Virus record (IMG/VR): IMGVR_UViG_2737471840_000002
Span: 1-12,082 of that record
DNA from: a virus
Lineage: Duplodnaviria > Heunggongvirae > Uroviricota > Caudoviricetes
Length of the DNA stretch: 12,082 bases
Direction: 5' to 3' (one strand)
Part shown: positions 1-12,082 of the stretch, in pieces
How the letters are laid out: every line of letters starts with the position of its first letter
Position numbering within the stretch: position 1 is the first letter of the stretch
Position numbers and translations under genes: made by a program
The notes under the pieces: generated by a model
Told to the model about the DNA's origin: nothing
Databases searched by the model: none
What the model saw: only the letters and a program-made list of their open reading frames with translations

Positions 1-61
1 ATTGAGTGGGAATGATTAACAGCTAACTCATAGCAACTCATTCCTATTCAGATACTAATTT

Positions 62-94
62 AACCCTCTGTTTTTACAGAGGGTTTTTGTTTTT
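62..94 (+). terminator. Rho-independent terminator (10-bp stem 62-71/76-85, loop TTTT, then T-rich tract)
   Basis: Seen in sequence: aaccctctgt-tttt-acagagggtt followed by tttgttttt. Probably terminates an upstream + strand gene outside the window (possibly the integration target gene). Confidence 0.7.
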
Positions 95-140
95 ATGTAT
101 TCATTTCTATTCACTCTACACCATATTTTTCGGCGGTACA

Positions 141-180
141 GGTGACGGTATTACCTTAAAGGTATACTCTCATACCGTCA
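141..180 (+). promoter_or_regulatory. Integrase upstream control region: operator-like site TTACCTTAAAGGTAT (151-165), -10-like TATACT (163-168), nested inverted repeats TGACGGTA (144-151)/TACCGTCA (173-180) and GGTAT-N6-ATACC (161-176)
   Basis: Direct inspection; the palindromes are exact. The operator-like site matches the TTACC-N5-GGTAA motif found elsewhere in the window at 9 of 10 positions. Confidence 0.45.
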
Positions 181-207
181 TGAAAATGGTTTCTATACGG
201 GTGAATT

Positions 208-1464
208 GTGCTTACCGATACAAAATTAAAAAACCTCAAGCCGCAGGACAAACTGTACAAGGTCTCCGATCGTGACGGGCTGTATGTAGCTGTGCTTACG
301 TCAGGCACGGTCTCGTTTCGCTACGACTACCGTATCAACGGTCGCCGCGAAACGCTGGTAATCGGGCAGTATGGGCGTGACGGTATCAGCCTGGCAGAAG
401 CGCGAGAAGAACTGATTGCTGCAAAGAAGCTGCTTAAAGCAGGCCAGTCACCGGCTGCGGCTAAACGTGACGGTATCAAAAAGATTCGTGGTGCCGAGAC
501 GTTTGCGGTACATACCGACAGTTATATGAAACACGTCATCCTGGCTGACAGTACCCGCGCAATGAAACAGGCGGTGATCGACCGTGACATACTTCCGGTT
601 CTTGGCAATAAAATGATGGCTGAAATTACCACATCGATGGTTCGTGATTTGTGTGACCGGATTGTCGAACGCGGTGGCCGGGCAACAGCAGTGCAGGCCA
701 GGGAGATCATCAGCAGCGTATACCGTCATGCCAATGACCGTGGTCATGGTTTGTTTAATCCTGCGGCTGACATTAAACCTTCGTCTATCGCCATATTTAA
801 ACCACGAGAGCGAACACTGACACCAGAAGAAATTGGCCTGTTCTTCCGCACGCTGGATGCCATTGGTGCTATGGGCACTATGAAAATGGCTTTAAAGCTG
901 GTGCTTATCACTATGGTTCGTAAAGGCGAATTCACCAATGCAACGTGGGATGAAATAGATTTTAAAAAATGGACATGGACAATTCCTTCAGACCGCATGA
1001 AGGGAAGCCGGGCGCACGTTATTTACCTGCCTAAACAGGCACAGGATATATTGGTTGGGTTGCAGATGTGCGCTGGTGGAAGTGAATATCTGGTTCCTGG
1101 TCGTTACAATTTCCGGAAGCCATTATCTAATGCCGCGCTGAACTCTCTGATCGACAGAACGGTGAAAATAATAAATGAAGATGGTGAGCATATTCAGGAC
1201 TTCACCGTACACGATATGCGCCGTACAGCAAGTACGTTGTTGCATGAGGCTGGTTATCCTTCAGACTGGATTGAAAAGGCTCTGGCACATGAGCAGAAAG
1301 GTGTGCGCGCCGTATATAACAAAGCGGAATACGCCAGACAGCGCGCCTACATGTTGCAGCAGTGGGCCGATATGATTGATTCCTGGATTGACGGGGAGCA
1401 TACGGATCTGATTCCGTTCTCCCCGTCGAAGTTTGAGAAGTGGATGGAAGACAGTAATAAATAA
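208..1464 (+). CDS. int: Tyrosine-type site-specific integrase, P4-like (N-terminal DUF4102-type arm-binding domain)
   Basis: GTG start at 208. N-terminus LTDTKLKNLKP...DGLYVAV is typical of P4-family integrases; C-terminal catalytic region has HDMRRTASTLL (R, H) and LAHEQKGVRAVYNKAEY (catalytic Tyr context). 418 aa. Confidence 0.9.
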   Translation: MLTDTKLKNLKPQDKLYKVSDRDGLYVAVLTSGTVSFRYDYRINGRRETLVIGQYGRDGISLAEAREELIAAKKLLKAGQSPAAAKRDGIKKIRGAETFAVHTDSYMKHVILADSTRAMKQAVIDRDILPVLGNKMMAEITTSMVRDLCDRIVERGGRATAVQAREIISSVYRHANDRGHGLFNPAADIKPSSIAIFKPRERTLTPEEIGLFFRTLDAIGAMGTMKMALKLVLITMVRKGEFTNATWDEIDFKKWTWTIPSDRMKGSRAHVIYLPKQAQDILVGLQMCAGGSEYLVPGRYNFRKPLSNAALNSLIDRTVKIINEDGEHIQDFTVHDMRRTASTLLHEAGYPSDWIEKALAHEQKGVRAVYNKAEYARQRAYMLQQWADMIDSWIDGEHTDLIPFSPSKFEKWMEDSNK

Positions 1465-1466
1465 TT

Positions 1467-2126
1467 CTATCCTTCCTGGACTTTGGTAAGCGTCAGATTT
1501 CCGCAGAACACTGCGCCGGTGTCGATGTACATCTGGTTTGCATACACCAGTGGGTGATGTGCTGGCGTATGACCGAAGATGAACAAATCGGCACCGGTTA
1601 TCTCCGAGACAATACCGTCCTGCGCGTCGCTAACCCGTTCACGATTCCATATCACCATTTCTTCTGGTACTGGCTTATCGAATGCGTATTCGTTGTGCGG
1701 GTAGTCTGCGTGACAGATGACGACCTTCTTATTGCCGGTAACCAGTTCGATAATCATCGGGAGGTTGGTAATCTTTGGCAGAAGGTATTTGAGTTGCACA
1801 TCCTGCTCAGAATCAAGTTGGTGCCACCATCCACCGCCGTTTGACATCCAATGTCCGAAACTTCCGCCGTTGACCAGTGCATCCAGCATCATCTGCTCAT
1901 GGTTGCCACGAACAGCTCGGAACCACGGCATAGTAATCAAATCCAGGCATTCGACGTTTTCAGCGCCGCGGTCAACAAGGTCACCAACGGAAATAAGTAA
2001 ATCGCGCGCCGGGTCGAATGAAACTTTGTCGAGTTCGTTCATCAGCAGCGTGTAGCACCCATGCAGATCGCCGACGACGAAGATATTGCACCAGTCAGCG
2101 CCATTGATGCGTTGATATAGGTTCAT
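1467..2126 (-). CDS. Lambda-type Ser/Thr protein phosphatase (PPP-family metallophosphoesterase; PrpA/PrpB/NinI-like)
   Basis: Motifs GDLHG, GDLVDRG, GNHE in canonical order; strong recalled similarity to E. coli PrpA. Start assigned to internal ATG ([12 protein letters not shown]...) at 2126, forming an ATGA overlap with the upstream gene stop; the track ORF extends to 2246 but that would overlap the methylase gene. Confidence 0.88.
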
Positions 2127-2773
2127 GCTGCACGCTCCCGCCCCTGGTTGTCTATTGGTGACACCGGAGCATTGCTGAATGCATTTGTTAATCCGCCAAT
2201 ATCCAACGCGTATCCAGGGTGTAGTTGCACTGCCGGGTCTTCGCACTGATTACCCCAAACATCGAAGCCATGAGACGACTGGCGGGCGAACAGTTCAATG
2301 CGAGAAACATCGCCTAACAATTGCACAAGTTTTTCACGAACGACATCTGGTTTTCTTGAATGCTCAAGCCGCGGTGCGGTAAATGACTGAACGATCCCTG
2401 CATTAATGCGCGGAGGTAGTTTTCCCTTTACTGCAAACAGGCAATCTTCACTATTGGCGCGAGTCATGTGTCCCATACCCATAACCAGTTTATCTGGTTG
2501 TCGACTACCACATTTTATCCACGTGAAGCCCTTCATCGTCATCAGACGGAATCCCCAGGCTTCAACAACTTTTAGTGCTTCGAGTGGTTGTGTTGGCACC
2601 CACCACATGGCCAACAGACAGTTTTCATCGGCCAAATCCCACACAGGAAGGCGGCAGATATCCAGCACACTCATAACCGGATATTTAAAACCGGCACCGC
2701 GATTACCATCTGCGGCTTTGTCCCGGTATACCCAGGGTGGATCTGCATAGATTAGTGTGTATTTCTTAGTCAT
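2123..2773 (-). CDS. MT-A70 family DNA N6-adenine methyltransferase (orphan, no cognate restriction gene visible)
   Basis: N-terminal motif LIYADPPW (DPPW catalytic motif) right after start MTKKY; ATG at 2773 preceded by GGGGTGG SD-like sequence; track ORF starts 12 nt further upstream at GTG 2785. Confidence 0.8.
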
Positions 2774-3065
2774 AAACCACCCCACAACATCCTATGCCGC
2801 TATAGTCGCCACGGCGAAGGCCGTTACCGTTTGTGATACATTGGTCCCTGCGAACCGCGATCCTTGCACGCTCAACATCACCAGAAGCAACATCCATACA
2901 CTGAAGCCAAAGGTGGGCGGCAATGCGGAACTGCCCTTTTTTCTCTCTTTCAATCGCGCGTTTTTCGATCTCTATCGCCGCAGGAGTAACGGCAACAACC
3001 TTTGAAGGGCTGCGCATTGAAACCTTGTTCATGTGATATTTTTCAAGTCGGCTTAACTTTCTCAC
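2766..3065 (-). CDS. Hypothetical protein (99 aa from GTG 3065; alternative ATG starts at 3032 or 3017)
   Basis: ORF in same orientation as flanking operon genes, overlaps methylase start by 8 nt (coupling). No motif recognised. Start uncertain. Confidence 0.5.
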   Translation of the reverse strand: MRKLSRLEKYHMNKVSMRSPSKVVAVTPAAIEIEKRAIEREKKGQFRIAAHLWLQCMDVASGDVERARIAVRRDQCITNGNGLRRGDYSGIGCCGVVYD

Positions 3066-3149
3066 TTAATCCAACCCTCTCTGAAAATTAATGCCAGCAG
3101 ATAAAGCCATGCTGAAACAGAGGCCAGGAATAAGTACCATCCTGACCAT
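3066..3149 (-). CDS. Candidate 27-aa hydrophobic micro-ORF (MVRMVLIPGLCFSMALSAGINFQRGLD)
   Basis: Not in the ORF track (too short). ATG at 3149-3147 preceded by GGAG; stop abuts GTG 3065 of the next ORF; fills most of the 109-nt gap after the AlpA-like gene. Could be chance. Confidence 0.25.
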   Translation of the reverse strand: MVRMVLIPGLCFSMALSAGINFQRGLD

Positions 3150-3174
3150 TTGCTCCAGTGCCTTAGCAGCGCAC

Positions 3175-3423
3175 TCATGCAGCGTTGCTCACAGGACGAT
3201 ATACACGTTGCTGAACAGGAGGCTTTTTACCCTGGAACTCTGCCGGGCTTGCTGCCTGACGTTCATCAAGCCAACGCTCAACTTCATCACGGTTCCATGC
3301 GCAGCGTTTATCGGTGATATACCAGCGTTTAGGAAATTCCCCTGCGCGCTCCATACGGTCGATAGTGCTCCATGACAGTGGCACCACCGCCAGGAGTTCC
3401 TTCTTACCTAATGCACCTTTCAT
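3175..3423 (-). CDS. AlpA-family phage regulatory protein (excisionase-like HTH; Phage_AlpA/MerR-like fold)
   Basis: 82 aa; the segment KKELLAVVPLSWSTIDRMERAGEFPKRWYITDKRCAWNRDEVERWLDE matches the AlpA/Xis-type winged-helix pattern (conserved W after the HTH, EV..W). RBS AGAGAGG 6 nt upstream of ATG 3423. Confidence 0.75.
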   Translation of the reverse strand: MKGALGKKELLAVVPLSWSTIDRMERAGEFPKRWYITDKRCAWNRDEVERWLDERQAASPAEFQGKKPPVQQRVYRPVSNAA

Positions 3424-3444
3424 AAATACCTCTCTTGGTTGCAG

Positions 3445-3465
3445 TGCGGCGCGCGTGGCGCCGCG
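3445..3465 (-). other. GC-only stem-loop (7-bp stem gcggcgc / gcgccgc, 5-nt loop) in the recT-alpA intergenic spacer, no U-tract
   Basis: Seen in sequence between stop of 3473-4354 gene and start of 3175-3423 gene. Confidence 0.5.
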
Positions 3466-3472
3466 GTGGTGG

Positions 3473-4354
3473 TTACATAGATGTTTCGTTTAATTCTTCC
3501 CGACGAACGCTGTAAACGTCGGTGGCTTTTGCCAGCAGTTCGTCATCATCTGAAAGTTTTTGTGCAATGTATTTGTAAGCCTTATCCAGTTCGGAGACAG
3601 TGCTGTAATTCATCGCTGCGCTGGTAAAGGCCATCAGCATTTCTTCTGGATCACGGCTATCCGCTTTACGCGTTTGCTCATCAGGCTTTTTCGCTGGTTT
3701 AGCGTTGATCAGACTGTTCATTCCCGCAGCAGTGGTCGTTTGCGGAGTAATGTCTCGCTCAACGCGCGGTGCCGTTTCCTGTAATTCGTCAGGGGTGTAA
3801 ACACCGAGAAGTACATCAGGAGCGTGCAGGCGAGCCCATCGTTTCGTGCAAAGATAGGCAAGCTGCTGGCGCGGATCCTGTTCCCACAATGGAGAGTTAC
3901 GCACTCCGGCTTGCGCCATACTGATGGTAAGCTCACGGGGTTCTGCTTCTCCTTTAAGAACTGCTGACACAGTTACCGTCAGATTCGGTGATTTATCTGT
4001 TTTGCCGTTAACATTCGACCAGTCACCGCTCCAGCGATAATTCAGGCGTGTCGCTAGCAGGCTGGAAGAGGATACGACCGCGTTTACCAACTGTGCTTCG
4101 TAGCCTAACGTTCCGTTTACCACATGCGTTTTCTGCGCCACGGCGAAAGGATTCATTCCCCACTGTGCCGCCTGCATGGTCACCGCCAGACAATCGGCAG
4201 TTTTGCCTTCAAGATGTTTCGGTACAGTCGCTTTGCTTTGTGACATCAACTCCGCGAAACGCACCAGTTGATTCATGCCCTCCGGGCTGAAGATTGCCGC
4301 AGCAGTACCTACAGTTGCGCCTGGTTGTGATGTGATTGCGATATCATTGCTCAT
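3473..4354 (-). CDS. Putative phage single-strand annealing protein / recombinase (RecT/Bet-like)
   Basis: 293 aa; immediately downstream of and ATGA-coupled to a PD-(D/E)xK exonuclease, the classic exo+SSAP pairing. Family assignment is by context and loose recall, not by a confirmed motif. Confidence 0.55.
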   Translation of the reverse strand: MSNDIAITSQPGATVGTAAAIFSPEGMNQLVRFAELMSQSKATVPKHLEGKTADCLAVTMQAAQWGMNPFAVAQKTHVVNGTLGYEAQLVNAVVSSSSLLATRLNYRWSGDWSNVNGKTDKSPNLTVTVSAVLKGEAEPRELTISMAQAGVRNSPLWEQDPRQQLAYLCTKRWARLHAPDVLLGVYTPDELQETAPRVERDITPQTTTAAGMNSLINAKPAKKPDEQTRKADSRDPEEMLMAFTSAAMNYSTVSELDKAYKYIAQKLSDDDELLAKATDVYSVRREELNETSM

Positions 4355-5172
4355 ACGTACATATCCTGTTTACGTGCCCAGTCAGGGCGTTTAATAATTT
4401 CCACTCCGCCCCACTCATCGTTGATGCGGCATTCGTGATAGGTATTCAGATCCCGGCGGAACAGAGCGTGCCCGGCATCGACATCCGGCGCATCCAGCTC
4501 GAACACGCGTACCGGATACCGACCACAATCAATGCTTTCGCTCACGGCAAGAAAGAAAAAACCATGCGGCTGACCAGTAACCTTCATTGCGCCTTCGCGG
4601 TACATTGCGTCCTGCACGTGGTAGCGGAATTCCTCGATGTGGCGTGCAAAACGGTCCATATCTGCAACCTTTTTCACGTCGACGATCACGTTGTGCTCGT
4701 TCAGCCATTTGTCTGGACGAATGCGGCACAACTCACCAGTATCTTCATCGTTCCAGTACATTGATGCTTCGCAGTAACCAGGTGCTTCCAGCATCCAGCG
4801 TGCCGCCGGGTGAGCCATTGCGCTATCACGCATCAGCTCCAGTTTCCGCCACTGCTCGGCATCAAGTACCGTAATCCCCATATCCGCCACATCACGAAGA
4901 AATGCCTCTTCGTCAGCTTTACCTTGTTTCGTCCGACGATCGAATTTCGGTGAAACAATGAAGCGTTTGTCGAACTCTCCAGGCTCCAGAAGCAGACAGT
5001 GCAATGCAGTTCCCATATCCAGTGCAGACTTTTTCTCTTCGTCTTCTGGTGCTGCCTGAACCCATTTAAGAAGCGCCGGATTCTTGGCAACCATGTCTAG
5101 TTGCGACTTACTCACGCCGTCACCGGCGTGGTAGTCTTCGTTGCTGATGTCGAAATAAATTCCCGGTTTCAT
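4351..5172 (-). CDS. PD-(D/E)xK-superfamily nuclease (phage recombination exonuclease, RecE C-terminal domain/YqaJ-like)
   Basis: 273 aa; acidic/K motif region (…NVIVDVKKVADMD…), located in recombination module; ATGA overlaps on both sides. Confidence 0.6.
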   Translation of the reverse strand: MKPGIYFDISNEDYHAGDGVSKSQLDMVAKNPALLKWVQAAPEDEEKKSALDMGTALHCLLLEPGEFDKRFIVSPKFDRRTKQGKADEEAFLRDVADMGITVLDAEQWRKLELMRDSAMAHPAARWMLEAPGYCEASMYWNDEDTGELCRIRPDKWLNEHNVIVDVKKVADMDRFARHIEEFRYHVQDAMYREGAMKVTGQPHGFFFLAVSESIDCGRYPVRVFELDAPDVDAGHALFRRDLNTYHECRINDEWGGVEIIKRPDWARKQDMYV

Positions 5173-5468
5173 GCCGCGTCCCTCTGTCCATCAAGCTGAT
5201 CCGCCAGATCCCAGCGGGCGATAATTGCCATTGCCTCTCGCCGATAGGCATCCATCAGTTCTTCGAACTCAGGGCTGTCTTTAGCAGCCTCCAGTACTTC
5301 CTGACGAACGCCTTTGACTGTTACAACGTCGAAAGTTGAGGACAGTTGATGAAGTCGGATGCTCTCAATCAGTTCAACTTGTCGGTCATATAGCTGTTCT
5401 GACAGGCGGTAGTCCTTGTCGAATGCCAGCATGATTTTTTGAAGATTTTTCTGCTGATTAACGTTCAT
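5169..5468 (-). CDS. Hypothetical protein (99 aa from ATG 5468; track gives 101 aa from GTG 5474)
   Basis: RBS GAGGTG upstream of ATG 5468; stop overlaps exonuclease start (ATGA). Confidence 0.6.
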   Translation of the reverse strand: MNVNQQKNLQKIMLAFDKDYRLSEQLYDRQVELIESIRLHQLSSTFDVVTVKGVRQEVLEAAKDSPEFEELMDAYRREAMAIIARWDLADQLDGQRDAA

Positions 5469-5475
5469 ACCCACC

Positions 5476-6510
5476 TCAATATTTGATATACGCGTCCTGC
5501 ACTTTGCCGCCAGCGATAGCCAACATTGCTTTCTGCGCGAATTCTTCGGGAATGCCTTGGGCTATCAGATCTGCGATTACTCTGCGGTTAACGGTACGGC
5601 GATGCTCTTTATCTGCAGCTCGGCGCGCTTCTTCGTCGGCGATACGCTTCTGTTCGTCAAGGCGGGCTTTTTCTGCCGCCTCTTGGCGTCGGCGTTCCTC
5701 GGCAACGGCTTCTTCTTTTTCGCGTCGTGCGCGCTGCTCTGCTTCAATTCGCTGACGTTCTGCTACTTCAGCACGTGCTTTTTCTTCCGCCGCCAGGCGT
5801 GCCGCAGCCTCAATTTCAGCTTTCGCTTTTTGTTCAGCTTCGAGCCTGGCCTGTTCAGCAGCTTCCCGGCGGATATTCTCTTCTCGCTCAATGCGCGCTT
5901 TTTCCTCCGCTTCTTTGCGAAGTCGCTCCAGCTCAGCGGCTTCATGCTCGCGTTTTTGAGCTACTGCGAGTGATTCTTCCAGTTTCTGGATGGTTGAATC
6001 CTTGGCTACTCCAGCTTCTGCTGCGTACTCCTGCCAACTTTCATCAAGTGCTACTGATTTAGCCTCTTGAATTCGTTCCTGAATATCAGATGATGGCAAG
6101 TAGTTTCCGGAGAGATCGATCACGTCAGCTAGTGCTCGCAAATTTGTCAGGCGTTGTTGCAGTGCTTCAGTGCGTAATTTCTCAGCATTTTCCCACTCGG
6201 TGAGTGGGCGGCGTACTTCATCACGAAGACGATCGCATTCGGTTACGAAGCGTCGTAACTCTGCTTCAACTACTTTCGGCTGTTCTTTCAGGCGTTTCAG
6301 ATAATCACGTCCTGGTTTTTCTACCGCTGTTTTACTTCTTGAAACCTTCGCAGCCAGAGATGCAATGCGCTTTCTGCCTTTGTCTGTGCTAATGTCAGGC
6401 ACTTCATTAACACCTTCACGGATCTGCTCGAGAAACTTTTCCAGCCCTTTTTCAACGTAAATTCTTGGTGCCATGTCTGGTGTGATTTCGATGATTGACA
6501 ATTCACTCAT
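5476..6510 (-). CDS. Hypothetical phage protein with long E/A/R/K-rich coiled-coil (low-complexity) segment
   Basis: 344 aa; residues about 185-300 are an (E-A-x-x-K/R-A-R)n-like charged helix; globular N- and C-terminal parts. Function not recognised. Confidence 0.7.
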   Translation of the reverse strand: MSELSIIEITPDMAPRIYVEKGLEKFLEQIREGVNEVPDISTDKGRKRIASLAAKVSRSKTAVEKPGRDYLKRLKEQPKVVEAELRRFVTECDRLRDEVRRPLTEWENAEKLRTEALQQRLTNLRALADVIDLSGNYLPSSDIQERIQEAKSVALDESWQEYAAEAGVAKDSTIQKLEESLAVAQKREHEAAELERLRKEAEEKARIEREENIRREAAEQARLEAEQKAKAEIEAAARLAAEEKARAEVAERQRIEAEQRARREKEEAVAEERRRQEAAEKARLDEQKRIADEEARRAADKEHRRTVNRRVIADLIAQGIPEEFAQKAMLAIAGGKVQDAYIKY

Positions 6511-6518
6511 TTGCTAAC

Positions 6519-6668
6519 CTACTCCCATATCTCGTTATCGTTGGCCACATCGCGAGCTTCTTTGCTGACGAAAGCCCACTTAATGCCTTCCTGTAAGGTG
6601 CGGAACTTCCAGCTCATGAATCCGCATGCAGTAACGCAGTACCAACCGTTGATGATTTTCCACTGCAT
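6519..6668 (-). CDS. Candidate small protein, 49 aa (MQWKIINGWYCVTACGFMSWKFRTLQEGIKWAFVSKEARDVANDNEIWE), first gene after pL-like promoter
   Basis: Not in ORF track (<60 aa). ATG 6668-6666 with GAGG 9 nt upstream; stop 8 nt before start of 344-aa gene. Confidence 0.45.
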   Translation of the reverse strand: MQWKIINGWYCVTACGFMSWKFRTLQEGIKWAFVSKEARDVANDNEIWE

Positions 6669-6687
6669 AACTTGTTACCTCGGTCTG

Positions 6688-6702
6688 TTACCGTTGAGGT
6701 AA
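6688..6702. promoter_or_regulatory. Operator-like palindrome TTACC-GTTGA-GGTAA (OL-proximal, overlapping pL -10/+1)
   Basis: Exact 5+5 inverted repeat with 5-bp spacer. Confidence 0.6.
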
Positions 6703-6730
6703 TAATTATGCGTATATGGTTTGATGTCAA
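6700..6730 (-). promoter_or_regulatory. pL-like promoter: -35 TTGACA (plus coords 6725-6730), AT-rich -10 (about 6702-6708)
   Basis: Consensus -35 hexamer on minus strand, 16-17 bp spacer to AATTAT/TAATTA; flanked by two operator palindromes. Confidence 0.5.
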
Positions 6731-6749
6731 TAGATATGAGTTAAAAAAA

Positions 6750-6764
6750 TTACCAGTTAGGTAA
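6750..6764. promoter_or_regulatory. Operator-like palindrome TTACC-AGTTA-GGTAA (OL-distal)
   Basis: Exact 5+5 inverted repeat with 5-bp spacer. Confidence 0.6.
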
Positions 6765-6776
6765 TCGAATAGGCAA

Positions 6777-6800
6777 TAAAAAAGCCGCCATAAGGCGGCT
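6777..6800 (-). terminator. Rho-independent terminator for repressor gene (stem agccgcc/ggcggct, loop, then 6 U on minus strand)
   Basis: Seen in sequence 22 nt downstream of repressor stop. Confidence 0.75.
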
Positions 6801-6821
6801 TACTTACTGAAAAATATGGTT

Positions 6822-7406
6822 TTATTGTTTGTTTTTTTCGTTCTGGTTGATGACAAATTCAATGTAACTTTCGATCTTTGCTTTCTCGGTTTCGGGTAAC
6901 AATGCGTAGCGCGAGCGATCATAGTTGATGGTCGCAGGGTCGTGCGGGTGAATCAGTAATTCATAGCCGTGACGCCCGAATGCGGATGCAACATTCTCCA
7001 GGGTGGAAATGGAAACGCTGACCTCATTGTTTAACAGGCGGCTGATTGTCACCTGGGCGACGCCGGATGCGCGGTGTAGTTTTCCCTGCGTTGAAAGGTC
7101 GCGGCTTTCGCTCATCCAGCGTTCCAGGTTGTGAGCCGCCAGCTGACCAATGTCGCTTGGGCCGACAGGCTGAAAACCTTCCTGAGAAAGCGAGCGATCG
7201 ATATCAAGCCAGTTACGTGGTTTATTGGCGGCAGCTTCAATTTTTCGCGCAACCTGGTCGCCGATAACCTTCTTGCCAAGAGCCCAGCGGTTTACCAGAT
7301 TTGCCTGAGTTCCAAGTTTTTCTGCCATCCGCGTCTGAACACCATTGAATTCACGGTCGATCAAGTCGTTGAGATTTTGCCTGCGGACGTCTTGGATACT
7401 TTTCAT
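6822..7406 (-). CDS. CI-like prophage repressor with two XRE-type helix-turn-helix domains and no LexA-like S24 peptidase domain
   Basis: 194 aa. HTH-1 about residues 20-60 (QTRMAEKLGTQANLVNRWALGKKVI), HTH-2 about residues 110-150 (ASGVAQVTISRLLNNEVSVSISTLENVA). Position and orientation equivalent to lambda cI (divergent from cro-like gene, followed by terminator and pL). No S24 motif visible. Confidence 0.65.
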   Translation of the reverse strand: MKSIQDVRRQNLNDLIDREFNGVQTRMAEKLGTQANLVNRWALGKKVIGDQVARKIEAAANKPRNWLDIDRSLSQEGFQPVGPSDIGQLAAHNLERWMSESRDLSTQGKLHRASGVAQVTISRLLNNEVSVSISTLENVASAFGRHGYELLIHPHDPATINYDRSRYALLPETEKAKIESYIEFVINQNEKNKQ

Positions 7407-7429
7407 TTTCTGGAAAATCGCCTCATATA

Positions 7430-7448
7430 TGAATCAGTAGATGATTCA
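7430..7448. promoter_or_regulatory. Perfect 7-5-7 palindrome TGAATCA-gtaga-TGATTCA, 24-42 bp upstream of repressor start
   Basis: Seen in sequence; distinct from the TTACC/GGTAA motif. Confidence 0.45.
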
Positions 7449-7461
7449 ATTTAAAGCAATA

Positions 7462-7524
7462 TTACCCAACAGGTAAATGCACCCCATAGGTAACTATCCT
7501 TGATTTTTGTTACCTTATGGGTGA
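7462..7524. promoter_or_regulatory. OR-like tripartite operator: TTACC-CAACA-GGTAA (7462-7476), gcACC-CCATA-GGTAA (7479-7493), TTACC-TTATG-GGTgA (7510-7524)
   Basis: Three copies or near-copies of the same palindrome between the divergent repressor and Cro-like genes. Confidence 0.65.
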
Positions 7525-7535
7525 ATATTTATTAT
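7507..7535 (+). promoter_or_regulatory. pR-like promoter: -35 TTGTTA (7507-7512), 17-bp spacer, -10 TATTAT (7530-7535)
   Basis: Hexamer match and spacing; overlapped by operator 7510-7524. Confidence 0.45.
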
Positions 7536-7560
7536 CTGAAATAAATATCAGGCAATAGCT

Positions 7561-7791
7561 ATGAGCGATAACGAACATTTCGATTTCAAAAAGCACTGGC
7601 TTGCACTTACTCCGGATGAGCGTGAAGCCTTCGCACAGGAAGCCGGAACGACGAGTCACTATATCCAGACTCACTTAACAGGTAAGCGCAAAATGCCAGG
7701 TAAAGTATTGATGAATGGGCTTTTTAAAGCCTGTAAAACAAGACAATGGCTGCGCTCAAAAGCAGAACTGGCATACTTCTTCTACTCATGA
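7561..7791 (+). CDS. Cro-like small HTH regulator (putative)
   Basis: 76 aa, divergent from repressor across operator region; segment EREAFAQEAGTTSHYIQTHLTGKRK resembles Cro/YdaS-type HTH. Weak RBS. Confidence 0.5.
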   Translation: MSDNEHFDFKKHWLALTPDEREAFAQEAGTTSHYIQTHLTGKRKMPGKVLMNGLFKACKTRQWLRSKAELAYFFYS

Positions 7792-7813
7792 TATCCAGCT
7801 ACAACCCTCTGTA

Positions 7814-7838
7814 GACCGCCACCCGGCGGTCTTTTCAT
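7814..7838 (+). terminator. Rho-independent terminator (stem gaccgcc/ggcggtc, loop accc, then TTTT) downstream of Cro-like gene
   Basis: Seen in sequence. Confidence 0.65.
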
Positions 7839-7846
7839 ATCTATTC

Positions 7847-7861
7847 GTACCTCAAAGGTAA
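7847..7861. promoter_or_regulatory. Operator-like palindrome GTACC-TCAAA-GGTAA (9 of 10 match)
   Basis: Immediately after terminator, upstream of candidate -35 TTGATC (7879-7884). Confidence 0.45.
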
Positions 7862-7941
7862 TAAAAAACCAAATATGGTTGATCTTTTTTTTGTGTCAGC
7901 ACAAAATGACCGTAATCCCAATACTAATAGCAGGGCTTACC

Positions 7942-8142
7942 ATGGAAATCATTACACGTATTGATGCCGCAAAGCGCGGACTTAAACGCTACTACACCGG
8001 AAAAACATGTAAGCACGGACATGACAGTGAACGCTGGGTTTACAACGGACACTGTGTTGAGTGCACCATGGAATCAAACCGTCGTATCAGGGCAGAGATT
8101 AAGCAGATCATGATTAATTCCTCCCCACAACATTCAAGCTGA
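7942..8142 (+). CDS. Small Cys/His-rich putative zinc-ribbon protein (66 aa from ATG 7942; possible longer form from ATG 7906 with hydrophobic N-terminus)
   Basis: CKHGH...HCVEC arrangement; occupies the cII-like position between cro-like gene and replication genes. Start uncertain. Confidence 0.5.
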   Translation: MEIITRIDAAKRGLKRYYTGKTCKHGHDSERWVYNGHCVECTMESNRRIRAEIKQIMINSSPQHSS

Positions 8143-8157
8143 TAGCGGAGATTAATC

Positions 8158-8973
8158 ATGAGCAGACATGCAACAGATTGGGCCTGGGAGACAGATCCAG
8201 GTAGCTCGTCATTAAAGCTCATACTGCTCTCGATGGCTGACAGAGCCGATGAATATAACCTCTGCTACCCCAGCATAGAACGCCTCGTTAAAGACACTTG
8301 CCTGAACAAAAAAACCGTGCAGGCCGGGCTTATATCGCTCATGAAAATGGGGCTTATTTCAGATACCGGAGAGAGAAAGGGAGCGACGAAAAGAGTGCGG
8401 GTTTTCTCTCTTAATATAACCAAAAACGGGAACATTAAAGGCAACCGGGAAGGGGGTAATGAACCCGAAAACGGTAATGTTACCGAAAACGGGAATATAC
8501 CCAAAAACGGGATGTTGAATGATCCCAAAAACGGGATGTTGAATGATCCCAAAAACGGGATCCAGAACCAGTCATATAACCAGTCATTTAACCAAGAGAG
8601 GGAGAGCAGGACAAAAAACGGGGATTCTGTGCATCATGACCCCGGCGCAAACAACGCCGTGATGAATAACTTTGTTCCTCCTGGTGGGCCAGGGCAATTA
8701 GGCAAATTTGTCATGCATGAACAATGGCAGCCATCAGATGACTTTCTTCGGAAAAGCTCATTGCAGGGGATCTACCTGGACAGTCTGCCAACGGCACAGG
8801 AACTTGCAGAGTTCAGAATTTACTGGATGGCTGAGGGTAAGGCATACCATCAGGCACAGTGGGAGCAGAAGCTGGCAAGGCGGCTGCAGATTAGCAGACA
8901 GAAGCAATCAACATTACCTGATAACAACGTTCCGCACTGGAACAGCCCTGAAGCATGGGAGGATTTCTTGTGA
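8158..8973 (+). CDS. Replication initiator / replisome organizer (lambda O-like: N-terminal HTH DNA-binding domain, iteron-encoded linker, C-terminal DnaT-like domain)
   Basis: 271 aa; N-terminus LKLILLSMADRADEYNLCYPSIERLVKDT is HTH-like (replication-initiator type); the central NG(N/M)-rich repeats are encoded by the iterons; directly followed by and GTGA-coupled to a P-like gene. Confidence 0.75.
   Translation: MSRHATDWAWETDPGSSSLKLILLSMADRADEYNLCYPSIERLVKDTCLNKKTVQAGLISLMKMGLISDTGERKGATKRVRVFSLNITKNGNIKGNREGGNEPENGNVTENGNIPKNGMLNDPKNGMLNDPKNGIQNQSYNQSFNQERESRTKNGDSVHHDPGANNAVMNNFVPPGGPGQLGKFVMHEQWQPSDDFLRKSSLQGIYLDSLPTAQELAEFRIYWMAEGKAYHQAQWEQKLARRLQISRQKQSTLPDNNVPHWNSPEAWEDFL
8419..8624. 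repeat. Origin-like iteron array: at least 6 copies of (A/T)CC(C/G)AAAACGG(G/T)A at 8419, 8464, 8482, 8499, 8523, 8547 (spacing 18-24 bp) plus a degenerate copy near 8611
   Basis: Direct repeats counted in sequence; last three copies are exact 24-bp tandem repeats (cccaaaaacgggatgttgaatgat). Embedded in the initiator gene as in lambda ori. Confidence 0.8.
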
Positions 8974-9755
8974 ACAACGTTTTTACCGCGATACAAAACC
9001 GTGACGGAGAAGCCCTTTCTCGCATGTCAGGTTATGAGCATCAGTACACCAACAATGACAACGTGGTGAACATGTCAGCAGAGAGGCTTGTTGATGCCCT
9101 TTTCAAACAGCTGAAACAACTGTTTCCGGCGGCAGTGGTAACCAACCTGAAGACGCCAGAGCAGGAAGTTGCTGCAAAACAGCAGTGGATTGCTGCGTTT
9201 GCCGAAGGGGGGATCCGAACCCGTGAACAGGTTTCTGCTGGTATGCGCCACGCCCGCGCCAGTGAGTCTCCGTTCTGGCCGTCGCCAGGGCAATTCATCA
9301 AGTGGTGTAAAGACAGCAAGATGGTTCTTGGCGTCACCATTGACGATGTGATGGCGGAGTTTCACCGGTACAGCAAGGAAAAAAGTTTATATCCTGGTGG
9401 TCCCGAAAGATTCCCGTGGCGGCATCCGGTTATGTACTGGGTCGTATGTGATACCCGCCGTGCAATGTATCAGCGCCAGCTTAGCGAGATTGAGGTTGAG
9501 AAACACGCGCGCAGGCTGCTCGATGATTGGGCGAAAAAGGTGGCTTCCGGACAGCGGATACCCGATCCGGTGATCAGCATACAGGCAAAGTCAGAGCCCA
9601 TGAGTACACCTCCGGACACAGGGAGAGACGTTTACCATCCACCAGGGCGAAGTTTCGGGTGCATGCCTAACGCCGCCACCCTTGGGGGAATAACACCGGC
9701 GCAGTGGCTGATGGAGGAATACAGGCGGGGAAAGGCGGCAGGATTTATCAAGTAA
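8970..9755 (+). CDS. Replication protein P-like helicase loader (lambda P family)
   Basis: Recalled similarity to lambda P: GMRHARASESPFWPSPGQFIKWC vs lambda GMRVARRQNRPFLPSPGQFVAWC; GTG start at 8970 with GGGAGGA SD 6 nt upstream, overlapping O-like stop (GTGA). Track ORF begins at ATG 8955. Confidence 0.85.
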   Translation: MNNVFTAIQNRDGEALSRMSGYEHQYTNNDNVVNMSAERLVDALFKQLKQLFPAAVVTNLKTPEQEVAAKQQWIAAFAEGGIRTREQVSAGMRHARASESPFWPSPGQFIKWCKDSKMVLGVTIDDVMAEFHRYSKEKSLYPGGPERFPWRHPVMYWVVCDTRRAMYQRQLSEIEVEKHARRLLDDWAKKVASGQRIPDPVISIQAKSEPMSTPPDTGRDVYHPPGRSFGCMPNAATLGGITPAQWLMEEYRRGKAAGFIK

Positions 9756-9792
9756 TACCAGCGCGATAGCGCATTTTTTTACGCCTTAACAA

Positions 9793-9807
9793 TTACCTAT
9801 TGGGTAA
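9793..9807. promoter_or_regulatory. Operator-like palindrome TTACC-TATTG-GGTAA
   Basis: Exact match to motif, upstream of promoter-like hexamers. Confidence 0.55.
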
Positions 9808-9826
9808 TAAAATATTCTAAATTCTA

Positions 9827-9855
9827 TTGATTTCGTGTCTTATGTGGTTTTTAAT
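9827..9855 (+). promoter_or_regulatory. Promoter-like: -35 TTGATT (9827-9832), 17-bp spacer, -10 TTTAAT (9850-9855)
   Basis: Hexamers and spacing; sandwiched between two operator-like palindromes in the same way as the pL-like promoter. Confidence 0.45.
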
Positions 9856-9869
9856 TACCTCAGAGGTAA
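9855..9869. promoter_or_regulatory. Operator-like palindrome TTACC-TCAGA-GGTAA overlapping the RBS of the downstream gene
   Basis: Exact match; GAGG of the site doubles as SD for ATG 9873. Confidence 0.55.
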
Positions 9870-9872
9870 ATC

Positions 9873-10217
9873 ATGAGAAAACAGATACAGGCTCTTGGTC
9901 GACTCAAAACAGGTCAGATGAACAAAACAGAATCTGCGTATTGCCAGCACCTTGAGCTGCGTAAACGTGCAGGAGAAATCGTCTGGTATCGATTTGAGGG
10001 TATCAAGCTGCGGTTAGCTGACAACACGTTCTATACGCCCGATTTTGCTGTGATGCTCGCCACCGGCGAGATGGAACTGCACGAAGTGAAAGGTTTCTGG
10101 ACCGACGACGCCAGGGTGAAAACCAAAGTCGCCGCAGATCAGTATCCGTTCCGAATCATCGGGGTAACGGTTAAACCAAAGAAAGCAGGTGGTGGCTGGA
10201 ACATCGAAGAGTTCTGA
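9873..10217 (+). CDS. DUF1064-like phage protein (114 aa)
   Basis: Recalled family resemblance (MRKQIQALGRLK...YRFEGIKLRLADNTFYTPDF...HEVKGFWTDDARVK). Not verified by search. Confidence 0.55.
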   Translation: MRKQIQALGRLKTGQMNKTESAYCQHLELRKRAGEIVWYRFEGIKLRLADNTFYTPDFAVMLATGEMELHEVKGFWTDDARVKTKVAADQYPFRIIGVTVKPKKAGGGWNIEEF

Positions 10218-10278
10218 ATCGACGATCTTTTTAGTTATCAATGTAATCAATAAGTTATGTGGATAAGCGAGGGTAAAG

Positions 10279-10827
10279 ATGGAAAGTAATATCAAAGGGT
10301 TAGTTGCCGCCGGGCATGAGATGGCTTCGGAACTGAAAGCAGAATGTGGTGCCGTTGATATGCGCAGTGTGGCAAAGCTGATCAGCGATTTGGCAACGCA
10401 ACTGGAAGTGCAACTGGTGCGTGCTAATGCGCTGGCAGCGGAGAATGCGGGGCTGAAACATGCAATGGCTGTAACTCTTGAGCATGTGTCGGTCACGGAT
10501 GCAGGGCAGGCTGGTGTTGCTGCAATGATTATCAACGATGCCCTGCACCACAGCGAAACTCCCGCCACCGATGCTTTCCTTGCTGAAATTCGTGCGGAAG
10601 CACGCAACGAGGGGATTAACTATACCGCCAGCCGTCTTGCTGCTGCGTTCAATCACGGATTTATCAATAAGTCTTTACGTGAAGTTTTCGACGTTACACG
10701 CATGATTCTGTCAGCGAAAGAAGAGTTAGCTAATGAACCGCACCCGATTGATGGCCTGTCCAGTGAATATGCGGAGAAATCCCTAGAAGAATGGGCGGAG
10801 CAGCTTCGCAAAGGAGGCAACCAGTGA
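10279..10827 (+). CDS. Hypothetical phage protein (182 aa), possibly Ea22-like
   Basis: ATG with GAGGG RBS; stop overlaps the next gene start (GTGA). No motif recognised with confidence. Confidence 0.55.
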   Translation: MESNIKGLVAAGHEMASELKAECGAVDMRSVAKLISDLATQLEVQLVRANALAAENAGLKHAMAVTLEHVSVTDAGQAGVAAMIINDALHHSETPATDAFLAEIRAEARNEGINYTASRLAAAFNHGFINKSLREVFDVTRMILSAKEELANEPHPIDGLSSEYAEKSLEEWAEQLRKGGNQ

Positions 10828-11576
10828 GCGAAATTAATTACCAGGCACTGCGTGAGGCGGCGGAACGTGCAATTCCAGCAATGGAACGCCTGTTAATGTT
10901 GCCAGCTGATGATGATTTGTTAAGTGAACAGGAACTTAAAGATTACGGTGTGGATATTGATGCGCTCAACGCCTTCAAATTTCTGGCCGGACCAGAAACC
11001 GTGCTGGCACTACTGGATGAACGGGAAAGGAACCAGCAATACATCAAATCCCGCGATCAGGAGAACGAGGATATTGCGCTAACGGTAGGGAAGCTGAGAG
11101 TTGAGCTTGAGGAAGTAAAACAACACGCTGAAGAATTATCCGAAACCAAGGCTGTTCGTAACCAATGGCGGCCAGATATTTGCCCAATAACCGGACGTGC
11201 ATTTTTCATGTGGATTGAGCATCCAACATTGGGAAATGTGCCGACATATGGTGGCCCATTAGATAGTTACACCATTCCAACAAAGGACGGTGACGGTGAG
11301 TTTTCATGTGAGCGTTACGATCATGATTTTGGCGGTTGGGTAGAAAGCGAATGTCTTGGGTTATATCTGATTGATGATAGAGAACAATGCAGGGTCTACG
11401 AACTGGAGGAACGCGTTAAGGAACTGGATGCTCGGGAAATATCGCTCCCGGAACGTAGCAGCATGCTTCATCGAACAGATTTTCACGATGATTACCAAAC
11501 GGTAATGGCATACAAAGTTTCTGAAGTCATCGCTGCAATCCGCGCCGCAGGCATTCGCATCAAAGGAGGTGAGTAA
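10824..11576 (+). CDS. Ead/Ea22-like family protein (250 aa from GTG 10824)
   Basis: N-terminus SEINYQALREAAERA resembles the conserved start of Ea22-like proteins (recall); AAGGAGG SD 6 nt before GTG. Track ORF begins at 10791 but has no SD. Confidence 0.55.
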   Translation: MSEINYQALREAAERAIPAMERLLMLPADDDLLSEQELKDYGVDIDALNAFKFLAGPETVLALLDERERNQQYIKSRDQENEDIALTVGKLRVELEEVKQHAEELSETKAVRNQWRPDICPITGRAFFMWIEHPTLGNVPTYGGPLDSYTIPTKDGDGEFSCERYDHDFGGWVESECLGLYLIDDREQCRVYELEERVKELDAREISLPERSSMLHRTDFHDDYQTVMAYKVSEVIAAIRAAGIRIKGGE

Positions 11577-11752
11577 TGCGTGTGGCATGTATCGGCTTGT
11601 TACCGTACCCGACTCGTTTTTGGGCTTCTGCGCTAATTGCAAAGCCGTATGTCCTGATGGCTGACAACATCATCCCGGCACCAAAGCGCCGCCATACCGG
11701 TATTGCAGCGGCACGACGAGCAGCAAAGAGACGCAGGAGAGCAAAGCGATGA
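11576..11752 (+). CDS. Small basic protein, 58 aa (C-terminus AARRAAKRRRRAKR)
   Basis: Not in ORF track. ATG 11576 overlaps preceding stop (TAATG) with AGGAGGTGA SD; stop overlaps next start (ATGA). Confidence 0.4.
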   Translation: MRVACIGLLPYPTRFWASALIAKPYVLMADNIIPAPKRRHTGIAAARRAAKRRRRAKR

Positions 11753-11925
11753 AAAACCGTAAGGCAAAACGACTTTTTTTACAGCGACCTGTGCGTGTGG
11801 TGGAGCTGGTTATTAGCAACCATAAGATAGCGGTACTCCATCCATTTGGTCAGGTGGCTTTTGCCGCAAAGCGTAAGCCTACTGCGTCACAGAACAGGCG
11901 GAAGAAAGGGTACGCTGTAAGATGA
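11749..11925 (+). CDS. Small basic protein, 58 aa (MKNRKAKRLFLQRP...), paralog of next ORF
   Basis: Not in ORF track. ATGA overlaps on both ends; shares N-terminus MKNRKAK with the following ORF. Confidence 0.4.
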   Translation: MKNRKAKRLFLQRPVRVVELVISNHKIAVLHPFGQVAFAAKRKPTASQNRRKKGYAVR

Positions 11926-12082
11926 AAAACCGTAAAGCAAAGATTCTGTTAGTTCGTAGAAACGCTCCTGGCGTCTGGCAGTGGGTGAGACTCAGCAACC
12001 GACGGATGGGGTTGATGAAATATTACGGGATGATGGATTGTGGTTTTTGCAAAAAGCCCAGCGCGGCGCAAAACCGCTGGAA
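11922..12082 (+). CDS. Small basic protein, partial (at least 53 aa; MKNRKAKILLVRR...), runs off the window end
   Basis: Not in ORF track. Same N-terminal heptapeptide as the preceding ORF; no stop before the window ends. Confidence 0.4.
   Translation, partial: MKNRKAKILLVRRNAPGVWQWVRLSNRRMGLMKYYGMMDCGFCKKPSAAQNRW

What the first reader, a model, noticed from the sequence alone, without database searches (positions are those of the whole stretch)
151..9869. A single 15-bp palindrome, TTACC-N5-GGTAA, marks at least nine sites at four or five separate promoters
Exact or near-exact copies sit at 151-165 (upstream of int, 9/10), 6688-6702 and 6750-6764 (flanking the pL-like promoter), 7462-7476, 7479-7493 and 7510-7524 (OR-like, between repressor and Cro-like genes), 7847-7861 (9/10, after the cro terminator) and 9793-9807 and 9855-9869 (flanking a promoter before the DUF1064-like gene). 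A fully specified 5+5 palindrome is expected about 0.01 times by chance in 12 kb, and every copy is intergenic. This implies the prophage repressor (or Cro) controls not only pL/pR as in lambda but also an internal promoter beyond the replication genes and possibly the integrase promoter. That is a broader immunity regulon than the lambda paradigm.
Basis: seen in the sequence. Interest (0 to 1): 0.7.

Follow-up and report, generated by a model that had tools for sequence, protein, structure and literature searches.

The report
Repressor operators of an epsilon15-like prophage
The repeated palindrome TTACC-N5-GGTAA is real and is very probably the binding site of this E. coli prophage's repressor at nearly every phage promoter, but the same sites are already annotated in the related Salmonella phage epsilon15, so the finding is sound and not new.

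Summary
TTACC-N5-GGTAA occurs 5 times exactly (0.01 expected) and 3 times at 9/10. The ninth site, 7479, is only 8/10. All nine are intergenic.

The window is the guaA-side end of a phiV10/epsilon15-type (Uetakevirus) prophage, about 98% identical to sequenced phages. Its 194-aa repressor is a full-length homologue of the SPC32H repressor Rep (PDB 5D50), reported to bind palindromic DNA as a tetramer.

The same motif sits at matching positions in phages of E. coli, Enterobacter, Klebsiella and Salmonella. Half-site columns are invariant in 84/90 cases, against 13/45 for the spacer. A complete prophage carries 15 sites, one at the head of nearly every transcription unit.

It is not new: the epsilon15 GenBank record already labels seven such sites "protein_bind, repressor", including orthologues of the pL pair and the site beyond the replication genes.

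Details I could not find documented:
- A fixed cassette (operator, 19 bp, -35, 17 bp, -10, operator; centres 62 bp apart) is reused at pL, at the post-replication promoter and, in degenerate form, at a third promoter.
- The operator does not change across the genus although Rep diverges to 42% identity.

The int-upstream site is ambiguous. No binding was tested here.

The parts
1..17 (+). att core (attL) at the 3' end of host guaA; this is the left prophage boundary
   Evidence: The sequence attgagtgggaatgatt equals the attP/attB core reported for ZX5, phiV10 and epsilon15 (PMC9782041). guaA directly precedes the homologous prophage in E. coli ETEC4090.
151..165 (.). 9/10 site TTACC-TTAAA-GGTAT upstream of int. 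It is a possible operator overlapping a TATACT -10-like hexamer (163-168). It is also nested in a larger inverted repeat (143-151 / 172-180).
   Evidence: The same GGTAT mismatch is present in all six phages aligned, but the whole region is 88% conserved. The epsilon15 record annotates an Int arm site and an RNase III site at this position. Assignment is uncertain.
208..1464 (+). Tyrosine integrase (P4-type)
   Evidence: Pfam Arm-DNA-bind_3 plus Phage_integrase; phiV10p31 homologue.
6688..6702 (.). pL downstream operator (exact). Its first base on the minus strand is the last base of the -10.
6702..6730 (-). pL-like promoter: TTGACA (6730-6725), 17 bp, AATTAT (6707-6702)
   Evidence: Best promoter match in the window, 10/12. 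The -35 is conserved in five phages.
6750..6764 (.). pL upstream operator (exact; a full 17-mer ATTACC-N5-GGTAAT). Its centre lies 62 bp from the centre of the 6688 site.
   Evidence: The orthologue is annotated 'protein_bind repressor' in epsilon15.
6822..7406 (-). Rep, the 194-aa prophage repressor: an N-terminal HTH DNA-binding domain plus a C-terminal HTH_3-like domain with no S24 peptidase
   Evidence: PDB 5D50_A, E = 4e-42 over residues 1-190. Pfam. 100% identical to the vB_EcoP_ZX5 and phiV10 repressor over residues 1-194 (tblastn); the ZX5 paper also reports the two as the same sequence, and its overexpression blocked lytic growth (PMC9782041).
7462..7476 (.). OR site 1 (exact)
7479..7493 (.). 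OR site 2 (8/10, GCACC...GGTAA), 17 bp from site 1
   Evidence: An exact copy occupies the homologous position in SPC32H and epsilon15 (alignment), and BUCT711 has exact sites at the same 17-bp spacing.
7510..7524 (.). OR site 3 (9/10, GGTGA), lying inside the pR-like core promoter (-35 TTGATT 7500-7505 or TTGTTA 7507-7512)
7561..7791 (+). 76-aa Cro-like HTH protein
   Evidence: phrog_35 'transcriptional repressor', E = 5.7e-13. 58-84% identical across the genus, with an invariant AGTTSHYIQ.HLT segment.
7847..7861 (.). 9/10 site (GTACC) after the cro terminator. It serves as the upstream operator of a third promoter cassette.
   Evidence: The right half GGTAAT is invariant in five phages and the left half is xxACC.
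7879..7921 (+). Inferred promoter P2: TTGATC (7879-7884), 17 bp, CAAAAT (7902-7907), followed by a degenerate downstream operator TGACCGTAATCCCAA (7907-7921)
   Evidence: Conserved block in five phages. It aligns in register with the pL and P3 cassettes. This is an inference; no transcription start site data exist.
9761..9780 (+). Rho-independent terminator after the lambda-P-like replication gene
   Evidence: Annotated in the phiV10 record at the homologous position. Conserved GCGC...GCGC plus a T-run.
9793..9807 (.). P3 upstream operator (exact; full 17-mer)
   Evidence: The orthologue is annotated 'protein_bind repressor' in epsilon15 at 35906-35922.
9827..9855 (+). Inferred promoter P3: TTGATT (9827-9832), 17 bp, TTTAAT (9850-9855)
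   Evidence: Read from the sequence. It has the same register as pL in nine cassettes from four phages. The scanning tool instead proposed TTAACA/TAAAAT at 9786-9813, with the operator in the spacer.
9855..9869 (.). P3 downstream operator (exact). Its right half, GAGGTAA, also supplies the Shine-Dalgarno sequence of the DUF1064 gene (ATG at 9873).

Best explanation
The sites are the operators of the prophage repressor Rep (6822-7406, minus strand). Rep belongs to the SPC32H/epsilon15 repressor family.

Inferred binding mode. Two N-terminal HTH domains read the two TTACC half-sites. The half-site centres are 10 bp apart, so both lie on the same face of the DNA.

Placement, as shown by the sequence. 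Each operator overlaps or brackets a sigma-70-type promoter.
- At pL and at the promoter after the replication genes (P3), one operator starts on the last base of the -10 and so covers the transcription start. A second operator lies exactly 62 bp upstream, about six helical turns away.
- A third promoter, downstream of the cro terminator, keeps the upstream operator and only a decayed downstream one.
- Three operators lie between rep and the cro-like gene.

Inferred mechanism. SPC32H Rep is reported to bind DNA as a tetramer with two DNA-binding dimers. One tetramer could therefore bridge a 62-bp pair and clamp the promoter.

Regulon. In complete relatives the same operator heads the terminase, portal, antirepressor/tailspike, lysis and int units. 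Rep would therefore silence nearly the whole genome directly.

Induction, inferred from relatives. Release would come through a LexA-controlled antirepressor, Ant, and not through repressor self-cleavage. The cro-like protein may share some of these sites.
For: - Statistics: 5 exact sites against 0.01 expected; 8 against 0.23 at <=1 mismatch.
- Identity of the element: about 98% identical to phiV10, phiv142-3 and other Uetakeviruses.
- Rep homology: PDB 5D50/5D4Z, E = 4e-42, full length. A secondary source states that SPC32H Rep binds palindromic DNA as a tetramer (PMC9638917). Overexpression of the ZX5 repressor, which is 100% identical to the window's Rep over residues 1-194, abolished lytic transcripts (PMC9782041).
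- Prior annotation: the epsilon15 record labels seven such sites as repressor-binding.
- Genome-wide counts at <=1 mismatch: epsilon15 15, phiv142-3 15, SPC32H 18, BUCT711 13, with 0.36-0.63 expected. Tyrion also has 15, with no shuffle estimate.
- Complete prophage: 15 sites, none in the flanking host DNA.
- Footprint: half-site columns invariant in 84/90, spacer 13/45, other intergenic columns 299/629.
- Cassette: aligns almost without gaps in nine copies.
- Recognition helix: the segment NLVNRW is invariant while Rep overall falls to 42% identity.
- Distant phages: Pseudomonas PseuP_224 and Moraxella Mcat9 share only the Rep N-terminal domain. In PseuP_224 I saw no gene resembling the Uetakevirus cro-like protein by eye; Mcat9's neighbouring gene was not examined. 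Both carry TTACC-type palindromes beside their repressor genes.
- Induction route: an Ant homologue (87% identical, PDB 5D50_E) with a perfect LexA box is present in phiv142-3.
Against: - No binding or transcription data exist for this phage.
- I could not read the primary SPC32H or epsilon15 papers, so I have not seen the exact sequence bound by Rep in vitro. The epsilon15 features are predictions.
- The cro-like protein is even better conserved (76-84% identical in three of the four relatives, 58% in BUCT711) and has an invariant HTH, so covariation within the genus cannot separate Rep from Cro.
- The strongest OR site (7462) lies on the rep side and not on pR. That is the opposite of lambda's affinity order, so the logic of the OR switch is not understood.
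- The P2 and P3 promoters are consensus-level predictions. For P3 the tool preferred a different promoter.
- The int site sits in a region conserved as a whole and overlaps other annotated features.
Confidence: 0.85

Rival explanations
1. The 76-aa Cro-like protein (7561-7791) is the main or only reader of the motif, acting as a lytic-phase repressor. Rep would then bind something else.
For: The Cro-like HTH segment is invariant across the genus, matching the invariant half-sites. In lambda-type switches Cro and CI share operators (established knowledge).
Against: SPC32H Rep is reported to bind palindromic sites (PMC9638917). Two distant phages have a Rep-type N-terminal domain and carry the same half-sites; in PseuP_224 no cro-like homologue was apparent by eye, and Mcat9's neighbouring gene was not examined. 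Sites at late and lysis promoters make sense for a lysogenic silencer. Shared binding by both proteins is quite possible (about 0.4); binding by Cro alone is unlikely.
Confidence: 0.05
2. The motif is an activator site or promoter element for middle or late transcription, for example bound by the PerC-like or AlpA-like regulators encoded leftward of pL, and not a repressor operator.
For: Single copies sit upstream of late operons (terminase, portal, lysis) in relatives. No Q-like late regulator was noticed.
Against: In the cassettes one copy covers the -10 and +1 positions, which is a repressing position. Copies cluster around the repressor gene itself. The same half-sites occur in the two distant phages that share only the Rep N-terminal domain; I did not check whether those phages encode PerC- or AlpA-like regulators.
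Confidence: 0.04
3. The site at 151-165 alone is not an operator. It belongs to the attP arm (an Int arm-type or IHF site) or to an RNA hairpin processed by RNase III, and it resembles the motif only through local symmetry.
For: The epsilon15 record annotates an integrase site and an RNase III site at this position. The site is nested in a 9-bp inverted repeat, TGACGGTAT/ATACCGTCA. The whole int-upstream region is 88% conserved, so conservation of the site itself says little.
Against: A 9/10 match has a prior of about 0.2 per 12 kb. Within the site the N5 spacer varies (TTAAA, CTAAA, ATTAC) while both half-sites stay fixed. The single mismatch creates a TATACT -10 hexamer, as expected for an operator overlapping a promoter.
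Confidence: 0.35
4. The repeated cassettes are conserved mainly as recombination linkers at module boundaries of mosaic phages, and protein binding is incidental.
For: The P3 cassette is conserved although the gene behind it differs: DUF1064 in the window, SPC32H (annotated 'putative restriction endonuclease') and BUCT711, RuvC-like in epsilon15 and Tyrion.
Against: Selection acts on the 5+5 half-site bases specifically, while the spacer and flanks drift. A homology linker would not show that pattern.
Confidence: 0.02

Closest known systems
Predicted repressor-binding sites of Salmonella phage epsilon15 (GenBank AY150271.2, 'protein_bind / repressor / lysogeny' features; Kropinski et al. 2007, not readable here)
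   Same: The TTACC-N5-GGTAA core is identical. Orthologous positions are annotated for the pL pair (32554, 32616) and for the site after the replication genes (35906). Sites are dispersed, including before late genes.
   Different: The epsilon15 record lists only seven strict 16-17-bp sites. It omits the three OR sites, the second P3 site and the lysis site found here. The epsilon15 Rep is only 42% identical. epsilon15 has three pL-region sites where the window has two.
Rep-Ant switch of Salmonella phage SPC32H (PDB 5D50, 5D4Z; Kim & Ryu 2013; Kim et al. 2016)
   Same: Rep is homologous over its full length. The operator motif and its layout are the same. A close E. coli relative of the window phage carries an Ant homologue behind a LexA box.
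   Different: Rep is 42% identical overall while Ant is 87% identical. Binding and induction have not been tested for the E. coli phage. The ant gene lies outside this window.
Lambda CI/Cro with tripartite OR and OL
   Same: The repressor and cro-like genes are divergent, with three palindromic operators between them. A leftward promoter also carries operators.
   Different: The repressor has no S24 autopeptidase domain. Operators also occur at six or more further transcription units. Promoter-bracketing pairs are spaced 62 bp apart, unlike lambda's adjacent triplets. The operator is invariant across the genus, unlike the heteroimmune lambdoid phages.
Mycobacteriophage L5 gp71 'stoperators' and the plasmid RP4 KorA/KorB global regulons (from my own knowledge)
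   Same: One repressor has many dispersed sites that silence most of a mobile element's genome.
   Different: L5 sites are asymmetric, depend on orientation and act on elongation within transcribed regions. The sites here are palindromes placed at promoters. KorA and KorB are unrelated proteins.

Membership tests
Uetakevirus (epsilon15/SPC32H-type) Rep operator set | Palindrome identical to the sites annotated as repressor-binding in epsilon15 (ATTACC-N5-GGTAAT core) | tested here: met
   All seven annotated epsilon15 features coincide with TTACC-N5-GGTAA matches. The window has 5 exact, 3 at 9/10 and 1 at 8/10.
Uetakevirus (epsilon15/SPC32H-type) Rep operator set | Adjacent repressor homologous to SPC32H Rep, with an N-terminal HTH and a C-terminal tetramerisation/Ant-binding domain | tested here: met
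   phmmer against PDB 5D50_A, E = 4e-42, residues 1-190; 5D4Z (C-terminal domain), E = 4e-20. BLASTP 42% identity.
Uetakevirus (epsilon15/SPC32H-type) Rep operator set | Syntenic placement of sites in other members of the genus | tested here: met
   The pL pair, OR triple, post-cro site, P3 pair and int site align in register in phiV10, Tyrion, SPC32H and epsilon15. BUCT711 was aligned for the post-cro and int sites, and its pL pair, OR pair and P3 pair match by position.
Uetakevirus (epsilon15/SPC32H-type) Rep operator set | Partner antirepressor Ant under LexA control | tested here: inconclusive
   The ant gene is not inside the window. In phiv142-3, whose immunity region is about 98% identical, Orf7 is 87% identical to SPC32H Ant (PDB 5D50_E, E = 1.4e-46) and follows a perfect LexA box. 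No LexA box above chance was found in the window.
Uetakevirus (epsilon15/SPC32H-type) Rep operator set | Physical binding of Rep to the sites and repression of the flanked promoters | not testable with these tools
   This needs EMSA, footprinting, ChIP or reporter assays. The only indirect support is that overexpression of the ZX5 repressor, 100% identical to the window's Rep, abolishes lytic transcripts (PMC9782041).
Lambda-type CI/Cro immunity switch | Repressor with a LexA-like S24 autopeptidase C-terminal domain cleaved on RecA activation | tested here: not met
   Pfam finds only HTH families and no Peptidase_S24. The C-terminal domain matches the SPC32H Rep tetramerisation domain.
Lambda-type CI/Cro immunity switch | Operators confined to tripartite OL and OR | tested here: not met
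   OR has three sites. pL has two, 62 bp apart. Further sites lie at 151, 7847, 9793 and 9855, and in relatives at the late, lysis and ant promoters.
Mycobacteriophage L5-type stoperators | Asymmetric, orientation-dependent sites inside transcribed regions | tested here: not met
   The sites are perfect palindromes located at or upstream of promoters.
LexA (SOS) boxes | CTGT-N8-ACAG consensus | tested here: not met
   The motif is different. LexA-like matches in the window are at chance level: 7 against 3.9 expected at 1 mismatch, none of them intergenic at a promoter.

The most novel reading that the evidence does not exclude
Two things are not excluded by my evidence, and I could not find either documented.

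(a) Each 77-bp cassette may be a promoter clamp. One Rep tetramer would bridge two operators exactly 62 bp apart, about six helical turns, and enclose the -35 and -10 in a micro-loop. The cassette is copied to several promoters and has been kept in register across phages of four host genera.

(b) Immunity in this genus may not be encoded in operator recognition at all. The half-sites and the recognition helix are invariant while the rest of Rep drifts to 42% identity. If so, E. coli, Salmonella, Klebsiella and Enterobacter Uetakeviruses would cross-repress one another, and specificity would lie in induction, that is, in the pairing of the Rep C-terminal domain with antirepressors.

Together with direct operators on every late operon, this would describe a temperate phage run by a single-tier repressor with no late-gene cascade.
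Probability: 0.3. Interest if true: 0.5.

Novelty: already known. Interest (0 to 1): 0.22.

Why it matters
The finding matters mostly as annotation. About one E. coli genome in ten (562 of 5426) carries this immunity region, and in the E. coli phage records whose feature tables I read (phiV10, phiv142-3) and the ETEC4090 prophage the operators are not marked. Knowing them corrects gene starts: PGAP places the small-terminase start upstream of two operators. It also defines the promoters of phiV10-type phages, which I recall being used as O157 reporter and typing phages.

Biologically, the system illustrates silencing of a whole genome by one repressor that is released by a LexA-controlled antirepressor. 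The fixed 62-bp bracketing of promoters and the genus-wide invariance of the operator are testable leads for people who work on the SPC32H Rep-Ant system. The core claim adds nothing beyond what the epsilon15 and SPC32H work already implies.

Tried and rejected
- Primary papers. I tried to read Kropinski 2007 (PMC2698709, PMID 17825342), Perry 2009, Kim & Ryu 2013 (PMC3807360) and Kim 2016 (PMC4983836). None is held. I recall a published 17-bp consensus ATTACCWDWWNGGTAAT, but a text search for it found nothing, so I do not cite it as fact. Searches for Uetakevirus or SPC32H operators gave only secondary mentions.
- LexA control within the window. Rejected: matches are at chance level.
- An RNA-level role, with a UUACC/GGUAA hairpin hiding the Shine-Dalgarno sequence at 9863-9867. 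Rejected as the main function: half of the copies lie upstream of the -35 and are not transcribed from that promoter, and selection acts symmetrically on both halves.
- A rep maintenance promoter (PRM-like). Several weak candidates exist on the minus strand at 7449-7477, none convincing, so I left it open.
- The five additional 2-mismatch hits in coding DNA. Dismissed as chance.
- Covariation of operator with repressor inside the genus. Uninformative, because both the Rep helix and the Cro-like HTH are invariant. I used distant phages instead.
- Technical point. Loci L002, L003 and L006 never appeared in the Python sandbox, so the whole-genome scans of phiv142-3 and epsilon15 were done with the DNA search only.

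Full report
**1. The observation**

The pattern TTACC-N5-GGTAA occurs exactly at 6688, 6750, 7462, 9793 and 9855. That is 5 matches against 0.01 expected, and none of 200 dinucleotide-preserving shuffles reached 5. With one mismatch allowed, 151 (GGTAT), 7510 (GGTGA) and 7847 (GTACC) are added: 8 sites against 0.23 expected.

The ninth site claimed, 7479-7493, reads GCACC-CCATA-GGTAA. It matches 8/10, so it is not "near-exact". Five further 2-mismatch hits (1739, 5120, 5577, 6189, 7671) lie in coding sequence, and their number fits the chance expectation of 3.2.

All nine sites of the finding are intergenic by the annotation of near-identical records.

**2. What the window is**

Bases 1-17 (attgagtgggaatgatt) are the attachment core reported for vB_EcoP_ZX5, phiV10 and epsilon15 at the 3' end of guaA (PMC9782041). 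In E. coli ETEC4090 guaA directly precedes the same prophage.

The immunity region is about 98% identical to phiV10, phiv142-3, PAS61, the O157 typing phages 9 and 10 and others, all of genus Uetakevirus. It is present in 562 of 5426 complete E. coli genomes.

Gene order in the window:
- int (208-1464)
- a leftward early operon that includes RecE/RecT-like genes
- the 194-aa repressor (6822-7406, minus strand)
- a 76-aa Cro-like protein (7561-7791)
- a small ORF (7942-8142)
- a DnaT-like gene and a lambda-P-like replication gene
- a DUF1064 gene (9873-10217) and accessory genes

**3. The protein next to the sites**

The 194-aa protein matches the repressor Rep of Salmonella phage SPC32H over its whole length: PDB 5D50 chain A, E = 4e-42, residues 1-190. 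The C-terminal domain structure 5D4Z matches at E = 4e-20. BLASTP gives 42% identity.

Pfam finds HTH families only and no S24 peptidase domain. According to a secondary source, SPC32H Rep binds palindromic DNA as a tetramer. The two DNA-binding dimers are formed across the two dimers of the tetramer, and a tetrameric antirepressor Ant takes the complex apart (PMC9638917; also PMC9986798).

The ZX5 repressor, which is 100% identical to the window's Rep over residues 1-194 (tblastn; the ZX5 paper also reports it as the same sequence as phiV10's), removed free phage when overexpressed. It lowered endolysin and holin transcripts by more than 99.9% (PMC9782041). That paper does not define operators.

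**4. Prior annotation**

The GenBank record of epsilon15 (AY150271.2) carries seven features labelled "protein_bind, repressor, lysogeny": 12-27, 2931-2947, 19895-19911, 32479-32494, 32554-32570, 32616-32632 and 35906-35922. Each coincides with a TTACC-N5-GGTAA match.

The features at 32554 and 32616 are the orthologues of the window's pL pair. The feature at 35906 is the orthologue of 9793, the site "beyond the replication genes". The features at 12, 2931 and 19895 precede the terminase, portal-region and tailspike genes.

A dispersed repressor regulon broader than lambda's has therefore already been proposed for the type phage of this genus. I could not read the accompanying paper or the two SPC32H papers, so I cannot say how much of what follows they already describe.

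**5. Comparative evidence that the sites are functional**

Matches at <=1 mismatch number 15 in epsilon15, 15 in phiv142-3, 18 in SPC32H and 13 in the Klebsiella phage BUCT711, against 0.36-0.63 expected. The Enterobacter phage Tyrion also has 15, from a script count without a shuffle estimate.

In the complete guaA prophage of ETEC4090 all 15 matches lie inside the prophage, and none lies in about 9 kb of flanking host DNA. They stand in front of int, pL, OR, the DUF1064 unit, small terminase, the portal unit, the BRO-type antirepressor, the small ant/tailspike divergent region and the lysis cassette. That covers nearly every transcription unit.

I aligned the five intergenic regions of the window with those of four or five relatives. 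Half-site columns were invariant in 84 of 90 cases. The N5 spacer was invariant in 13 of 45, and other intergenic columns in 299 of 629. Fisher tests gave p about 1e-18 for half-sites against other columns and about 1e-14 against the spacer. The columns and sequences are not fully independent, so these p values are indicative only. The pattern is two 5-bp blocks under selection, one helical turn apart, with a free spacer. That is what a dimeric HTH protein would produce.

**6. Who reads the motif**

Within the genus, a short N-terminal segment of Rep (NLVNRW, residues 36-41) is invariant while the protein as a whole diverges to 42-45% identity. The Cro-like protein also has an invariant HTH segment and is 58-84% identical. 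Covariation inside the genus therefore cannot decide between the two.

Two distant phages help. They share only the Rep N-terminal domain, which is fused there to an S24-peptidase domain.
- Pseudomonas phage PseuP_224 (39% identity over the N-terminal domain). It has TTACC-N4-GGTAA sites immediately upstream and downstream of its cI gene: 8 matches at <=2 mismatches against 0.95 expected.
- Moraxella phage Mcat9 (36% identity). It has TTACC-N5-GGTAA-like sites in the intergenic regions on both sides of its repressor operon: 10 matches against 1.75 expected.

In PseuP_224 neither annotated neighbouring ORF, nor an unannotated ORF I read by eye upstream of cI, resembled the Uetakevirus 76-aa protein; I ran no formal comparison. 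I did not examine Mcat9's neighbouring gene. It does not exclude that the Cro-like protein shares the sites, as Cro does in lambda.

**7. Anatomy and likely mechanism**

*The pL promoter.* The best sigma-70 match in the window is the leftward promoter: TTGACA (6730-6725), 17 bp, AATTAT (6707-6702). The last base of its -10 is the first base of the operator at 6702-6688. The second operator (6764-6750) is centred 62 bp upstream.

*The P3 promoter.* The same geometry recurs after the terminator that follows the P-like gene: operator 9793-9807, TTGATT (9827-9832), 17 bp, TTTAAT (9850-9855), operator 9855-9869. Nine such cassettes from four phages align in register, with a single 1-bp insertion in BUCT711 pL. 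The layout is operator, 19 bp, cTATTGAy, 17 bp, -10, operator. The pair spacing is 62 bp in eight cassettes and 63 bp in one.

*A third promoter, P2.* A third copy of the layout lies after the cro terminator. It has the 9/10 operator at 7847-7861, TTGATC (7879-7884), 17 bp and CAAAAT (7902-7907). A decayed downstream site follows (TGACCGTAATCCCAA, 7907-7921). The whole block is conserved in five phages.

*The OR region.* Between rep and the cro-like gene, three sites are spaced 17 and 31 bp apart, or 17 and 30 bp in the Salmonella phages. The third lies inside the pR-like core promoter.

*What follows.* The sequence shows that operators cover the start sites of pL and P3 and the core of pR. 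What follows in this paragraph is inferred:
- Rep blocks RNA polymerase at these promoters.
- One tetramer, with its two DNA-binding dimers, bridges the 62-bp pairs on one face of the helix (62 / 10.5 = 5.9 turns).
- Induction proceeds through a LexA-controlled Ant. In phiv142-3 an 85-aa protein 87% identical to SPC32H Ant (PDB 5D50_E, E = 1.4e-46) follows a perfect LexA box, CTGTATAAATATACAG, and a Rep operator. The window itself contains no LexA box above chance.

*Open points.* The transcription start sites are predictions. For P3 the scanning tool preferred TTAACA/TAAAAT at 9786-9813, which would put the operator in the spacer. The strongest OR site lies on the rep side, and I could not assign a convincing maintenance promoter for rep.

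**8. The int-upstream site (151-165)**

The 9/10 match, with the same GGTAT half, is present in all six phages. Its N5 spacer varies (TTAAA, CTAAA, ATTAC). The mismatch creates a TATACT -10-like hexamer at 163-168, as expected if an operator overlaps an int promoter.

Against this, the whole region is 88% conserved. The site is nested in a 9-bp inverted repeat (143-151 / 172-180). The epsilon15 record places an Int arm site and an RNase III site there. I rate it as an operator at roughly 0.6.

**9. Comparison with known systems, and novelty**

The sites meet every testable criterion for the Uetakevirus Rep operator set: same motif, homologous repressor and syntenic placement. They do not fit a lambda CI system, because there is no S24 domain and the operators are not confined to OL and OR. 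They do not fit L5-type stoperators, because the sites are palindromic and sit at promoters.

The sequence itself is a near-copy of published phages. I therefore rate the finding as already known and of low interest.

Three details might go beyond the literature, which I could not check:
- the reused 77-bp promoter/operator cassette with fixed 62-bp spacing;
- the decayed third cassette;
- the invariance of the operator and the recognition helix across phages of four host genera, which suggests that immunity specificity does not lie in DNA recognition.

Noticed in passing
window 8455-8561: An array of iteron-like direct repeats lies inside the DnaT-like replication gene. It has three 18-bp units followed by 2.6 perfect 24-bp units, and all share CCCnAAAACGG. 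This is probably the phage replication origin, placed like the lambda ori iterons inside gene O.
   Followed up: partly
L008 (Pseudomonas phage PseuP_224) 2922-2974 and 3797-3836; L009 (Moraxella phage Mcat9) 2357-2492 and 4110-4167: Two distant phages have repressors that share only the N-terminal HTH domain with the window's Rep, fused there to an S24 peptidase. Both have TTACC-type palindromes flanking their repressor genes. The Pseudomonas phage uses a 4-bp spacer where the window uses 5 bp. This suggests a widespread N-terminal domain family with a conserved half-site specificity.
   Followed up: partly
L002 (phiv142-3) 4758-5106; L004 (SPC32H) 19676-20027: The small antirepressor Ant is 87% identical between the E. 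coli and Salmonella phages, yet its target Rep is only 42% identical, about 40% in the Ant-binding C-terminal domain. A perfect LexA box, CTGTATAAATATACAG, precedes the E. coli ant. The E. coli phages also carry a second, BRO-type antirepressor that is itself flanked by Rep operators.
   Followed up: partly
L010 (E. coli ETEC4090) 19585-19663: PGAP starts the small-terminase gene at 19585, so two operator copies (19631, 19649) fall 'inside' the coding sequence. In phiV10-type and epsilon15-type records the gene is about 80 nt shorter, which puts the operators just upstream of the real start. The annotated start is probably wrong.
   Followed up: no
window 9855-9875: The right half of the downstream P3 operator (GAGGTAA) also supplies the Shine-Dalgarno sequence of the next gene, whose ATG lies 4 nt after the operator. 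This arrangement holds in all five phages aligned although the gene differs: DUF1064 in the window, phiV10 and SPC32H, RuvC-like in epsilon15 and Tyrion.
   Followed up: partly
L003/L006 (epsilon15) 33341-33402, 35969-35983, 24704-24718: The epsilon15 record annotates seven repressor sites but leaves out the three OR sites, the second P3 site and the site upstream of the lysis cassette. For four of these five the cause seems to be a strict 17-bp palindrome search, since each lacks one flanking A or T or carries a core mismatch (alignments); I did not read the flanks of the lysis site.
   Followed up: no
E. coli NADC1036, records NZ_CP076267.1 (38,709 bp) and NZ_CP076264.1: The same assembly holds the prophage in the chromosome and as a separate 38.7-kb record. 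This probably reflects spontaneously excised circular phage DNA assembled as a 'plasmid'.
   Followed up: no
window 1467-3065, compared with L001 (phiV10) 4395-5495: The genes between int and the AlpA-like gene differ from phiV10. The closest chromosomal relative carries a serine/threonine phosphatase and an MT-A70 methyltransferase there. This is ordinary mosaicism in the leftward accessory region.
   Followed up: no

Follow-up and report, generated by a model that had tools for sequence, protein, structure and literature searches.

Candidate integrase arm-type sites around a putative repressor operator in attL of a phiV10/epsilon15-like prophage

The window, the whole stretch of 12,082 nucleotides analysed here (IMG/VR record IMGVR_UViG_2737471840_000002), is the left end of a phiV10/epsilon15-like prophage inserted in the 3' end of E. 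coli guaA. A cluster of inverted repeats lies upstream of its integrase gene, int. Our analysis suggests that the region, bases 131-180, is probably part of the P' arm of the attachment site, in which inverted integrase arm-type sites surround a repressor operator and control a weak int promoter. The repeats are most likely the ordinary control region of the well-known phiV10/epsilon15 group rather than a new kind of element. The region has already been annotated in epsilon15 and phiV10, and attL arm sites that overlap an int promoter are a known pattern; no concept is changed, because that arrangement is already established. What is new here is a family-wide 9-mer, the change of this word in GIsul2, a synonymous-site constraint within int, the operator reading of the inner palindrome, and a case against the RNase III label that the repeat has carried.

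Together, these results would give a testable map of integration and excision control in a prophage group common in E. coli and Salmonella. The map proposes which bases are read by the integrase, and proposes that one 9-mer serves the guaA-targeting integrase family across Proteobacteria, a family that includes relatives of the sul2 resistance island GIsul2. It also proposes that int may be under direct repressor control, and it corrects the 'RNase III site' label in the epsilon15 reference record.

Position and geometry of the repeats in attL

The left boundary of the prophage was located with a junction query. Genomes without the element matched only up to window base 17, and the phage-form record matched from window base 1. 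Since host homology stops at 17 and phage homology begins at 1, bases 1-17 (+ strand; ATTGAGTGGGAATGATT) are the att core and the left prophage boundary (attL). They consist of the last 15 nt of guaA, with its stop codon TGA at 13-15, and two further nucleotides. The same 17-mer is the experimentally shown attP/attB core of ZX5, phiV10 and epsilon15 (PMC9782041). The E. coli C6 chromosome carries a prophage that is 100% identical to the window; there guaA is annotated to end at window base 15, and int (208-1464) follows guaA on the same strand. The repeats thus sit in element DNA, 126-163 bp inside attL. An earlier note, made from the letters alone, had suggested that they might belong to the att region, and the boundary bears this out. 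The same note had named as its refutation a location in unrelated host DNA; comparison with element-free genomes instead puts the boundary at window base 17.

Bases 1-1447 are 98-99% identical to phiV10, ZX5 and other E. coli Uetakevirus phages, and ~82% identical to epsilon15-like phages of Salmonella, Enterobacter and Klebsiella. The int region is carried by 547 of 5426 complete E. coli genomes (~10%). Between the core and int, a terminator scan revealed an intrinsic terminator on the + strand at 62-95, with a 10-bp stem (62-85) followed by a T run. The phiV10 and epsilon15 records list it as rho-independent, and it is conserved in relatives. We infer that it ends guaA transcription before int in the lysogen; in the phage form it also separates int from the lysis genes.

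Direct reading and a repeat finder gave a perfect 9-bp outer inverted repeat, formed by TGACGGTAT at 143-151 and ATACCGTCA at 172-180 with 20 nt between the arms. The earlier note had placed 8-bp arms at 144-151 and 173-180; its right arm holds, whereas its left arm was one base off, TGACGGTA being 143-150. The operator-like TTACCTTAAAGGTAT that it reported is present at 151-165 and contains a 13-bp palindrome, TACCTT-A-AAGGTA (152-164), and sequence reading confirmed its TATACT -10-like hexamer at 163-168. The second palindrome that it described, GGTAT-N6-ATACC, exists at 161-165 and 172-176 but is not nested in the outer repeat, as the ATACC at 172-176 also belongs to the outer right arm. 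Because GGTAT is present twice (147-151 and 161-165), this palindrome is an alternative way of pairing that ATACC, and the repeated GGTA/TACC cores account in part for the "nested" geometry.

By itself, a perfect 9-bp inverted repeat is weak evidence. The window has 10 such repeats with a loop of at most 40 nt against 2.2 expected under a first-order Markov model, and ~2.6% of simulated 207-nt leaders contain one under the same loop limit. The words of the repeat depart strongly from chance. Allowing one mismatch at most, TGACGGTAT is present 11 times in the window compared to 1.9 expected, a count reached by 0 of 200 shuffles, and the five exact copies all fall within 143-728. Bases 135-155 and 161-166 are invariant in 13 relatives with diverging flanks.

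Arm-type words upstream of and within int

The int gene (208-1464, + strand) begins with a GTG start codon and encodes a P4-type integrase with the domains PF13356, PF22022 and PF00589, which is 99% identical to the phiV10 and ZX5 integrases. PF13356 (Arm-DNA-bind_3) covers residues 2-87 (E = 3.9e-20) and constitutes a separate N-terminal arm-DNA-binding domain. A divergent integrase series, from 90% down to 47% identity, was obtained from a genome scan and covered Enterobacteriaceae, Morganella, Edwardsiella, Oceanimonas, Chromobacterium, Rhodocyclaceae, Cupriavidus, Caulobacter and Phenylobacterium. A scan of viral contigs with the integrase returned only relatives of 98-100% identity, many of them cut at the int start, and these were left out of the comparison.

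The outer arms of the repeat are copies of TGACGGTAW, a motif shared by alpha-, beta- and gamma-proteobacterial loci. Over 42 loci, the 260-nt stretches ahead of int (10.8 kb in total) contain the exact 7-mer GACGGTA 124 times against ~1.3 expected, the latter figure being arithmetic from the per-nucleotide rate. The flanks upstream of int are unrelated between loci, and nearly all loci have several copies of the word. The consensus from 104 sites is T-GACGGTA-W, and in the common layout two direct copies 12 bp apart precede an inverted copy, with one more direct copy coming last.

The window can be aligned with this layout. The left arm, TGACGGTAT at 143-151 (+ strand), is invariant in the 13 close relatives, fits the family consensus and is a protein_bind feature labelled 'integrase' in the epsilon15 record. 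Upstream of it, the degenerate arm-type site CGGCGGTAC at 131-139 (+ strand, 6/9 matches) opens a tandem direct pair with a repeat distance of 12 bp; in Klebsiella relatives the position reads as a perfect TGACGGTAT, and a direct pair at this distance is found in most family members. The right arm at 172-180 (- strand, read as ATACCGTCA on the + strand) is the inverted copy that follows the direct pair in nearly all family members. Variants of 172-180 occur in relatives and are not accompanied by compensation in the left arm, 143-151. Here, 29 bp separate the second direct copy from the inverted one, compared to 38-42 bp in most pairable island-type loci, a difference of about one helical turn that suits proteins bound on one face of the DNA.

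A repeated non-core word is found on both sides of the core. To the right are 143-151 and 172-180; to the left, in the phage form, is a tandem pair ~60-80 bp from the core, where GTGACGGTATATAAAACGGTA is invariant in four phage genomes with varying flanks. The GIsul2 integrase, which is 54% identical, has the same layout built from CATGG(T/C)AT / ATACCATG. The same layout with a different word suggests that the arm word changes with the integrase. Collectively, the motif conservation, the family layout, the left-of-core copies and the co-variation in GIsul2 suggest that the outer arms, 143-151 and 172-180, are best read as integrase arm-type sites, one of the candidates that the earlier note had put forward.

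Arm-type copies are also present inside int. TGACGGTAT at 378-386 (+ strand) covers int codons 57-60 and is exact in 18/18 gamma-proteobacterial members of the family, and TGACGGTAT at 468-476 (+ strand) covers codons 87-90; both are marked 'integrase' in the epsilon15 record. A degenerate inverted copy, ATACCGACA at 512-520 (- strand), has 8/9 matches in this lineage, and its position reads TTACCGTCA in Pantoea, Morganella, Edwardsiella and some beta-proteobacterial members. Across the 18 gamma-proteobacterial int genes, the third base is invariant in only 11 of 110 codon columns, and eight of these 11 lie in the three motif copies (codons 57-59, 88-89 and 102-104). Among the 42 columns in which a degenerate amino acid is invariant, four have an invariant third base, and all four are in motif copies. 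Residue 57 is A, C, I, P, R or S, with the third base always the T of TGACGGTA; the codon after 88-89 is ATC, ATT, ATA or AAA, with the ninth base of the word always A or T. This third-base invariance suggests that 378-386, 468-476 and the degenerate 512-520 are selected as DNA. With distances of up to 520 bp from the core, the in-gene sites lie beyond the range of classical arm sites. An exact TGACGGTAT at 720-728 was considered as a fourth in-gene site and was dropped, as it is not conserved in relatives.

The inner palindrome, the candidate int promoter and alternative readings

The inner palindrome, ATTACC-TTAAA-GGTATA at 150-166, is a candidate 17-bp Rep-type operator. It contains an exact TACC-N5-GGTA core and a full, perfect ATTACC left half; its right half is GGTATA compared to GGTAAT in the consensus, so that the last two bases differ. 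The operator consensus rests on the annotation of epsilon15, whose record has seven ATTACC-N5-GGTAAT sites annotated 'repressor', and on counts in this analysis. Exact TACC-N5-GGTA occurs seven times in the window against 0.08 (about 0.1) expected, and 13 times in epsilon15, 12 times in BUCT711 and 12 times in Tyrion against ~0.6 expected, an enrichment of 20- to 80-fold in the four genomes. The majority of copies lie in intergenic DNA in front of genes or gene blocks, and in each of the four genomes one copy is just upstream of int.

Related sites in the window were found using the inner palindrome as the query, with TTACC-N5-GGTAA (at most one mismatch) as the refined pattern. Two of them (7462-7476 and 7510-7524) lie between the repressor and cro-like genes, which are divergent, and the remainder are intergenic, at 6688-6702, 6750-6764, 7847-7861, 9793-9807 and 9855-9869. 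Three other operators in the window lie within promoter-like matches, one of which has its spacer exactly filled by the operator. The repressor gene (6822-7406, - strand) encodes a full-length homologue of the Salmonella phage SPC32H Rep protein (PDB 5D50, E = 1.9e-41, residues 1-189), and we propose, from the motif, that this repressor binds 150-166 as well as the other seven operators.

The half-sites ATTACC and GGTATA are invariant in the 13 relatives, and the N5 spacer has six forms. The palindrome is at -56/-55 in 13/13 phage-type loci, for which only the neighbouring phage genes point to the presence of Rep. Of the more distant loci, 0/23 have it there; most of these are shown to be island-type, and one has a palindrome copy at -42. 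In the epsilon15 record, 150-166 is unmarked as a repressor site, and the whole repeat is marked as an RNase III site. The repressor site suggested in the earlier note agrees with these results, in that the inner palindrome appears to fit the repeated operator motif of the phage's own repressor.

We then consider how int may be transcribed. Transcription runs away from the core (core 1-17, terminator 62-85, int start 208), which places the 5' control region of int within attL. Since the terminator stem at 62-85 isolates int, int needs a promoter in 86-207. The candidate is the -10-like hexamer TATACT (163-168, + strand), which has 5/6 matches and was read from the sequence. In relatives this position is TATACT, TATAAT (epsilon15), TATATT, TATATC or TATATG, the final T being lost in two relatives. 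A manual search gave GTGACG (142-147) as its sole -35 partner, a poor one with a 15-bp spacer. A sigma-70 scan returned no promoter in 1-600, and visual inspection of island-type relatives showed no consistent -10 element from the second site to the third. TATACT with GTGACG appears to be the best int promoter candidate, and it would be weak at best.

The right half of the operator also matches the arm word at 7/9 positions, or 8/9 in Klebsiella relatives, so that the inner palindrome may instead consist of additional integrase sites. Under this reading, each of the five GGTA/TACC elements in 131-180 (in the order direct, direct, inverted, direct, inverted) would be an integrase arm site, with the inner palindrome formed by two overlapping degenerate ones; there would be no operator, and the region would serve only assembly of the recombination complex and autoregulation. 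TGACGGTAW is matched at 7/9 positions by TAAAGGTAT (157-165) and also by TTAAGGTAA, the reverse complement of 151-159; the 8/9 match of the Klebsiella relatives is TTACGGTAT. Position four of the N5 spacer is always A, matching A3 of the arm word, and the T that follows GGTA in 150-166 is found in 64/104 arm sites compared to only 2/40 other operator sites in the four genomes. Against this, the repressor motif is matched by the full ATTACC half and by the exact spacing of TACC-N5-GGTA, the palindrome is confined at its position to the 13 phage-type loci while the 23 distant loci without it include island-type loci that keep their arm sites, and arm sites elsewhere in the family strongly favour ACGGTA over AAGGTA. 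We consider it unlikely, though with an appreciable chance, that integrase alone accounts for the region. The inner palindrome might also be bound by the AlpA-like protein, acting as directionality factor, as int activator or as both. The AlpA-family gene (3175-3423, - strand; PF05930) probably encodes the recombination directionality factor of the module; such a gene accompanies this integrase family almost everywhere and adjoins int in nearly all island-type relatives. The weak candidate int promoter might need an activator, and in CP4-57 AlpA reportedly activates intA transcription. The palindrome is absent, however, from island-type relatives that keep both int and alpA, and it belongs to a motif of 7 to 13 copies clustered around the repressor gene, ahead of genes and gene blocks, which would be unexpected for a directionality factor. 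Nothing ties the AlpA-like protein to bases 131-180, and binding by it here seems improbable, even though excision of GIsul2 is stimulated by AlpA (PMC9376610). Better candidates for AlpA sites are the lineage-specific direct repeats at 38-50 and 101-113, between the core and the arm sites. These repeats were also considered as inverted copies of the core (11/13 and 10/13 matches here) and were dropped in that role, as the match is ~9/13 in relatives. The IHF site that the earlier note had listed among its possibilities was not recovered: 1-1810, including the leader 1-210, has no match to WATCAANNNNTTR with at most one mismatch. A one-mismatch match to the IHF consensus lies left of the core in the phage form, outside the window.

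The label 'RNaseIII, mRNA processing' at 26874-26912 of the epsilon15 record implies an RNA hairpin in the int leader that, like lambda sib, would be an RNase III site controlling the stability or translation of the mRNA. The 42 nt of 141-182 do fold at -16.1 kcal/mol with z = -4.2, a value as expected for any inverted repeat, but in the context of 131-207 the z-score is only -1.5. The helix, 9 + 5 bp interrupted by a 7-nt bulge, would be short for an RNase III substrate, and the loop ranges from 20 to about 30 nt across the family. Compensatory changes were seen in 0/14 pairs among the 13 relatives, with counts not above shuffles; variation is all one-sided, leaving four stem cells unpaired and four changed to G-U. 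Furthermore, pairing cannot explain why the specific word is also present in direct orientation, across the core and inside int, and if transcription starts after TATACT the left arm would be untranscribed. An Rfam search gave no family match, its two sub-threshold chance matches both being outside 143-180. With no covariation in the 13 relatives and no Rfam family, the RNA-structure reading was rejected and is, in our view, very improbable. That the symmetry in 131-180 is a functionless chance arrangement would agree with the ~2 perfect short-loop 9-bp inverted repeats expected per 12-kb window. It is hardly credible given the invariance of 135-155 and 161-166 in 13 relatives despite diverged flanks, motif counts that far exceed every shuffle, and an arrangement kept family-wide.

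From the att position, motif identities, conservation and co-variation observed above, we infer which protein would bind at each site, where the promoter would lie and in which direction regulation would run under the preferred reading, that of integrase arm-type sites around a repressor operator. The N-terminal arm-binding domain of the integrase would bind 143-151 and 172-180, with the degenerate 131-139 as a third site, and integrase bound at arm-type sites and the core would assemble the recombination complex. The operator at 150-166 would lie between the inverted sites, sharing two bases with the left site and overlapping TATACT, so that repressor bound there would keep the int promoter off in the lysogen. 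Since the arm sites bracket the candidate promoter, the integrase would limit its own synthesis; bound at the flanking sites, it would keep that synthesis low, as KplE1 IntS does. Loss of the repressor on induction would release int, and the AlpA-like factor would be supplied from early leftward genes.

A bolder version of this arrangement is tentative and rather unlikely to hold in full. It states that arm sites extend at least 520 bp into int and override synonymous codon choice there, and that the operator is wedged between arm sites such that it blocks the excision complex. If true, the in-gene sites could extend the P' arm to an unusual length or could act from within the gene as an autoregulatory roadblock or loop. 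The bound repressor would physically prevent formation of the excision complex at attL, which would couple immunity to the recombination chemistry as well as to int transcription.

Comparison with known systems

The orthologous attP-int region is found in epsilon15 (AY150271.2), phiV10 and ZX5, with 82% DNA identity to epsilon15 and 98-99% to phiV10 and ZX5; all three share the 17-bp guaA core and the terminator with the window. The epsilon15 record marks GTGACGGTAT 10-mers as 'integrase' at the equivalents of window 142-151, 377-386 and 467-476. It marks the same 39-nt inverted repeat too, but as an RNase III site and with the inner palindrome unmarked. The labels in that record are all predictions. 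At the level of sequence, our comparison backs the 'integrase' label and speaks against the RNase III one, and it contributes the operator reading. For the latter, the relevant systems are SPC32H Rep and the epsilon15 repressor sites: the window encodes a full-length Rep homologue and has the same palindrome at divergent promoters and at other intergenic sites. In contrast to the epsilon15 repressor sites, the right half of 150-166 ends in TA rather than AT, and 150-166 stands alone, whereas several other operators have a partner at a distance of 62 bp. Within limited literature coverage, we found no report of Rep binding upstream of int.

The guaA-targeting genomic island GIsul2 (PMC9376610) provides a more distant comparison. 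In addition to its 54% identical integrase, it has the same GAGTGGGA crossover region at the guaA end, the same layout and an AlpA-family partner. It differs in that the word is CATGG(T/C)AT rather than TGACGGTAT, in that there is no repressor-type palindrome, and in being an island rather than a phage. Arm sites are not described in the GIsul2 paper (PMC9376610).

As in lambda-type attP, a repeated non-core word is present here on both sides of the core, in both orientations and with tandem pairs. The lambda-type integrase has a separate N-terminal arm-binding domain too, whereas the domain here is of a different family (PF13356, P4 type). Compared to the lambda type, the sites here extend rightward from the core over at least 520 bp, and the P' arm has no IHF consensus.

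The arrangement can also be compared with the attL/intS promoter of KplE1 (CPS-53), with its IntS and TorI proteins, and with the related int arrangement of P4. In KplE1, arm-type sites in attL overlap the intS -10 box and mediate negative autoregulation (PMC2951348). As here, int points away from the core and the promoter is inside attL, the integrase has an N-terminal domain with an arm-binding annotation, and int and the directionality factor gene are transcribed separately. There, the arm sites overlap the promoter and the integrase represses its own gene, whereas here the promoter is a candidate and the same regulation is suggested by analogy. The target is the protein gene guaA here compared to a tRNA gene in KplE1, and the proposed second regulator is the prophage repressor here compared to the directionality factor in KplE1. 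Unlike in KplE1, the arm-type copies here extend into the coding sequence of int.

Arm-type words within the integrase gene and beyond the core

The arm-type word TGACGGTAW, a predicted integrase site, also occurs inside the integrase gene itself (int, window 208-1464, plus strand), where copies lie at window 378-386, 468-476 and 512-520. Across 18 int genes, 11 third-codon positions among 110 codons were invariant, and 8 of these 11 fell within the in-gene copies of the word. At residue 57, six different amino acids were found across the 18 genes while the third base was constantly T. Judged by this pattern of codon variation, the in-gene arm-type words constrain synonymous positions of int. 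In alpha-proteobacterial relatives an in-gene copy lies elsewhere, at +66. Outside the window, the P arm left of the core in the phage form carries an invariant tandem pair, GTGACGGTATATAAAACGGTA (phiV10, L002, 1419-1440), and about 35 bp left of the phiV10 core (L002 ~1475-1490) is ACTCAATTGGTTA, which has one mismatch to the IHF consensus.

Repeats around the terminator

The direct repeat TCATT(C/T)CTATTCA is present at window 38-50 and 101-113, on either side of the terminator. Both copies are retained, as TCAnnnCTATTCA, in 13 relatives. At the corresponding position, island-type relatives carry tandem repeats specific to their own lineages, such as two copies of CTATCGG with an 11-bp period. 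These repeats between the core and the arm sites may be binding sites of the AlpA-like directionality factor.

Repressor-type operators

Repressor-type operators were often paired, at a spacing of exactly 62 bp. Such pairs were found in the window (6688-6702/6750-6764 and 9793-9807/9855-9869), epsilon15 (32556/32618 and 35908/35970), Tyrion (34196/34258 and 37266/37328) and BUCT711 (4211/4273). This pairing would suit a tetrameric repressor that bridges two palindromes. No partner at this distance accompanies the candidate operator ahead of int. Separately, a TACC-N5-GGTA palindrome (TACCAGATTGGTA) is located upstream of int in Pantoea sp. (L095, ~1159-1171), whose integrase is 71% identical, at a position (-42) other than that of the palindrome in the window; it is flanked by one inverted and one direct arm site.

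Ends of int and comparison with known elements

CGGGTGAA, at window 198-205, lies 3-10 nt upstream of the int GTG start within an otherwise variable leader, and is invariant except for its penultimate A, which is altered in 1 of the 13 relatives. It occupies the position of a ribosome-binding site yet matches one poorly. Directly after int is a serine/threonine phosphatase gene (window 1467-2246, minus strand), as in phage PAS61, whereas phiV10 has a small DUF1382 gene there. Since similarity to phiV10 ends at window 1447, a mosaic junction is placed at the end of int. GACGGTA was absent upstream of int in GIsul2 of plasmid pAB3 (L136 1320-1480). The site layout of this region is that of the window, including a perfect 14-nt inverted repeat, CCGATACCATGCTG/CAGCATGGTATCGG, with the word CATGG(T/C)AT instead.

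Follow-up and report, generated by a model that had tools for sequence, protein, structure and literature searches.

Do three overlapping genes next to the integrase gene of a temperate phage work together against the defences of the host, or are they separate accessory genes that share an operon? The window studied here, i.e. the whole stretch of 12,082 nucleotides of a Caudoviricetes genome (IMG/VR record IMGVR_UViG_2737471840_000002), contains such a cassette at positions 1467-3065. The original prediction had read it as a hypothetical protein, an orphan MT-A70 adenine methyltransferase and a Ser/Thr phosphatase that would act together as a host-takeover or counter-defence module. We favour another explanation and consider it likely that the integrase-proximal end of the operon consists of three accessory genes, which are co-transcribed and coupled, functionally independent and exchangeable, with the identities and roles proposed below. 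The features to which the argument refers are the following:

208 to 1464, plus strand: P4-type tyrosine integrase gene int (Pfam Arm-DNA-bind_3, Phage_int_M and Phage_integrase)
1467 to 2126, minus strand: NinI or lambda-PPase-type Ser/Thr (PPP-family) phosphatase, 219 aa (match to 1G5B, PHROG 246, Pfam Metallophos)
2123 to 2773, minus strand: orphan MT-A70-family (class beta) N6-adenine methyltransferase, 216 aa (PF05063, PADLOC MTase_II)
2766 to 3065, minus strand: PerC-family small all-alpha protein, 99 aa, GTG start (PF06069, PHROG 868, RefSeq)
3062 to 3178, minus strand: predicted membrane protein, 38 aa (PHROG 17484 'membrane protein', E 2.6e-27; annotated in phiV10 as p35 and in PAS61)
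3175 to 3423, minus strand: AlpA-family regulator, excisionase-like, 82 aa (PF05930, E 3e-5; PHROG 66 'excisionase and transcriptional regulator', E 2e-16)
6702 to 6801, minus strand: terminator-like hairpin (6801-6782) and sigma-70-like promoter (6730-6702, TTGACA-17-AATTAT), both from a consensus scan only
6822 to 7406, minus strand: repressor gene, upstream of the hairpin

The remaining ORFs of the window include RecT, a PD-(D/E)XK exonuclease that belongs to the recombination module, replication genes, DUF1064 and Ea22. The cassette matches annotated E. coli chromosomes near guaA with 99.5% DNA identity and the phage PAS61 with 98.7%, and the segment is found in 645 complete E. coli records; in E. 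coli, guaA lies immediately upstream of int. Judged from its sequence, the element is a phiV10/epsilon15-like (Uetakevirus) temperate prophage integrated at guaA in E. coli. The three genes are already known, since they are named in RefSeq and in PAS61, and the PerC-like and methylase genes are named in phiV10 as well. Hence, the cassette is an ordinary one, made of known accessory genes that were annotated before.

All three ORFs lie on the minus strand at the coordinates listed, the 8-nt and ATGA overlaps noticed in the original prediction are visible in the sequence, and the Pfam matches mark all of them as real genes. The TAA of the 99-aa ORF (2768-2766) and the ATG of the methylase (2773-2771) share ATGACTAA, which makes the 8-nt overlap, and the TGA of the methylase (2125-2123) together with the ATG of the phosphatase (2126-2124) gives the ATGA overlap. 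However, the chain of overlaps does not end at the 99-aa gene. It continues with the 38-aa ORF, which overlaps the PerC-like gene on one side (GTGA) and, on the other (ATGA), the AlpA-like gene, with which the chain begins. This 38-aa membrane ORF had been overlooked at first reading. Altogether, six of the nine junctions in the leftward operon overlap, and the coupling therefore does not mark out the trio of PerC-like protein, methylase and phosphatase.

The phosphatase gene is the last one of the leftward operon, and the position next to int at the distal end of the early-left operon was thus recognized properly; it must be corrected that int is located on the opposite strand and is convergent, with the two stop codons 2 nt apart. 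A consensus scan of the minus strand found no promoter- or terminator-like site within 1467-3500; on these grounds, a separate transcription unit for the cassette was rejected. The leftward early operon that ends in the cassette probably starts at 6702-6801, where the functions of the hairpin and the promoter are predicted from the consensus; the phiV10 annotation has a terminator at the place equivalent to the hairpin.

The 99-aa product is not a hypothetical protein, as it had been called, but belongs to the PerC family. It matches PF06069 over residues 35-79 with E 1.7e-6 and 28.6 bits, the cut-off being 22.6, and PHROG 868 'transcriptional activator' with E 2.5e-61, and it is named 'PerC family transcriptional regulator' in RefSeq; the ANR family gives a sub-threshold match. 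Its GTG start is supported by the overlap with the stop codon of the 38-aa ORF and by the first 16 residues, which are conserved in homologs starting with ATG. The AlphaFold2 (AF2) model consists of four helices with a mean pLDDT of 74 and has the shape of a TPR/MIT-like bundle; a Foldseek search against the PDB gave no significant match for it (E >= 0.77). The reported effects of PerC-family proteins differ and comprise activation, no effect and repression (PMC11773190).

The assignment of the second gene to MT-A70 and of the third to the PPP family was correct, as judged by Pfam and homology. The methylase matches PF05063 with E 7e-22 and 78.6 bits against a gathering score of 23.9, carries the catalytic motif IV, DPPW, at residues 11-14 and is recovered by the generic PADLOC model MTase_II with E 6e-77. 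Its start at ATG 2773 is the one used in RefSeq and PAS61. Tetrahymena MT-A70 proteins and METTL3 are the nearest solved structures. Among phage enzymes, gp05 of the Stx2a phage PA28 is 83% identical over residues 1-187 and the HK639 methylase 45%. When matches of more distant relatives are included, the methylase occurs in 642 of 5426 complete E. coli genomes, i.e. in about one tenth. The proposed orphan status stands: no restriction enzyme was found among the ORFs of the window, nor does the annotation of the complete genome of PAS61, a phage that shares this cassette, list one. Whereas a type II restriction-modification system has an endonuclease beside the methylase, the neighbours are here the PerC-like gene and the phosphatase gene.

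Along its whole length, the phosphatase is orthologous to lambda NinI (lambda-PPase), and its catalytic residues are intact. The alignment with the lambda phosphatase 1G5B is full-length, collinear and gap-free over 217 residues (E 9e-100), and PHROG 246 'NinI-like' (E 9e-108) and Pfam Metallophos (E 1.4e-15) agree with it. Identity amounts to 66.8% with lambda NinI, 79.5% with HK225 NinI and 100% with the PAS61 protein. The PPP signature motifs GDxHG, GDxVDRG and GNHE are present together with the downstream His ligands, and all nine lambda residues D20, H22, D49, R53, N75, H76, H139, R162 and H186 are identical at the same positions. Scores against the NCBIfam equivalogs PrpA and PrpB stay below their cut-offs. 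The ORF list places the start further out, at GTG 2246; ATG 2126 is the start in RefSeq and PAS61, from which the alignment with lambda-PPase is collinear from residue 1.

An intact active site in the phosphatase, an orphan methylase and co-transcribed, overlapping genes are in line with the proposed counter-defence or host-takeover module, in which the methylase would act against restriction and the phosphatase against kinase-based abortive infection, with the 99-aa protein as a helper. Moreover, accessory and anti-defence genes are typically located at the end of an early operon that lies next to int, which also fits such a module. However, the genes vary independently of each other. Among 80 phage contigs with a methylase at least 97% identical, the ATGA-coupled slot 3' of the methylase contains DUF1382 in 43 cases, the phosphatase in 32 and an 82-aa gene together with an AntA antirepressor in five. 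Nearly isogenic natural pairs with either the phosphatase or DUF1382 in the slot exist. The homology between these alleles stops directly after ATGAA and resumes within the last codons of int, so that the exchangeable slot is bounded on its right-hand side by the last approximately seven codons of int, where also the homology to phiV10 resumes. Of the 645 matching E. coli records, only 144 have the phosphatase. NinI-type phosphatase genes are found mostly in nin regions without a neighbouring methylase, the homologs of lambda, HK225 and phi80 adjoin ninE, ninH or ninG, unlike the gene here, and the Klebsiella phage BUCT711 carries its phosphatase in the rightward operon. The first two genes can be separated as well. 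Between PerC and methylase, the Tyrion, epsilon15-type, Klebsiella and Kosakonia relatives have one to three further genes (DUF1317, NinX, DUF1382 or a wHTH gene), and in the Kosakonia locus L090 a Dam-family methylase (PF05869) takes the place of the MT-A70 enzyme with the PerC-like gene still present.

This comparison shows the three genes as separately exchangeable passengers and not as a dedicated three-part machine. The step from coupling to joint action thus loses its ground, because most genes of the operon overlap and the trio varies independently among the relatives. The suggestion that the phosphatase counters kinase-based defences fares no better. PADLOC gave no defence-component match for the phosphatase or the PerC-like protein, published and genomic evidence for NinI-type phosphatases opposing kinase-based defences was sought and none was found, and lambda can do without ninI in the laboratory (PMC10695390). 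What the literature search returned was unrelated, namely a Macro-domain ADPR-1P phosphatase, a mycobacteriophage nuclease-like metallophosphoesterase, the Pf kinase-phosphatase module and lambda-PPase as a reagent. Taking both sides together, we regard one joint module as quite improbable.

The anti-restriction or epigenetic role proposed for the methylase stands in part. Serratia phage BZS1 p32, an MT-A70 protein 75% identical to the HK639 methylase, is GATC-specific, and both BZS1 p32 and the Tn1549 enzyme are active GATC methylases without a partner (PMC7556043). Overproduction of M.EcoGV leads to GATC methylation, as far as this work is cited in PMC10810198. Together with the Dam-family enzyme of the Kosakonia relative, these GATC activities make a role in DNA methylation plausible, and from BZS1 p32, M.EcoGV and the Dam replacement we infer a putative GATC specificity. 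A Dam+ E. coli host would have little need for a further GATC methylase. The frequency of GATC in the window, with observed to expected ratios of 0.71 in a trinucleotide and 0.89 in a dinucleotide model, indicates neither clear avoidance nor enrichment. However, the closest characterised homolog points also in another direction. In the Stx2a phage phiPA8, PNB-2, encoded by the gene directly upstream, binds the 83%-identical methylase 1:1 and gives it a preference for 16S rRNA, whereas M.EcoPA8orf6770P alone was only weakly active on DNA in vitro and showed no specific activity of significance (PMC10810198). Hence, anti-restriction is not the sole candidate role.

These findings raise the possibility that the methylase alone is silent or non-specific, a drifting remnant of a pair of genes, the other of which the Uetakevirus lineage has lost. 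PNB-2-like partners beside MT-A70 genes in both the 83%-identity clade and a Klebsiella clade of approximately 43% identity suggest an ancestral pairing, and neither PNB-2 nor its relatives gave a tblastn match in the window, which together with the inactivity of the lone phiPA8 enzyme would fit such a loss. Nevertheless, we consider the remnant unlikely: the gene is intact including DPPW and is kept at 97-100% identity in hundreds of genomes and viable phages, the BZS1 and Tn1549 enzymes work without a partner, and the Dam-family substitution in L090 implies that the methylase function itself is the trait that is kept.

Alternatively, the PerC-like protein could replace PNB-2 as the targeting subunit of a two-subunit methyltransferase, which would act on rRNA or another RNA and tune prophage induction. 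The precedent of phiPA8, where the subunit is encoded directly upstream, and the retention of the 8-nt overlap between PerC-like gene and methylase in 77 of the 80 near-identical loci speak for it, as do the distinct C-terminal tail of the methylase and the predicted helical TPR/MIT-like bundle, a shape usual for interaction modules. However, only the related catalytic subunit is present here, and PNB-2 is missing from the place directly upstream. That the 99-aa protein is itself a PNB-2 homolog was rejected, because BLASTP produced no alignment, tblastn with PNB-2-like proteins gave no match in the window, and AF2 predicts a bundle made entirely of helices and not a winged HTH. The C-terminal LYIDEFENAL motif of the PNB-2 relatives is absent from it, overlaps are generic in this operon, and the fold matches are not significant. 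Furthermore, relatives with the same methylase tail have one to three genes between PerC and methylase, and the PerC-like gene is kept where the Dam-family enzyme replaces MT-A70. The tail also does not co-vary with the kind of gene that precedes the methylase: in Tyrion, the methylase has the tail seen here yet a wHTH gene directly upstream, the epsilon15-type methylase is truncated yet accompanied by a PerC-like protein, and the Klebsiella methylases have a different tail again plus a PNB-2-like partner. We therefore regard the two-subunit RNA methyltransferase as very improbable. The more specific idea that the PerC-family protein of phiV10-type phages binds the methylase tail and redirects the enzyme to a particular target, RNA or DNA, would be a long shot indeed. 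If true, PerC-family proteins would be methyltransferase specificity subunits and not classical transcription factors.

Hence, we return to three independent accessory genes as the preferred explanation. The PerC-like protein, methylase and phosphatase would be non-essential, coupled in translation as elsewhere in the operon, and functionally independent. By its family, the PerC-like protein may modulate host or phage transcription, most likely via protein-protein contacts and not by a classical HTH. The methylase, a member of the prokaryotic MT-A70 clade that acts without the PNB-2 partner directing its Stx2a-phage relative, would most likely be Dam-like (GATC-type) on phage and host DNA after induction or infection, by which replicating phage DNA could be shielded from restriction of unmethylated sites and/or methylation-dependent processes could be altered. 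Cassette exchange probably brought the phosphatase into the polymorphic slot between the 3' ends of methylase and int; the NinI-type enzyme, presumably Mn-dependent, would strip phosphate from host phosphoproteins in lytic growth. The sequence data show what the genes encode, that the catalytic motifs are intact, that the genes overlap and where they stand in the operon, that a restriction partner and PNB-2 are missing and that the three vary independently; what the methylase, the phosphatase and the PerC-like protein act on is our inference.

The cassette as found matters little, and the question of the substrate of lambda-type phosphatases receives no special handle from it. What the locus does illustrate clearly is the exchange of cassettes at an ATGA junction that stays fixed. 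In Stx2a phages, the 83%-identical methylase governs spontaneous induction and toxin release through its partner protein, which makes the target of a partner-less version present in about one tenth of the E. coli genomes worth knowing.

The regions of phiV10 and vB_EcoP_PAS61 are among the closest known systems, with 98-99% DNA identity. In phiV10, p32-p36 show the same order of AlpA, 38-aa membrane ORF, PerC-like gene, methylase, terminal slot and convergent int, but the slot is occupied by DUF1382 without a phosphatase, whereas PAS61 carries the phosphatase allele found here with a 100% identical protein. Lambda NinI has the same length and shares all metal-binding and catalytic residues with this phosphatase; its gene is, in contrast, part of the nin region in the rightward operon, between the replication genes and Q, and not at the end of a leftward operon abutting int.

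The PerC/Pch proteins (EPEC PerC, EHEC PchA-E and EcCIMP1_025 of a PICI) are likewise small, helical and above the PF06069 threshold, and the sub-threshold ANR match parallels that reported for EcCIMP1_025 (PMC11773190). Gram-negative PICIs and prophages also carry a PerC-family gene beside int and alpA on a mobile element. The subfamily found here is distinct from PerC/Pch and is confined to phages of the Uetakevirus type from Enterobacteriaceae (36 phage records, 130 protein clusters). M.EcoPA8orf6770P with PNB-2 (Gong, Chakraborty and Koudelka, NAR 2023) and M.EcoGV of E. coli O104:H4 are MT-A70 enzymes with DPPW as well. The Stx2a-phage gene lies near int and 3' of a small overlapping gene, as it does here, and DUF1382 comes next in PA28 and phiV10. 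However, the upstream gene encodes PNB-2 there and a PerC-family protein without similarity to PNB-2 here, and the C-terminal 29 residues of the methylases are unrelated. Finally, the beta2 MT-A70 enzymes BZS1 p32, Tn1549 and HK639 gp35 resemble the methylase in family, size, phage-borne and orphan state and near-integrase location (PMC7556043), but their identity to it is distant and their specificity is not confidently transferable.

The window covers the left part of a podovirus of the genus Uetakevirus, temperate and similar to phiV10 and epsilon15, carried as a prophage in E. coli and inserted directly downstream of guaA. Its segment 1400-3500 is present in 645 complete E. coli records, with 99.5% identity to annotated E. 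coli chromosomes and 98.7% to the isolated phage vB_EcoP_PAS61, and is matched by phiV10 apart from one gene. Related prophages of Klebsiella and Kosakonia also adjoin the GMP synthase gene (L003, L090 and L093; window 1-207), and the attachment site has thus been kept from one genus to another. The terminator of guaA is probably the hairpin at 62-85. The genes considered here are as follows, the minus-strand genes in order of transcription:

3175-3423, minus strand, AlpA-like regulator/excisionase
3062-3178, minus strand, 38-aa membrane ORF
2766-3065, minus strand, 99-aa PerC-family protein
2123-2773, minus strand, 216-aa methyltransferase
1467-2126, minus strand, 219-aa phosphatase, last gene
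208-1464, plus strand, integrase (int), convergent with the others

All genes of the three-gene cassette at 1467-3065 are genuine and already annotated in RefSeq and in phage records, an isolated phage has the identical cassette, and its exact proteins belong to database clusters of 368, 2905 and 893 members.

The 8-nt overlap ATGACTAA between the 99-aa gene and the methylase gene and the ATGA overlap between the methylase and phosphatase genes are both seen in the sequence. The chain of overlaps reaches beyond the cassette, upstream as far as the AlpA-like gene, and overlapping junctions account for 6 of the 9 in the whole leftward operon; hence, translational coupling characterises the operon in general rather than the trio. 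In consensus scans, a terminator-like hairpin and a good sigma-70-like promoter (6730-6702) come after the repressor gene (6822-7406), and no promoter- or terminator-like site was found on the minus strand within 1467-3500. Together with the phiV10 annotation, this makes the distal end of the early-left operon a fair description of the cassette position. The stop codons of int and the phosphatase gene are 2 nt apart, and the leftward operon faces the int 3' end head-on, with no terminator-like hairpin (window 208-1467). Early-left transcription is therefore expected to run on through int as antisense RNA, which may control integrase expression.

The place downstream of the methylase gene was surveyed in 80 IMG/VR contigs encoding a methylase at least 97% identical (L006-L085, 3640-4910; window 1462-2130), where it holds one of three alleles:

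DUF1382 gene, 43 of 80 contigs, one frameshifted
phosphatase gene, 32 of 80 contigs, two disrupted
82-aa gene followed by an AntA antirepressor gene, 5 of 80 contigs

The sequence common to the three alleles ends at ...GCAGCATGAA and diverges immediately beyond; the left junction is exactly the shared ATGAA. When the window is compared with phiV10, homology returns within the last ~7 codons of int, so that the alleles encode different integrase C-termini. The pattern is that of a classic cassette exchange, with conserved sequence on either side. Among the 645 matching E. coli records, the phosphatase is covered in 144.

Regarding the phosphatase itself, a Pfam Metallophos match (E 1.4e-15) is accompanied by a gap-free alignment over 217 residues with the lambda protein phosphatase (PDB 1G5B, E 9e-100), identities of 66.8% to lambda NinI, 78.5% to phi80 Ppp and 79.5% to HK225 NinI, and conservation of D20, H22, D49, R53, N75, H76, H139, R162 and H186. 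These features identify it as an intact ortholog of NinI. Lambdoid phages have ninI in the nin region, within the rightward operon, whereas here the phosphatase gene closes the leftward one. The Klebsiella Uetakevirus BUCT711 encodes a 67%-identical NinI-type phosphatase (L096 1592-2254) in its rightward operon, just ahead of the replication gene, at a place corresponding to the DnaT/O-like gene region of the window, and its MT-A70 gene remains in the leftward operon. Hence, the phosphatase changes arms within the genus. In the laboratory, phage lambda can do without ninI (PMC10695390). The proposed activity against kinase-based defences found no backing, as literature searches gave no link of NinI-type enzymes to defence or counter-defence; PADLOC likewise has no model matching the phosphatase.

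The 99-aa protein, previously called hypothetical, belongs to the PerC family (Pfam, 28.6 bits, cut-off 22.6). Its GTG start is supported, because it lies in a GTGA overlap with the 38-aa ORF stop and the first 16 residues are kept in ATG-started homologs of Salmonella, Citrobacter and Klebsiella. The subfamily (36 phage records and 130 protein clusters), with all members at least about 50-60% identical, is limited to Enterobacteriaceae phages and prophages of the Uetakevirus type. The AlphaFold model consists of four helices (mean pLDDT 74, residues 30-80 at 80-90) with a weak, non-significant resemblance to TPR/MIT-type bundles, and contains no winged HTH. The match to the ANR (AraC negative regulator) family reached 23.3 bits, below the cut-off of 32; the same PerC/ANR ambiguity was reported for the PerC-like LEE repressor of the PICI EcCIMP1 (PMC11773190). 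In PICIs and prophages of Gram-negative bacteria, PerC-family genes are frequently carried next to int and alpA, and their measured effects on LEE1 comprise activation, none or repression (PMC11773190).

A joint action of the three genes as a coordinated counter-defence module, as suggested in the original prediction, is not supported by the comparison with relatives. The slot content varies, the phosphatase relocates in BUCT711, and the PerC-like and methylase genes are separable. They are adjacent only in the phiV10 type; between them lie DUF1317 and a wHTH gene in Tyrion, a DUF1317 remnant in the epsilon15 type, and DUF1317 with or without NinX or DUF1382 in Klebsiella and Kosakonia prophages. 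The PerC-like gene is also still present where Dam stands in for MT-A70. In a 102-aa database protein, P0154, the PerC-like sequence (46% of the query, at 98% identity) is fused to a DUF1382 domain, probably as a result of a deletion that took out the methylase gene and brought the genes on either side together.

Further variation was observed elsewhere in the window. A 344-aa protein (5476-6510, minus strand), with a long, probably coiled-coil central region rich in Glu, Ala, Arg and Lys, matched nothing in Pfam or PADLOC; it is missing from phiV10 and PAS61, where short ORFs take its place, and is found in E. coli H1 and Kosakonia relatives. RecT and a PD-(D/E)XK exonuclease are encoded by two overlapping genes (window 3473-5172), at whose place phiV10 is annotated with one 586-aa RecE-RecT fusion (L002 4604-6364) and PAS61 has a shortened RecT.

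The methylase is a member of the MT-A70 family (Pfam, E 7e-22) with DPPW at residues 11-14, and among solved structures it comes closest to ciliate MT-A70 proteins and METTL3. Both enzymes of the cassette had been identified correctly. As no restriction enzyme is present in the window or annotated in the complete PAS61 genome, the term orphan is also correct. In a Kosakonia prophage at guaA that is otherwise syntenic, a Dam-family methylase (L090 5819-6373; PF05869, E 3e-58) replaces MT-A70, and this non-orthologous replacement argues that DNA adenine methylation is the function kept there. The ~1.35 kb upstream of this Dam-family gene is free of called genes. The HK639 enzyme is 45% identical to the window methylase and 75% identical to p32 of Serratia phage BZS1, which like the Tn1549 enzyme was shown to be a plain, GATC-specific DNA methylase (PMC7556043). 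A role in DNA methylation or anti-restriction is thus plausible but unproven.

The relative that tells most is the Stx2a-phage methylase PA28 gp05 (M.EcoPA8orf6770P type), which is 83% identical over residues 1-187 and has an unrelated C-terminal tail. By itself it has little specific activity; PNB-2, encoded directly upstream, binds it 1:1, and this pair favours 16S rRNA and increases spontaneous induction (Gong, Chakraborty and Koudelka, PMC10810198). The near-identical M.EcoGV, as cited there, methylated GATC in vivo upon overproduction. That the PerC-like protein acts as the corresponding physical partner appears very improbable to us: it has no similarity to PNB-2 or its relatives, the window encodes no PNB-2, and the presence of the PerC-like gene is tracked neither by adjacency nor by the methylase tail. 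PNB-2 and its longer relatives (P14437 ORF08, a Klebsiella 142-aa 'regulator') have a common C-terminal LYIDEFENAL-type motif, and these proteins occur with MT-A70 genes in the 83% identity clade as well as in the one at roughly 43%. Carriers of the GLYIDEFENAL-like motif lie at L004 3316-3504, L005 3148-3504 and L089 2073-2501, the longer ones being wHTH proteins upstream of MT-A70 (P14437, Klebsiella phage). The shared motif suggests that distant phages have kept a tail for docking to the methylase.

Overall, the observation behind the original prediction is confirmed and its interpretation partly supported. The locus represents known biology of modest interest, and what it usefully adds is a defined exchange slot and a contrast to the Stx2a enzyme, which depends on a partner.

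Follow-up and report, generated by a model that had tools for sequence, protein, structure and literature searches.

The closest described relatives of the two genes considered here are agt and gamL of phage phi80/Lula. According to Rotman et al. in 2012, GamL reportedly inhibits both RecBCD and SbcCD, agt is said to act as its antidote, and lysogens are said to be recD and sbcCD phenocopies. The phi80 GenBank record describes agt as "anti-toxin for Gam; Mog, modifier of Gam" and gamL as a "gam-like host nuclease inhibitor; toxic without Mog", and places them in the order agt, a 7-nt spacer, gamL, rec and exo. Beyond this phi80 work, no functional study of Agt/GamL, Sf6 gp33, the JBD44 member or other members of the corresponding protein family, PHROG 1376, was found in the literature, and a 2025 survey of lambdoid recombination modules makes no mention of the Agt family (PMC12315714). 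Agt has thus been named in phi80/Lula and little studied; what is added here is a further member of this poorly understood family, encoded in the window, that is, the whole stretch of 12,082 nucleotides analysed (IMG/VR record IMGVR_UViG_2737471840_000002, positions 1 to 12,082).

The gene for this 344-aa member and that for a 99-aa protein which follows it belong to an epsilon15/phiV10-like E. coli prophage, where they lie in the early-left operon, with the following layout:

6750-6765 and 6688-6703: operator-like palindromes TTACC-N6-GGTAA flanking the pL-like promoter, consensus match only
6702..6730, minus strand: putative pL-like promoter TTGACA-17-AATTAT, consensus match only
6519..6668, minus strand: 49-aa ORF, first of the early-left operon, homologue of epsilon15 p37 (phrog_898, E = 5e-38)
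5476..6510, minus strand: gene of 344 aa assigned to the Agt/Mog family, PHROG 1376 (ORF with profile and BLASTP matches)
5469..5475, minus strand: 7-nt spacer GGTGGGT between the 344-aa and 99-aa genes, read from the sequence
5169..5468, minus strand: gene of the 99-aa acidic, all-helical protein, homologue of epsilon15 p36 (phrog_856, E = 4e-55)
4351..5172, minus strand: gene of a RecE-type PD-(D/E)XK nuclease, 273 aa (Pfam DUF3799, E = 6e-22; phrog_412)
3473..4354, minus strand: gene of a RecT single-strand annealing protein, 293 aa (Pfam RecT, E = 5e-31; phrog_561)

Both the 344-aa and the 99-aa ORFs are real genes, since homologues of the former number in the thousands and the latter is present in 543 of 5,426 complete E. 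coli genomes. The 99-aa gene starts at ATG 5468 and stops at 5169-5171, the longest ORF, from a GTG two codons upstream, being 101 aa. Its Shine-Dalgarno sequence GAGGTG spans the stop codon of the 344-aa gene, and the same kind of junction occurs 5' of GamL (sister locus L057 and phi80), Erf (JBD44) and Red-beta (Ab31). An earlier sequence-only reading of this DNA had described the four genes from the 344-aa ORF to recT as chained by 8-nt or ATGA overlaps. ATGA overlaps do join the 99-aa gene to the nuclease gene (5169-5172) and the nuclease gene to recT (4351-4354), but nowhere else in the chain: the 344-aa and 99-aa genes are separated by the 7-nt spacer, and the 49-aa ORF, which precedes the Agt-like gene in 59 fetched loci, is separated from it by a gap of 8 nt.

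The same reading had found no family for the 344-aa protein, which is superseded by the comparison with phi80. BLASTP aligned it with Agt of phi80/Lula (YP_007947961.1) at 56% identity (E = 8e-97), and the phrog_1376 profile covers residues 2-344 (E = 3e-122). Full-length similarity, a common architecture and an early-left position upstream of recombination genes, the traits of the Agt/Mog family, are all found in the window protein, and the local order of 344-aa gene, 7 nt, 99-aa gene, exo and recT parallels that of phi80. On sequence grounds, its membership of the phi80 Agt/Mog family is solid. PHROG 1376 also takes in Sf6 gp33, JBD44 gp65 and others and comprises at least 5,156 clusters at 50% identity; the Agt family was met at no fewer than 600 IMG/VR loci and in 181 phage records. 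Sequence searches with the 344-aa protein matched no Pfam, NCBIfam, PADLOC or PDB family, none of 64 diverse family members gave a Pfam match, and Foldseek against BFVD returned uncharacterised phage proteins only. Family members usually carry the annotation "hypothetical", "coiled-coil" or, wrongly, "TolA".

Four regions can be distinguished in the 344-aa protein:

6190..6510, minus strand: conserved N-terminal domain, aa 1-107, with 66% identity to phi80 Agt (AF2 pLDDT ~90)
5941..6189, minus strand: middle subdomain, aa 108-190 (AF2 pLDDT 95-98)
5611..5940, minus strand: charged E/R/K/A helix, a length-variable spacer of ~110 residues, aa 191-300 (from composition and indels)
5479..5610, minus strand: small helical C-terminal domain, aa 301-344, ending ...GKVxxxxIxY, 91% identical to the phi80 Agt C-terminus

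The N-terminal domain is the most conserved part among the 64 diverse members, with K60 and P102 invariant and 15 more positions conserved at 90% or above. It contains a basic helix (aa 43-80, net charge +9) with the motif PD.sT.KGR.RIASLA..VSRSKTAVEKPGR.YLK.LKE and, beyond it, a second motif, LRDEVR.PLTEWE. The middle subdomain is found in "long" family members and is absent or replaced in phi80 Agt, with which the BLASTP alignment breaks down over aa 108-185. Identity levels are uncoupled between the domains, a mosaic pattern. Y344 is conserved in at least 90% of the 64 members, and the C-terminal domain is also matched by phrog_21365. What these members have in common is the N-terminal core, followed by the charged helix and then by a C-terminal domain of ~40 aa whose last residue is aromatic. 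The picture drawn from the sequence alone, in which a charged helix of roughly 110 residues holds two ends apart, stands: the ends are conserved and the helix is 88% E/K/R/A/Q/D, with no heptad periodicity. The accompanying suggestion, that the underlying DNA is of low complexity and liable to slippage and length variation, holds in part. Homologues are set apart by in-frame indels (4, 7, 11 and 15 codons), which fall within the charged helix at about aa 250-285 except for one 4-residue deletion. AT skew in this DNA reaches -0.54, but Tandem Repeats Finder detected no tandem repeat in 5600-5950.

It is the E/K/R/A-rich helix that accounts for the "TolA" and "coiled-coil domain-containing" annotations. 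A structural or TolA-like envelope role for the 344-aa protein, or its origin as a remnant split off from the N-terminus of RecE, is highly improbable, and from the sequence comparisons this idea is effectively refuted. Homologues are named "TolA protein" in several phage records, the NCBIfam TolA model gives an E value of 0.0017, and the local nuclease matches RecE residues 606-873 only (positions of the NCBIfam exodeoxyribonuclease VIII model). Against this, the TolA score is 17.4 bits relative to an equivalog cutoff of 213, and only aa 155-301 align, all inside the low-complexity helix, so that the other TolA domains are unmatched. Neither the 344-aa nor the 99-aa protein, considered as pieces of the N-terminal 600 residues, matches Rac RecE (866 aa) by BLASTP or hhalign (probability ≤0.1%), and the gene is positioned early-left, outside the structural module. 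No link was found between the 344-aa family and the "RecE-2" proteins of PMC12315714. Other identities found no support either: DUF1351 (PF07083) gave no Pfam match at E ≤ 1 for the query or its 64 relatives, and an hhalign probability of 1.4% against a template of 6 sequences (the Oenococcus phage phi9805 protein and relatives), shallow enough to miss a remote relationship; Gp157 likewise gave no Pfam match for the query or the 64 relatives; and the 344-aa protein shows neither a Phage_Mu_Gam Pfam match nor the Ku-like beta-barrel fold.

Comparison with close relatives revealed that the gene is present or missing as a unit:

5469..6521, no strand assigned: cassette present in the window and precisely missing from phiV10 and ZX5 (blastn and junction alignments)

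Homology to phiV10 and ZX5 ends at 5468 and restarts at 6522 (blastn), with compared flanks that are 97.5-99.4% identical. The 344-aa gene is a precise optional single-gene cassette in epsilon15/phiV10-like phages. Both phiV10 and ZX5 form plaques, and both keep the 99-aa gene while missing the Agt-like gene. Loss of the gene without effect on phage growth had been named beforehand as an outcome that would speak against a role in recombination or anti-defence, and these two phages go part of the way towards it. The cassette also offers a natural isogenic comparison, between phiv142-3 with the gene and ZX5 and phiV10 without it.

The 99-aa protein belongs to a narrow, enterobacterial family (phrog_856). 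It has a pI of 4.71 and a net charge of -6, and its AF2 model is a helical hairpin (pLDDT 70); for comparison, GamL has 93 aa and a pI of 4.70, and GamS of lambda 98 aa and a pI of 4.99. It is thus small, acidic and helical, and encoded directly before exonuclease and annealing-protein genes. In seven sister loci (L057, L058, L061-L064 and L070), which share the p49/Agt-like/RecE-nuclease/RecT layout with the window, a GamL homologue takes the place of the 99-aa gene in the exact slot; in an eighth (L082), GamL follows the Agt-like gene and the contig ends there. No homology was detected between the 99-aa protein and GamL or lambda Gam by BLASTP (E = 5.5) or hhalign (0.3% for GamL, 12% for lambda Gam and 0.1% profile-to-profile), and a 33-residue match to lambda Gam 100-132, at 12% probability, was judged not significant. 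By position, the 99-aa protein is a candidate Gam-like host-nuclease inhibitor, and a better one than the 344-aa protein because it is the 99-aa gene that occupies the GamL slot. As the 99-aa gene sits at the inhibitor's exact position in related phages, the pair probably protects phage DNA ends. Since the 99-aa gene persists in phiV10 and ZX5, where the Agt-like gene is missing, and 543 of the E. coli genomes (~10%) carry the former versus 35 with this Agt-like allele, the 99-aa protein is not obligately toxic in the absence of Agt.

The explanation we favour, and hold tentatively, is that an Agt-type modifier (the 344-aa protein) and a candidate Gam-like nuclease inhibitor (the 99-aa protein) form a two-part system against host double-stranded DNA-end nucleases. 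The 344-aa protein would be an accessory factor of elongated, helical build, its gene transcribed from pL as the second in the early-left operon. By homology, it most likely represents the "modifier/antidote" half of a system aimed at RecBCD (and SbcCD in phi80). The other half would be the acidic, helical small protein made from the gene directly behind it: GamL in phi80, the unrelated 99-aa protein here. This small protein would block the nucleases, presumably RecBCD/SbcCD, and thereby spare linear phage DNA and RecE/RecT intermediates, and the Agt-like protein would tune or detoxify this inhibition. The Agt-like protein may itself act on a host target or on DNA, via the basic helix aa 43-80 and the C-terminal domain, rather than on the recombinase. 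What the comparisons show directly is the Agt homology, the conserved position upstream of recombination modules, the equivalence of the 99-aa and GamL slots, and the independence of annealing-protein and exonuclease type. The sequence-only reading had guessed at a RecBCD inhibitor, an anti-defence factor or a mediator of recombination, and this is partly borne out: Agt/Mog homology and gene position support a link to Gam biology, but the homologue of the 344-aa protein is described as the modifier of the inhibitor and not as the inhibitor.

The neighbourhood of the family bears on two further explanations. Across ~95 loci, provided that the fetched sequence reached far enough downstream, a gene for an annealing protein or an exonuclease lies ~0-2 kb beyond the family gene, with one exception (L018) in which a Sak4-like gene is found just upstream instead. 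The annealing proteins downstream are of the RecT, Erf and Red-beta-like types, so that with the Sak4-like case the gene is nearly always beside one of at least four recombinase families. This constancy, together with the basic conserved helix and the length-variable spacer helix, would suit a recombination or replication mediator, an elongated DNA-binding scaffold that tethers DNA ends or loads SSB or the annealing protein, the charged helix acting as spacer. Firmicutes phages carry non-homologous Mu-Gam-like, DUF1351, DUF2483 and Gp157 genes in the same upstream position, for which a shared function has been proposed (PMC8093625). We nevertheless regard a mediator as unlikely. Identity remains at 97-98% for the 344-aa and 99-aa proteins where RecE-nuclease/RecT has been swapped for YqaJ/RecT2, and JBD44 gp65 is 100% identical to Ab31 ORF39, with Erf as the next gene in JBD44 versus Red-beta in Ab31. 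The family gene does not co-vary with annealing-protein or exonuclease type, and identical or near-identical copies serving unrelated annealing proteins and exonucleases make a specific protein-protein partnership with them unlikely. In addition, growth of phiV10 and ZX5 and recombineering with the Pseudomonas BAS operon, which was cloned without a family gene (PMC6438905), proceed without it, and no structural match to known mediators was obtained. The optional nature of the 344-aa gene and the independent swapping of the exonuclease/annealing-protein pair also show that stoichiometric co-expression of the four genes, as earlier proposed, was an over-reading.

Many members (D3, JBD44, Ab31, L016 and L091-L098) have no small gene behind them and lie directly against Erf, RecT or Bet; detoxifying GamL can therefore not be the family's only role. 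Such cases favour an Agt-like protein that by itself serves as a nuclease or DNA-end protection factor, a Gam analogue binding DNA ends or RecBCD/SbcCD, with the 99-aa protein doing something else. The strongly basic conserved helix would fit this idea, and so would the order orf39-bet-exo-ssb of Ab31, which mirrors gam-bet-exo of lambda; the authors of BAS state that their operon lacks a RecBCD inhibitor and that Red-gamma had to be added (PMC6438905). Members are also present in mEp234 and EhrS_49, for which no known anti-RecBCD gene is scored (PMC12315714). On the other hand, the family co-occurs with known inhibitors, namely GamL in phi80 and the eight sister loci and the anti-RecBCD protein Abc2 in Sf6; the phi80 annotation is that of a modifier or antidote and not of an inhibitor; and the 344-aa protein resembles neither Gam nor Mu Gam/Ku nor Abc2. 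An autonomous protection factor accordingly appears rather improbable to us, and the two-part system of modifier and candidate inhibitor remains our preferred reading.

A broader form of the two-part reading is doubtful. In it, the 99-aa family (phrog_856) would constitute a new class of RecBCD/SbcCD inhibitors, unrelated in sequence to those known, and the Agt family a near-universal, overlooked fifth component of the recombination modules of proteobacterial phages that directly binds host end-processing nucleases or DNA ends and converts full inhibition into a tolerable, recD-like, recombination-proficient state. If true, it would explain how phages scored as lacking an anti-RecBCD gene cope with RecBCD, and why operons cloned without the family gene, such as BAS (Ab31), need added Gam. 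The Agt family is very large and has no Pfam model, and in Proteobacteria no other gene is met so consistently on the near upstream side of phage recombinases. Control of RecBCD/SbcCD by Agt-like proteins and their small downstream neighbours, if real, would bear on phage escape from host nucleases, on the triggers of RecBCD-guarding defence systems and on better recombineering in non-model bacteria.

Among known systems, TolA domain II and ER/K single alpha-helices share with the 344-aa protein a long E/K/R/A-rich helix, a likeness that is compositional only. The DUF1351 (PF07083), Sipho_Gp157, DUF2483 and Mu-Gam-like genes of Firmicutes phages are comparable in lying next to erf, sak4 or recT on the upstream side, and DUF1351 also in its size of ~300 aa, whereas the 64 members of the 344-aa family have no Pfam match. 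Lambda Gam and phi80 GamL resemble the 99-aa protein in their slot before exonuclease and annealing genes, length, acidity (pI ~4.7-5.0) and all-helical prediction, but not in sequence or profile. From phi80 Agt, the window protein differs by its extra middle subdomain (aa 108-190), by an unrelated 99-aa gene downstream in place of gamL, by RecE-nuclease/RecT in place of Exo/RecT-like genes, and in being an optional cassette whose antidote activity is only putative. It shares with phi80 Agt the charged central helix, the pL-operon position, and the 7-nt junction to an acidic helical protein of ~95 aa, followed by recombination genes.

The 344-aa protein is a secure member of a named family that is mechanistically uncharacterised, the Agt (Mog) family of phage phi80, to which its gene adds one more member. 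The phi80 homologue was traced through an annotation note in Erwinia phage EhrS_49, and the phi80 record names it agt, "anti-toxin for Gam; Mog (modifier of Gam)". There, a gap of 7 nt separates agt from the next gene, gamL ("gam-like host nuclease inhibitor; toxic without Mog"); a RecT-like rec gene and then exo come after gamL. The window protein is 56% identical to phi80 Agt (E 8e-97), so the sequence-only reading, which could assign it no family, does not hold. The N-terminal domains are 66% identical, the helices 75% and the last 44 residues 91%, but phi80 Agt has no counterpart of the middle subdomain of the window protein (aa 108-190, window 5941-6189). The family is a domain mosaic in which this subdomain occurs in some members only and the N-terminal, helix and C-terminal identities are uncoupled between homologues. 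Rotman et al. (2012) reportedly found that GamL inhibits RecBCD and SbcCD with agt as its antidote, and that phi80 lysogens are recD and sbcCD phenocopies.

Among the PHROGs, phrog_1376 ("unknown function") matches the 344-aa protein with E 3e-122, and its N-terminal 200 residues retrieve at least 5,156 clusters, formed at 50% identity, with a cutoff of E<=1e-3 and 3,069 with one of E<=1e-10. IMG/VR holds at least 600 loci of the family, and a homologue is present in 181 phage records, often mis-annotated as "TolA"; carriers include Sf6 (gp33), D3, JBD44 (gp65), Ab31 (ORF39), mEp234 and many Vibrio and Pseudomonas phages. Searches with the 344-aa protein against Pfam, NCBIfam, PADLOC and the sequences in PDB returned nothing beyond a sub-threshold TolA match confined to the charged helix, and a TolA identity was rejected. 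Pfam searches with 64 diverse members found no relevant family, only a few weak matches (E 1e-4 or worse) across unrelated ones. An origin as a split RecE N-terminus and a Mu Gam/Ku identity were also rejected, and DUF1351 homology was not detected in a weak test.

The window comes from an E. coli prophage of the epsilon15/phiV10-like (Uetakevirus) type and covers its immunity and early-left region; phage phiv142-3 is 98.3% identical to it over 3400-6900. The features are as follows.

6822-7406, minus strand: cI-type repressor
6801-6782, minus strand: cI terminator
6730 to 6702, minus strand: pL-like promoter (TTGACA-17-AATTAT), between operator-like palindromes
6688-6703 and 6750-6765: operator-like palindromes (TTACC-N6-GGTAA) flanking this promoter
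6519-6668, minus strand: 49-aa ORF, phrog_898
5476-6510, minus strand: 344-aa ORF, phrog_1376
5169-5468, minus strand: 99-aa ORF, phrog_856
4351-5172, minus strand: RecE-type PD-(D/E)XK nuclease, 273 aa
3473-4354, minus strand: RecT
After RecT, minus strand, in order: AlpA, PerC, MT-A70 methylase, phosphatase
Plus strand: integrase

Motifs related to TTACC-N6-GGTAA also lie between the repressor and cro genes (7464-7526), and the DnaT-like replication protein (8158-8973, plus strand) carries an N/G/K-rich tandem peptide repeat (NGNIPKNGMLNDPKNGMLNDPKNGIQNQ). The longest-ORF call of the calcineurin-like phosphatase (1467-2246, minus strand) overlaps the methylase gene (2123-2785, minus strand) by 124 nt, and its real start is probably an internal ATG (MNLYQRING...); a small DUF1382 gene occupies this position in phiV10 and ZX5, and a small hypothetical gene does so in phiv142-3. 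In the window (3473-5172) and most relatives recE and recT are two genes with an ATGA overlap, whereas the phiV10 RefSeq record (NC_007804, 2074-3834) shows a single fused CDS, which could be genuine or a sequencing frameshift.

An AlphaFold2 (AF2) model of the 344-aa protein (64-sequence alignment, pLDDT 88) comprises a short N-terminal element, very long helices at 43-126, 157-245 and 249-317, and a small C-terminal helical domain, with low confidence only at residues 244-253; Foldseek against BFVD matched it to uncharacterised phage proteins only. The most conserved segment, aa 36-115, includes a strongly basic stretch (aa 43-80, net charge +9, pI 10.8), and conservation this strong would fit a surface used for binding better than a rod with a purely structural role. 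The first description of the two ORFs, including their lengths and a charged helix of roughly 110 residues, is confirmed. This helix (aa 191-300) is 88% E/K/R/A/Q/D and has no heptad periodicity, and TRF found no tandem repeat in the purine-rich DNA beneath it. Among 120 close homologues (333-355 aa), residues 1-200 are more than 90% conserved and indels of 4, 7, 11 and 15 residues lie, with few exceptions, around aa 250-285 in the helix (a homologue of 333 aa also lacks four residues near aa 178); the predicted length variation of this segment is therefore borne out.

Homology to phiV10 and ZX5 (about 98-99% identity in the compared flanks) extends to the 99-aa gene's ATG at window 5468 and restarts at 6522, just past the 49-aa ORF stop, so that 5469-6521 is a precise single-gene indel. 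The 344-aa gene is absent from most sequenced relatives, plaque-forming phages among them; this allele occurs in 35 of 5,426 complete E. coli genomes, the 99-aa gene in 543. The recombination genes are likewise exchanged. In two pairs of loci (L020/L027 and L028/L031) the 49-aa, Agt-like and 99-aa genes are 96-98% identical in DNA up to the final nucleotide of the 99-aa gene, beyond which RecE-nuclease/RecT is swapped for YqaJ/RecT2, and JBD44 gp65 is 100% identical to Ab31 ORF39, with Erf as the next gene in JBD44 and Red-beta in Ab31. Such exchanges of exonuclease/annealing-protein cassettes at exact gene borders between phages otherwise 96-99% identical are a clean example of module swapping. 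The proposed four-gene stoichiometric unit thus fails: the 344-aa gene is an optional cassette, and the recombinase pair is swapped independently.

Of the proposed chain of 8-nt or ATGA overlaps, only the ATGA junctions from the 99-aa gene to the nuclease and from the nuclease to recT stand. The 344-aa stop codon (5476-5478) lies inside a Shine-Dalgarno sequence (GAGGTG, within TGAGGTG) followed by a 7-nt spacer to the 99-aa gene, and the gap between the 49-aa ORF and the 344-aa gene is 8 nt. This overlap, read at sequence level in two junctions, recurs in locus L057, with the Agt-like stop within TGAGGTG and 7 nt before GamL; annotated coordinates give the same 7-8 nt for phi80 (before GamL), JBD44 (before Erf) and Ab31 (before Bet). 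These junctions suggest conserved translational coupling of the Agt-like gene with the next gene downstream.

Across some 95 loci, the family gene has a gene for an annealing protein or an exonuclease downstream on its own strand, at a distance of about 0-2 kb, wherever the fetched sequence reached far enough; the single exception, L018, has an AAA_24 (Sak4-like) gene just upstream. The modules comprise RecT with a RecE-type nuclease or YqaJ, Erf with an exonuclease, and Red-beta-like with exo and SSB (Ab31), and they either abut the family gene directly (7-10 nt) or are separated from it by the 99-aa gene, GamL or cIII/kil. No co-variation links the family gene to the recombinase. This speaks against a specific physical partnership with either the annealing protein or the exonuclease and favours a common target, either host end-processing nucleases or DNA itself. 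Non-homologous genes occupy a parallel position upstream of recombinases in Firmicutes phages (PMC8093625), making this slot a general feature of phage recombination modules.

The likeliest role of the 344-aa protein would be that of modifier or antidote within a phage system neutralising host dsDNA-end nucleases, to the benefit of phage recombination and replication; the candidate inhibitor is the 99-aa protein. The initial guess of a host-nuclease inhibitor, mediator or anti-defence factor pointed in the right direction, the homologue being the phi80 modifier of Gam. The antidote reading is limited by the separability of the two genes in nature, the many Agt-like genes with no small partner and the presence in Sf6 of an Agt-like gene together with Abc2, and the family must therefore possess an activity of its own. 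A stand-alone Gam-like factor is a live alternative; such a role fits the position of Ab31 orf39, which corresponds to that of lambda gam and was left out of BAS, the Ab31 recombineering operon described by its authors as lacking a RecBCD inhibitor. A DNA-end or mediator scaffold is also live.

The 344-aa/99-aa gene pair is real and ordinary; its significance lies in how large and how neglected the Agt family is, and in the possibility that the 99-aa protein is a new analogue of Gam. This protein, of a narrow enterobacterial family (phrog_856), is a homologue of epsilon15 p36, is kept in phages without an Agt-like gene and is predicted by AF2 to form a helical hairpin (pLDDT 70). Seven sister loci with the layout 49-aa/Agt-like/RecE-nuclease/RecT carry a GamL homologue exactly in its slot (nuclease and RecT 62-66% identical to those of the window, as measured for L057), and in an eighth, L082, GamL follows the Agt-like gene where the contig stops. 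In L017, a distant relative with a 519-aa family member, an unrelated 69-aa ORF (6570-6779) separates the Agt-like gene from that of a DUF3799 nuclease; this ORF has no PHROG match and may be a further occupant of the slot. GamL is itself a distant homologue of lambda Gam (45% identity over 33 aa, E 2e-4). The 99-aa protein, acidic (pI 4.71, net charge -6), resembles phi80 GamL (93 aa, pI 4.70) and lambda GamS (98 aa, pI 4.99) in size, and is a positional and physicochemical analogue only of GamL and Gam, whose function it may share.

Follow-up and report, generated by a model that had tools for sequence, protein, structure and literature searches.

A conserved 49-residue protein at the head of the leftward operon of an epsilon15-like prophage, with a possible host-directed role

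The analyzed stretch of DNA (12,082 nucleotides, hereafter the window) carries, as the first gene of its leftward operon, a 49-codon open reading frame (ORF) that the substitutions in its homologs mark as genuinely protein-coding and as strongly constrained by purifying selection. We tentatively read its product as a soluble protein of the immediate-early class with a binding target in the host; this generic host-directed reading, in which the Kil-type proteins considered below are included, has in our judgment not quite an even chance of being correct. At 98% identity, the region matches Escherichia phage phiv142-3 and phages of the phiV10 type, and the window is therefore an epsilon15-like (Uetakevirus) prophage of the podophage type with an immunity region that is lambda-like in layout, rather than the lambdoid phage named in the preliminary description.

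The preliminary description, made from the letters of the DNA alone, had proposed a leftward 49-aa ORF, preceded by a good ribosome-binding site and situated between a pL-like promoter and a 344-aa gene. All of these statements proved correct, with the exact coordinates listed in Table 1: the ORF begins with ATG on the minus strand, the promoter lies 33 nt upstream of the ATG, and the 344-aa gene starts 8 nt past the stop codon. The translation (MQWKIINGWYCVTACGFMSWKFRTLQEGIKWAFVSKEARDVANDNEIWE) contains the two cysteines that had been reported but five tryptophans (W3, W9, W20, W31, and W48) instead of four. The ORF was indeed missing from the ORF track on which that description relied, but it is annotated in public records and so cannot be called unannotated. 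Among the relatives compared, GAGG-type sites precede the homologs of the gene in other genera at similar spacing.

Table 1. Features of the leftward operon and the adjoining immunity region, in window coordinates.
Feature	Position	Strand	Basis
49-aa protein-coding gene	6519..6668	-	ORF and translation; PHROG 898 match; pN/pS; AlphaFold2
Shine-Dalgarno sequence GAGGT	6677..6681	-	Sequence reading; 8 nt 5' of the ATG of the 49-aa gene
pL-type sigma-70 promoter, TTGACA-17-AATTAT	6702..6730	-	Top match of the whole window, 10/12
Promoter-proximal operator palindrome, TTACC-N5-GGTAA	6688..6702	.	Overlaps the -10 hexamer
Promoter-distal operator palindrome	6750..6764	.	19 nt upstream of the -35 hexamer
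Intrinsic terminator at the 3' end of the repressor gene	6782..6801	-	8-bp stem, 6 GC pairs, T-run
Prophage repressor, 194 aa, two HTH domains	6822..7406	-	Pfam HTH_3; PDB 5d50_A, E = 4e-42
Second cistron, 344-aa coiled-coil protein, PHROG 1376 (unknown function)	5476..6510	-	ORF and PHROG match
101-aa protein (PHROG 856), PD-(D/E)XK exonuclease, and RecT	3473..5474	-	Conserved downstream module

Because the window holds 150 ORFs of at least 30 aa, the size of the 49-aa ORF alone is not significant. That such sizes are common by chance is one of the points in favor of an ORF that is non-functional as a soluble protein, that is, a chance ORF, a cis-acting DNA or RNA element, a leader peptide, or a small membrane protein or lipoprotein. 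The ORF is raised above the chance level by its conservation across related loci. Viral contigs, species-representative genomes, and assemblies supplied 170 true related loci, and pN/pS was calculated from the 147 distinct sequences among them. The ratio is 0.31 for the whole ORF, 0.06 for codons 1–25, and 0.63 for codons 26–49, and it lies between 0.47 and 1.46 in the five other frames over the ORF (same 147 loci). Synonymous sites vary freely (pS = 0.44), including at invariant residues, with three synonymous codons in use at each of V12 and T13 and four at each of A14, T24, and L25. This synonymous variety implies that the constraint acts on the protein and not on a DNA or RNA element. The preliminary description had allowed for an ORF that is not conserved in related prophages; in fact, the ORF is intact in approximately 167 of the 170 loci (~98%), with ATG changed to ATA in three. 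The ATA-start variants occur in Klebsiella prophages. Across divergent members, M1, G8, T13, and W31 are invariant, and W3, G16, S19, F22, A32, F33, and A38 are nearly so. An antisense ORF on the plus strand (6511–6702) and an RNA element were considered as alternative objects of conservation and rejected, as pN/pS is above 1 in those frames and an Rfam search gave no match.

An AlphaFold2 model built from 15 close homologs consisted of two helices and is unreliable (pLDDT 54). With 30 diverse homologs, the model improved to a pLDDT of 74.7 and a pTM of 0.44, with strands at residues 2–6, 9–14, and 18–22 and a helix at residues 25–48, and this beta-beta-beta-alpha arrangement is in keeping with the conserved turns (NG and xxG). 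The protein is accordingly modeled as a soluble three-stranded sheet packed on one C-terminal helix, with a near-invariant, aromatic-rich sheet (residues 1–25) and a variable helix tail. A fold search of BFVD returned, at a best E-value of 0.25, uncharacterized phage proteins, AP2-like parts of HNH endonucleases and integrases, and DUF2188, all of them generic beta-beta-beta-alpha matches, and a Foldseek search of the model against the PDB returned no match.

The central hydrophobic stretch mentioned in the preliminary description is present, but with a best 19-residue Kyte-Doolittle mean of 0.57 it falls below the membrane-helix range. Among family members, this maximum varies from 0.13 to 1.45, the pI from 4.5 to 10.6, and the net charge from -4.5 to +3.5. 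We rejected a transmembrane helix on account of this hydropathy and of the D/E residues found inside the stretch in some homologs. Family members have zero to three cysteines, and the two in the window protein are not conserved, which led us to reject a metal or disulfide site as well. The sequence VTAC fits the lipobox pattern, and this fit and the helical first model could be taken as signs of a lipoprotein or a small membrane protein; however, the lipobox cysteine is missing in 15 of 30 members. Together with strong purifying selection on amino acids, alongside free variation at synonymous sites, and the empty Rfam search, these observations of selection, codon usage, and hydropathy largely refute the view that the ORF is non-functional as a soluble protein, and we regard that view as highly improbable.

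The promoter upstream of the gene consists of a -35 hexamer TTGACA (6730–6725), a 17-nt spacer, and a -10 hexamer AATTAT (6707–6702). Transcription probably starts near position 6695, which would leave a leader of ~27 nt. The operator motif TTACC-N5-GGTAA has eight matches in the window with at most one mismatch, compared to 0.23 expected by chance, and the equivalent operator sites in the epsilon15 RefSeq record are annotated as repressor-binding. The relatives share a layout of an operator, 19 nt, TTGAC(A/T), 17 nt, and (A/G)AT(T/C)AT overlapping a second operator, which is kept in relatives from Hafnia, Serratia, Klebsiella, Citrobacter, Scandinavium, Pseudocitrobacter, and Erwinia. The repressor itself is, by its sequence match, a homolog of SPC32H Rep (PDB 5D50). 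In most relatives compared, the repressor gene is also followed by a GC-rich hairpin with a T-run, and the phiV10 record annotates a terminator there; this strong terminator insulates the 49-aa gene from repressor transcription in the lysogen. With an operator-flanked promoter in front of it and a terminator behind the repressor gene, the 49-aa gene should therefore be silent in the lysogen, and on the same architectural grounds it should be the first leftward product upon derepression and among the first products after infection. The earlier designation of the gene as the first of a leftward early operon behind a pL-like promoter is thus upheld, in that the promoter is repressor-controlled and the position is kept across genera.

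First place behind a repressor-controlled pL is also the place of lambda N, and a strong intrinsic terminator that is kept across genera follows the cro-like gene (7813–7832), both of which would suit an N-like transcription antiterminator. In contrast to N, however, the 49-aa protein has no arginine-rich motif (the family pI range is given above, and no arginine occurs among the first 22 residues), is predicted to be folded and not disordered, has half the length of N, and is not accompanied by a nut-like site. With a leader of ~27 nt on a transcript whose start is probably within the operator, there is no space for a nutL site, and Rfam gave no match. In the leftward operon, no strong terminator was found on the minus strand from 6668 to 1467. 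Moreover, past the terminator of the cro-like gene lies a conserved block of an operator and TTGATC-16/17-CAAAAT, which could serve the replication genes as a promoter of their own. Given these differences, we attribute very little probability to an N-like function.

In public records, the gene corresponds to phiV10 gp39 (YP_512294.1; phiV10p39, 50 aa; record note "similar to epsilon15p37"), and the same family includes epsilon15 gp37 (NP_848245.1), Orf44 of phiv142-3 (53 aa), and RefSeq WP_001198618.1 (49 aa). These PHROG 898 proteins are 79–100% identical to the window protein (in tblastn, 100% for phiV10 and 79% for epsilon15), and residues 1–49 of the latter align to positions 1–49 of the 50-position phrog_898 profile (E = 5.2e-38). 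The phages that encode them have the same arrangement as the window, with repressor, terminator, operators and promoter, small gene, and recombination module. The proteins differ at their C-terminal ends: the window form has 49 aa and ends at TAG, and the lengths are 50 aa in the phiV10 type and 53 aa in phiv142-3. The protein endings and coordinates lead us to infer that phiv142-3 has GAG where the window has TAG and that its TGA overlaps the next ATG, which makes the window form four codons shorter.

In the protein collection, 694 contigs carry precisely this 49-aa sequence, always under the name "hypothetical protein," and 558 of 5426 complete Escherichia coli genomes (~10%) match this stretch of the prophage. 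For some of the top-matching E. coli genomes, the only features listed are the coiled-coil gene and the repressor, and PGAP appears to omit the 49-aa gene in a few E. coli genomes. Two rounds of homolog search and an HMM scan run exhaustively over 1.8 billion representative proteins recovered only ~60 clusters of homologs, none informatively named; those that bear an organism name are all from Enterobacterales. Three candidates from the searches were discarded: a 1929-aa "homolog," which is a tandem-repeat artifact; a match in a Pseudohongiellaceae genome, which is a chance word match; and the name "DUF2985" on one Serratia member, which comes from a weak and probably spurious match (E = 0.031). 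A literature search found no publication on the gp37/gp39 protein.

The leftward order in the window is repressor, terminator, promoter, 49-aa gene, 344-aa gene, 101-aa gene, exonuclease, and RecT, followed by genes for AlpA/Xis-like and PerC-like proteins, an MT-A70 methylase, and a NinI-like phosphatase and, finally, by an integrase gene on the opposite strand. The 344-aa gene is optional: it is missing in phiV10-type relatives, in which gp38 comes directly next, and the junction of the 49-aa and 344-aa genes is present in only 40 of 561 E. coli records. The first position of the small gene is seen in the phiV10, phiv142-3, E. coli AR_0085, and epsilon15 loci and is kept at 40–45% identity in Serratia, Hafnia, and a metagenomic contig. 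In distant relatives, the repressor is followed by the promoter region, the small gene, an optional gene of 326–348 aa, a gene of 94–101 aa (missing in one distant relative), the exonuclease, and RecT. The small gene is universal in the epsilon15-like phage group and always heads the exonuclease/RecT module. In Hafnia, one homolog of the ~100-aa gene further downstream has a precomputed PF28165 (GamL) match. Our own Pfam search of the ~100-aa gene gave no PF28165 match, and pairwise BLAST against lambda Gam aligned 33 aa only (E = 0.002), so that GamL serves as a hint.

This constant association with the recombination genes would be expected of an accessory of the module, either an analog of P22 Arf or a nuclease inhibitor of the Gam/Abc type, that works with the exonuclease and RecT or protects DNA ends. 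The stop codon of the small gene often overlaps the following start (ATGA or GTGA), with a gap of 0–8 nt to the next cistron, which suggests coupled expression, and in one relative a 550-aa exonuclease gene follows the small gene directly, with nothing between them. P22 Arf also provides a precedent, as it is encoded by a tiny gene (47 aa) of the pL operon directly before the recombination genes. However, Arf (PF17585) is acidic and unrelated in sequence to the window protein (its HMM score is equaled or exceeded by 237 of 1000 shuffles). Furthermore, the next gene encodes variously the 344-aa protein, a gp38-like protein, or the exonuclease, and adjacency therefore assigns no fixed partner to the 49-aa protein. 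We consider a role in recombination doubtful.

The other constant neighbor is the repressor, with whose family the small gene shares the same 36 phage records in the phage collection. Such strict co-occurrence, together with the position of the gene as the first under direct repressor control, could point to a phage-directed regulator, either an antirepressor with positive feedback or a miniature DNA-binding protein, similar to AP2 or the integrase arm-binding domain, that acts on phage promoters. Small-protein antirepressor modules that adjoin repressor genes are known (PMC10432266). The predicted topology of a three-stranded antiparallel sheet with a C-terminal helix is also that of the AP2, integrase N-terminal arm-binding, and DUF2188 mini-domains, and AP2, integrase N-terminal, and HNH-associated domains and DUF2188 are among the top, non-significant fold matches of the model. 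However, a small-protein antirepressor of the Qtip or smORF type is expected to co-vary with its cognate repressor, and no such co-variation was found. Specifically, epsilon15 and a Citrobacter prophage have repressors that are 99% identical but small proteins that are 69% identical and of different tail types, and the identities of repressors and small proteins are not correlated (Spearman rho = -0.2). Additionally, related phages are reported to encode their antirepressor separately (ZX5 ORF4, phiV10 ORF23, and phiv142-3 ORF8; PMC9782041). As for a DNA-binding protein, the range of net charge in the family and the lack of conserved basic residues are unlike a DNA-binding sheet, and a sequence-profile search for AP2, Arm-DNA-bind, and DUF2188 found no match in the 49-aa protein. 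On these comparisons, an antirepressor role looks unlikely, and the same word describes our estimate for phage-directed regulation in general.

What we propose instead is that the 49-aa protein would be made immediately upon derepression, as the promoter and terminator architecture suggests, and would bind another macromolecule stoichiometrically via its conserved aromatic sheet. The partner would most likely be a conserved host protein, which would make the 49-aa protein an immediate-early factor that serves host takeover or acts against the host; activity as an enzyme, in the membrane, or on nucleic acids is less likely. We favor a host partner by setting aside membrane, enzymatic, nucleic-acid, and repressor-directed roles and by analogy with other small early phage proteins, and a host-directed role is in this sense plausible. 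It is possible, although we say so with more reserve, that the gp37/gp39 family constitutes an uncharacterized class of immediate-early takeover factors of all epsilon15-like phages, in which the aromatic sheet binds and inhibits a conserved Enterobacterales protein. Examples of target classes for such a factor are division, protease, nuclease, or defense components. The variable helix tail occurs in two clearly different types whose recombination is independent of the repressor, which might be the mark of an arms race.

Databases already list the gene as an orphan encoding a hypothetical protein, and its description here adds no new element. What is new is the evidence of selection, the conserved regulatory setting, the fold prediction, and the exclusion of homology to Kil, CIII, Arf, and N. 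Besides E. coli, the gene is found in many Salmonella, Klebsiella, Citrobacter, and Serratia genomes. Phages of the phiV10 type have been used in O157 typing and reporter assays. The host of phiV10 is E. coli O157:H7, according to its record. Should the 49-aa protein turn out to act on a conserved host protein, it would provide a compact new inhibitor and a way into the early biology of phages of the epsilon15/phiV10 type. We therefore see in this solid but ordinary finding a well-defined small target for experiments.

Comparison with the known small early proteins of other phages yields likenesses of position and size. The 49-aa protein has no Pfam match even at E ≤ 10 and no match in NCBIfam, PADLOC, or PDB sequence searches, and, as far as sequence methods can tell, Kil, CIII, Arf, and N are not among its homologs. 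The homology checks that had been suggested for it thus led, by tblastn, to its phiV10 and epsilon15 orthologs and, by profile tests, to no protein of known function. The FtsH inhibitor CIII of lambda (C3 in P22) is 54 aa long, is encoded in the same operon, and has a superficially similar N-terminus (MQYAIAGW versus MQWKIINGW). However, the CIII core ESLLxRITRKLRxGWKR, as defined from an alignment of five CIII sequences, is missing from the 49-aa protein family, and lambda CIII was rejected as a homolog at hhalign probabilities of 0.3% (profile-profile) and 0.4% (single-sequence), with an HMM score that 132 of 1000 shuffles equal or exceed. Nor is there a CII-type partner: the gene at the cII position encodes a Cys/His-rich 66-aa protein (PHROG 1081, unknown function) whose sole Pfam match, YneP (E = 0.096), is below the cutoff, and we therefore assign no CII family to this position.

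The preliminary description had suggested a Kil-type protein, that is, a division inhibitor that blocks FtsZ-ring assembly, like lambda Kil, P22 Kil, DicB, and T7 gp0.4. No sequence relationship to either Kil is detectable: hhalign gives a probability of 0.4% for lambda Kil (PF06301) and of 0.3% for P22 Kil (DUF5444, PF17519), and the HMM scores are equaled or exceeded by 224 and 501 of 1000 shuffles, respectively, whereas P22 Kil itself matches DUF5444 at 1.9e-46. A pattern shared by eye with P22 Kil (xxxxNGxxxV ... A..WA) was rejected for want of statistical support. Division inhibitors are, moreover, one among many classes of small early proteins, and we think it improbable that the 49-aa protein belongs to this one. 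The likeness to Kil is positional. Lambda kil stands directly before gam-bet-exo and P22 kil before arf-erf, and the 49-aa gene, like both of them, is small, lies in the early-left operon just upstream of recombination genes, and should be repressed in the lysogen, as a gene with a toxic product would need to be.

The leader between the pL promoter and the 49-aa gene (the small gene) is approximately 60-160 nt longer in the related loci L088, L089, L087, L084, L173, L177 and L184, which come from Klebsiella, Citrobacter, Scandinavium, Serratia and others, epsilon15 (L184) being judged from its annotated repressor sites. Most of the longer leaders contain a hairpin, and nearly all have a third operator (the palindrome taken as the predicted repressor site) approximately 30 nt before the ATG. 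In one Serratia locus, an additional gene lies within the leader (see the table). The leader looks like a hotspot of moron-type insertion.

The repressors of epsilon15 and Citrobacter werkmanii (L089) are 99 per cent identical, whereas the neighboring small proteins share only 69 per cent identity and end in different types of C-terminal tail (..VANDNGIWG versus ..KTEMDMGVSK). The disparity in identity and the different tails imply that a recombination breakpoint lies within the conserved operator/promoter region that separates the two genes.

On the other side of the small gene, the 344-aa gene is an optional insert, with the small gene as its immediate neighbor on one side and the gp38-like gene on the other; phiV10-type phages lack it. 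The junction of the small gene with the 344-aa gene occurs in only 40 of the 561 matching E. coli records. The 344-aa gene carries three diverged 56-nt internal repeats (5657-5943), and its product has a weak, TolA-like low-complexity match. At its far end, the leftward operon adjoins the integrase gene; related prophages are located at the 3' end of guaA.

Several database entries for the small protein (P0043, P0055, P0059 and P0061) have an N-terminal extension through the operator, in which the palindrome TTACCAAATTGGTAA is read as 'YQIGN'; the start codons of these extended entries are mis-annotated. In three Klebsiella-type viral contigs (L143, L150 and L151), a mutation has turned the ATG start codon into ATA (position 3001), and in two of the three an insertion of 1 nt lies close to the 3' end as well. 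These loci are possible natural knock-downs of the small gene.

Features of the window and of one related locus
Feature	Coordinates	Strand	Remarks
Terminator-like hairpin	62-85		ahead of integrase gene (region 1-207)
NinI-like Ser/Thr phosphatase gene	1467-2246	-	far end of leftward operon, adjoins integrase
344-aa gene	5476-6510	-	PHROG 1376; RefSeq name coiled-coil
Strong terminator	7813-7832	+	after cro-like gene
Predicted operator	7847-7861		one mismatch; downstream of terminator
66-aa protein gene	7942-8142	+	'cII position'; PHROG 1081
DnaT-like replication gene	8158-8973
CCCAAAAACGGGA repeat copies	8412, 8457, 8475, 8493, 8517, 8541		plus one further overlapping set
Predicted operator pair	9793-9807 and 9855-9869	+	within 9786-9869; TTACC-N5-GGTAA palindrome match
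DUF1064/resolvase-like gene	9873-10217		immediately downstream of operator pair
70-aa gene inserted in leader	4713-4925 of L174		one Serratia locus

The two operators within 9786-9869 are spaced 62 bp apart, identical to the spacing of the pL pair. They flank sequences that resemble promoters (TTAACA-16-TAAAAT and TTGATT-17-TTTAAT). The Shine-Dalgarno sequence of the DUF1064/resolvase-like gene overlaps with the proximal operator. The arrangement looks like an additional early promoter, predicted to be under repressor control.

Within 7813-7908 (+), 3' of the cro-like gene, a block whose conservation extends across genera (GGTAATAAAAA..A..TA.GGTTGATCT) contains TTGATC-16/17-CAAAAT and shows partial paralogy to the pL core (7856-7880 versus 6697-6721, 76 per cent). 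The block could serve the replication genes as a promoter of their own, directed rightward, or it could be a pRE-like promoter that points leftward and depends on an activator. The 66-aa protein is Cys/His-rich (..GKTCKHGH..NGHCVECT..), a composition that suggests a zinc ribbon rather than a CII-type helix-turn-helix.

The DnaT-like gene contains an 18-24-nt repeat (..CCCAAAAACGGGA..) in seven distinct copies spanning 8412-8564. These repeats look like origin iterons inside an initiator gene, the arrangement found in lambda O.

Follow-up and report, generated by a model that had tools for sequence, protein, structure and literature searches.

The window, by which we mean the whole stretch of 12,082 nucleotides that was analysed, starts with the att core ATTGAGTGGGAATGATT (positions 1-17). 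This core has been published as the attachment site of phage vB_EcoP_ZX5 (ZX5) at the 3′ end of guaA, so that the window represents the left-hand 12 kb of a prophage inserted there. The int gene comes first, then genes for recombination, then rep and a cro-like gene, and finally the replication genes. Uetakevirus phages of E. coli, phiV10 among them, match the sequence at ~98% identity, and the best match among complete E. coli genomes covers 89% of the window at 98% identity. The accessory genes differ from those of phiV10 and ZX5. A calcineurin-like metallophosphatase gene (1467-2246, minus strand) adjoins int, where phiV10 and the guaA-integrated lysogen PEC399 carry a DUF1382 gene. A gene for a 344-aa Glu/Ala/Arg-rich coiled-coil protein (5476-6510, minus strand; phrog_1376, no Pfam match) lies between the recombination genes and a gp39-like ORF, and it is found in PEC399 and is missing from phiV10 and SPC32H.

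The gene under study, rep, was listed among the ORFs with an ATG start and a product of 194 aa. The MKSI N-terminus of the product shows no variation across 41 homologues. The gene takes the cI position and is divergent from a conserved cro-like gene, as in SPC32H and epsilon15, and the cro-position gene itself is syntenic with SPC32H_042 and epsilon15 gp39. The features of the locus are collected in Table 1.

Table 1. Features of the rep region and further operator-like sites in the window (positions are those of the window; a point marks a feature given without strand)
Feature	Coordinates	Strand	Basis
Operator-like site TTACCTTAAAGGTAT, 1 mismatch, ~45 bp upstream of int	151..165	.	motif scan
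OL operator, perfect palindrome, abuts the PL -10, 62 bp from the 6750 site	6688..6702	.	motif scan
Putative PL-like promoter of the leftward early operon	6702..6730	-	TTGACA-17-AATTAT, 10/12 matches
OL operator, perfect palindrome, upstream of the PL -35	6750..6764	.	motif scan
rep intrinsic terminator	6782..6801	-	annotated in phiV10 at the same place
rep, immunity repressor	6822..7406 (stop codon included)	-	ORF; identity to phiV10 gp40 and ZX5 ORF21; homology to SPC32H Rep
Rep residues 153-194, tetramerisation/Ant-binding domain by homology (CAD, 'TetDloop')	6825..6950	-	homology to the 5D4Z C-terminus; role from PMC9986798
Rep residues 86-152, second HTH fold, canonical XRE/HTH_3	6951..7151	-	HTH_3 25.8 bits; aligns to 5D4Z
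Rep residues 73-85, flexible linker	7152..7190	-	pLDDT <50 at 74-81
Rep residues 1-72, N-terminal Cro/YdaS-like HTH, DNA-binding domain by homology	7191..7406	-	model; PMC9986798 and PMC9638917
OR operator, perfect palindrome TTACCCAACAGGTAA	7462..7476	.	motif scan
OR operator, degenerate, 2 mismatches, 17 bp from the 7462 site	7479..7493	.	motif scan
Putative PR-like promoter of the cro-like gene	7507..7535	+	consensus scan, 9/12 matches
OR operator, 1 mismatch, over the -35 and spacer of the PR-like promoter	7510..7524	.	motif scan
cro-position gene, 76 aa, divergent from rep	7561..7791	+	phrog_35 'transcriptional repressor', E=5.7e-13
Operator-like site, 1 mismatch, past the cro terminator, conserved in phiV10	7847..7861	.	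motif scan
Operator palindrome inside the spacer of a promoter-like site (9786-9813)	9793..9807	.	motif scan
Operator palindrome, 62 bp downstream of the 9793 site, over the ribosome-binding region of a DUF1064 gene (ATG 9873)	9855..9869	.	motif scan

The Rep/Ant work on Salmonella phage SPC32H is reportedly that of Kim & Ryu 2013 and Kim et al. 2016. A phmmer search with Rep returned the PDB chain 5D50_A, 'Repressor', at E=4e-42 over residues 1-190, and 5D4Z (repressor residues 92-198) was matched as well; the two entries are the Rep-Ant and Rep structures of SPC32H. BLASTP aligned Rep with SPC32H Rep over the full length at 42% identity (E=2e-53), and the identity to the epsilon15 repressor gp38 is also 42%. 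Rep is 100% identical to phiV10 gp40, ZX5 ORF21 and a dozen others, the protein-level difference from gp40 and ORF21 being nil. The phiV10 record describes gp40 as 'two helix-turn-helix motifs; similar to putative repressor epsilon15p38', and the updated GenBank record of epsilon15 cites HHpred 5d50_A for gp38. This means that Rep is already known, with the identical sequence in published phages and with a family for which crystal structures and an antirepressor mechanism are available. An earlier note on this DNA had taken the protein for the immunity repressor in the cI position. This assignment found support in the synteny with SPC32H rep, in the operators at PR and PL (see below) and in the ZX5 study, where overexpression of ORF21 abolished free phage and brought the endolysin and holin transcripts down by >99.9%.

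Profile search and structure prediction of the 194-aa protein have been employed for the domain analysis, as the earlier note had advised. Pfam returned HTH_3 at E=1.2e-9 in two stretches of Rep, plus related HTH families. Scanned alone, residues 85-194 gave HTH_3 at 25.8 bits, above the gathering cut-off of 23, and residues 1-75 remained sub-threshold (HTH_3 16.1 bits, YdaS-type HTH 20.6 bits). The profile score alone certifies only the second unit as an XRE HTH; for the first unit, the HTH was confirmed by the fold in the predicted model. The AlphaFold2 model was obtained from a 41-sequence alignment with pLDDT 82, the single-sequence version (pLDDT 45) being unusable. It contains helical bundles at 4-59 and 86-151 with a disordered linker between them, and after the second bundle a short extended segment is followed by a long helix. 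The helices of the N-terminal domain span 4-19, 24-31, 35-43 and 50-59. Foldseek found the SPC32H Rep chains of 5D50 and 5D4Z as the closest PDB folds to the model, followed by the HTH domains of SinR, P22 C2, DdrO and ClgR, and the C-terminal half aligned with 5D50/5D4Z at a target-normalised TM-score of 0.73-0.76. Both of the HTH units read from the sequence in the earlier note are thus present as folds, and residues ~153-194 form a third element, which had been overlooked.

In PMC9986798, a secondary account of SPC32H Rep, three parts are distinguished: the DNA-binding domain (DBD) at the N-terminus, a dimerisation domain in the middle (MDD), and at the C-terminus the CAD or 'TetDloop', which tetramerises the protein and binds the antirepressor. 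Rep has the same three-part architecture, and its second HTH fold is, by sequence homology, the counterpart of the MDD. The N-terminal domain is 53% identical to that of SPC32H and carries a net charge of +5. The middle domain (34% identity) is neutral with net charge 0. In the C-terminal domain (45% identity), I160, Y162, D163, L170 and K175 are conserved. The two proteins differ in 58% of their residues, and their linkers are unrelated (8% identity, length variable).

The palindrome TTACC-N5-GGTAA, mentioned in the earlier note, is far above chance: eight sites with at most one mismatch were found in the window against 0.23 expected, and none of 200 shuffles reached eight. The information is confined to a symmetric 17-bp sequence, ATTACC-N5-GGTAAT, which is a perfect two-fold palindrome; no conserved sub-site was found within ±20 bp of the operators, where the flanks carry <0.4 bits. 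The same operator motif occurs in phiV10, SPC32H and epsilon15, and the spacing of the OR triple (17 + 30/31 bp) is common to the window, phiV10, SPC32H and epsilon15. In the epsilon15 record, 17-bp palindromes are annotated as 'protein_bind: repressor', one of them upstream of gp19 (ant). In phiV10 and SPC32H, the site upstream of int recurs at the corresponding position with an unchanged sequence; this points, as far as sequence can tell, to control of int expression by Rep as well. Pairs of operators separated by 62 bp (6688/6750 and 9793/9855) bracket promoters at two loci, the exact spacing being about six helical turns. This spacing is kept in the window, phiV10, SPC32H and epsilon15, and it would allow a single tetramer to hold both sites from one face of the helix. 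An imperfect palindrome, CTGAAATAAATATCAG (CTG-N10-CAG, 7536-7551), is placed downstream of the PR-like -10 and ahead of the start codon of cro; it is not a canonical LexA box.

With the question of which HTH unit sets the operator specificity, covariation between operator and recognition helix was sought in four scans of viral contigs, which gave 80 phiV10-like and only two divergent Rep loci. One of the two (L090) retains TTACC-N5-GGTAA, in the other (L091) it is mildly altered to TTACC-N5-GGTCA, and both helices vary across just these two loci. In the rep-cro intergenic region of L091 (1405-1440), two adjacent TAACC/TTACC-N5-GGTCA sites are present and TTACC-N5-GGTAA is lost. The Rep of L091 is 81% identical to P0118. 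The change of operator in L091 is possibly an immunity variant.

The earlier note had argued that induction would need an antirepressor or another mechanism, to be looked for beyond the window. Indeed, a search of the window for homologues of Ant or of Bro-N proteins brought up none (tblastn E=0.2 at best), and a LexA box of the form CTGT-N8-ACAG is likewise missing from it. The antirepressor came to light in phages with the same Rep. In phiV10, p24 is a neighbour of the tail fibre gene; its 85-aa product hits 5D50_E ('Anti-repressor protein', E=2.9e-46), and a perfect LexA box TACTGTGTATTTATACAGT stands ~20 nt upstream of its start codon; SPC32H ant has the same position beside the tailspike gene. 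In ZX5, too, an 85-aa ant stands in this arrangement behind a LexA box. The lysogen PEC399, the rep of which is 99.8% identical, has the 85-aa Ant likewise beside the tailspike gene, 88% identical to SPC32H Ant and with the LexA box TACTGTATAAATATACAGT upstream. The LexA box upstream of ant is conserved in six phages from four host genera. The position of ant and the box are common to SPC32H and the close relatives of the window. Rep and Ant occur together in 35 of 36 phage records, and among 5,426 complete E. coli genomes rep was found in 537 and ant in 529. The window's own prophage presumably still carries ant, and its Ant would bind Rep here too.

A Rep palindrome lies ~45 bp from the LexA box upstream of ant in all six phages (L001 20825-20895; L002 19960-20030; L009 2370-2440; alignment A3), and ant may be under the double control of LexA and Rep itself. 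When the phiV10 type is compared with SPC32H, Ant (88%) is far better conserved than Rep (42%), the Ant-binding domain of Rep being 45% identical, while the operator half-site is common to both. Judged from these sequences, cross-induction, and possibly cross-immunity, between the Escherichia and Salmonella phages of the phiV10 type and SPC32H is plausible.

Inducibility by DNA damage has been documented for close relatives. Treatment of a ZX5 lysogen with mitomycin C raised the titre from 1e7 to 1e9 PFU/mL, i.e. ~100-fold, and prophages of the phiV10 species were induced 21- and 47-fold by a DNA-damaging microcin. The 'anti-repressor' of the ZX5 study is a Bro-N protein with an Ant-like C-terminal domain and not the small Ant, which is labelled 'hypothetical' in the ZX5 record. 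The Bro-N gene of ZX5 is located at L009 1078-1773 and that of phiV10, truncated before the Ant-like domain, at L001 19646-20230, both on the minus strand. Since this larger protein is encoded downstream of ant in many phiV10-like phages, it might be asked whether induction proceeds mainly through it, with the small Ant in a minor role. The C-terminus of ZX5 ORF4 (Bro-N) is 40% identical to SPC32H Ant (E=5e-20), and its overexpression brought the prophage count down 1000-fold and the repressor transcripts down by 75%. Nevertheless, the gene is absent from SPC32H and PEC399 and truncated in phiV10, whereas the small ant is present in 35 of the 36 records, with its conserved LexA box. We consider the Bro-N route unlikely as the main one, and the LexA-controlled small Ant is preferred.

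The role of the second HTH fold is the point on which the results depart from the earlier note. A search with residues 86-194 alone returned 241 relatives, many of them of 137-176 aa. In these short relatives (P0095, P0096, P0102, P0103, P0113, P0114, P0122, P0124) the N-terminal domain is missing, and the protein consists of an MDD-like HTH, a CAD and a basic low-complexity tail. Q118, T120 and R123 are conserved across the long and short architectures, and a faint RstR-family signal was seen in the second-HTH module of Rep. On sequence grounds, the C-terminal half of Rep resembles a small regulator complete in itself, with a Cro-like HTH fused in front. It is conceivable, though we think it quite improbable, that the second HTH is the still-functional DNA-binding head of a complete small repressor, in which case a tetramer with eight HTHs would form, the middle ones adding non-specific or secondary contacts, for example by bridging the 62-bp pairs.

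In the proposal of the earlier note, both HTH units of Rep could bind DNA, one monomer spanning the half-sites of the palindrome or the protein bridging neighbouring sites. It gains something from the second unit being the better match to the XRE DNA-binding profile, from the conservation of Q118, T120 and R123 on helix 3 of this unit, from the occurrence of the MDD and CAD module alone, at the N-terminus and with the sole HTH, in the 137-176-aa relatives, and from a linker of ~25 residues that is predicted to be flexible. However, an exact two-fold palindrome has to be read by two identical heads, and no sequence similarity can be detected between the HTH units of Rep; identical reading of the half-sites by both is therefore not expected. 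The operators offer no extra conserved motif in their flanks, and the second unit is neutral whereas the N-terminal domain is basic. Moreover, in PMC9986798 and PMC9638917, the SPC32H homologue is described with an N-terminal DBD and an MDD, and it binds DNA as a tetramer in which each palindrome is taken up by a pair of N-terminal domains contributed by separate dimers (PMC9638917). Taken together, these results make DNA binding by both units very unlikely, and a second HTH fold acting mainly in dimerisation is the reading that we retain.

The remaining alternatives have next to no chance. For a lambda-like, RecA-stimulated cleavage of Rep by a cryptic or novel protease nothing was found in favour, as inducibility by DNA damage does not discriminate between the mechanisms; the Pfam search to E<=1 gave no Peptidase_S24 or other peptidase or catalytic domain in Rep, in agreement with the lack of an autoproteolytic domain noted earlier, the linker LSQEGFQPVGPSD has no AG or CG dipeptide and hence no Ala-Gly/Cys-Gly cleavage site, and all 194 residues are covered by the HTH, linker, HTH and CAD of a solved structure that is not a protease, which counts against a hidden one. 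An antitoxin-like or accessory regulator, as implied by the BP9 record ('plasmid maintenance antidote'), by other records that speak of a VapI/HigA-like protein and by a weak, sub-threshold HigA match (18.7 bits against a cut-off of 47.7), is at variance with the cI-position synteny with the genetically defined SPC32H rep, the presence of operators at PR and PL, the effect of overexpressing the identical ZX5 ORF21 and an ORF list with no toxin gene adjacent, and it is hardly credible.

We are highly confident that the ORF encodes Rep, the immunity repressor of a phiV10/epsilon15-like (Uetakevirus) prophage at the guaA 3′ end and the orthologue of SPC32H Rep, and that it would be released from DNA, uncleaved, by a LexA-controlled Ant. 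In the proposed mechanism, the N-terminal Cro-like HTH would read the two-fold palindrome ATTACC-N5-GGTAAT, copies of which lie over or on either side of PR, PL and several further promoters. Dimerisation would be the main task of the second HTH fold (~86-152), and the last ~40 residues would join two dimers into the DNA-binding tetramer. Upon induction, Rep would stay uncleaved; DNA damage would inactivate LexA and derepress the 85-aa ant, expected beside the tailspike gene, beyond the window and ~25 kb deeper in the prophage. Ant would then bind the C-terminal part of Rep and take the tetramer off the DNA. For SPC32H, PMC9638917 describes an Ant tetramer that binds two Rep dimers and disassembles the DNA complex. 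What the present analysis contributes is the homology, the fold, the statistics and positions of the operators, and the presence of ant with its LexA box in phages with the same Rep and in a lysogen. The repressor activity of the identical protein, the inducibility by mitomycin C, the domain roles and the mechanism of SPC32H Ant are taken from the literature.

Comparison with known systems places Rep among the repressors that are inactivated by protein binding. The Gifsy-1/-2/-3 repressors GfoR, GtgR and GfhR (Lemire et al. 2011), 186 CI with Tum, and N15 AntC share the combination of a non-cleavable repressor and a small LexA-controlled antirepressor, with the antirepressor outside the immunity region and with reversible induction. 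The Gifsy repressors, in contrast, are ~150-aa proteins with a single HTH that resemble the N-terminal part of lambda CI over almost their entire length; they are thought to be dimeric and have neither the second HTH nor the CAD, and their antirepressors belong to another family (Tum homologues). With 194 aa, two HTH folds and a CAD, Rep is not of this short type (GfoR/GtgR/DicA/RacR), from which it is set apart by family description. The lambda CI/LexA family shares with Rep the genome position, the divergent cro-like gene, several operators at PR and PL, and SOS-coupled induction, but it undergoes S24 self-cleavage, which the Rep type lacks. Rco of plasmid pLS20, with Rap, combines a DBD at the N-terminus with a p53-like tetramerisation domain at the C-terminus and is inactivated by its partner protein, and SPC32H Rep is grouped with Rco in PMC9986798; Rco lacks the middle dimerisation domain with the HTH fold. 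Within the Rep type, epsilon15 has a Salmonella host and a replication module unlike that of the window.

The value of the finding as a discovery is small, as the exact protein has been published with the same annotation and tested by overexpression, and its main use lies in annotation. About 10% of complete E. coli genomes have this rep, usually under the name 'helix-turn-helix domain-containing protein', and ant is usually named 'hypothetical protein'; both could now be correctly named. Prophages that bear rep would be predictable as SOS-inducible through LexA and Ant, and not through cleavage of the repressor.

Follow-up and report, generated by a model that had tools for sequence, protein, structure and literature searches.

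Terminators, Rep operators and predicted promoters in the right arm of a Uetakevirus prophage

When an intrinsic terminator stands between the Cro-like gene of a prophage and its replication genes, how are the latter transcribed? This arrangement had been predicted in the 12,082-nt stretch of viral DNA analysed here (the window), together with three ways in which expression might be sustained: internal promoters under repressor control, RNA-based antitermination of the put type, or an unrecognised factor. Our results favor the first of these, in the form of a predicted promoter (P2) that is conserved in the family and a terminator-operator-promoter cassette that recurs in the window. The put-like RNA gained no support, and the search for a protein factor gave no candidate.

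Setting and genes of the immunity region

Judged from its sequence, the stretch is a Uetakevirus prophage, i.e. a phiV10/epsilon15-like podovirus, at guaA and not a lambdoid phage. A 1.9-kb query containing the immunity region (6400-8300) was 98% identical at the nucleotide level to Escherichia phages phiV10 and phiv142-3, and the annotation was colinear. The window starts with the att core attgagtgggaatgatt (sequence taken from PMC9782041) at the 3' end of guaA, and no tRNA was detected in the window by ARAGORN. Its genes comprise a P4-type integrase, a leftward recombination operon, the immunity region and a rightward replication operon. The gene order repressor, p41, hairpin, p42 and replication genes is shared with the Uetakevirus phages phiV10, phiv142-3, ZX5 and TL-2011b; compared to phiV10, the window contains an additional gene for a 344-aa coiled-coil protein as well as one for a NinI-like phosphatase. 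The immunity region was present in 562 of 5,426 complete E. coli genomes (~10%).

The prophage repressor, Rep, was homologous over its full length to the Rep protein of SPC32H (PDB 5d50, E 1.9e-41). The original prediction had measured this locus against lambda, which was the wrong yardstick for an epsilon15/phiV10-type podovirus; as such a phage carries an SPC32H-type Rep, an N-like gene was never to be expected. Rep of SPC32H is reportedly inactivated by a LexA-controlled antirepressor, not via self-cleavage.

The p41 protein matched phrog_35, 'transcriptional repressor', with an E value of 6e-13. Its family is narrow, with 49 of 49 matches at least 62% identical, and a sequence search of p41 against the PDB gave no match. 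The AF2 model of p41 is a five-helix bundle (mean pLDDT 82.5), the closest folds to which were the N-terminal domains of the 434 repressor and YdaS, P22 c2 and 434 Cro (TM 0.54-0.62, Foldseek E of 0.7 or higher). Given its position and the fold class of this model, 'Cro-like' is a reasonable working description of p41. Its gene is probably the only one that pR transcripts carry before the hairpin. Small early proteins of no assigned function belong to phrog_898, phrog_1081 and phrog_856, and the last early gene belongs to phrog_536, 'transcriptional regulator'.

Table 1. Genes and predicted regulatory elements of the window; positions are those of the window
Feature	Position	Strand	Sequence or size	Details and basis
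First pL gene	6519..6668	-	49 aa	2 Arg, 5 Trp, 2 Cys; phrog_898
pL-arm cassette	6688..6801	-		repressor-gene terminator 6801-6782, operator 6750-6764, pL, operator 6688-6702
pL, predicted	6730-6702	-	TTGACA-17-AATTAT	PWM rank 1; 19 nt from upstream operator
Rep, prophage repressor	6822..7406	-	194 aa	two HTH regions; Pfam HTH_3, phrog_8
OR, three putative operators	7462..7524	.		7462-7476 perfect; 7479-7493, 2 mismatches; 7510-7524, 1 mismatch
pR, predicted	7507..7535	+	TTGTTA-17-TATTAT	predicted start ~7542; operator 7510-7524 overlaps; PWM rank 3/120,470
p41, Cro-like HTH protein	7561..7791	+	76 aa	PhiV10p41 / epsilon15 gp39 family
Hairpin of intrinsic-terminator type	7813..7838	+	AGACCGCC-ACCC-GGCGGTCT + UUUUCAU	scan, folding, phiV10 annotation, conservation
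Imperfect putative Rep operator	7847..7861	.	GTACCTCAAAGGTAA	TTACC-N5-GGTAA, one mismatch (G for T, position 1)
Conserved 14-bp palindrome	7867..7880	.	AACCAAATATGGTT	abuts and overlaps P2 -35
P2, predicted sigma-70 promoter for p42 and replication genes	7879..7907	+	TTGATC-17-CAAAAT	PWM, conservation
p42, first gene past hairpin	7942..8142	+	66 aa	Cys/His-rich; PhiV10p42 / epsilon15 gp40; phrog_1081, E 2e-42
Replication genes (both)	8158..9755	+		Pfam, PHROGs
Replication initiator	8158-8973	+		HTH_36 + DnaT domains, iterons inside; Pfam, PHROGs, iteron search
Lambda-P-like helicase loader	8955-9755	+		Pfam, PHROGs
Second, weaker terminator, directly 3' of P-like gene	9761..9780	+	GCGC-GATA-GCGC-A-T7	dG -7.4
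Start of third unit	9786..9869	+		perfect operators 9793-9807 and 9855-9869, 62 bp apart
Promoter candidate, third unit	9786-9813	+	TTAACA-16-TAAAAT	scan, PWM
Promoter candidate, third unit	9827-9855	+	TTGATT-17-TTTAAT	scan, PWM

The hairpin after p41 and the search for antitermination parts

A terminator had been predicted right after the Cro-like gene, and a hairpin of this type was indeed found there, beginning 22 nt past the p41 stop codon. The stem (AGACCGCC/GGCGGTCT, 7813-7832) consists of 8 bp, 6 of which are GC, carries the tetraloop ACCC and is followed by TTTTCATATC. Immediately downstream of the stem, the U-rich tract UUUUCAUAU contains four consecutive U residues and two more among the next five. 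A GC-rich stem of at least 5 bp, a short loop and an adjoining U-rich tract, all of which are expected of an intrinsic terminator, are thus present. Folding gave a dG of -14.5 kcal/mol, as compared to -16.6 for the terminator of the repressor gene in the same window; the latter must work in the lysogen. The phiV10 GenBank record (DQ126339.2, 33078..33100) labels an identical hairpin 'putative rho-independent terminator', which reduces the novelty of the finding. A generic terminator scan of the window did not exceed shuffled sequences (12 found, 12.6 expected), so that support for this terminator comes from the quality of the hairpin, its position and its conservation rather than from counts.

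Conservation was assessed in 87 loci containing a p41 homolog, which were collected from phage records, IMG/VR contigs and bacterial genomes; three phages were added later. The stem was kept in 84 of these loci, and both the U-rich tract and the tail TTTCATATC were retained in 82. In the phiV10, Tyrion, Erwinia and Superficieibacter types, the changes in the stem were compatible with G-U pairing save for one change of the closing pair, while the loop and the upstream flank varied. Covariation analysis found that 93.8% of the cells pair and that one pair had changed on both sides; the score was not above that of shuffles, the compensatory changes being too few for a statistical proof of the structure.

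A GC hairpin core, CCG(C/T)C...GGCGG, follows p41 in every lineage compared. The U-run is present only in the phiV10, Tyrion, Erwinia and Superficieibacter types; in the epsilon15, SPN1S, SPC32H, Citrobacter and Klebsiella types the hairpin of the same core is followed by CUCCUUCCUGC or UCCCGCCUCUCC, without a U-run. In epsilon15 and SPC32H the hairpin is also weaker or register-shifted than in the window, with CUCCUUCCUGC next to it, and the epsilon15 record, unlike that of phiV10, has no terminator annotated at this spot. Termination at the epsilon15/SPC32H hairpin is probably poor, to judge from these features. As the U-run is missing from the epsilon15, SPC32H and Klebsiella lineages, termination strength appears to be lineage-specific: at the sequence level, the canonical terminator is a trait of the lineage of this window, whereas P2 and its operator are universal in the family.

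Since some lineages have no U-run, the conserved role of the hairpin may not be termination. It might instead stabilize the 3' end of the p41 message or mark a site for its processing, with the U-run acquired secondarily in the phiV10 lineage. We consider this explanation unlikely, even though the distribution just described, with the core in every lineage and the U-run in four types only, agrees with it and RNase III sites are annotated elsewhere in the epsilon15 genome. The hairpin of the window shows all the traits of an intrinsic terminator, and its tail is kept in most loci. In addition, the roles of stabilizer and terminator are not mutually exclusive.

We also searched for the parts of an antitermination system. 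No match to the N or Q families was found with Pfam and PHROGs among the early proteins of the window, nor among the remaining right-arm proteins of phiv142-3, and no right-arm protein of either the window or phiv142-3 gave the Q-family match that would be expected upstream of a late operon. No boxA with up to one mismatch was present in the correct orientation downstream of pL or pR. This result agrees with the original view that no N-like antiterminator is evident. The first pL product had been described as a 49-aa protein containing Trp and Cys and only two Arg; our counts were the same (Table 1), and this gene is not Arg-rich. Among all open frames, the search for Arg-rich windows yielded one real candidate, a 58-aa ORF (11576-11752, phrog_13831) with the C-terminal sequence KRRHTGIAAARRAAKRRRRAKR. 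It is located 4 kb downstream in the right arm, which is not an N position.

The put element of HK022 is a two-stem-loop RNA of ~70 nt located just downstream of pL and pR. The predicted starts of the window lie ~19 nt (pR) and ~27 nt (pL) ahead of the first start codons, and leaders this short could not accommodate a put- or nut-type element before the first genes, although such an element might lie within coding sequence. An Rfam scan gave no relevant match, although Rfam may hold no put model. A small hairpin at 7800-7812 carries a 6-nt ACCCUC loop, which is presumably unlike the loop of boxB. The scan detected no intrinsic terminator inside the leftward pL operon, and hence that arm needs no antiterminator.

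Antitermination of an unrecognised kind could still carry polymerase past the hairpin, by means of a protein (p41, the 49-aa pL product or another small protein) or of an RNA element in the pR transcript. No function has been assigned to several of the small early proteins, and missing homology does not prove missing function. Set against this are the negative results for N and Q families, boxA and Rfam, the absence of an Arg-rich protein near pL or pR, and the short leaders. Lineages without the U-run also keep an identical gene set, and there is accordingly no sign of a co-evolving factor. This explanation is highly improbable in our judgment.

P2, the Rep operators and the recurring cassette

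Promoter-like hexamers had been noted ahead of the replication genes, and those found here define P2, with a -35 hexamer TTGATC (7879-7884) and a -10 hexamer CAAAAT (7902-7907). They match the sigma-70 consensus at 8 of 12 positions (4+4), and the sequence has the 16-18 nt spacing, A at -11 and T at -7 expected of a sigma-70 promoter. Transcription would start at A7914 or A7915, 28 nt ahead of the p42 start codon. As 8/12 is just below the threshold of the consensus scanner, P2 is missing from the list produced by that scan. Ranking with a simple PWM, which is approximate because it was built from the hexamer frequencies of classic promoter compilations, placed P2 fourth of 120,470 candidates on both strands, behind pL, the promoter behind the P-like gene (P3a) and pR. 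All four of these are intergenic and adjoin operators.

Conservation of P2 was extensive. The -35 hexamer was TTGATC in 82 of the 87 loci and TTGATA in 5, and the -10 hexamer was CAAAAT in 85, AAAAAT in 1 and GAAAAT in 1. The hexamers were 16-18 nt apart in 87/87 loci despite nine unrelated spacer sequences, and they were also kept in SPC32H and the Klebsiella phages. In a seven-way alignment of divergent types from E. coli, Enterobacter, Salmonella, Erwinia, Citrobacter and Superficieibacter, GGTTGAT and AAAAT formed invariant blocks separated by a variable spacer. In the ZX5/TL-2011b type homology breaks directly past TTGATC, where a different p42/replication module begins, and CAAAAT is still found 16 nt further on. 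The -10 hexamer never starts with T, and P2 is a weak match to the consensus.

The palindrome AACCAAATATGGTT at the P2 -35 hexamer has a single perfect match in the window, and its CC..AT..GGTTGAT columns were invariant in the seven divergent types. No further copies of AACC-N6-GGTT were found in the window, and loose matches numbered 6 compared to 2.9 expected. The palindrome may reflect dependence of P2 on an activator, or it may be the site of some other regulator.

Two leftward promoter candidates listed by the consensus scan were rejected. The hexamers of CTGACA-16-CATATT (7899-7872) and TCTACA-16-TATCAT (7815-7788) were not conserved in the ZX5, Tyrion and epsilon15 types, and a pRE-like or antisense promoter directed back into p41 and the repressor gene found no conserved support. 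The public records that we compared have neither an operator nor a promoter annotated at the p41-p42 junction. The ZX5 paper lists four predicted promoters without coordinates and does not discuss terminators or antitermination. In the literature within reach we found no transcript data for this phage group.

The operator-like site that had been noticed past the terminator corresponds to 7847-7861, which differs at one position from TTACC-N5-GGTAA, the palindrome of OL and OR. Matches to this motif with up to two mismatches numbered 14 in the window compared to 3.2 expected, and none of 200 shuffles reached 14. In a 15.8-kb stretch of phiv142-3, 11 sites with up to one mismatch were found and 0.2 were expected. 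In the complete phiv142-3 genome, ~90% of which is coding, 14 of 15 matches at this threshold were intergenic and fell at eight loci. These are the region upstream of int, OL, OR, the p41-p42 junction and the one that follows the replication genes; two sites immediately ahead of TerS, just behind a GCCGCC...GGCGGC terminator; one site before Orf27; and three sites around the antirepressor gene. The OR operators occupied identical positions in all relatives examined. TTACC/GGTAA half-sites were common to all relatives found. Four equivalent sites are annotated as repressor-binding in the epsilon15 record, and part of the operator layout had thus been recognised before.

The site at the p41-p42 junction was located 45-56 nt past the p41 stop codon in 7 of 8 divergent types scanned; only the GGTAAT half was found in Erwinia. 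Its right half, GGTAAT, is almost invariant, and its left half is never perfect, reading GTACC, GCACC, TCACC, CTACC, ACACC, ATACC or AACTC. The site therefore appears from its sequence to be conserved as a weak one. It is centred at about -60 from the predicted P2 start, and a search for a partner 62 bp away revealed only the degenerate half-site TGACC (7907-7911). As far as can be read from the sequence, an imperfect, solitary operator at ~-60 is not in a classic repressing position.

The order terminator, operator, -35, -10 occurs three times in the window: at pL, at P2 and after the P-like gene. At P2, the terminator (7813-7838) is followed by the operator (7847-7861), 17 nt, TTGATC, 17 nt, CAAAAT and then the half-site TGACC. 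The third unit begins with operator 9793-9807, followed by 19 nt, TTGATT, 17 nt, TTTAAT and operator 9855-9869, and a repressor site is annotated in epsilon15 at the place equivalent to 9786-9869. The terminator that precedes this unit (9761-9780) has an invariant GCGC...GCGCATTTTTTTAC and a variable loop in 7 types, and the phiV10 record lists it as a terminator too. Measured from the predicted starts of pL, P2 and P3b, the centre of the upstream operator falls at -62, -60 and -62, respectively. The operators at pL and behind the P-like gene are perfect and stand in pairs 62 bp apart, about six helical turns, a distance that suits a tetramer contacting two palindromes. A secondary summary of the SPC32H work describes Rep as a tetramer on palindromic sites (PMC9638917), and to the extent of that summary the published complex fits the paired operators.

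The cassette also bears on whether the hairpin could be a leaky attenuator. In that case the downstream genes would be expressed by read-through alone, P2 would be non-functional and the 7847 site would only assist OR, e.g. by looping. The attenuator would stop a fixed fraction of pR transcripts, giving a high level of the Cro-like protein relative to the replication proteins. In favor of this view, the short U-run UUUUCAU would allow partial termination, read-through of pR transcripts is to be expected in the relatives that have no U-run (epsilon15, SPC32H and Klebsiella), and P2 has only 8/12 matches and is absent from the consensus-scan list. What a leaky attenuator leaves unexplained is the invariance of the P2 hexamers and their spacing across all loci and nine unrelated spacers, the fourth rank of P2 beside three operator-linked promoters, and the recurrence of the cassette at pL and after the P-like gene. 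We regard expression by read-through alone as improbable, and a fixed setting of the protein ratio as no likelier.

Proposed transcription plan and its likeness to known systems

The more probable explanation, which we favor with some reserve, is that the right arm is a chain of short terminator-bounded units with promoters of their own rather than one lambda-style operon that depends on antitermination. Speaking against it are the weak consensus match of P2, the imperfect operator outside a classic repressing position, the palindrome at the -35 hexamer, the near absence of compensatory changes in the hairpin and the missing U-run of some lineages. Each unit would have an intrinsic terminator as its boundary and a sigma-70 promoter flanked by SPC32H-type Rep sites. 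The pR transcript would carry p41 alone and end mostly at the 7813-7838 hairpin, and p42, the initiator and the P-like loader would be transcribed from P2. What we observed are the sequence elements with their conservation and repeated spacing; from these we infer promoter activity, the efficiency of termination, and binding of Rep at 7847-7861 together with its effect. Bound at this site, Rep would help to silence the P2 unit in the lysogen, possibly by occluding the AT-rich region upstream of the -35 hexamer, by joining this site as a tetramer to OR over a distance of 340-390 bp, or by stopping polymerases that have run past the terminator. Once the antirepressor inactivated Rep, all units would fire together with no antiterminator. 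P2 is probably supplemented by read-through from pR, to a greater extent in lineages without the U-run.

Extending this plan to the whole genome is tentative. It is possible, but rather doubtful, that the Uetakevirus lytic programme as a whole proceeds without processive antitermination, with one antirepressor-sensitive Rep tetramer at the start of every terminator-insulated unit. Rep would then sit at int, pL, pR, P2, the post-replication unit, the terminase/late unit and the antirepressor region, and induction would be a single derepression step, a suggestion that we make with the same caution. Equally speculative is a further role for the operators located just behind terminators, which might double as elongation roadblocks and so provide stoperator-like silencing in a Gram-negative podovirus. 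If true, one-step derepression of the entire genome would offer a simple substitute for a cascade of antitermination.

The advance is modest. The hairpin is an ordinary feature that had in part been annotated before, and what we add is a map of repeated cassettes and a predicted promoter conserved in the family. The main value lies in a correction, i.e. prophages found in about a tenth of complete E. coli genomes should not be read via the lambda N/Q template. For a phage group whose members serve in reporter and typing work, the map also supplies elements open to test, namely the three cassettes, P2 ahead of the replication genes and the putative Rep sites at the unit starts. The Rep/Ant switch has been studied structurally; a description of the transcription plan of the group was not found in the literature within reach, the SPC32H primary papers being outside it.

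Within the family, epsilon15 and SPC32H resemble the window in their homologous Rep, in the P2 hexamers, and in TTACC/GGTAA half-sites at OL, OR and after the replication genes. The likeness to the cro-nutR-tR1 region of lambda is that a terminator lies directly past the gene in the cro position and before the replication genes, and that the terminator of the repressor gene precedes pL. In lambda, termination at tR1 requires Rho, and N overcomes it through nut (boxA/boxB). The window differs in having an intrinsic terminator, no N-like protein or nut site, and a predicted promoter between the terminator and the next gene. A second likeness is to the stoperators of mycobacteriophage L5 (PMC9283540), where one repressor also has many sites throughout the genome in short intergenic gaps. 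The L5 sites are asymmetric, orientation-dependent, bound by monomers and more numerous (PMC9283540), whereas those of Uetakevirus are palindromes that frequently come in pairs 17-18 or 62 bp apart, and in SPC32H a tetramer binds them. By analogy with L5, Rep could block both initiation and elongating polymerase at the Uetakevirus sites.

Predicted Rep-controlled transcription units

Sites resembling the operator of the prophage repressor Rep were located at several transcription units (see table). The operator-like site upstream of the integrase gene overlaps a promoter candidate and is kept in epsilon15 (L006 1883-1897), which together suggest that int has a Rep-controlled promoter of its own. 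On the minus strand, TTTACC-18-TAAATT is a plausible candidate for the maintenance promoter of the repressor gene. As operators in phiv142-3, a phage nearly identical to this prophage, precede the small terminase gene and Orf27 and also surround the antirepressor gene, predicted Rep sites are present at late and antirepressor units as well.

Features in the window and in phiv142-3 (L002, 15.8-kb stretch; L094, phiv142-3 coordinates)
Feature	Position	Strand	Remarks
Operator-like site TTACCTTAAAGGTAT	window 151-165		~45 bp upstream of integrase start
Promoter candidate GTGACG-15-TATACT	window 142-168		Overlapped by operator-like site 151-165
NinI-like Ser/Thr phosphatase gene	window 1467-2246	minus	Missing from phiV10
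344-aa Glu/Arg/Ala-rich coiled-coil gene	window 5476-6510	minus	phrog_1376; missing from phiV10
Candidate promoter TTTACC-18-TAAATT	window 7477-7448	minus	Overlaps operator 7462-7476; PWM rank 9
Perfect 14-bp palindrome AACCAAATATGGTT	window 7867-7880		Adjoins and overlaps P2 -35 hexamer
Iteron (A/C)C(C/A)(A/G)AAAACGGG, six copies	window 8419-8622		Within initiator gene 8158-8973
58-aa ORF	window 11576-11752	+	Strongly Arg-rich C-terminus KRRHTGIAAARRAAKRRRRAKR; phrog_13831 match
epsilon15 gp49 homolog	L002 12383-12721		Beyond window; phrog_536 'transcriptional regulator' match
Terminator GCCGCC-AACTAT-GGCGGC and two operators	L002 12771-12840		Immediately 5' of small terminase gene
Further perfect operators	L094 4758, 5138, 6153, 23656		Either side of antirepressor gene and ahead of Orf27

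The p41 hairpin and the P2 promoter

A GC hairpin is retained 3' of the homolog of p41, the Cro-like gene, in epsilon15 (L006 8696-8725) as well as in SPC32H and the Klebsiella relatives (L095-L097, ~1756-1790). Because the tract behind it in all of these phages is a mixture of C and U instead of a U-run, the conserved role of the hairpin may be something other than intrinsic termination.

The palindrome at P2, the predicted promoter downstream of the hairpin, occurs once within the window. It is conserved across genera, with 0-1 mismatches in the arms and a variable centre, and may be where a regulator of some kind binds. A mosaic junction at 7884/7885, directly 3' of the P2 -35 hexamer, separates the immunity module from alternative p42/replication modules of the ZX5 and TL-2011b type; thus, P2 is divided between two exchangeable modules.

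Probable replication origin, accessory genes and candidate regulators

The iterons are spaced by 18, 24 and 63 bp and also encode a repeated PKNGMLND peptide. The region is probably the replication origin. The phosphatase and coiled-coil genes are mosaic accessory genes of the left arm.

The 58-aa ORF, which appears to be the counterpart of PhiV10p49, contains 9 R and 3 K in 22 residues at its C-terminus; no other protein of the window is Arg-rich-motif-like. The location of this ORF is, however, wrong for an analogue of the lambda antiterminator N. The epsilon15 gp49 homolog is the final early gene ahead of the terminase genes. In this phage group, it alone stands out as a candidate regulator of the late genes.

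Follow-up and report, generated by a model that had tools for sequence, protein, structure and literature searches.

Anatomy of a probable translationally coupled cassette of small, very basic genes in temperate enterobacterial phages

The 3' end of a 12,082-nucleotide stretch of a Caudoviricetes genome (IMG/VR record IMGVR_UViG_2737471840_000002, positions 1 to 12,082; hereafter the window) carries three small ORFs in immediate succession, and the arrangement raises the question of whether such short frames are genes at all, how they are related to each other, and what proteins of this composition could do for a phage. Our reading is that the region is probably the 5' part of a cassette in which temperate enterobacterial phages carry small, very basic accessory genes with coupled translation. 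Its features are as follows.

10791..11576, + strand: ead/Ea22-like gene upstream of ORF1 (ORF list; 100%-identical relatives are annotated as ead/Ea22-like family protein)
11563..11569, + strand: strong Shine-Dalgarno sequence AAGGAGG, 6 nt 5' of the ORF1 ATG, read directly from the sequence
11576..11752, + strand: ORF1, 58 aa, pI 12, a member of phrog_13831 (full-length match to the HMM, positions 1-58 of 58, E=1.1e-41)
11735..11739, + strand: Shine-Dalgarno-like AGGAG within the ORF1 tail, 9 nt 5' of the ORF2 ATG, read directly from the sequence
11748..11768, + strand: head repeat copy 1, GATGAAAAACCGTAAGGCAAA (repeat search on the identical locus L002, 6349-6369)
11749..11925, + strand: ORF2, 58 aa, pI 12, starting MKNRKAK, a member of phrog_1380 (residues 1-58 against positions 1-60 of the 62-position HMM, E=6.5e-23)
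11774..11780, + strand: T7 homopolymer inside ORF2, read in frame as T_TTT_TTA, from the sequence
11921..11941, + strand: head repeat copy 2, GATGAAAAACCGTAAAGCAAA (repeat search, L002 6522-6542)
11922..12082, + strand: ORF3, a 62-aa gene starting MKNRKAK, of which the first 53 codons are present (full sequence from loci L001/L002; residues 1-62 against positions 1-62 of the phrog_1380 HMM, E=1e-40)

The three same-strand ORFs are chained by overlaps, in that the TAA of the Ea22-like gene (11574-11576; this gene has a GTG start at about 10824 in RefSeq, giving 250 aa) overlaps the ATG of ORF1 (11576-11578) as TAATG, and both the ORF1/ORF2 and the ORF2/ORF3 junctions are ATGA. ORF3 runs off the end of the window, which is the contig end, and is 62 aa in full in identical relatives; a fourth small gene of 69 aa, belonging to phrog_926, continues the array past that point. 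A chain of at least three ORFs, each of at least 50 codons, arose in none of 20,000 mononucleotide shuffles of the region, and a chain of two such ORFs arose in 59 of 20,000. A first-pass annotation made from the sequence alone had described three tandem ORFs of about 58 aa, chained by TAATG and ATGA, that the ORF track had missed. Its coordinates and overlaps agree with ours, and the length is right for ORF1 and ORF2, though ORF3 is longer; the omission from the track reflects a length cut-off only, and RefSeq annotates both ORF1 (WP_001261538.1) and ORF3 (WP_000797279.1), with ORF2 left uncalled by PGAP in the two RefSeq records inspected.

All three ORFs are protein-coding, as their pattern of substitutions, their frame-preserving indels and their Shine-Dalgarno-like sequences show. 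Among 84 ORF1 homologues the indels are in frame (lengths of 51, 57, 58 and 60 aa). Segregating sites of ORF1 fall 6/9/17 by codon position, with 19 synonymous and 17 nonsynonymous changes; among 13 distinct DNA alleles of ORF2 the corresponding figures are 5/2/12, with 14 synonymous and 7 nonsynonymous changes. The pN/pS ratio lies between 0.24 and 0.40 for closely related alleles and between 0.44 and 0.60 for different body types of the ORF2/ORF3 family described below. Each of the three proteins is found on at least 1000 contigs in NCBI/UniProt as a "hypothetical protein", which includes the exact ORF2 protein (at least 1000 contigs); ORF2 DNA is present in 150/5426 complete E. coli genomes, and ORF3, which equals Min27 gp09 and the VT2-Sa p08 type, is present in 146 phage records. 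Variants of the T7 run with eight or six T residues truncate or fuse ORF2 in some relatives (L063-type loci; P0072, P0133, P0137), and because of these frameshifts and the absence of a PGAP call in the two records, ORF2 may be dispensable.

These frameshifts bear on another explanation, namely that the three ORFs are pieces of one larger gene broken by sequencing frameshifts, a case that the first-pass annotation had itself raised. Each ORF does lie in the -1 frame relative to the one before it, and a few database entries (P0072, P0133 and P0137) fuse ORF1 with ORF2. However, complete genomes and phage records produced by many laboratories on many platforms show the same three separate frames with ATGA junctions, and the fused forms are uncommon and trace to the T7 run. 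Every ORF also has a start codon and a Shine-Dalgarno-like site to itself, and ORF1 falls into one PHROG family and ORF2/ORF3 into another, each of a length that matches its ORFs (58 and 62 positions). With separate frames conserved in relatives and fusions this rare, we rejected a single frameshifted gene as almost inconceivable.

The cassette was compared across 153 loci, and its order in relatives is the Ea22-like gene, ORF1 (phrog_13831), one to three phrog_1380 copies and the 69-aa phrog_926 gene. In the 80 loci scored for phrog_1380 copy number, a single copy was found at 43 and two copies at 36, with triple arrays at L104 and L140; Min27 has ORF1 and one phrog_1380 copy. Copy-number variation among related prophages, which the first-pass annotation had suggested as a check, is thus present, and its view that the array is unusual and the proteins unassignable gives way to membership of PHROG families 13831 and 1380, with thousands of public contigs carrying them as hypothetical proteins. 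Carriers include Stx phages, phiV10, P1-like phage-plasmids and other prophages. Of 5,426 complete E. coli genomes, about 1,000 have the ORF1/ORF3 region, on Shiga-toxin phages and P1-like phage-plasmids among others; among GTDB species representatives, the scan picked up Citrobacter braakii and one 228-nt contig only. The cassette lies downstream of replication genes, in a nin-like region, in the window, in a nin-like region in phiV10, and in the exo-xis region in Stx phages. In the close relative ETEC4090 an HNH endonuclease gene takes its place. No internal promoter, terminator, Rfam hit or structured RNA was found within the cassette region, and because there is no promoter or terminator inside and the genes are joined by ATGA overlaps with Shine-Dalgarno-like sites, we read the cassette as part of a long early operon in which such overlaps would allow termination-reinitiation coupling between neighbouring genes.

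ORF2 and ORF3 are homologous, as their shared MKNRKAK start had led the first-pass annotation to propose: they are 37% identical (BLASTP E=5e-10) and both belong to phrog_1380. ORF1 was also considered as a third paralogue and rejected, with an hhalign probability of 0.2% against the ORF2/ORF3 family. A phrog_1380 copy has three parts: an invariant seven-codon head encoding MKNRKAK, a highly divergent body of about 40 codons that nonetheless keeps an S-N-R/H motif, and a conserved KPSAAQNR followed by a tail. Two types of tail follow the position in the array, with RRKKGYAVR on copies that precede another copy and WKNHLRTKGE on the last copy. ORF2 carries the internal type (...KPTASQNRRKKGYAVR), and ORF3 carries the terminal type (...KPSAAQNRWKNHLRTKGE). 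Longer members of the family are frameshift or read-through fusions (the phrog_9263 and phrog_12350 types, L144 and P0001) or, in the case of P0178, have an extension without a family match, and domain fusions were accordingly discarded as clues to function.

At the DNA level, ORF2 and ORF3 share only the 21-nt head repeat, which is 95% identical at a spacing of 173 nt, and their bodies have 44% nucleotide identity, a divergence equal to that between alleles of different phages. From phage to phage, heads, bodies and tails are combined independently of one another. The ORF3 body is 53% identical to that of the SRVY type while the tails are identical at 48/48 positions; against the middle copy of L104 the ORF3 body is 98% and the tail 52% identical; and against phiV10 p50 the ORF2 body is 35% and the tail 93% identical. 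Of the tandem duplication postulated in the first-pass annotation, the homology of the two genes holds, but a recent duplication does not, given that ORF3 has a body 98% identical to that of a copy in another phage and 44% identical to that of its neighbour. Since the bodies are so divergent and the parts assort independently, a recent duplication is a poorer fit than unequal recombination of divergent alleles or a duplication of great age, and the two-copy array would be a recombinational join of such alleles or an old duplication. The arrays would grow, shrink and swap bodies through unequal homologous recombination within the conserved heads and tails. That tails agree at synonymous sites is a sign of recombination or recent spread, not of selection. 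Across all pairs, the heads differ by no nonsynonymous and by up to three synonymous changes, and this conservation could be due in part to translation initiation, which may call for A-rich codons behind the ATG, and not to the function of the protein.

Taken further, the same observations could mean that heads and tails are mainly DNA-level exchange junctions combined with ribosome-binding and re-initiation signals for the next gene, and that the ORFs, selfish or decaying, merely hitch-hike and encode peptides of little or no function. The agreement of tails even at synonymous sites in alleles with 53% identity left in their bodies, a tail type that is set by the next gene and holds that gene's Shine-Dalgarno sequence, the existence of frameshifted and fused variants, and the frequent lack of annotation of ORF2 are all consistent with this. 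We nevertheless consider it very unlikely, because ORF lengths are kept over hundreds of contigs with indels in frame, the changes in ORF1 and ORF2 are enriched at third codon positions with a synonymous excess, and MKNRKAK, SN and QNR are kept through different codons (for QNR, CAA-AAC-CGC and CAG-AAC-AGG), even in distant members with 35-45% identity. The compact fold predicted for the family by AF2 (pLDDT 82) also argues for functional proteins.

What these proteins might do is suggested by their charge. All three have a pI of 11.3-12.0 and contain 15-16 Lys and Arg residues each, which bears out their earlier description as basic proteins. An AF2 model of phrog_1380 from 33 sequences (pLDDT 81.8, superseding a first model from 15 sequences with pLDDT 67) predicts a helix at 4-11, strands at 19-25, 28-33 and 38-43, and a helix at 48-60, so the family would form a domain of about 60 aa consisting of a helix, a three-strand sheet and a second helix. 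In the 33-sequence alignment N3 and R4 are invariant, and M1, K5, A6, L9, S25, N26, Q50, N51 and R52 are conserved in at least 90% of sequences; K54 is invariant in the 15-sequence alignment only. These positions define three candidate binding patches, N3-R4 on helix 1, S25-N26-R27 in the turn between strands 1 and 2, and Q50-N51-R52-K54 on helix 2, which we assume from the 33-sequence model to lie on one surface. Both the composition and the invariant Asn/Arg/Gln/Lys positions point to nucleic-acid binding: the three Asn-Arg patches, together with a net charge of about +14, might bind RNA or DNA and in this way tune the expression of host or phage genes soon after infection or induction. We put forward only tentatively, with rather less than even confidence, that phrog_1380 is a small nucleic-acid-binding domain with a role in early gene expression. 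ORF1 has a moderately hydrophobic N-terminal half and an Arg/Lys-rich tail (KRRHTGIAAARRAAKRRRRAKR, with the protein ending AKRRRRAKR), and it may likewise bind nucleic acid, or act as a partner of the phrog_1380 proteins. Because the central part of the ORF2/ORF3 family is so variable and the proteins are so basic, the original suggestion of a nucleic-acid-binding or diversifying accessory function stays reasonable, though there is no signal of diversifying selection wherever it was measured (pN/pS 0.24-0.6).

The variability of the body could instead be that of a specificity surface. If the proteins served counter-defence or host takeover by binding a host protein instead of a nucleic acid, the body would follow a host target that diversifies, and extra copies would widen the range of targets. 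Several features of the cassette are consistent with this, including its presence in accessory early regions of unrelated temperate phages (Stx exo-xis, nin-like, and P1-like phage-plasmids), body types with 35-53% nucleotide identity between conserved ends, a copy number of one to three, and the HNH endonuclease swap in ETEC4090, which is typical of exchangeable accessory modules. However, pN/pS is below 1 everywhere it was measured, with no sign of positive selection, neither of two accessory-gene screens has the sequences in its supplements, and the extreme positive charge with invariant Asn/Arg patches would better suit a conserved polyanionic target; to our knowledge, the known small anti-defence proteins are mostly acidic. 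We regard a host-protein target as possible but doubtful. It is unlikely that phrog_1380 represents a new fold and family of nucleic-acid-binding or counter-defence effectors held in recombination-driven arrays, in which heads and tails would be crossover sites and unrelated temperate phages (lambdoid, epsilon15-like and P1-like) would swap and stack bodies, which would amount to a diversity-generating system in miniature, acting on a protein of early host interaction.

Searches for relatives of assigned function returned the family itself. Against 1.84 billion representatives, a profile search recovered only 47 proteins, every one a member of the phrog_1380 family; Pfam and NCBIfam gave no accepted family match for the cassette proteins, and the PADLOC models for anti-phage defence and toxin-antitoxin systems gave no match to ORF1-4 at E up to 1. 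In the PDB, phmmer and profile searches that started from ORF3, from the profile of its family and from the gene that follows gave chance matches only (E of at least 0.45). A zf-C2H2_jaz assignment (PF12171) for ORF3 was discarded, as it scored 13.3 bits compared with a cut-off of 22.6 (E=0.096) and matched one of 33 family members; C40 and C43 of ORF3 were rejected as zinc ligands too, since the family does not conserve them and ORF2 lacks both.

The finding is not of a new kind of system but is the anatomy of an already catalogued, uncharacterised family. Should the proteins turn out to bind RNA or DNA, or to disarm a host defence, the early lysis-lysogeny and host-takeover circuitry of medically relevant prophages would gain a player, and the cassette is common in E. 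coli (about 1,000/5,426 complete genomes). On a small scale, the head/body/tail mosaic also illustrates neatly how recombination at conserved gene ends diversifies phage accessory genes.

The closest known counterparts are the members of phrog_1380, phrog_13831 and phrog_926 already on record, such as phiV10 p49-p52, p08/p07 of the Stx2 phage VT2-Sa, Min27 gp09/gp08 and AEW24572 of TL-2011c. The cassette matches these PHROG families over the full length of their HMMs (1e-23 to 1e-42) with no sequence difference, its genes being members of these very families; it shares its gene order and overlaps with phiV10 and Min27, with phiV10 p49-p52 having the identical four-gene layout. The GenBank record of phiV10 already remarks on the similarity of p50 and p51. 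Position-dependent tails and body swapping were mentioned in no annotation found, and a literature search on gene names and motif strings returned no papers.

Two RNA-binding systems offer a likeness at the level of predicted structure or composition. The double-stranded RNA-binding domain (dsRBD, PF00035) is of similar size, about 65 aa, and has the helix-strand-strand-strand-helix order that the AF2 model predicts for phrog_1380. The dsRBD binds RNA through helix 1, the turn between strands 1 and 2, and the beginning of helix 2, which are the regions in which the conserved basic and polar residues of phrog_1380 would lie, although neither three-dimensional similarity to solved dsRBDs nor a Pfam match to PF00035 was found. 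The ORF1 tail is similar to the arginine-rich RNA-binding motif of the lambdoid N antiterminators, in that both are short, rich in Arg, Lys and Ala (AAARRAAKRRRRAKR), and part of a small early phage protein. This likeness is one of composition only: we found neither an alignment nor a nut-like RNA site nor a shared family, and the motif is N-terminal in N whereas it is C-terminal in ORF1.

In genomic context, the cassette can be compared with the exo-xis proteins of lambda and Stx phages (Ea8.5, Orf55, Orf60a, Orf61, Orf63 and Orf73), small early accessory proteins that are thought to influence the lysis-lysogeny decision. [quoted passage not shown] Ea8.5 is a zinc-finger/homeodomain hybrid, whereas the cysteines of phrog_1380 are not conserved, and PDB searches gave no sequence similarity and no structural match to Ea8.5 homologues or other solved structures. 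In Stx phages the cassette shares the neighbourhood of the exo-xis genes, directly 3' of ea22 in the early leftward operon; in the window, by contrast, it lies outside the exo-xis region and downstream of the replication genes.

The 3' end of the window carries three tandem, overlapping small ORFs, all on the same strand, where the first-pass annotation had placed them. The features, taken from sequence reading and the ORF listing, are:

10791-11576: gene upstream of ORF1, with its stop within TAATG
11576-11752, same strand as ORF2 and ORF3: ORF1, 58 aa, C-terminus ...AAKRRRRAKR; Shine-Dalgarno-like AAGGAGG 6 nt 5' of the start
11749-11925, same strand: ORF2, 58 aa, N-terminus MKNRKAK; Shine-Dalgarno-like AGGAG 9 nt 5' of the start
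From 11922, same strand: ORF3, N-terminus MKNRKAK, 53 codons before the window end; Shine-Dalgarno-like GAAAGGG 11 nt 5' of the start, weaker than those of ORF1 and ORF2

The Arg/Lys tail claimed for the first ORF (AKRRRRAKR) and the MKNRKAK start claimed for the second and third are thus read directly. ATGA forms both the ORF1/ORF2 and the ORF2/ORF3 junction, and the frame shifts by -1 from each ORF to its successor. The arrangement is far beyond chance: shuffling the 507-nt region 20,000 times never produced three chained ORFs of at least 50 codons, and produced a chain of two 59 times. An antisense ORF of 93 aa with a TTG start (11361-11642, minus strand; 112 aa in L002, a locus with an identical cassette) lies opposite the last part of the Ea22-like gene and the first part of ORF1, and is probably a shadow ORF. 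The window is a whole contig. It ends, at 12082, within a sequence of which prophages and phage-plasmids can bring as many as four copies into one genome; the assembly probably broke at this multi-copy sequence, which would explain the truncation of ORF3.

All three ORFs are protein-coding, a conclusion that follows from their substitution pattern, whole-codon length variants, and motifs conserved through differing codons. Among 13 distinct DNA alleles of ORF2, segregating sites at codon positions 1/2/3 number 5/2/12, with 14 synonymous and 7 nonsynonymous differences; for 18 ORF1 alleles the values are 6/9/17, with 19 synonymous and 17 nonsynonymous, and ORF1 lengths of 51, 57, 58, and 60 aa differ by whole codons. 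The ratio pN/pS is 0.24-0.40 among closely related alleles and 0.44-0.60 across body types, while the seven codons of the MKNRKAK head show zero nonsynonymous and up to three synonymous differences in all pairs, and the QNR motif is preserved as either CAA-AAC-CGC or CAG-AAC-AGG. The scenario of a single larger gene broken by sequencing frameshifts, which the first-pass annotation had named as a possible refutation, is excluded, with the rare fused forms traced to a T7 run in ORF2. This run (11774-11780) reads T_TTT_TTA in frame, the classical form of a -1 slippery heptamer; T8 variants in relatives (five L063-type loci and the homologous proteins P0072 and P0137) yield a 22-aa product, and a T6 variant is represented by P0133. 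Such variants may reflect errors in sequencing, decay of ORF2 into a pseudogene, or phase variation in its expression.

ORF2 and ORF3 had been considered paralogs from a tandem duplication. Their homology is upheld (37% identity across 54 aligned residues, E=5e-10), but 'tandem duplication' is too simple a description, and their DNA-level similarity is limited to the 21-nt head repeat. ORF1 was rejected as a relative of either (hhalign probability 0.2%). ORF2 and ORF3 match phrog_1380 (E=6.5e-23 and E=1e-40, respectively), a family that we defined from sixty close homologues and by searching 1.84 billion representatives with a profile; the search returned only 47 proteins, and the family is therefore small. 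It appears restricted to enterobacterial phages, since among the GTDB species representatives scanned it turned up in Citrobacter braakii only. In the alignments N3-R4 is invariant, M1, K5, A6, L9, S25, N26, Q50, N51, and R52 are nearly invariant, no cysteine is conserved, and residues 10-45 form a highly variable body.

Compared segment by segment, bodies and tails sort independently. ORF3 shares 53% nucleotide identity with the 'SRVY' allele in the body and 48/48 in the tail, yet 98% in the body and 52% in the tail with the middle copy of L104, a three-copy array confirmed ORF by ORF; ORF2 and phiV10 p50 share 35% and 93%, respectively. Two tail types occur, ...QNRRKKGYAVR where another copy follows and ...QNRWKNHLRTKGE on the last copy; the phrog_926 gene has its Shine-Dalgarno sequence within the final codons of this last copy. 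Copy number also varies among relatives, as the first-pass annotation had thought worth checking: the 80 IMG/VR loci nearest ORF3 have one copy in 43, two in 36, and a one-copy plus a two-copy cassette together in one, and 68 loci found with ORF2 have two copies in 64 and three in 2. Both the copy-number and the mosaic patterns fit a proposed mechanism in which arrays expand, contract, and exchange bodies as their conserved heads and tails undergo unequal homologous recombination. One IMG/VR contig (2537562191_000021; L014/L107) carries ORF1-ORF2-ORF3-ORF4 and then ORF1-ORF3 within ~1.3 kb, a higher-order duplication of the module. Three chimeras (P0034, P0035, and P0058; P0035 on 17 contigs) join the first 32 residues of ORF3 to a hydrophobic DUF4014 (PF13198) C-terminus, which looks like a recombinational deletion fusing two accessory genes.

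The first 11.5 kb of the window match a prophage integrated beside guaA, which encodes an integrase, MT-A70 methyltransferase, PerC-like regulator, RecT, PD-(D/E)XK nuclease, repressor, cro-like protein, DnaT-like protein, replication protein P, DUF1064, and Ea22-like protein. The methyltransferase, a Ser/Thr phosphatase, and the PerC-family regulator lie just inside the integrase end (window 1-10800 compared with the related locus L153). The close relative ETEC4090 has an HNH endonuclease gene and then a DUF551 gene after the Ea22-like gene, in place of the small-ORF cassette, which makes the cassette a swappable module. The 683 nt spanning the three ORFs recur with 100% identity in two settings. 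One is an O145:H28 prophage, with the cassette between erf and int in its leftward early region. The other is a set of 90-136 kb plasmids, of which the one inspected, pZ1323CEC0018-4, has the P1-type genes phd/doc, an S24 peptidase gene, and a homologue of pol III theta. In the same O145:H28 prophage an IS3-family insertion splits the anti-RecBCD gene (L001 1597-3203), and the phrog_926 gene is frameshifted. Of 5426 complete E. coli genomes, 150 contain ORF2 DNA, on plasmids in 104 places and on chromosomes in 51; the wider ORF1/ORF3 region has matches in 1038 genomes. No promoter, terminator, or Rfam family was found within the cassette.

With respect to function, Pfam, NCBIfam, and PADLOC gave no curated family and PDB sequence searches no match. 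AlphaFold2 with 33 sequences predicts a confident small domain (pLDDT 81.8, pTM 0.54) with a helix at 4-11, strands at 19-25, 28-33, and 38-43, and a helix at 48-60. The proteins are extremely basic (pI 11.3-12.0; 15-16 Lys+Arg, 1-2 acidic residues), and our tentative working hypothesis is that they are early-expressed, putative nucleic-acid-binding proteins. The main rival, which we consider rather unlikely, would make them counter-defence or host-takeover factors that target proteins, with specificity set by the variable body; positive selection was not detected in data that are thin and confounded by recombination. In the ORF1 homologues P0125, P0126, and P0130, an acidic tail read in an alternative frame, ...AAIPVLHRHDEQQRNAGEQNDEKP, takes the place of the Arg-rich one and stops within the head of the next gene; P0130 is frequent (95 contigs), and therefore the basic tail may be non-essential, or the lineage may be decaying. 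The phrog_926 gene just past the window end (WP_000951706.1, L002 6713-6922) encodes 69 aa with Cys13, Cys15, Cys18, Cys40, and His62 and no match in Pfam or PDB; its product is a candidate small metal-binding protein.

The first-pass interpretation holds in part, with ORF2 and ORF3 homologous and the ORFs basic and variable both in sequence and in copy number. The novelty that it implied was overstated, as these families are already catalogued. ORF1 matches phrog_13831 (E=1e-41), the gene after ORF3 matches phrog_926, and PHROGs enters the function of these two and of phrog_1380 as unknown. The exact proteins each occur on at least 1000 contigs under the NCBI/UniProt label 'hypothetical protein'. 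RefSeq calls ORF1 (WP_001261538.1) and ORF3 (WP_000797279.1, 62 aa), with ORF2 uncalled in both records inspected; phage TL-2011c also has ORF2. The cassette is an accessory module of temperate enterobacterial phages, catalogued but not characterised in function, and the present analysis adds the head/body/tail mosaic, the position-specific tails, and a predicted fold without structural match. None of the papers in the collection searched mentions the gene names or motif strings, and ORF1-3 are not treated in the exo-xis work on lambda and Stx phages, which covers orf60a, orf63, orf61, orf73, ea22, ea8.5, orf55, and Phi24B gp05 (PMC8614690, PMC4195576, PMC10789677). That literature does report additional genes and duplications in Stx phages (PMC8614690). 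The Stx2 phage Min27 has a single phrog_1380 copy (gp09) preceded by an unannotated 51-aa ORF1, and the annotated counterpart of the four-gene layout is phiV10 p49-p52 (177, 183, 189, and 210 nt), in which the similarity of p51 to p50 had already been remarked by the record's depositors.
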